Source of the DNA: a virus
Reading direction: 5' to 3' (one strand)
Length of the DNA: 16,873 bases
Virus record (IMG/VR): IMGVR_UViG_3300045988_013970
Span: 1 to 16,873 of that record
Part shown: positions 1 through 16,873 of the stretch, piece by piece
How positions within the stretch are numbered: the first letter of the stretch is position 1
Layout of the letters: each line of letters starts with the position of its first letter
Notes under the pieces: generated by a model
Database searches by the model: none
Told to the model about the DNA's origin: nothing
The model's input: only the letters and a program-made list of their open reading frames with translations
Translations under genes and position numbers: made by a program

Positions 1-119
1 GTATTGGTTTTTGTAGTGAAAGGTTTCTGGAATGGTCAAGGCTGATATGAAAGTCGCCATGTTTGACTCCCCGTTTGTGGGGGGGCGTGTGGAATTGTGG
101 TTTTGTCCTCACGGTGAAC
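1..119. repeat. Left inverted terminal repeat (ITR), 119 bp
   Basis: Bases 1..119 are the exact reverse complement of 16755..16873 by direct comparison. Identity breaks at position 120 (a versus g). Terminal inverted repeats are typical of protein-primed linear genomes. Confidence 0.95.
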
Positions 120-136
120 ATGCTGTGCGAACTTAA
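32..136 (+). CDS. ITR-derived 34-codon mini-ORF (MVKADMKVAMFDSPFVGGRVELWFCPHGEHAVRT); coding status doubtful
   Basis: The left ITR copy reproduces the RBS-like GAAAGG, the ATG and 29 codons of the right-end gene. Five unique codons follow, then TAA at 134..136, directly abutting the hairpin at 135..170. It is the only plus-strand coding candidate with any context. It is too short to assess. Confidence 0.15.
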   Translation: MVKADMKVAMFDSPFVGGRVELWFCPHGEHAVRT

Positions 137-170
137 GAAAGCCCCTAGGTAAATACCTAGGGGCTTTCTT
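135..170. terminator. Bidirectional intrinsic terminator at the end of the minus-strand gene array
   Basis: Perfect 16-bp inverted repeat AAGAAAGCCCCTAGGT / ACCTAGGGGCTTTCTT with a 4-nt loop. The GC-rich core GCCCCTAGGT is followed by TTTCTT on both strands. It lies 12 nt downstream of the endolysin stop codon. Confidence 0.85.
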
Positions 171-181
171 ATGCCGTCATA

Positions 182-859
182 TCATGCGAATACAAGGTAC
201 CACATTGATTTGTCGGCTGGGGCGAGTGCGACGTACCTAGTGGCTCCTGAGCCGCCTATGTAGTGTGCCCAAATGTATCCGTCTGCGATCACACCACCTT
301 CGGACAAATTGACTGTCTGCCCGTAATGGTATTGGGCTACGACTTGTGCTGAGGTGGACGGTGCCGAGCGCACGTTGAGTACGTCAACGTTGACTTTGTA
401 GGTGCGTGGAATAATGGTTACATTGTTGTTTGCTGGTGCCGGTGCCGGTGCGCTTGCCGTGCGTGGGTGGAAGTAACCGATAATGCCGTTCTTGCTGATC
501 GTCACGTATTCGGCCTTGTTCGGGTTTTGCGACATGGTTTCCAAGGTGCCGTTGCCGTTGTCTCGAACGACAATGGCGACATGGTTCATGCCTGCGCCGT
601 TCCAAAATGCCACGTCACCGTAAACCGGCGTATAGTCGGCACCCTCTCGGCTGAATGTGTCCTGTAGAGCACGGGAGCGGTCATATCGTGCGGTGTAGAC
701 GCTTGCGGCGTATCCGTCTACGGTGTTGGTGTCGGTTGCTGGAATGCCGTACACGTTTCGCGCGTAGCTGCTCCAAAGGTCCCAGCATTGTCCGCCGTAC
801 GCGCCGTCCATGTCTACAACCTGTCCGTTTACTGAGTTCATCCATTCAGAGATGTTCAT
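182..859 (-). CDS. Endolysin, N-terminal CHAP peptidase/amidase plus C-terminal SH3b-like cell-wall binding domain
   Basis: CHAP signature DMDGAYGGQCWDLW (catalytic Cys) and NHVAIV (His). An Ala-Pro linker SAPAPAPA follows, then an SH3b-like C-terminus (YKVNVDVLNVRSAPSTSAQVV...GYIWAHY). It is the last gene, immediately after the holin (TAAcATG junction), with AAGGA 9 nt upstream. Confidence 0.88.
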   Translation of the reverse strand: MNISEWMNSVNGQVVDMDGAYGGQCWDLWSSYARNVYGIPATDTNTVDGYAASVYTARYDRSRALQDTFSREGADYTPVYGDVAFWNGAGMNHVAIVVRDNGNGTLETMSQNPNKAEYVTISKNGIIGYFHPRTASAPAPAPANNNVTIIPRTYKVNVDVLNVRSAPSTSAQVVAQYHYGQTVNLSEGGVIADGYIWAHYIGGSGATRYVALAPADKSMWYLVFA

Positions 860-860
860 G

Positions 861-1232
861 TTAGTTTTCCTTCTTGTGTTTGGGGGGGTTGTTTTGTGCG
901 AATACGCTCATGAATGGTGCGTCCGCTAGTTCGGGGTTGATGGCGGTAATGTTTTCCAGGATGGAGGTGAGTTCGATCAGGCTAACGCCGCCTACGGTGC
1001 ATACGAATACGCTGACCGGCAATCCGAGATCTACGTGTAGGTTGATCATGTCCACAAAATAGGCGACTAGGATGAGCATAAGGTAGGCGAACTTATGCCA
1101 TAACCCTTGTCGCATTTTGTGTGAGCTGAGCGTATCATTTAAAATGGCTTTTGCAACGCCGGTCACGTAGTCCACAATGATAAAAAAGACTACCGCGAAC
1201 ACACACCATACGTCGGTTGCTGTCATTGTCAT
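861..1232 (-). CDS. Holin, TcdE / phi-LC3 (Phage_holin_4_1-like) family
   Basis: 123 aa with three hydrophobic segments. Family-typical pattern IVDYVTGVAKA...SS...G..HK and LTSILENI, with a charged tail PPKHKKEN. AAGGAG RBS 8 nt upstream. Sits directly upstream of the endolysin. Confidence 0.85.
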   Translation of the reverse strand: MTMTATDVWCVFAVVFFIIVDYVTGVAKAILNDTLSSHKMRQGLWHKFAYLMLILVAYFVDMINLHVDLGLPVSVFVCTVGGVSLIELTSILENITAINPELADAPFMSVFAQNNPPKHKKEN

Positions 1233-1244
1233 ATATTATTCTCC

Positions 1245-2312
1245 TTATTTTCCTAACAGTTCACCTATGATCAGTCCAAAATCGGCCTTTACCTGCGAAT
1301 CGTCAAACCTTATTTTACCTAGTCGATAGCCGGTGGTGAGTCGTCGTATGATATCGTCTGATTTTTTGACGTACCAAGTGTGTTCGTCTACATGGTTGGG
1401 GTCTAACGTGTAGACGGGTCTAGTGTTGTCTTTGGGGATGCGTCGTGAAACGTGTTGTGAAACACGTCCGTCACGTTCGGACATGGAAACCCAAATACCG
1501 AAACGCGCATAGTCCGTAGTGTCCAGCACGTAGGAGAGTTCGCCGTCGCTCGGTATTGGCGCTAGCAACGTGTCCGATTCATCACGGAACTTGTTTTTGA
1601 TCGCATAATCCGCATAATCGCCATCGTATTGTTCCAAGAATCTGCCAAATTTCGACTGTGCGACTTTTGCCGAGAATCCGCCATAGTCAGCCAGTTCGAG
1701 ACAAACGAATCCCCCGCAGTAGAGTTTGTATTGTTGCTGGTTTTGCTGTTGTGCTCCAATGTCCAGCCGGTATTTCGCGAAATATGGGTTAGCTTTTTGC
1801 ACTGCATTAGACAAGAATAGTACTTTTGTTCTATCCTGCCACCTGTCTACCGTATTATAGAACTCGCTGAACGAATTTACTTCATTGCTGAGGAACCGTA
1901 GGTTGTCTGGAAAAATCTCGTCAAAAATAATGAGATGCACTTTAGGATAGGCGACTGACTTCAAGCCGCCCGCCTGTGAGAGTGCGACGAAATAACAGCA
2001 TGTGCGCCAGTCCTTTTCATCCCATGAAGTCTTATGAATCTGCCCCTTTTCGCCATTTACTCGAAACTCGTAGGATGGGAAGAACTCTTGAATATCCTTG
2101 AAGAATGTCTCTTTTCGATGCTGTTCCACGTCGGTACGCCTGAGATAGATGAACTCGTGACCATGCTTGATGTATTCCTTGATGCCGTATCGTTTGGCGG
2201 CGAACGTTTTGCCGAGGCCGCGTGCGCCGATCACGAAATTCCATGACGCGTTTCGGGTGAGCAGATTATGCAGATCATAGTAATCATCTTCAGCCAATGT
2301 CTGTAATGCCAT
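1245..2312 (-). CDS. DNA encapsidation (packaging) ATPase, phi29 gp16-like
   Basis: Alignable by eye to phi29 gp16. Walker A NFVIGARGLGKT (phi29 NFVIGARGIGKS), FIYLRR (FIYVRR), Walker B HLIIFDE (TIVFDE), LSNAVQKANPYF (LSNAVSVVNPYF), C-terminal GKIRFDD (GYLRFDN). GGAGGTG RBS. Confidence 0.92.
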   Translation of the reverse strand: MALQTLAEDDYYDLHNLLTRNASWNFVIGARGLGKTFAAKRYGIKEYIKHGHEFIYLRRTDVEQHRKETFFKDIQEFFPSYEFRVNGEKGQIHKTSWDEKDWRTCCYFVALSQAGGLKSVAYPKVHLIIFDEIFPDNLRFLSNEVNSFSEFYNTVDRWQDRTKVLFLSNAVQKANPYFAKYRLDIGAQQQNQQQYKLYCGGFVCLELADYGGFSAKVAQSKFGRFLEQYDGDYADYAIKNKFRDESDTLLAPIPSDGELSYVLDTTDYARFGIWVSMSERDGRVSQHVSRRIPKDNTRPVYTLDPNHVDEHTWYVKKSDDIIRRLTTGYRLGKIRFDDSQVKADFGLIIGELLGK

Positions 2313-2338
2313 GTCTGCTCACCTCCACTATAAACAAT

Positions 2339-2374
2339 GGGGAGCGTAGCGTCATGACCACCGTTGCGCTCCCC
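2339..2374 (-). promoter_or_regulatory. GC-rich hairpin in the leader of the packaging ATPase gene (attenuator or 5' UTR structure)
   Basis: GGGGAGCG / CGCTCCCC 8-bp stem enclosing about 20 nt that contains the palindrome GTCATGAC. On the minus strand it is followed by ATTGTTTAT, then the RBS GGAGGTG and the ATG at 2312. Confidence 0.5.
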
Positions 2375-2424
2375 TATTGGTTACGAGTCGGCTCAAGGGA
2401 AGTCATCACATGCCGACGTGTTCT

Positions 2425-2433
2425 ATTATATCA
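2425..2433 (-). promoter_or_regulatory. Candidate extended -10 promoter TGATATAAT upstream of the ATPase-holin-endolysin block
   Basis: The minus strand reads ACATGTGATATAAT just after the stop codon of the upstream gene. There is no good -35. The same motif occurs at 12157..12165 and, with one change, at 15369..15377. Confidence 0.5.
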
Positions 2434-2438
2434 CATGT

Positions 2439-3650
2439 TTAGAATGCGGGCGGATTCGATTTTCCATCCCACACGCTGAGTAGAGAGTACGCCTGATTGT
2501 AGCGATTCGTGTACGGCTGGAATGGGTAGGTGGCGAGAATATTGGCCTTGAGCTGTGCGAGGTTTGACGCTTTCGGTATCTTGAGCGCGTTCGCGGGGGA
2601 CTGGTGGTATGCAGTGACCCACAGTATTTGCATTTTATCATCGTCGTACTGCTGCGGGTATCCGGCGTAATCTTCGGCAAACTGTTTGCGCTGTCCCTCA
2701 TGGGATTCACTTCGTGCCGCCCATGTCCGGAAGGCCGTCGCTTCCGCCTGGGTGAGGTTTCTTGTAAAATCCCCTCCGCTCTCCATTAATGCGGCGATCT
2801 GCGGGGCGGCGTTTTTGAATGCCGCGTAGCCGGTTGGGTCTGCCGCTTTCATGGCATTCAACACTTGCAAACGTCTGCCGAAGCTCCATTGGGCAATGCC
2901 AACACCCTGCAAGTTGGCCGCTTCTACTGCATCCCAGCGCAAACCGGCTTCAACTGTGCCAATCACGTATAAGGCGTACGAGTTTTCCGGTGACGTCGAG
3001 CTTGACGGGTGCCCTTGTCCTTGCGAGTCGGACGGTTGCGGTTGTGACGCTTTTTCCGAAAAATTATTGGCGGTGGTCTTGTAAAAGATACGGGTTCGTA
3101 CTCCGCCGTTATCAGTCTCATGCAGATACAGGTTGTCGCCCTGCCAATGGATCCATGCCCCGCCCCGTTTCGTGCCTGGGTTCCCCTGATTGTTGTCACC
3201 GGTGGGATTATCCACGTCCGGCTTAGGCATGGTACGGGGATGTAAGTAGCCTAACAGTCCGTCGATCGGAAACCATTTGAGCGCGCTTGCGTCAGGATTC
3301 TGTGTGATCACGTAGACATTCCCATCCTTCACGCCGTCGCCCGCAACTATCGCCACATGAGTGTAGGGAGTGTAGGTGGCGTACCCCCATATTGCCACGT
3401 CCCCTGCTACTGGCGAGTACCCGTCCGCTGGAATGCGCTCGTACACCTGTTCGCACCGCGTGGACACGGGATATGACGTATATAAGCCGCCCGCATAACC
3501 GGTAGGGGTAATACAGTCTTGGATGCTCATACCGTACATGTCCATACTGTATTTTGCCCATAAGTCCCAGCATTGCGCGCCATACGCCCCGTCCATGTCC
3601 CAAAAACGGTTTTTCGTCTGGTCAATCCATTGCGCAAAAGTAATAGCCAT
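2439..3650 (-). CDS. Virion-associated peptidoglycan hydrolase: N-terminal CHAP domain plus C-terminal phi29 gp13-type lysozyme-like domain
   Basis: N-terminus WDMDGAYGAQCWDLW...THVAIV is a CHAP paralogue of the endolysin. The C-terminus has GTVEAG...GVGIAQWS and WVTAYHQSPANA, resembling the gp13 lysozyme blocks MQSES...GFGLVQWT and FLASYERPANP. The position after the fibre gene matches phi29 gene 13. Confidence 0.8.
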   Translation of the reverse strand: MAITFAQWIDQTKNRFWDMDGAYGAQCWDLWAKYSMDMYGMSIQDCITPTGYAGGLYTSYPVSTRCEQVYERIPADGYSPVAGDVAIWGYATYTPYTHVAIVAGDGVKDGNVYVITQNPDASALKWFPIDGLLGYLHPRTMPKPDVDNPTGDNNQGNPGTKRGGAWIHWQGDNLYLHETDNGGVRTRIFYKTTANNFSEKASQPQPSDSQGQGHPSSSTSPENSYALYVIGTVEAGLRWDAVEAANLQGVGIAQWSFGRRLQVLNAMKAADPTGYAAFKNAAPQIAALMESGGDFTRNLTQAEATAFRTWAARSESHEGQRKQFAEDYAGYPQQYDDDKMQILWVTAYHQSPANALKIPKASNLAQLKANILATYPFQPYTNRYNQAYSLLSVWDGKSNPPAF

Positions 3651-3656
3651 ATCACC

Positions 3657-3662
3657 ATTATA
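3657..3662 (-). promoter_or_regulatory. Candidate -10 element TATAAT placed for a leaderless transcript of the virion lysin gene
   Basis: The minus strand reads TCGCCTATAAT-ggtgat-ATG, with exactly 6 nt between the hexamer and the start codon. No Shine-Dalgarno sequence is present. The 9-bp inverted repeat AGCCATATC/GATATGGCT (3644..3673) spans the hexamer and the ATG. Confidence 0.4.
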
Positions 3663-3697
3663 GGCGATATGGCTATCATTTTAAGGCATTAGGATTA

Positions 3698-5197
3698 TTA
3701 CCACGCTACAGTAAAACCGCCCCCCATCAGACCGTTGGGGGAACCATGGGCACCGGTTGTGGTGTATGGTTGGATGCCGAACGTGCCGCTAACATGATCG
3801 TCAGACCCCAACACCTTAAACAGGGTGGCCTCGTTCGCACCGTTGGATGCCATGAGTGCCCATGCGTCCGGCTCGTTGGTGGTGTCCTTGTCGCGTTCCG
3901 CCCATTTAGGTAGAGCGTTTTTAACGTCCACGAAATTGGCGGCAGTGACGTTACTGGCGAGATGCCAGCCGAACGTCAGAAGCCCCCCCGAAGCGTTGAC
4001 GGTGAACAGTGCGAGAGTGTTGGTCGAGTCGCGCCACGAAAACGACTCCGTACGCCCCGTGTAGTTATGATTGATGTAATCAAGCATGTAGCTTACGATT
4101 ACGTTGGTTCCGTCCGCGTTTGGGTGTATGTCGCCGGTGGGGAAATAGGTGTTATTGCCTAGATTCCATGTCCAAGCCCATGGCACCGCTTCCACGCCGA
4201 CCTCTCGGGCGGCGGAAATACAGGATGCGGAATTGTACCGCCAATAATTTGATACTGGCGTCCAGTCCCATAGCATGGGTACTACAATGATTCGAGCGTT
4301 TGGAAACTCGCGTTTAACTCCCTCGTATAGGCTTGCTGCGGCGGTGCGCAATGTGCCCGAATACCCATCGTTGGTGTTGCGGCTTCCTGCGATCACCACT
4401 AAGCCGACTTCATTGTGGTTGTAGCTGATGTCCGCTTTTGCGTTGTTGAGTTCGCTTTGAAAGGTGGTGTTTGGCGCGGTGTAGCCGGCTCCTGTGATGC
4501 AGTAATTGTGTAGCAGGCTGTCTTCGCCCAGTCGGGTATTAAGTACGGTCGGCCACTCTCGTGTCTTATCCGTATTTGTGCCGTACGAGTCTCCAAAAGT
4601 GACCAAGTGCCCGTTAGTGCGTGAGAGAGATCTAAGGATTCGAGCGATAGCGTCGTTTGCGATGGTTGCGTCCGTTCCCGCTTTGTCCCACTTGGTTTTA
4701 TTGGCGGTGGCGTGCGCTGCGGTGTCCGCGCCGAGTGCGGTGAGAATCGCCGTATTGGAATTGGCTTTTTGAGTGGCGGTGGCGGCGTCTGCCAGTGCTT
4801 CGATAGCGTCCGTACCCGCTTTATCCCATTTCGTCTTATTGGCGGTGGCGTGAGCGGTGGTGTCTGCGCCGAGCGCGGTAAGAATGGCGCTATTGTTGTC
4901 GGCCTTGATTGCTGCGGCGGTCACGTCCGTAGCCGCTTTATCCCATTTGGTTTTCGCAGCGGTGGCATTATCCACCGTGTTATCCACAAGCAACGCTTTC
5001 ATGACCGCTTCATCATGCGTTTCTCGGGCTTCCACGCCTTCAATGCGGTTCAGGTGTTTTTCGAGAGTATCGTCAATGGTGCGCATCGAACCGTTGTAGC
5101 CGTCCCTCAGGTCGGCGGGGTCACCGTCCCCGTACAGGTTCAAGCCATAATTATCAGTCTTGGTGTAAGTGGTCCTCATTTTTACAGCTACTTTCAT
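3698..5197 (-). CDS. Tail fibre / appendage protein with SGNH (GDSL) esterase domain
   Basis: SGNH blocks: LVTFGDSYG (block I, aa about 198-206), VVIAGSRNTNDG (blocks II/III), PTGDIHPNADG (block V, DxxH). The N-terminal motif NLYGDGDPADLRDGYNGSMRTIDD is shared with ORF 5282..5446. There are 2.5 tandem 40-46 aa repeats. Position is equivalent to phi29 gene 12. The start could be M1 (5197) or M7 (5179). Confidence 0.8.
   Translation of the reverse strand: MKVAVKMRTTYTKTDNYGLNLYGDGDPADLRDGYNGSMRTIDDTLEKHLNRIEGVEARETHDEAVMKALLVDNTVDNATAAKTKWDKAATDVTAAAIKADNNSAILTALGADTTAHATANKTKWDKAGTDAIEALADAATATQKANSNTAILTALGADTAAHATANKTKWDKAGTDATIANDAIARILRSLSRTNGHLVTFGDSYGTNTDKTREWPTVLNTRLGEDSLLHNYCITGAGYTAPNTTFQSELNNAKADISYNHNEVGLVVIAGSRNTNDGYSGTLRTAAASLYEGVKREFPNARIIVVPMLWDWTPVSNYWRYNSASCISAAREVGVEAVPWAWTWNLGNNTYFPTGDIHPNADGTNVIVSYMLDYINHNYTGRTESFSWRDSTNTLALFTVNASGGLLTFGWHLASNVTAANFVDVKNALPKWAERDKDTTNEPDAWALMASNGANEATLFKVLGSDDHVSGTFGIQPYTTTGAHGSPNGLMGGGFTVAW
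4652..4969 (-). repeat. In-frame tandem repeats (about 2.5 copies of a 40-46 aa unit) inside the tail fibre gene
   Basis: The protein reads ...NATAAKTKWDKAATD...NNSAILTALGADTTAH / ATANKTKWDKAGTD...SNTAILTALGADTAAH / ATANKTKWDKAGTD.... The DNA copies are clearly related but diverged, for example gctttgtcccacttggttttattggcggtggcgtg versus gctttatcccatttcgtcttattggcggtggcgtg. Confidence 0.9.
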
Positions 5198-5203
5198 TTG
5201 ATC

Positions 5204-5209
5204 AATATA
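5204..5209 (-). promoter_or_regulatory. Candidate -10 element TATATT placed for a leaderless transcript of the tail fibre gene
   Basis: The minus strand reads TATATT-gatcaa-ATG, again exactly 6 nt to the start codon, with no Shine-Dalgarno sequence before either M1 or M7. It lies in an 84-bp gap. Confidence 0.4.
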
Positions 5210-5281
5210 ACTATTTTTCTGTCACAATGTTGCCATGCAGACTCAGTTGGTAATTGCTTGTTTTTTCGTAGACGGTTCCCA

Positions 5282-5446
5282 TCAGTCAACTCCCTTAGAT
5301 TCTCTGACAAGAATTTCGAGCTGGTGAATTTTTTGATCCAAGATACGCATGGAATCATTATAGCCGTCTCGCAAGTCCATGGGCGTATCGTCTGTATAAA
5401 GGGGTAGTGCGAGGTGTGGTGTCCTCTCGTATGTGTCATTGTTCAT
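5282..5446 (-). CDS. 54-aa protein homologous to the tail fibre N-terminal module
   Basis: MNNDTYERTPHLALPLYTDDTPMDLRDGYNDSMRILDQ aligns with fibre MRTTYTKTDNYGLNLYGDGDPADLRDGYNGSMRTIDD. The start was chosen at the internal ATG 5446, which overlaps the upstream stop by 8 nt. The longer 84-aa reading of the ORF track overlaps the upstream gene and lacks support. Confidence 0.6.
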   Translation of the reverse strand: MNNDTYERTPHLALPLYTDDTPMDLRDGYNDSMRILDQKIHQLEILVRESKGVD

Positions 5447-5963
5447 TGTTGTTCGCTCTTTCTCGTGGGGTGACTCTCGGCCCTTCGTTCCCGAAAATAT
5501 CATGATTGCCCAATACTGCCCATGTGATGCAATCATGTTGCGCGGCCTGAGCTGCGGTCATGGTTGCCATCTGATCCACCCGTGCGCCGAACACGGCCAA
5601 CTCGCGGTACATGTCTCGATTCGTGTTTTTAGAGTCTTCATATTTGCCGCGCGTCGGATTATATGTAAGATCCGAATCCTCGTATTGGCCGACCTGCTTT
5701 TCCAAATCATCCAAGGTTTCGTTGATGCGCTCGAACTGCTCGCCGAAACCGGCTACCAACTGTTTGATGGCGTCAATGTCGGCGTTTTCGTCCTTGGCGA
5801 GATTGTCCAGCTGTTCCCTGAGCTGGTCTAAATGCTCGGCCACCTCCTGCACATACCCCAATACGGTCAACGTGTCACGGTATGAGAATGGCTGAACCGT
5901 CGTGAAATACCGTTGTCGCGGGTCGATATCCAACGGTGCGGCACACATGTTAATTCCGTCCAT
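5436..5963 (-). CDS. 175-aa coiled-coil protein, probable tail/neck structural component (function unknown)
   Basis: GGAG RBS 5 nt upstream (TTGGAGTATTATG). Acidic heptad-like central segment (HLDQLREQLDNLAKDENADIDAIKQLV...INETLDDLEKQV). Located between the lower collar and fibre genes. No family recognised. Confidence 0.6.
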   Translation of the reverse strand: MDGINMCAAPLDIDPRQRYFTTVQPFSYRDTLTVLGYVQEVAEHLDQLREQLDNLAKDENADIDAIKQLVAGFGEQFERINETLDDLEKQVGQYEDSDLTYNPTRGKYEDSKNTNRDMYRELAVFGARVDQMATMTAAQAAQHDCITWAVLGNHDIFGNEGPRVTPRERANNNEQ

Positions 5964-5994
5964 AATACTCCAATCTGTCTGTATCCAGTATACT

Positions 5995-6807
5995 CTAGTG
6001 GCCGAGATTATAGGCGAGTGACGTGGAATACAATTGTGGTACGTTGGTCATATTGTCACCACTGCCCCACATGCCCAAAAATAAGTCTTCCAACGAATTA
6101 ATTACCATCATGTCAATATTGAGCATGGTGTTACGCCAGTCCTGCAAGAGCTGTGATTGTGACCCGCTGGTTCCGATCGTATGCGATACGCTATTACCCT
6201 TGTCCGAAGAGTGCGCGTAATCCGTGTTGCTGGTACTGGACGCGGTGGCCGAGCTTTCCTGCTGCGTGCTGGTATGCGTATTGCCTAGCGAGTCTGTCTG
6301 CGAAGCGCTCGTGGCAAACTGTTTAAAATCGTCAATACGAGTCTGCGGAAACTCGCTGTTGAACGTCATGCTGGAATTGTCCGCCTTGGTGTCGGACGTA
6401 CTGTTTGCCGTGGACTCGTTCGACTGCGTGCCCGAAGATCTGCCCGAAGATTCGTTGATGCTGGTCGAGTCCATGGTCTGATTGACGTCTGACGTGATGA
6501 AAGGGTCGAACTTGCGTTGTGCAGATAAATATAATTGGTTGAAATAGTCCATTTGTTCGCGCATGGTACGCCCAAGGTAAAAAATGAACATTTGCGGGGT
6601 TTCGCTGCCGATTTCGCGTAGTGCGTAGTGTGCTACGATTTTTTCGTTCAATTTCGCGCGATATGCTTCGTCGAAAATCGGATAATATTGCGAACTCAAA
6701 TGTAGTTTTTCGTCCGTGTTGAATCCACGGTCGATAAGATTACCCAACGTCAACGTATAATCGGCCATGCTGTCTTTGATGGCGTACATGCTCAAATCTT
6801 GTGCCAT
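5995..6807 (-). CDS. Lower collar protein (phi29 gp11-like)
   Basis: Start taken at ATG 6807, overlapping the portal stop as TAATG and preceded by AAGGAGG. The N-terminal pattern YPIFDEAYRAKLNEKIVAHYALREIGSETPQMF...MDYFNQLY is typical of picovirus lower collar proteins as I recall them. It has a long Ser/Thr-rich central region. At 270 aa it is close to the 293 aa of gp11, and its position after the portal matches. Confidence 0.72.
   Translation of the reverse strand: MAQDLSMYAIKDSMADYTLTLGNLIDRGFNTDEKLHLSSQYYPIFDEAYRAKLNEKIVAHYALREIGSETPQMFIFYLGRTMREQMDYFNQLYLSAQRKFDPFITSDVNQTMDSTSINESSGRSSGTQSNESTANSTSDTKADNSSMTFNSEFPQTRIDDFKQFATSASQTDSLGNTHTSTQQESSATASSTSNTDYAHSSDKGNSVSHTIGTSGSQSQLLQDWRNTMLNIDMMVINSLEDLFLGMWGSGDNMTNVPQLYSTSLAYNLGH
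6007..6012 (-). promoter_or_regulatory. Possible -10 element TATAAT inside the 3' end of the lower collar gene
   Basis: The minus strand reads TCGCCTATAAT, the same 11-mer as at 3657..3667, 44 nt upstream of the 175-aa gene start. It may be chance. Confidence 0.25.
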
Positions 6808-7745
6808 TATTCTTCCTCCTTGTTGCCTTCCACATCCAGCAAACCACCGCTGGTGGTGTCGTTCCATTCGATGCCGATAGGGTATCCCGAGTCAGCCATT
6901 TGCGGCCACAATCGGTTAATCGTATCGCACGCCTGCTGACGGGATTTCAGATAGCTCAGGCGAAACACGTTCGTACGGCTGTTTCCAGCCGTCACTTCCG
7001 ACTCAAGCAACCGTTCCTTCTTTTCCGTCGTGCTGTTATCAATGCCCAGATAGTTGACAAGTTCATTCCATATTTGCGTTTTCGTCGTGATGATTTTGTC
7101 CGCCAAAAACGGGGTGACGTTGGGGAATGTCTGGAACATGCCGGTAATGTCCGCAGAATCATACGCGTAAATGTACGGATCGCCGTCTTCTCGCGCTTTC
7201 ATGAGATTCTGGGCGGTGAGCTTGTTGGTTTCGGATGTGGCGATAATCAATGGAACGCTGATATTATCCAGATTCACATCCAAAGCACGGTCTGCGACAG
7301 CCAATCGCGTGGCATAATTCCACATGACATCAATCATCGTACACCTTAATTGATTATCCCAAATCGGTACGCACTTTTTCGAGCCAATCTGAGGGTGCGA
7401 ATAATTGGTTGCCACCGGCTGAAAGCTGGTCGGGTTATTGTAATTATTCACACCGCCAATATTGCCGGACGTGACCATAAAACGGTTTACCCCCTTGCGC
7501 TTGTCGGGGAAAAACAAGGCTAAGCCGTTCTCAAAAAGGGTCAATTCCAAATATCTTTCATCGATATATGGCGGTAGATTCACCCATTTGAATCGGCTTA
7601 CTGCCAGCATTTCAATAAGTTTCATGTATTGGTTGATTCGCAATGATTGCCGCATTTCGGGTAGATTCAGGTTGCCCCACATAGAGCCTAAAACGCTTTG
7701 GTTGTCCCAGTGTGCGGCCTTGCGTGCGTTATTGCGTTTACCCAT
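6807..7745 (-). CDS. Portal / upper collar connector protein (phi29 gp10-like)
   Basis: KWVNLPP (phi29 FEWENLPP). IWNELVNYLGIDNSTTEKKERLLESEV...YLKSRQQACDTINRLW versus phi29 [27 protein letters not shown]...FLKSREEACEKINELY. Start chosen at ATG 7745 (RBS AGGACGG 8 nt upstream), giving 312 aa against 309 aa for gp10. Confidence 0.92.
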   Translation of the reverse strand: MGKRNNARKAAHWDNQSVLGSMWGNLNLPEMRQSLRINQYMKLIEMLAVSRFKWVNLPPYIDERYLELTLFENGLALFFPDKRKGVNRFMVTSGNIGGVNNYNNPTSFQPVATNYSHPQIGSKKCVPIWDNQLRCTMIDVMWNYATRLAVADRALDVNLDNISVPLIIATSETNKLTAQNLMKAREDGDPYIYAYDSADITGMFQTFPNVTPFLADKIITTKTQIWNELVNYLGIDNSTTEKKERLLESEVTAGNSRTNVFRLSYLKSRQQACDTINRLWPQMADSGYPIGIEWNDTTSGGLLDVEGNKEEE

Positions 7746-7763
7746 GATCACCGTCCTAAACAT

Positions 7764-7794
7764 AATGGAGAGAGTTTTCTTGACTCTCTCCATT
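7764..7794 (-). promoter_or_regulatory. Perfect 12-bp hairpin between the tail knob and portal genes
   Basis: AATGGAGAGAGT / ACTCTCTCCATT with the 7-nt loop TTTCTTG. On the minus strand it is followed only by ATGTTTAGG, a weak U tract. A TATAAT hexamer (7792..7797) overlaps its upstream arm. Confidence 0.5.
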
Positions 7795-7798
7795 ATAT

Positions 7799-10039
7799 CT
7801 AGTATGCGATACCACTTAAAGGCACGTTATCCGCGTAATCGGTGACACCAATCTTATCGGGGTCAGTCCACACCGTCACACCACTTTCAAAAATACCCTT
7901 GACCGTCAACCGGTACTCTTCTGGACACGTCGAGCTACGCACATACAGTTCATGCAGTTTCCAGTAAGTGAAATTGGACATTGCCATGAGATTCTCCGGC
8001 AGCTTCATAAACCTTTGTACATAGTACCCGTACCTTAACCATATTTCCCCAATCGCCTGCATGGCTGCAGGCGGTATCTGCCTGAACCGTACCATGACAC
8101 CAATCAGACCGTTAGCCAGATTGAAGGCGTCACCACCCAATGCGCCGGACGTCGTAGGTGGTACGGTCTGGGTCTGTTGCACTTGGGCGTTGATACCTGC
8201 GATCGTGTTTTCGTAATCGCCTTGCGCCGTGGCCTGAGCCAATTGCCTGTTCATGTCCGCGAGTTGCATGGTTTGCTGATTGGACAGATTCGTTTGCGCG
8301 AGACTGTAGGCGTTGGCCTGTGAGGTGCTGGCATTGTTGGTGGTCTGTGTGTTTGCCAATTGCTGGTTGGCGGTTGAGACGTTATTATTGTAGGTTTGCT
8401 GGTTCGTCCATGCGCCTATCGCGGTGCCCGCTATAGCACCGGCCACACCTCCTATATTACCGGTGACGGCGGAACCGACCGCGTTTGCCACACCCGACCC
8501 GATAGTGTTGAGCTGTGCCATTTGATTGTTGAATCCAAGGTTTTTCAACGTCAGATCGGCGCCCATCTGCGCACTCTGGTTGCTGATCGCGTTCATGGCG
8601 TTCCGGTTCGACGCGCCGAGCCGGTTTTGCGCACTTGCGTACTGGGTACCGAGCAGGGCTTGCGCGTAAGCGTTGTTGATGCCCATTTGGGTTTTCTGAT
8701 ACCCCCAGTCCGCACTTTGCTGAGCATATTGGCGCGTGTAGGCGCTGTTCGCAAGCGCGAGGGCACTACCGTTATTCACGGCCATGAAGGTTGGGAAATT
8801 GGTTATGCCAAAACTCGCGTTGAGCATTTCACCCGTATCGATGGGCAATCCTTTGCCGTCCGGTAGTGGTTGGCGTTCGCCTAGGTTTCCTGCATGATAA
8901 CCCCTCGCATAAAAGTTCAGGCGGGGTGAGGGGGGCGCGTAATTCCATGATTCACGGATGATCAGATCAGCCGATGGGATCTGCTCAGGCTCATACGTGA
9001 TCACGGTTCCGTTAAGGCACGAACATTCGATATAGGCGTAAGGGGCGGTGAGAAACTTTTTCAGGTACTTGTAACGTTCGGGCAGATTAAAGGTGTCTCG
9101 GAAATTCTTCAAGCTGATAATATCCGTGTAGCGGGCGTCGCTATTGTCGTTTCGTGTGCGTAGCTCCCAGCAATTGCCAATGAAACCGACCGAATGCCCG
9201 AAGATTTCCGTCTTTTTCGGCTGACCGTCCAATAACGCTTGCGGCAGATGGGGCACCGCATAAATGCCGCAAATACCTTGCGTCACCCATGGCGCATCCA
9301 TCCCCTCGGTAAAGAATGCGACAATATCGGCGGGAGTATCCAAATAATACATGCTAGTGCCATTCAACTGACTCTCAAAAGCGCTACCGGTGGCAGTGTT
9401 GACCGTTGGATTATCCTTCGTACCCGTGTCCGCTTCCAGATCGGTGGTGCTCACAATAATCAGCCCGTAGGACGTGTATTTCACGCCATCGTGAGTGCCT
9501 ACATCCATAAGCGGCTTCCATGATTCATTCGTGAGTACGGTGCATTTGCCGGTGTCGAGTCCTTCGGGCAGATCGAGGTAGGTTTTACCCCAGTCCTTCC
9601 AGGCGTTTTCGTTCGCAACCCCCACATGCCCTCGTTCCACGTAGGCGTTACCGAGCTGGATATCATGCTGAAAAGACTGCCATACATCCAACTGGATATT
9701 CAACTGTGTGGTGTTGGCGTTTACGTAGTCGCATGTCTGGACGAAATAATACCAACTACGGGGAGTGTCGAAATCATAATCGTTCGTCGCAATCAAATAA
9801 TTGTATCGTGACGCTTGCGCGAACGGAACCGGTAGTCGCACCGGCAACCCATACTTGCTCATGGTGCAATTCGTGAACTCGATGCCCTGCAGTCGGTTGA
9901 AATACTCTTGCTGGGCCTGTCTGTCCCATTTGACTATATCCCTGTAGCTCATGTCCCACGGCACGTTACAGAGCTTGAATCTGGTGTTTGGCGTCCATTT
10001 TGCATAGCTGAAATTGATGGACAGATCGTTTGCGCTCAT
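7799..10039 (-). CDS. Tail knob protein (phi29 gp9-like) with a Q/N-rich insert and hydrophobic glycine-rich segment
   Basis: The N-terminal third resembles gp9: WYYFVQTCDYVNANTTQLNIQLDVWQSF versus phi29 [31 protein letters not shown], followed by YVERGHV versus IVREHV. RBS TAGGAGGAC. Position between the capsid and portal genes is as in phi29. Confidence 0.85.
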   Translation of the reverse strand: MSANDLSINFSYAKWTPNTRFKLCNVPWDMSYRDIVKWDRQAQQEYFNRLQGIEFTNCTMSKYGLPVRLPVPFAQASRYNYLIATNDYDFDTPRSWYYFVQTCDYVNANTTQLNIQLDVWQSFQHDIQLGNAYVERGHVGVANENAWKDWGKTYLDLPEGLDTGKCTVLTNESWKPLMDVGTHDGVKYTSYGLIIVSTTDLEADTGTKDNPTVNTATGSAFESQLNGTSMYYLDTPADIVAFFTEGMDAPWVTQGICGIYAVPHLPQALLDGQPKKTEIFGHSVGFIGNCWELRTRNDNSDARYTDIISLKNFRDTFNLPERYKYLKKFLTAPYAYIECSCLNGTVITYEPEQIPSADLIIRESWNYAPPSPRLNFYARGYHAGNLGERQPLPDGKGLPIDTGEMLNASFGITNFPTFMAVNNGSALALANSAYTRQYAQQSADWGYQKTQMGINNAYAQALLGTQYASAQNRLGASNRNAMNAISNQSAQMGADLTLKNLGFNNQMAQLNTIGSGVANAVGSAVTGNIGGVAGAIAGTAIGAWTNQQTYNNNVSTANQQLANTQTTNNASTSQANAYSLAQTNLSNQQTMQLADMNRQLAQATAQGDYENTIAGINAQVQQTQTVPPTTSGALGGDAFNLANGLIGVMVRFRQIPPAAMQAIGEIWLRYGYYVQRFMKLPENLMAMSNFTYWKLHELYVRSSTCPEEYRLTVKGIFESGVTVWTDPDKIGVTDYADNVPLSGIAY

Positions 10040-10045
10040 AAAGTC

Positions 10046-10088
10046 CTCCTAAAATAATAGGTGTGAATAAAGTCTATCCACACCTATT
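10046..10088 (-). terminator. Weak intrinsic terminator / attenuator downstream of the major capsid gene
   Basis: 10-bp stem AATAGGTGTG / CACACCTATT (10056..10065 and 10079..10088) with a 13-nt loop. On the minus strand it is followed by ATTTTAGGAGG, a U tract that runs into the RBS of the tail gene. Confidence 0.45.
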
Positions 10089-10108
10089 TTACCGGCTATT
10101 GACTAATA

Positions 10109-11824
10109 TCAGGCCGAAACGGTAATCTGTGCAACGCCAGTTTCCCCAGCAAACTTTGCGGTGACGTTGGCAGCGCCTGCGTCGGTTCCGGTCAGTACGC
10201 CATTTGGGGTGATGGTTGCGTGCCGGTCTACCGACCACATGGCGAGATTGGTCACGTCCGCCTTATTGCCGTCAGTCTTGGTGGCAATAGCCTTGAGCGC
10301 GGTATGGCCGTTGACCTTGACCGTCTTTCCACCCTGAATCTCAATTGATTCAATGGCTCCAGTCTTCCAACCTCCCAGCCATTCGCCCACCACTGGCACG
10401 GACAGTGCGGCGGAAACCGTCTGATCGATCTCAGGCGTGGCCGGATTGATGTAGGTGGCCTGAGCCGTGACCTTGAGGGATTCGGCGGTTTCGTCAAGGC
10501 CGCACCGAAGGATACCGTCGTTATCGATGGCGGTAAATTGCGAGGTTGCGCCCTCAACCTTGTATTCGATGCCGACCGGCTGGAACGAGGCCTCGGCCTT
10601 ATTTGCGCTCGTAATTTCGGACGCCACCTGCACCAAATCACCGCGCGACACGTTTTGGGGGGTGATGGAGGGCTGACCGTACTTCATGACGCGCAAGGTA
10701 AATCCCGGCTTCGAGGTGGTGAGCGTATCCGGCAATGTCACGGACTCGCTGGAACCTTCGCCCGTCCAAAACAGCACGGCATTAGCAAACGGGTTAGGGG
10801 TAATCGAACCGCGATGCTTGTAGAAAATGTTGCGAGTGCCGTCAATCGGGTTCACTGGGGAGTTCGTGGTTTCCAACATTTCATCCCAGCAGAAAAAGAA
10901 GTCTTCGGTGGTCAGCACGGCCTGAACCTTGCCGCCGGCACCGCCAATGCCGAACATGTCTTCGGGGATAGGAATAATGCGATACGGGACATTAACCTTG
11001 TCGATGTTGAACGCGGCGGCGAGGGCTTCGACGTTGAGTGCTGCGATCACCTGAGGGGTTGCAAAAAGGATTGCTTCCGAGTCGCGCCATGGGGTGACCC
11101 AGCTCATGGCGTTATAGCGTGGCATGGCTGACATTGGGCTAGCCTTGAGTTCGTTCGCAGTCTGCTGGATGAGACGTAGCAATCCTTTTGCGTCCGCTTC
11201 CGTGGAATCGGCCGCGCCCACGTCCGCCGTATGGACTCGATAAAAACCGCCCTTACGTGCATATTCTGCGAAACACTGGGTTTTCATAACATACATATCG
11301 TTCCTATCCGAGAGGATAGGCGCGTTCATGATCTCGGAAATATAATCGGACATGCCACTTTCGCCGTCGAACGCCGTGAGCAAGGCATCTTCCGGAATAG
11401 TGACCGGATAGTAATGGTCGAACGTAAGTGGATGGAATACAGATGTGGTCGGGAGCGAGTAGCGGCCATACACGTCATCACCCAAGTACTCCTTGTTAAA
11501 ATTACGGGTTCGTGCCTTGACCAAACCGACTGCGGCCTGTTCGTAAGTAGAGCCGTAACGCTTCAAGGTGCGGGGTGAGCCGATAAGCTTCAACGGGTCA
11601 TCCCAATCAGCGTGCTGAATGTACAGACCGATAAGACGCTGAATCAGCACACCGGTAAATTCATCACGCAAATATGGGAAATTGCGCATGGTGTCCACCG
11701 CGTTGCGAATATTGCCTTGCGTAGCGCTTGGAATACGAGTCTGGAACTGGGGAGAGGTGGCGTTGCGCACGGCGTTGAAAATCTCAACATCACCCTTACC
11801 GGCCAATGGTCGAATATTGGACAT
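10109..11824 (-). CDS. Major capsid protein (phi29 gp8-like) with two C-terminal Ig-like (Big_2-type) domains
   Basis: Blocks EIFNAVRN...IPSAT, VIAALNVEALAAAFNIDK and FANAVLF match phi29 gp8 DIVNAIRN...VPLAT, LEAELDVDVLAKAFNMNR and FANAVAF. The C-terminal 190 aa or so shows Big_2-like patterns (LKVTAQATYINP...; VNGHTALKAIATKTDGNKADVTNLAMWSV...ITPNGVLTGTDAGAANVTAKF). Confidence 0.9.
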   Translation of the reverse strand: MSNIRPLAGKGDVEIFNAVRNATSPQFQTRIPSATQGNIRNAVDTMRNFPYLRDEFTGVLIQRLIGLYIQHADWDDPLKLIGSPRTLKRYGSTYEQAAVGLVKARTRNFNKEYLGDDVYGRYSLPTTSVFHPLTFDHYYPVTIPEDALLTAFDGESGMSDYISEIMNAPILSDRNDMYVMKTQCFAEYARKGGFYRVHTADVGAADSTEADAKGLLRLIQQTANELKASPMSAMPRYNAMSWVTPWRDSEAILFATPQVIAALNVEALAAAFNIDKVNVPYRIIPIPEDMFGIGGAGGKVQAVLTTEDFFFCWDEMLETTNSPVNPIDGTRNIFYKHRGSITPNPFANAVLFWTGEGSSESVTLPDTLTTSKPGFTLRVMKYGQPSITPQNVSRGDLVQVASEITSANKAEASFQPVGIEYKVEGATSQFTAIDNDGILRCGLDETAESLKVTAQATYINPATPEIDQTVSAALSVPVVGEWLGGWKTGAIESIEIQGGKTVKVNGHTALKAIATKTDGNKADVTNLAMWSVDRHATITPNGVLTGTDAGAANVTAKFAGETGVAQITVSA

Positions 11825-11842
11825 TATCTATACCTTTCTTAT

Positions 11843-12121
11843 TTAGTCGAACAAATCTTCGATGGAATCGCCGTCGCCGTCGCCGTCATTATCATTGTCG
11901 GACGGGGTAAGGTCATTATAGCCTAGCGTATCCATCATGGCCTTGAGTGCGGCCAATTCCTTTTCGATGCCGTCAAGTCGCACGCTTACGTCCGGCTCCT
12001 GTTTCGGTTCCGGTTCCGGTTCTTTCGGCTTGACTTCATCGTCCACGGTTTCGGTCTGCCGTTCCTCTTCGGTCGGCGGTGGGGTAGTGTTTTCCTCGCC
12101 GTCATTATTCGGGTCTGCCAT
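11843..12121 (-). CDS. Highly acidic 92-aa protein, scaffolding protein candidate (phi29 gp7 position)
   Basis: Immediately upstream of the capsid gene. By my count about 30 Asp/Glu against 7 Lys/Arg. It has a PEPEPEPK stretch, a short central helix-like segment (LDGIEKELAALKAMMDTL) and a DNDNDGDGDGD tail. AAGGAG RBS 6 nt upstream. Confidence 0.55.
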   Translation of the reverse strand: MADPNNDGEENTTPPPTEEERQTETVDDEVKPKEPEPEPKQEPDVSVRLDGIEKELAALKAMMDTLGYNDLTPSDNDNDGDGDGDSIEDLFD

Positions 12122-12156
12122 ACAAAACTCCTTACGTCGGTAGTGTTTCCGCTAAA

Positions 12157-12165
12157 ATTATATCA
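12157..12165 (-). promoter_or_regulatory. Candidate late promoter, extended -10 TGATATAAT
   Basis: The minus strand reads CCATATGATATAAT, located right after the terminator at 12173..12205 and 36 nt upstream of the scaffold ATG. The -35 is weak (TCATTT). Confidence 0.6.
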
Positions 12166-12172
12166 TATGGCG

Positions 12173-12205
12173 AGAAAATAAATGACCCCGCAATCACGCG
12201 GGGTC
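12173..12205 (-). terminator. Intrinsic terminator ending the early/replication transcription unit and the candidate sRNA
   Basis: The minus strand reads GACCCCGC-GTGATT-GCGGGGTC followed by ATTTATTTTCTC. The stem is 8 bp with 7 G:C pairs, the loop is 6 nt, and a U-rich tract follows. Confidence 0.85.
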
Positions 12206-12340
12206 TAGCCGTCCTATCAGAGCGCAAAGGTGATAATCGTAGGGCGCTACCGCCACGATAGCAAATCACGGTCGGCGGCATTCTCAGCCGAGGCAGTCCA
12301 ACCTGTGTCATTCCCAGTCGAAAATCGACGCTCACAAGAC
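12173..12340 (-). ncRNA. Candidate structured small RNA of about 165 nt (possible packaging RNA, pRNA)
   Basis: Bounded by its own extended -10 (12348..12356) and the terminator. It is GC-rich with several possible stem-loops. It occupies the same relative position (after TP and polymerase) as the pRNA gene of phi29. The only ORF across it (12132..12470) runs through both the terminator and the next promoter. Confidence 0.45.
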
Positions 12341-12347
12341 AATATAT

Positions 12348-12356
12348 ATTATAGCA
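12348..12356 (-). promoter_or_regulatory. Candidate extended -10 promoter TGCTATAAT overlapping the DNA polymerase stop codon
   Basis: The minus strand reads ATGGTTATGCTATAATATATATTG. The same 9-mer TGCTATAAT occurs at 14860..14868. No convincing -35. Confidence 0.45.
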
Positions 12357-13800
12357 TAACCATTGTCCCGTAATCATCCTGCACCTGTATGCCATGGCGG
12401 AATTGCTCATACGGGATAGGCTGTGAAAACATGTTGCCCGCCATACAAACGTCAACGTCACCGTCATCACGCCACCCCTGATACCGGTTCATCCCCAATA
12501 TCGTAAGCTTTTCGTATCGTGCGGCGATTTTCCACTTTCCAAGCTCGGTCGGATGTATCTCGCATGATCGCACGGGCTCCCAACCGGATAGGATGCACCC
12601 ATCCGTGTTCGCGTACAAGAGTCGGTCTGCGTTTGCATGACAAACGTCCATAAGTTTGCGACGCGCATAAGCGTTGACCCATACGGGCACGGGGAGAAAG
12701 TCGGTTTTCAAATTCGATTCCTCACGCTGCGCAATATCCCAGTCGAGGGTGATACCGTCTCGCGAGAGTGGAAGCATGACGGCACCTTTGGGTAGACTCG
12801 CCATTTTCCCCACAAGCGCGTTCATAATCAGTTTTGCCATCTGTCGTTTCTCACCCGTCGCCTTCTGTTTTAGTTCGCCCCATTCATCGATGAACGAACG
12901 AAAAAAGCCCTTACTTCGGCGGAACTTCCATCCCCTTACGTGCCGATATATGCTCACCTCATAATTCTCGTAGAGCAGTTCCTGGTCAATGTCAGTGAGT
13001 ACGCGCGTAATATAACCGCGAGTGGAGGTGAGTCGGTTCAAGCCGTAAATACTGCGGTTGTCGAGCAGAAAGGGGTATCCGTTTGACTTGAGTTCCGCGC
13101 GAAACGTGAGTTCGTCGCAGTGCAACGGCATGTCGTTATCTTGCTCGTATTTGCCTTCGTATGATTCGGGTTCGCCCCATGGGAGCCATTCGTTTCGCAG
13201 AATGCTCGGATACATGGAGTTGCAGTCAACGTCAATGGCCTTGTCATATGCCCCTTCTTTTGCGGTCATGAATCCGCCAACATAGGCGTCATGCAGTGAC
13301 TTTTTAGCTTCGGGTTCCAACTGTGGGAATTTATCGTAATACCATTTCCACTCACCTGCCACGAACGCTTCCATACTCGCACCGCCTGCCGTAATCTTAC
13401 ACAGGCCACGGGTATCGTATTCACGCAGAATATTGAGCAGTTGCGTGTCGGTCATAGTGAGTCGGCAGTTTTCGCGCAAAAGATTTGATATGTCGAAAAA
13501 TCGTGCGGAATTGTTACGGTCGATACGCACCGTGAAGCTGAAAAATTTTCCCTTTTTGGACACTATGGCATCCCAGCTCAGGTTAGCGTTATGCTCGTTA
13601 TGGGGGAGTGAATGCACGACATGAGCCATAAACGGGTCCAGCCATTCGGGGTCAGTCACATAGACGGCGAGCTTACCGCCCGACATGATGGACGCCAAAA
13701 GGCGATTAGGTACGGTAACGTCACGTAGCATAGTGCCGTCCGTAAAGCGTATGACATTATCCGCACACCATAATCCCACTCTACTGTTGCTCACCGTCAT
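12349..13800 (-). CDS. Protein-primed family B DNA polymerase (phi29 gp2-like), compact at 483 aa
   Basis: Exo I YVTDPEW, Exo II NLSWD, Exo III region TMTDTQLL. GLCKITAGG (phi29 GLDRMTAGS) and AYVGGF (AYRGGF). Motif A DVDCNSMYP. LPWGEPESYEGKY (LPYGEPIVFEGKY) and FIDEWGELK (FIDKWTYIK). Motif B KLIMNALVGK and motif C LLYANTDGC. RBS AAGGGAAG. Confidence 0.93.
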   Translation of the reverse strand: MTVSNSRVGLWCADNVIRFTDGTMLRDVTVPNRLLASIMSGGKLAVYVTDPEWLDPFMAHVVHSLPHNEHNANLSWDAIVSKKGKFFSFTVRIDRNNSARFFDISNLLRENCRLTMTDTQLLNILREYDTRGLCKITAGGASMEAFVAGEWKWYYDKFPQLEPEAKKSLHDAYVGGFMTAKEGAYDKAIDVDCNSMYPSILRNEWLPWGEPESYEGKYEQDNDMPLHCDELTFRAELKSNGYPFLLDNRSIYGLNRLTSTRGYITRVLTDIDQELLYENYEVSIYRHVRGWKFRRSKGFFRSFIDEWGELKQKATGEKRQMAKLIMNALVGKMASLPKGAVMLPLSRDGITLDWDIAQREESNLKTDFLPVPVWVNAYARRKLMDVCHANADRLLYANTDGCILSGWEPVRSCEIHPTELGKWKIAARYEKLTILGMNRYQGWRDDGDVDVCMAGNMFSQPIPYEQFRHGIQVQDDYGTMVML

Positions 13801-13827
13801 AATATAACTTCCCTTGACTGCTGACCG

Positions 13828-14790
13828 CTACTTTTCCAGTGCACCCGCTTCCGCCAACCACCGGTCAAACTGGCGGCGGGAACGCTGATAACCCTCACCG
13901 CCATCTCGGAACACTGAGGCGAAACCGTGTCGAACGGGGTCATATACCGTCCAATTAAAAACGATACGGGGGGCGTCTGTCTGTTCGATAAACGCACGTT
14001 TTTGCACGTTAGTCAACCTGCGGAATTGCTTGAGTCGCCTCGGGCCGAGCGTGGTAGCCAAGATTTTCTCGAAAATCTCGTACCTTCCGCGAGTCATATA
14101 GGACGGCCAATCATGATCGCCATACAAGCCTTTACCCTGTTTGTTCCGTTTTTTGGACGGCTTGCGTTTCCGTTCGGTGCGCAATCCCAATATTTCGGCC
14201 ACATCATGCATCTGTTCGCGCAGTTCGTTCCGGCGTCCGCTCTCCAATTGGCTGCGCACGAACGCTTCATCGCTCAACACATTGGTCATTTGCATGAAGT
14301 CGGTGAGCTTTGACGGGATGATCTGATTACGTCCGAAACCCTCTCCCGTACTGCCTTCAAGTTCTGCCACGCGCTGATCAAACACGCTTCGCTGGGGCAT
14401 GGCTTGCGCCTTGTTCCATTCGTTGATCTTCTGTCGTGCCGCGTTGATTTTCCGTTGCTGTTGCCTTAAGAGTTTGCGCCGTTTTGCCACCGGTTCCGCG
14501 TCGATTTGCGCATTGGTGATGGGCGTGCGCTGGGCAAACATGTAATCTTTTTTCGTCGGCTTTTCCACGGCAGTAGCGTGATAAGGGGTTGCCTTCGCTT
14601 CCGCGATGGCCTGTTTCTTCTGCCGCTCCCATTCCTTACCTAAGGTTTTGGCGATATTGACTAATTGCTGGTCTGCAGTTTTGGCGAGATTCGAGTGGGA
14701 GTAAGCGCCAAGCTGTTTGATGTTACGCGCGGCGCGGGCTTGCGCGGCCTGACGTGCCTTAATATGCTTCTGCTTACGGCTTCGGGACAT
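13828..14790 (-). CDS. Terminal protein (replication primer) candidate
   Basis: Immediately upstream of the polymerase gene, as in phi29 (gene 3 then gene 2). Very basic N-terminus MSRSRKQKHIKARQAAQARAARNIK, in the style of phi29 TP MARSPRIRIK.... ITRs imply a terminal protein. Start chosen at ATG 14790 (AAGGG 8 nt upstream) rather than the GTG at 14820, which lies inside a hairpin. No direct sequence match was recognised. Confidence 0.55.
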   Translation of the reverse strand: MSRSRKQKHIKARQAAQARAARNIKQLGAYSHSNLAKTADQQLVNIAKTLGKEWERQKKQAIAEAKATPYHATAVEKPTKKDYMFAQRTPITNAQIDAEPVAKRRKLLRQQQRKINAARQKINEWNKAQAMPQRSVFDQRVAELEGSTGEGFGRNQIIPSKLTDFMQMTNVLSDEAFVRSQLESGRRNELREQMHDVAEILGLRTERKRKPSKKRNKQGKGLYGDHDWPSYMTRGRYEIFEKILATTLGPRRLKQFRRLTNVQKRAFIEQTDAPRIVFNWTVYDPVRHGFASVFRDGGEGYQRSRRQFDRWLAEAGALEK

Positions 14791-14812
14791 AGTGCGCACC
14801 CTTTGAGATGGC

Positions 14813-14837
14813 GAGAGCACCCAAAGTGGGTGCTCTC
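14813..14837 (-). promoter_or_regulatory. Perfect 11-bp hairpin in the leader of the terminal protein gene
   Basis: GAGAGCACCCA / TGGGTGCTCTC with a 3-nt centre. No U tract follows on either strand. It sits between the candidate promoter at 14860..14868 and the RBS/ATG at 14790. Confidence 0.55.
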
Positions 14838-14859
14838 TATGAACGAACGCTACTCAGTT

Positions 14860-14868
14860 ATTATAGCA
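14860..14868 (-). promoter_or_regulatory. Candidate extended -10 promoter TGCTATAAT upstream of the TP and polymerase genes
   Basis: The minus strand reads AACTTGCTATAATAACTGAG, starting 4 nt after the SSB-like gene stop. Same 9-mer as at 12348..12356. Confidence 0.45.
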
Positions 14869-14871
14869 AGT

Positions 14872-15309
14872 TCACTTGGTTTCCTGATCGTCCACCGGCT
14901 CAATGCTGAAAAACTTGAAACCACGACGAGAACGGCGTTCCACTACCTTGATAGCCAATGGCGCTTCCCAAGTGTTCGGGGTTCCGAAGATGCCGAACAT
15001 GGTGTTCAGTCCCGCGGCGAGAGTGGGGGAGGTGGCGGCGTACGCCTTGTTATCATCGGTCACGATGATGACACGCACGGTGTTGGAGATTTCGCCCGTC
15101 TGATCGTCCGTGACTTGTACGGCCTGTGCGACTGCGTTCACCATGTTCAACGGTTCGTTGAGGTGTTCGTCGAGCTTTTCGGCGTTCTGCAATGCCGAGT
15201 AGAGCTTGATCTTGCCTTCGCGGGTGGAAGTGTCGATAAAATGCTGGACAGTACCGAGTTCGGTGGATTCGGTGCTGAATGCGACAAGTGCGGTGTTAGC
15301 GTTTTCCAT
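14872..15309 (-). CDS. Single-stranded DNA-binding protein candidate (lactococcal phage ORF34-type SSB-like)
   Basis: The pattern KLYSALQN...LNEPLNMVNAVAQAVQVTDDQTGEISNTVRVIIVTDDNKAYAATSPTLAAGLNTMFGIFGTP..W..PLAIKVV resembles the phage SSB family found in lactococcal and streptococcal phages, as I recall it. Its position before TP and polymerase matches phi29 gene 5. RBS AAGGGAAGG. Confidence 0.5.
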   Translation of the reverse strand: MENANTALVAFSTESTELGTVQHFIDTSTREGKIKLYSALQNAEKLDEHLNEPLNMVNAVAQAVQVTDDQTGEISNTVRVIIVTDDNKAYAATSPTLAAGLNTMFGIFGTPNTWEAPLAIKVVERRSRRGFKFFSIEPVDDQETK

Positions 15310-15368
15310 GATATTTACCTTCCCTTATGGTTATTGTTTTTTTGTTTTTAGGCTTATGCCTAAAATCT

Positions 15369-15377
15369 TTTATATCA
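15369..15377 (-). promoter_or_regulatory. Candidate extended -10 promoter TGATATAAA upstream of the SSB-like gene
   Basis: The minus strand reads GGCATGTGATATAAAAG, overlapping the stop codon of the upstream gene. It shares CATGTGATATAA with the element at 2425..2438. An AT-rich 8-bp hairpin follows (15346..15365). Confidence 0.4.
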
Positions 15378-15692
15378 CATGCCGTCATTATTTTCAATAT
15401 CGGCGTGTCGTTTGTGTGCGTGTTCTTCGGGATTCCATTCTTTCGGCTCTCCAAAAGTCGCATACTTGTAAAAAGTTTCCTCATTCATAGAGACTTTTTG
15501 CGAAAAAATACTGATAGATCGTGGGATGAAGTTAGGAAACAGTTTCTTCGCGCGAATCGAATACGCGCGCGCGTCCTTAAGTCGCCCGTCGATGACATGC
15601 TCGGCTTCCATAAAGTCGCCATCAACTAATTCCATGCCTTTCAGCACGGCATACACTCTCGTGCGGAAAATATCGGTTTTGACTCTAGCCAT
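15375..15692 (-). CDS. 105-aa early protein of unknown function (positional analogue of phi29 p6)
   Basis: First gene downstream of the consensus promoter. The GGGAGG RBS is 8 nt before ATG 15692. The ATG at 15698 is only 2 nt from the RBS, so 15692 is preferred. No family recognised. Confidence 0.6.
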   Translation of the reverse strand: MARVKTDIFRTRVYAVLKGMELVDGDFMEAEHVIDGRLKDARAYSIRAKKLFPNFIPRSISIFSQKVSMNEETFYKYATFGEPKEWNPEEHAHKRHADIENNDGM

Positions 15693-15706
15693 ATGCATTA
15701 CCTCCC

Positions 15707-16216
15707 TTATAGCAAGATTTTTTGCAATTCAATATCATTATAACGTGTCGTGTCCAGTCTGTCAAAATTTTTAAACACTGCAATGATAAGATTTTGAGCT
15801 TGTGGACTATCAAAGATCGTGCAGCAATCATATGACGTGCACCCTTTGACGGCGCAGACGGCGCACCATGCAATCAGATTAGGCGGGTTGATGGTACCGT
15901 CCAAATATTCCACATCATACGTTCTGGATAGGGCGGCGGAAAAACCGTCCGATATGGTCATGGTACCGCAGATCTGCGACACCGTTATCACCGCTTGCGT
16001 AAACCATGCGCTAACCCCGTCGCGCCACAGTTCGCACAGCATGTTCACCGCCCTGCAGCATGATTCATAATCGCCATAGCCCATGTCGTACCGTTTCAGA
16101 TTCAACTCACGTTTCCGACCCCTCGTAGCCTTGACAATACGAGGACTCTCCATGATGGCGTCATCAAACCGGCGCAGTCGATATATTGGCGTGCGGTCAT
16201 CCCCACGGTTAAACAT
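15707..16216 (-). CDS. 169-aa Cys-rich early protein, unknown function
   Basis: The ATG at 16216 overlaps the upstream stop by 8 nt, with GAAGG/GGTGG purine-rich RBS. The N-terminus is basic (RGRKRELNLKR). Cysteines are clustered (SCCRAVNMLC, WCAVCAVKGCTSYDCC). No family recognised. Confidence 0.6.
   Translation of the reverse strand: MFNRGDDRTPIYRLRRFDDAIMESPRIVKATRGRKRELNLKRYDMGYGDYESCCRAVNMLCELWRDGVSAWFTQAVITVSQICGTMTISDGFSAALSRTYDVEYLDGTINPPNLIAWCAVCAVKGCTSYDCCTIFDSPQAQNLIIAVFKNFDRLDTTRYNDIELQKILL
15737..15765 (-). promoter_or_regulatory. Perfect consensus sigma-70/sigma-A promoter TTGACA-17 nt-TATAAT
   Basis: On the minus strand TTGACA lies at 15765..15760, the spacer gactggacacgacacgt is 17 nt, and TATAAT lies at 15742..15737. 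It is embedded in the last 20 codons of the 169-aa gene, about 40 nt upstream of the next start codon. Confidence 0.7.
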
Positions 16217-16385
16217 AATACCTTCTTTCCACCTTAAAATATGCGATATTCCTAGTACGCGAGGGCACTGCCGCCCATTTGCGTATCAAGTCAGCCGCCT
16301 TGTCATATGAGGTTGCGAACCCTACTTCAATAGGGGGTTTATCGCCATGTCTCAGATACGCCAGTGCAACAAAAGTTTCATACAT
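16209..16385 (-). CDS. 58-aa early protein, unknown function
   Basis: Start chosen at internal ATG 16385 (MYETFVALAYL...), with GGAG 8 nt upstream and only 2 nt after the upstream stop (TAAccATG). The longer 78-aa version would overlap the upstream ORF by 58 nt. Confidence 0.5.
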   Translation of the reverse strand: MYETFVALAYLRHGDKPPIEVGFATSYDKAADLIRKWAAVPSRTRNIAYFKVERRYYV

Positions 16386-16387
16386 GG

Positions 16388-16591
16388 TTAAAACTCCAAC
16401 TCTTCCTCGCCGGACTTGGCACCAAATGACCACATATCTGCCCACACGCGAACGTTAGGACAACGCTTCGGGGGGGACAAAGGTCTACGTTTATCCTTCA
16501 CCCCCGCCCAAAACGCACGCAAGCGCCAGTAATAATCAGCATAGGCACAGTCCTTGCAGACCCACGAATGGAGCCAACCGCGAAAATACAT
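16388..16591 (-). CDS. 67-aa Trp-rich early protein, unknown function
   Basis: The ATG is 2 nt after the upstream stop (TAGtcATG), with AGGGA 7 nt upstream. It has 6 Trp in 67 aa, a CKDC motif and an acidic tail EEELEF. No family recognised. Confidence 0.5.
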   Translation of the reverse strand: MYFRGWLHSWVCKDCAYADYYWRLRAFWAGVKDKRRPLSPPKRCPNVRVWADMWSFGAKSGEEELEF

Positions 16592-16593
16592 GA

Positions 16594-16842
16594 CTAATCC
16601 CTATCCAATAGTGGGGTTCGGGCAATGCCGATAGCATCCAACATCAAATCAACCACTTGGGAGCCATTCCCAGCATCATACGCGCACAAGGCAGACCCAC
16701 CACACACACCACCGCACGGCGTACGGAACTGGATGGCATACCTCAGCTCGTACCGTTCACCGTGAGGACAAAACCACAATTCCACACGCCCCCCCACAAA
16801 CGGGGAGTCAAACATGGCGACTTTCATATCAGCCTTGACCAT
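16594..16842 (-). CDS. 82-aa early protein starting inside the right ITR, unknown function
   Basis: The ATG at 16842 is only 31 nt from the genome end, with GAAAGG 8 nt upstream. It begins a chain of closely abutting or overlapping ORFs. It has four Cys (CPHG...CGGVCGG...C). Promoter space is minimal, so expression and the true start are uncertain; M10 at 16815 is an alternative. Confidence 0.45.
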   Translation of the reverse strand: MVKADMKVAMFDSPFVGGRVELWFCPHGERYELRYAIQFRTPCGGVCGGSALCAYDAGNGSQVVDLMLDAIGIARTPLLDRD

Positions 16843-16873
16843 TCCAGAAACCTTTCACTACAAAAACCAATAC
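16755..16873. repeat. Right inverted terminal repeat (ITR), 119 bp
   Basis: Exact reverse complement of 1..119. It contains the start codon and first 29 codons of the rightmost ORF (16594..16842). Confidence 0.95.

Follow-up and report, generated by a model that had tools for sequence, protein, structure and literature searches.

The stretch of viral DNA analysed here (IMG/VR record IMGVR_UViG_3300045988_013970, 16,873 nt in full; hereafter the window) belongs to a phi29-like Bifidobacterium phage and is 82% identical to phage BP1. Its packaging ATPase and portal are of the gp16 and gp10 types, respectively, according to both Pfam and PHROGs, as the initial annotation had assumed, and Pfam identifies in addition Phi29_MCP, the phi29 SSB and the gp9 tail knob. 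Translation of the portal likely starts at M17, which would give the protein the basic N-terminus MGKRNNARKAAHW; the corresponding end of phi29 gp10 reads MARKRSN. In phi29, the gp16-type ATPase docks on the packaging RNA (pRNA).

Between the polymerase gene and a gene in the position of the scaffold lies a gap of 227 bp (12122-12348), which is indeed the largest of the genome, as initially described: the second largest measures 126 bp (2313-2438), and all others are of 70 bp or less. All signals of the gap, together with the structured RNA that it contains, are read on the minus strand (Table 1).

Table 1. Features of the gap, of its flanking genes and of the packaging motor (window coordinates)
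Feature	Position	Strand	Remarks
Packaging ATPase	1245..2312	-	Pfam Podovirus_Gp16, 153 bits, profile positions 6-319 of 331
Portal (connector)	6807..7793	-	Pfam Phage_connector (GP10), 139 bits
Scaffold-position gene	11843-12121		92 aa; edge of the gap
Start codon ATG of scaffold-position gene	12119-12121	-	
Ribosome-binding site AAGGAG	12128-12133	-	ahead of the scaffold-position gene
P2, second extended -10 promoter	12157..12165	-	TGATATAAT; serves scaffold and capsid genes
Intrinsic terminator	12172..12205	-	GACCCCGCG-UGAU-UGCGGGGUC; 9-bp G+C-rich hairpin (12184-12205) and U-rich tail
Structured core, 130 nt	12211..12340	-	pRNA domain I-like; terminal helix closing a three-way junction
A-like helix, 3' strand	12211..12244	-	contains the nearly invariant GCCCUACGAU
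D-like hairpin	12245..12263	-	UGCUAUCG-UGG-CGGUAGCG; 3' strand abuts the A-helix 3' strand, no linker
D loop and closing base, UGGC	12252..12255	-	partner of bulge GCC(A/U)
C/E arm	12268..12306	-	C helix, bulge in the 5' strand only, E hairpin
C helix, 8 bp	12298-12306 with 12268-12275	-	4-9 compensatory sequences per pair
E hairpin, 4 bp	12287-12290 with 12276-12279	-	CGGC/GCCG; nearly invariant
E-like loop, UGAGAAU	12280..12286	-	family consensus UGARAAY
CE-like bulge, ACUGCCU, 7 nt	12291..12297	-	3' end GCC(U) (12291-12294) complementary to the D loop
A-like helix, 5' strand	12313..12340	-	GUCUUGUGAGCGUCGAUUUUCGACUGGG; partner 12211-12244
P1, extended -10 promoter	12348..12356	-	TGCTATAAT; overlaps polymerase stop TAA (12351-12349)
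Polymerase gene	12349-13800		edge of the gap

The sequence elements proposed as transcription signals in the initial annotation are all present where it placed them. P1 lies across the stop codon of the polymerase, and the 5' end of the RNA is predicted at ~12342-12340. In 131 of 132 related loci, a TGNTATRAT box precedes the structured core by 4-6 nt, counted from the start of our model, a conservation for which the polymerase codons in the same stretch could partly account. The intrinsic terminator that follows the structured stretch is the single minus-strand terminator-like site of the whole window, and its stem covaries (CCCCGCG/CGCGGGG versus CCCUCCG/CGGAGGG). It is conserved in 131 of the 132 loci, as are P1 and P2; P2, preceding the ribosome-binding site, takes the form TG(A/G)TATAAT and lies within noncoding DNA. 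The terminator makes up the 3' domain of the RNA, at the position of domain II of pRNA.

We built a covariance model of the gap element (R1), which matches the window at 12203-12342 with 149 bits and at no second locus. Exactly one match per locus (118-155 bits) was obtained in the window and in all 85 relatives, which were fetched via the capsid protein, and this match is always flanked by the polymerase gene on one side and the scaffold gene on the other. The element is also present in 49 further gut-metagenome contigs; two other contigs (L140 and L156) among the 51 metagenome pattern matches are chance matches in which the RNA is absent. Overall, standard pairs form in 97.9-98.1% of the pair cells, in comparison with only 31-52% in slid controls; across 82 distinct sequences, the values are 97.9% (n = 3442) and 32-51%. 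Conserved and covarying structure, which the initial annotation suggested looking for in the gaps of related genomes, is evident: compensatory changes occur at 19-20 pairs, and the count of 20 is reached by none of 500 shuffles. A z-score of -2.8 was obtained for the minimum free energy.

The common fold is a three-way junction with paired 5' and 3' ends, again among the features proposed for inspection. The five segments of the A-like helix are 99-100% paired, with changes from G:C to A:U in nine sequences and from U:A to C:G in four. The C/E arm carries no bulge on its 3' side, and the E-like loop is unpaired and conserved in alignments A3, A5 and A7. The D stem (7-8 bp) is paired in 100% of the sequences, with compensatory changes in five of its seven pairs (e.g., CUAUCG/CGGUAG versus CCGUCG/UGACGG). 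The individual helices drawn initially fared less uniformly. The pairing AGCGC...GCGCU is correct and covaries. The hairpin GUCGA-UUU-UCGAC is ambiguous, its outer pair being broken in 9 of the 82 sequences, exactly those in which the long-range partner covaries. The helix CUUGUG/CACAGG and the 8-bp helix UGCCGCCG/UGGCGGUA both give way to covarying pairings with better support, namely the C helix, the E hairpin and a local D hairpin (CUAUCG-UGG-CGGUAG).

Two complementary loops had also been anticipated, and they are found at the positions of the CE bulge and the D loop. The complementarity GCC(A)/(U)GGC is maintained by covariation, at positions equivalent to those of phi29. In alignment A7, pair 56:105 is G:C in 66 sequences, G:U in 10 and A:U in 6, and unpaired in none; at pair 58:102, 76 sequences have C:G and the other 6 have U:G. 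The switch from G:C to A:U at 56:105 occurred in five independent lineages, each time on a U background. True covariation is limited to one of the four loop-loop pairs in the Bifidobacterium-phage family, and its 3' partner could alternatively close the D hairpin; this rival pair (column 100 with 105) is, however, an A-C mismatch in three sequences, whereas the loop-loop pair has no mismatches. The window's own contact comprises only 3 bp (GCC/GGC), the fourth pair being a U-U mismatch. When bulge and loop were shuffled, complementarity in single sequences was not significant (P = 0.09-0.36, with 0.01-0.8 as the widest range obtained), and phi29 itself gave P = 0.24. Because this test is weak even for phi29, we take the covariation, and not complementarity as such, as evidence.

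The curated Rfam model of pRNA (RF00044) does not match the window at its gathering score, nor the region 12050-12450 at E ≤ 10, whereas phi29's own pRNA, used as a positive control, scores 145 bits. The curated model thus does not place the element in the family. This agrees with the earlier remark that primary-sequence similarity to phi29 pRNA is lacking, and neither RF00044 nor R1 points to a different locus in the window that could encode a pRNA. We also tried a home-made descriptor (C helix, bulge, E and D hairpins, loop match and flanking duplex), which picks the right site in phi29, the window and BD811P2 and also dozens of false sites per genome, and is therefore useless as a test.

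Although sequence similarity between the two RNAs is undetectable, their architecture is parallel in detail. The window RNA measures 169 nt and phi29 pRNA 174 nt; both consist of a structured domain of ~120-130 nt, a linker and a 3' hairpin, the 174-nt pRNA also ending in a hairpin and U tail. Their dot-bracket strings follow one layout, running through the A helix, the C helix, a bulge in the 5' strand only, the E hairpin, a short linker, the D hairpin, a second linker and the terminator hairpin. In both, the two ends of the domain pair as the A helix and close a three-way junction, the 3' strand of the E hairpin is continuous with the C helix, the D hairpin sits against the A-helix 3' strand, and the D loop can pair with the last bases of the bulge. 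Dimensions are similar for the C helix (8 bp in the window versus 9 bp in phi29), the bulge (7 versus 9 nt) and the E hairpin (4 bp in both, with a loop of 7 versus 6 nt). The differences concern the junction linkers (6, 4-7 and 0 nt in the window's family versus 1, 3 and 0 in phi29), the A helix, split into five short segments in the window's family unlike that of phi29, and the contact itself, GCC(A)/(U)GGC versus AACC/GGUU. Since the D loop of the window RNA has only 3 nt, its contact uses the D closing base. In phi29, function requires complementary CE and D loops, and one CC:GG pairing suffices (PMC5066667, PMC12670572).

Both phages encode the gp16 ATPase together with the gp10 connector. 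The gene order had been described as that of phi29, and this is accurate insofar as the RNA follows the polymerase, is encoded on the strand of the polymerase and stands behind its own promoter (A1 in phi29); four small ORFs intervene in phi29, however, whereas the window gap adjoins the polymerase gene. The locus is at the end of the phi29 genome, but in the middle of the window's, between the replication and structural modules. The host of the window phage is an actinobacterium, while the phages represented in RF00044 infect Bacillus or Cytobacillus.

A second RNA family, of 110-118 nt, occupies the equivalent place in phi29-like phages of Curtobacterium (Pize, Prophecy, Ayka, Reje and others) and Arthrobacter (Anjali, Mendel, Swim), and in RHph_N3_8. 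It has the topology of pRNA, shows compensatory changes in four of its six bulge-to-D-loop pairs and carries no annotation in the records of those phages. As in the window, this soil-actinophage RNA lies downstream of the polymerase, just before the scaffold and capsid genes, and is followed by a terminator. The two families cannot, however, be aligned, and R1 does not match the second. They differ further in that a small gene separates polymerase and RNA in the soil actinophages (a ribbon-helix-helix protein in the Arthrobacter records), that the Curtobacterium phages have no separate late promoter after the terminator, and that the soil-actinophage contact is centred on a GC palindrome (UUGCA/UGCAA, CAGCU/AGCUG).

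With filters off, R1 gave no significant match to BadAztec1, Pize, Av-1, Anjali and several Av-1-like contigs; Anjali shows a weak similarity confined to the C/bulge/E motif. At the equivalent position of the Av-1-like phages and of the Microbacterium phage PineapplePizza, we observed no such RNA, which counts against a packaging role. Searching IMG/VR for relatives of BadAztec returned only BadAztec1 and BadAargau2 themselves, and in the comparison of these two, support is confined to the outer helix and the 3' hairpin. A pRNA-like model can tentatively be drawn for BadAztec; its energy exceeds the minimum by 7 kcal/mol, and its loop match is not significant.

We suggest that the element is the packaging RNA of this phage, a variant of pRNA unrelated to it in sequence. 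We estimate the probability of this interpretation at about 0.65. The fold, the covariation and the motor context argue, by analogy with phi29, for the candidate packaging RNA put forward initially, and so do the single copy per genome, the conserved promoter and terminator elements, the lack of a conserved reading frame, the synteny with phi29 and the second RNA family; the missing RF00044 match argues against it. The gap would encode a stand-alone small RNA of ~165-170 nt, probably a discrete transcript that starts from a host-type extended -10 promoter of its own and stops at the intrinsic terminator. Its first 130 nt fold into a three-way junction made of a long helix joining the two ends, a bulged arm with a 4-bp hairpin and a simple hairpin arm, whose loop pairs with three or four bulge bases. 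If, as in phi29, this pairing is intermolecular rather than intramolecular, copies of the RNA would link hand in hand and encircle the empty capsid's gp10-type portal as a ring, and the terminal helix would dock the gp16-type ATPase that pumps the protein-capped DNA. The RNA would, on the same analogy, bind proheads and be needed for packaging; the E-like loop may be linked to prohead binding, purely by analogy.

Alternatively, the RNA could act in cis as a leader of the late operon, either as a polymerase-modifying antiterminator like the put RNAs of HK022 or as an attenuator setting upstream read-through to the scaffold and capsid genes. The order of promoter, structured RNA, terminator and late genes is typical of such elements, and HK022 put resembles the gap RNA as a structured RNA placed right after a promoter, before a terminator and ahead of late or delayed genes. 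Moreover, BadAztec1, BadAargau2 and the Curtobacterium phages have ~25-35 nt from the 3' hairpin to the scaffold start; because no second promoter is visible there, the late genes of the BadAztec and Curtobacterium phages must be transcribed through the RNA, which thus forms part of the late-operon leader in these phages. We nevertheless regard a leader function as unlikely for the element described here. In the window's family, read-through is unnecessary because the terminator is followed by the conserved extended -10 promoter (131 of 132 loci), and a light test revealed no conserved or covarying pairing between a terminator arm and the core: the best such duplexes average -10.8 kcal/mol as compared to -19.3 for the terminator, occur at inconsistent positions and do not track changes in the arm. 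Rfam cis-regulatory families do not match the window gap at relaxed thresholds. The put RNAs consist of a tandem pair of stem-loops, ~70 nt in length, with neither a terminal closing helix nor a three-way junction, in contrast to the 130-nt three-way junction of the gap RNA, with its covarying bulge-loop contact and conserved promoter after the terminator.

We consider it quite improbable that the element is a small phage RNA serving some other function in trans (binding RNA polymerase, a nuclease or a defence system, or pairing with mRNA) whose likeness to pRNA is convergent. The unit does stand alone, its conserved unpaired UGARAAY and GCCCUACGAU could bind protein, and the known pRNAs share no sequence similarity with it. 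Yet the detailed match in topology, and the covariation of the contact where pRNA has its own, would then be coincidence, and a similar RNA recurs in distant phages sharing little beyond phi29-type replication and packaging modules. Rfam small-RNA families match only as terminator-like noise (isrJ, CssrB and ncr1175, in relaxed searches of the window, BadAztec1 and Pize gaps), the searches for tRNA and tmRNA were negative, and an unsystematic look revealed neither repeats nor any obvious target for antisense pairing. We find it hardly credible that the gap is a mere spacer between promoter and terminator, or a small protein gene, with no function at the RNA level. In the window, an open frame of 112 aa (12132-12470) does span the gap, but it is not conserved: no reading frame is kept in relatives, whose longest open stretch switches strand and frame, and the gap lengths fall into all three classes modulo 3 (28, 32 and 20 sequences). 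Insertions and deletions of 1-2 nt are common in the element, and its substitutions concentrate in compensating pairs.

Reports of pRNA have come from a narrow range of phages. A review from 2016 limits it to phi29 and its relatives infecting Bacillus or Cytobacillus (PMC5066667), and an Infernal survey of virus genomes from 2025 lists ~50 pRNAs, with every named phage infecting Bacillus or Cytobacillus and no mention of Bifidobacterium or Actinomyces (PMC12670572). As the searchable literature knows pRNA from Bacillus and Cytobacillus phages only, what is new here is a pRNA-like structured RNA gene in a small gut Bifidobacterium phage. Considering both RNA families jointly, we lean slightly towards the view that pRNA is an ancestral component of the phi29-type motor and not exclusive to Bacillus phages, this element and the soil-actinophage RNAs being true pRNAs that have diverged strongly. 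With the same reserve, this joint reading would add that the RNAs form rings on the portal, that abundant Bifidobacterium phages of the human gut carry them, and that they have been overlooked so far because structure and not sequence is conserved. It would further imply that in some lineages the late-operon leader is the source of the pRNA, so that the supply of motor RNA is coupled to the transcription of the capsid genes.

If this is true, the phi29-type motor has an RNA component that is old and widely distributed, and the reason why the motor needs an RNA becomes testable in independent systems. RNA nanotechnology would gain new three-way junctions and kissing modules rich in G+C, and small gut phages an annotation marker. 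The element also shows that the curated covariance model RF00044 overlooks structural relatives of pRNA. Cultivable phages are at hand, namely BP1 on B. pseudocatenulatum and BD811P1-3 on B. dentium.

The largest gap between genes in the window (227 bp, against 126 bp for the runner-up at 2313-2438) had been put forward in the initial annotation as the largest noncoding gap of the genome, holding a promoter, about 165 nt, a terminator and a second promoter. The size ranking stands within the window, and all four elements were found in that order on the minus strand (see table). A consensus scan of the whole window yielded no other terminator-like site on this strand; together with the order of the elements, this leads us to regard the layout as real. 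Relative to shuffles, the 171-nt unit folds with a minimum-free-energy z-score of -2.8, and neither tRNA nor tmRNA was found. Conservation was assessed in loci selected blindly with respect to the RNA: a capsid-protein search of IMG/VR gave 80 loci (86-96% capsid identity), to which we added five GenBank relatives. The gap sequence is present in all 85 (71-98% identity by BLAST). Our covariance model R1 (140 positions and 39 pairs, trained on 14 diverse copies) matched exactly once per locus, always between the polymerase and scaffold genes, at 118-155 bits; the exception in score is locus L021 (83 bits), whose RNA is cut by the contig end. When metagenome contigs were scanned with a DNA pattern of conserved positions only, leaving out the putative loop-loop contact, 51 further contigs were obtained, nearly all of 17-19 kb and from human-gut assemblies, and R1 matched 49 of them. 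The other two, in G+C-rich environmental contigs (L140 3927-4011 and L156 2176-2258), are chance pattern matches in which R1 finds no RNA, giving a rough false-positive rate of 2/51 for this degenerate pattern of 22 bases plus. A protein-coding reading was rejected: a 112-codon ORF spans the gap in the window, but in the relatives the longest open stretch switches strand and frame. Gap lengths among them are spread over the modulo 3 classes (28, 32 and 20 sequences), with frequent indels of 1-2 nt.

The model-based alignment of 82 distinct RNA sequences supports a single secondary structure, with standard pairs in 97.9% of 3442 pair cells. Compensatory changes occur in 20 pairs (109 cells), which none of 500 column shuffles equalled, and sliding the 3' partners by 1-3 columns lowered pairing to 32-51%; the picture was similar in the first sequence set. 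Covarying structure in the gaps of relatives, a check named in the initial annotation, is thus present, and it includes a three-way junction. The helices drawn there from one sequence fared unequally: AGCGC/GCGCU is part of the conserved fold, whereas UGCCGCCG/UGGCGGUA and CUUGUG/CACAGG give way to the E, C and D pairings. Support for the hairpin GUCGA-UUU-UCGAC is ambiguous: 9/82 sequences cannot form its outer pair, and these are precisely the ones in which a long-range partner covaries (G:C to A:U). The hairpin's inner three pairs show one compensatory case for each alternative pairing. That the gap element is a conserved, structured, noncoding RNA gene is essentially certain.

Features of the window, with the loci of the second RNA family (L-numbers denote related loci or contigs)
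Feature	Position	Strand	Remarks
Gap	12122-12348	-	between polymerase and 92-aa gene
Extended -10 promoter TGCTATAAT	12356-12348	-	overlaps polymerase stop codon
G+C-rich stretch	between first promoter and terminator hairpin	-
A-like terminal helix	12313-12340 with 12211-12244	-	five segments
Spacer	12307-12312	-	6 nt
C helix	12298-12306 with 12268-12275	-
Bulge ACUGCCU	12291-12297	-	5' strand only
E hairpin CGGC-UGAGAAU-GCCG	12276-12290	-	3' strand runs directly into C helix
Spacer	12264-12267	-	4 nt
D hairpin UGCUAUCG-UGG-CGGUAGCG	12245-12263	-	adjoins A-helix 3' strand without spacer
Linker	12206-12210	-	5 nt
Terminator hairpin	12184-12205	-
Terminator, hairpin GACCCCGCG-UGAU-UGCGGGGUC and U-rich tail	12205-12175	-
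Second promoter TGATATAAT	12165-12157	-
RBS AAGGAG	12133-12128	-
ATG of 92-aa gene	12121	-
Packaging ATPase (Podovirus_Gp16)	1245-2312	-	153 bits
Connector (GP10)	6807-7793	-	139 bits
Phi29_MCP	10109-11824	-	Pfam/PHROGs
Type-B DNA polymerase	12349-13800	-	Pfam/PHROGs
phi29-type SSB	14872-15309	-	Pfam/PHROGs
gp9-like tail knob			Pfam/PHROGs
Second-family RNA loci	L087 3937-4110; L161-L167; L168 690-799; L169 831-940; L170 662-771; L173 886-996

The Rfam Phage_pRNA model, RF00044, recovers the phi29 pRNA at 145 bits but has no match in the window, and relaxing the threshold to E<=10 for the gap by itself changed nothing. By this curated test the RNA is therefore outside the family; that primary sequence would show no similarity had been anticipated when the search was proposed. 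The topology is nevertheless identical when the dot-bracket strings and the RF00044 consensus are set side by side. The phi29 pRNA (174 nt) and the window RNA (169 nt) are closed by a 5'/3' A helix and a 5'/3' A-like helix, respectively, and differ, with phi29 given first, in the C helix (9 and 8 bp), the bulge restricted to the 5' strand (9 and 7 nt), the loop of the 4-bp E hairpin (6 and 7 nt), the linker to the D hairpin (3 and 4-7 nt), and the D hairpin itself (6 bp with a 5-nt loop, 8 bp with a 3-nt loop). Both return directly from the D hairpin to the 3' strand of the A helix, and in both the core is followed by a single-stranded linker and a 3' hairpin with a U tail. As to gene order, the phi29 pRNA gene does have its own promoter (A1) and does follow the polymerase on the same strand, but not directly, as initially stated, since four small ORFs intervene; in the window the promoter of the RNA overlaps the polymerase stop codon.

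Neighboring pRNA molecules of phi29 are joined by base pairing between the terminal bases AACC of the CE bulge in one and the D loop (GGUU) of the other, a contact that is required (PMC5066667, PMC4201828), and a single CC:GG pairing is enough for activity (PMC12670572). The window's family has at equivalent positions a bulge GCC(A) and a D loop with closing base (U)GGC, and so the two complementary loops looked for are there. Across the 82 sequences, contact pair 1 is G:C in 66, G:U in 10 and A:U in 6 without mismatch, pair 2 is C:G in all, pair 3 is C:G in 76 and U:G in 6, and pair 4 is A:U in 73, G:U in 2 and mismatched in 7, including the window (U-U). The six A:U sequences at pair 1 form five lineages, each with G:C or G:U sequences as closer relatives than any other A:U lineage, which implies that A arose five times, always on a partner U. 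In its rival role, closing the D hairpin, that partner base makes three A-C mismatches. Only one contact pair covaries in this family, and complementarity between a 7-nt bulge and a short loop is not by itself significant by shuffling, which is also the case for phi29. Covariation support for a bulge-to-D-loop contact is real but limited, and such a contact would fit the sequence equally within one molecule or between molecules.

More distant capsid-protein relatives comprise phi29-like phages of other Actinobacteria (26-37% identity) and Bacillus phages (about 24%). Curtobacterium phages (Pize, Prophecy, Ayka, Reje, Fairywren, Thatch, Mantle), Arthrobacter phages (Anjali, Mendel, Swim) and phage RHph_N3_8 have a gap of 155-300 bp directly before the scaffold gene, with the polymerase and a small gene preceding it. 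An alignable, unannotated RNA of 110-118 nt, which begins with GUGAU and ends with UCCGAA, lies in these gaps with a terminator after it; neither R1 nor Rfam detects it. In eight Curtobacterium-type sequences 92.5% of the cells are paired and 21 pairs show compensatory changes. The pRNA-like topology recurs: a long A helix closes the three-way junction, one arm comprises a C helix, a 5' bulge of 7 nt and an E hairpin of 3-4 bp with a 6-nt loop UUGAAA or UUGAAU (UUGAGU in phi29), and the other arm is a D hairpin with a loop that can pair with the bulge. Among 12 sequences, four of the six bulge-loop pairs have changed on both sides (U:A/C:G, U:A/A:U/C:G, C:G/U:A and A:U/U:A), with contacts as different as UUGCA/UGCAA in Prophecy, CAGCU/AGCUG in Anjali and UGUUG/UAACA in RHph_N3_8. 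The small gene (L168 415-693, L169 577-834, L170 447-665, L087 3685-3936, and L088 4303-4470 in Actinomyces phage Av-1), annotated in Arthrobacter phage records as encoding a DNA-binding protein of the ribbon-helix-helix type, is a possible regulator of the RNA or of the late promoter; it is missing from the window's family, in which the RNA promoter overlaps the polymerase stop instead. Glutamicibacter phage Voltaire has a structured gap at the equivalent place (L171 870-1031).

On the combined evidence of fold, correctly placed contact, phi29-type motor, single copy in each related genome examined and parallel distant family, a packaging RNA is the best-supported reading, a predicted role to which we give a probability of roughly 65%. 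A cis-acting leader of the late genes, such as a put-like antiterminator or an attenuator, is a live alternative. It draws on the BadAztec and Curtobacterium phages, where the 3' hairpin leaves no room for a promoter before the scaffold gene, so that the RNA must share a transcript with the late genes or be freed from the late-gene leader through termination or processing. Within the window's family, however, a promoter after the terminator is kept in 131 of 132 loci and no alternative pairing with the terminator arm is conserved, and to our knowledge no antiterminator RNA has an architecture like this one. In the openly accessible literature searched, we found no paper on a pRNA in Bifidobacterium, Curtobacterium, Arthrobacter or Microbacterium phages. 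A 2024 review of phi29-like phages with BD811P1 in its dataset considers pRNA unique to phi29 and related Bacillus phages (PMC11476376), and a 2025 Infernal-based survey lists 50 pRNAs, its named phages infecting Bacillus or Cytobacillus, with Bifidobacterium and Actinomyces unmentioned (PMC12670572).

Other outgroups fit less well. The closest, the honeybee-gut Bifidobacterium phages BadAztec1 (L086) and BadAargau2 (L090), have an extended -10 element (TGCTATAGT/TGCTATAAT) over the polymerase stop, then a structured 178-bp gap (L086 12680-12857, minus strand). These two sequences support the outer helix, with two compensatory changes, and the 3' hairpin, which covaries; a tentative pRNA-like model of the gap RNA lies 7 kcal/mol above the minimum free energy. 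A possible motif in the pair, GGUG[CCGGAAACC]CGUA[UUAAGU]UACG, resembles GGG[GAUUAAACC]CUGA[UUGAGU]UCAGCCC of phi29. The 3' hairpin in these phages lacks a U tract and is not followed by a second promoter, which would place the RNA in the late-operon leader. Av-1-like contigs offer only about 90-140 bp at the pRNA-like position, and in Av-1 (L088, NC_009643.1) this gap (4471-4611) contains only a promoter, a stem-loop of about 45 nt and a terminator. The GenBank "packaging RNA" of Av-1 is annotated elsewhere in the genome (16295-16402, plus strand); it overlaps the opposite-strand ORFs C and B, its 108 nt fold weakly (-14.6 kcal/mol), and the Rfam pRNA model does not match it. The annotation looks doubtful. 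Microbacterium phage PineapplePizza has 52 bp (L172 925-976) between the gene downstream of the polymerase and the scaffold-position gene, hence no such RNA at the usual place, and any pRNA must lie elsewhere in its genome.

The window covers most of a small podophage genome (16.9 kb, every gene on the minus strand), 81.6% identical to Bifidobacterium phage BP1 across 88% of its length and 76% identical to the B. dentium phages BD811P1-3 across the conserved part. The phi29 gene set was recognized with Pfam and PHROGs (see table); the 330-aa ORF upstream of the polymerase, without a family match in either, is by its position a putative terminal protein. The longest form of the portal ORF has 328 aa (312 aa as annotated in BP1), and a start at M17 gives a basic N-terminus, MGKRNNARKAAHW, which recalls MARKRSN of phi29 gp10, a segment implicated in pRNA binding. 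The polymerase has 483 aa, few for a protein-primed enzyme of type B, and its Pfam match covers residues 137-379 only; annotated lengths differ among relatives (BP1 471, BD811P2 445 and BD811P1 483 aa), and start-codon calls are thus inconsistent between records. Within the 3' end of ORF 15707-16216 is a perfect sigma-70 consensus promoter (15737-15765, minus strand; TTGACA, 17 nt, TATAAT, 12/12 matches). The genes directly after it encode a 107-aa protein, the SSB, the putative terminal protein and the polymerase, and it may drive the replication operon. The 126-bp gap, between an endolysin-like gene (2439-3650) and the packaging ATPase gene, carries a promoter-like site at 2355-2327 (minus strand), and BP1 has a similar gap of 123 bp.
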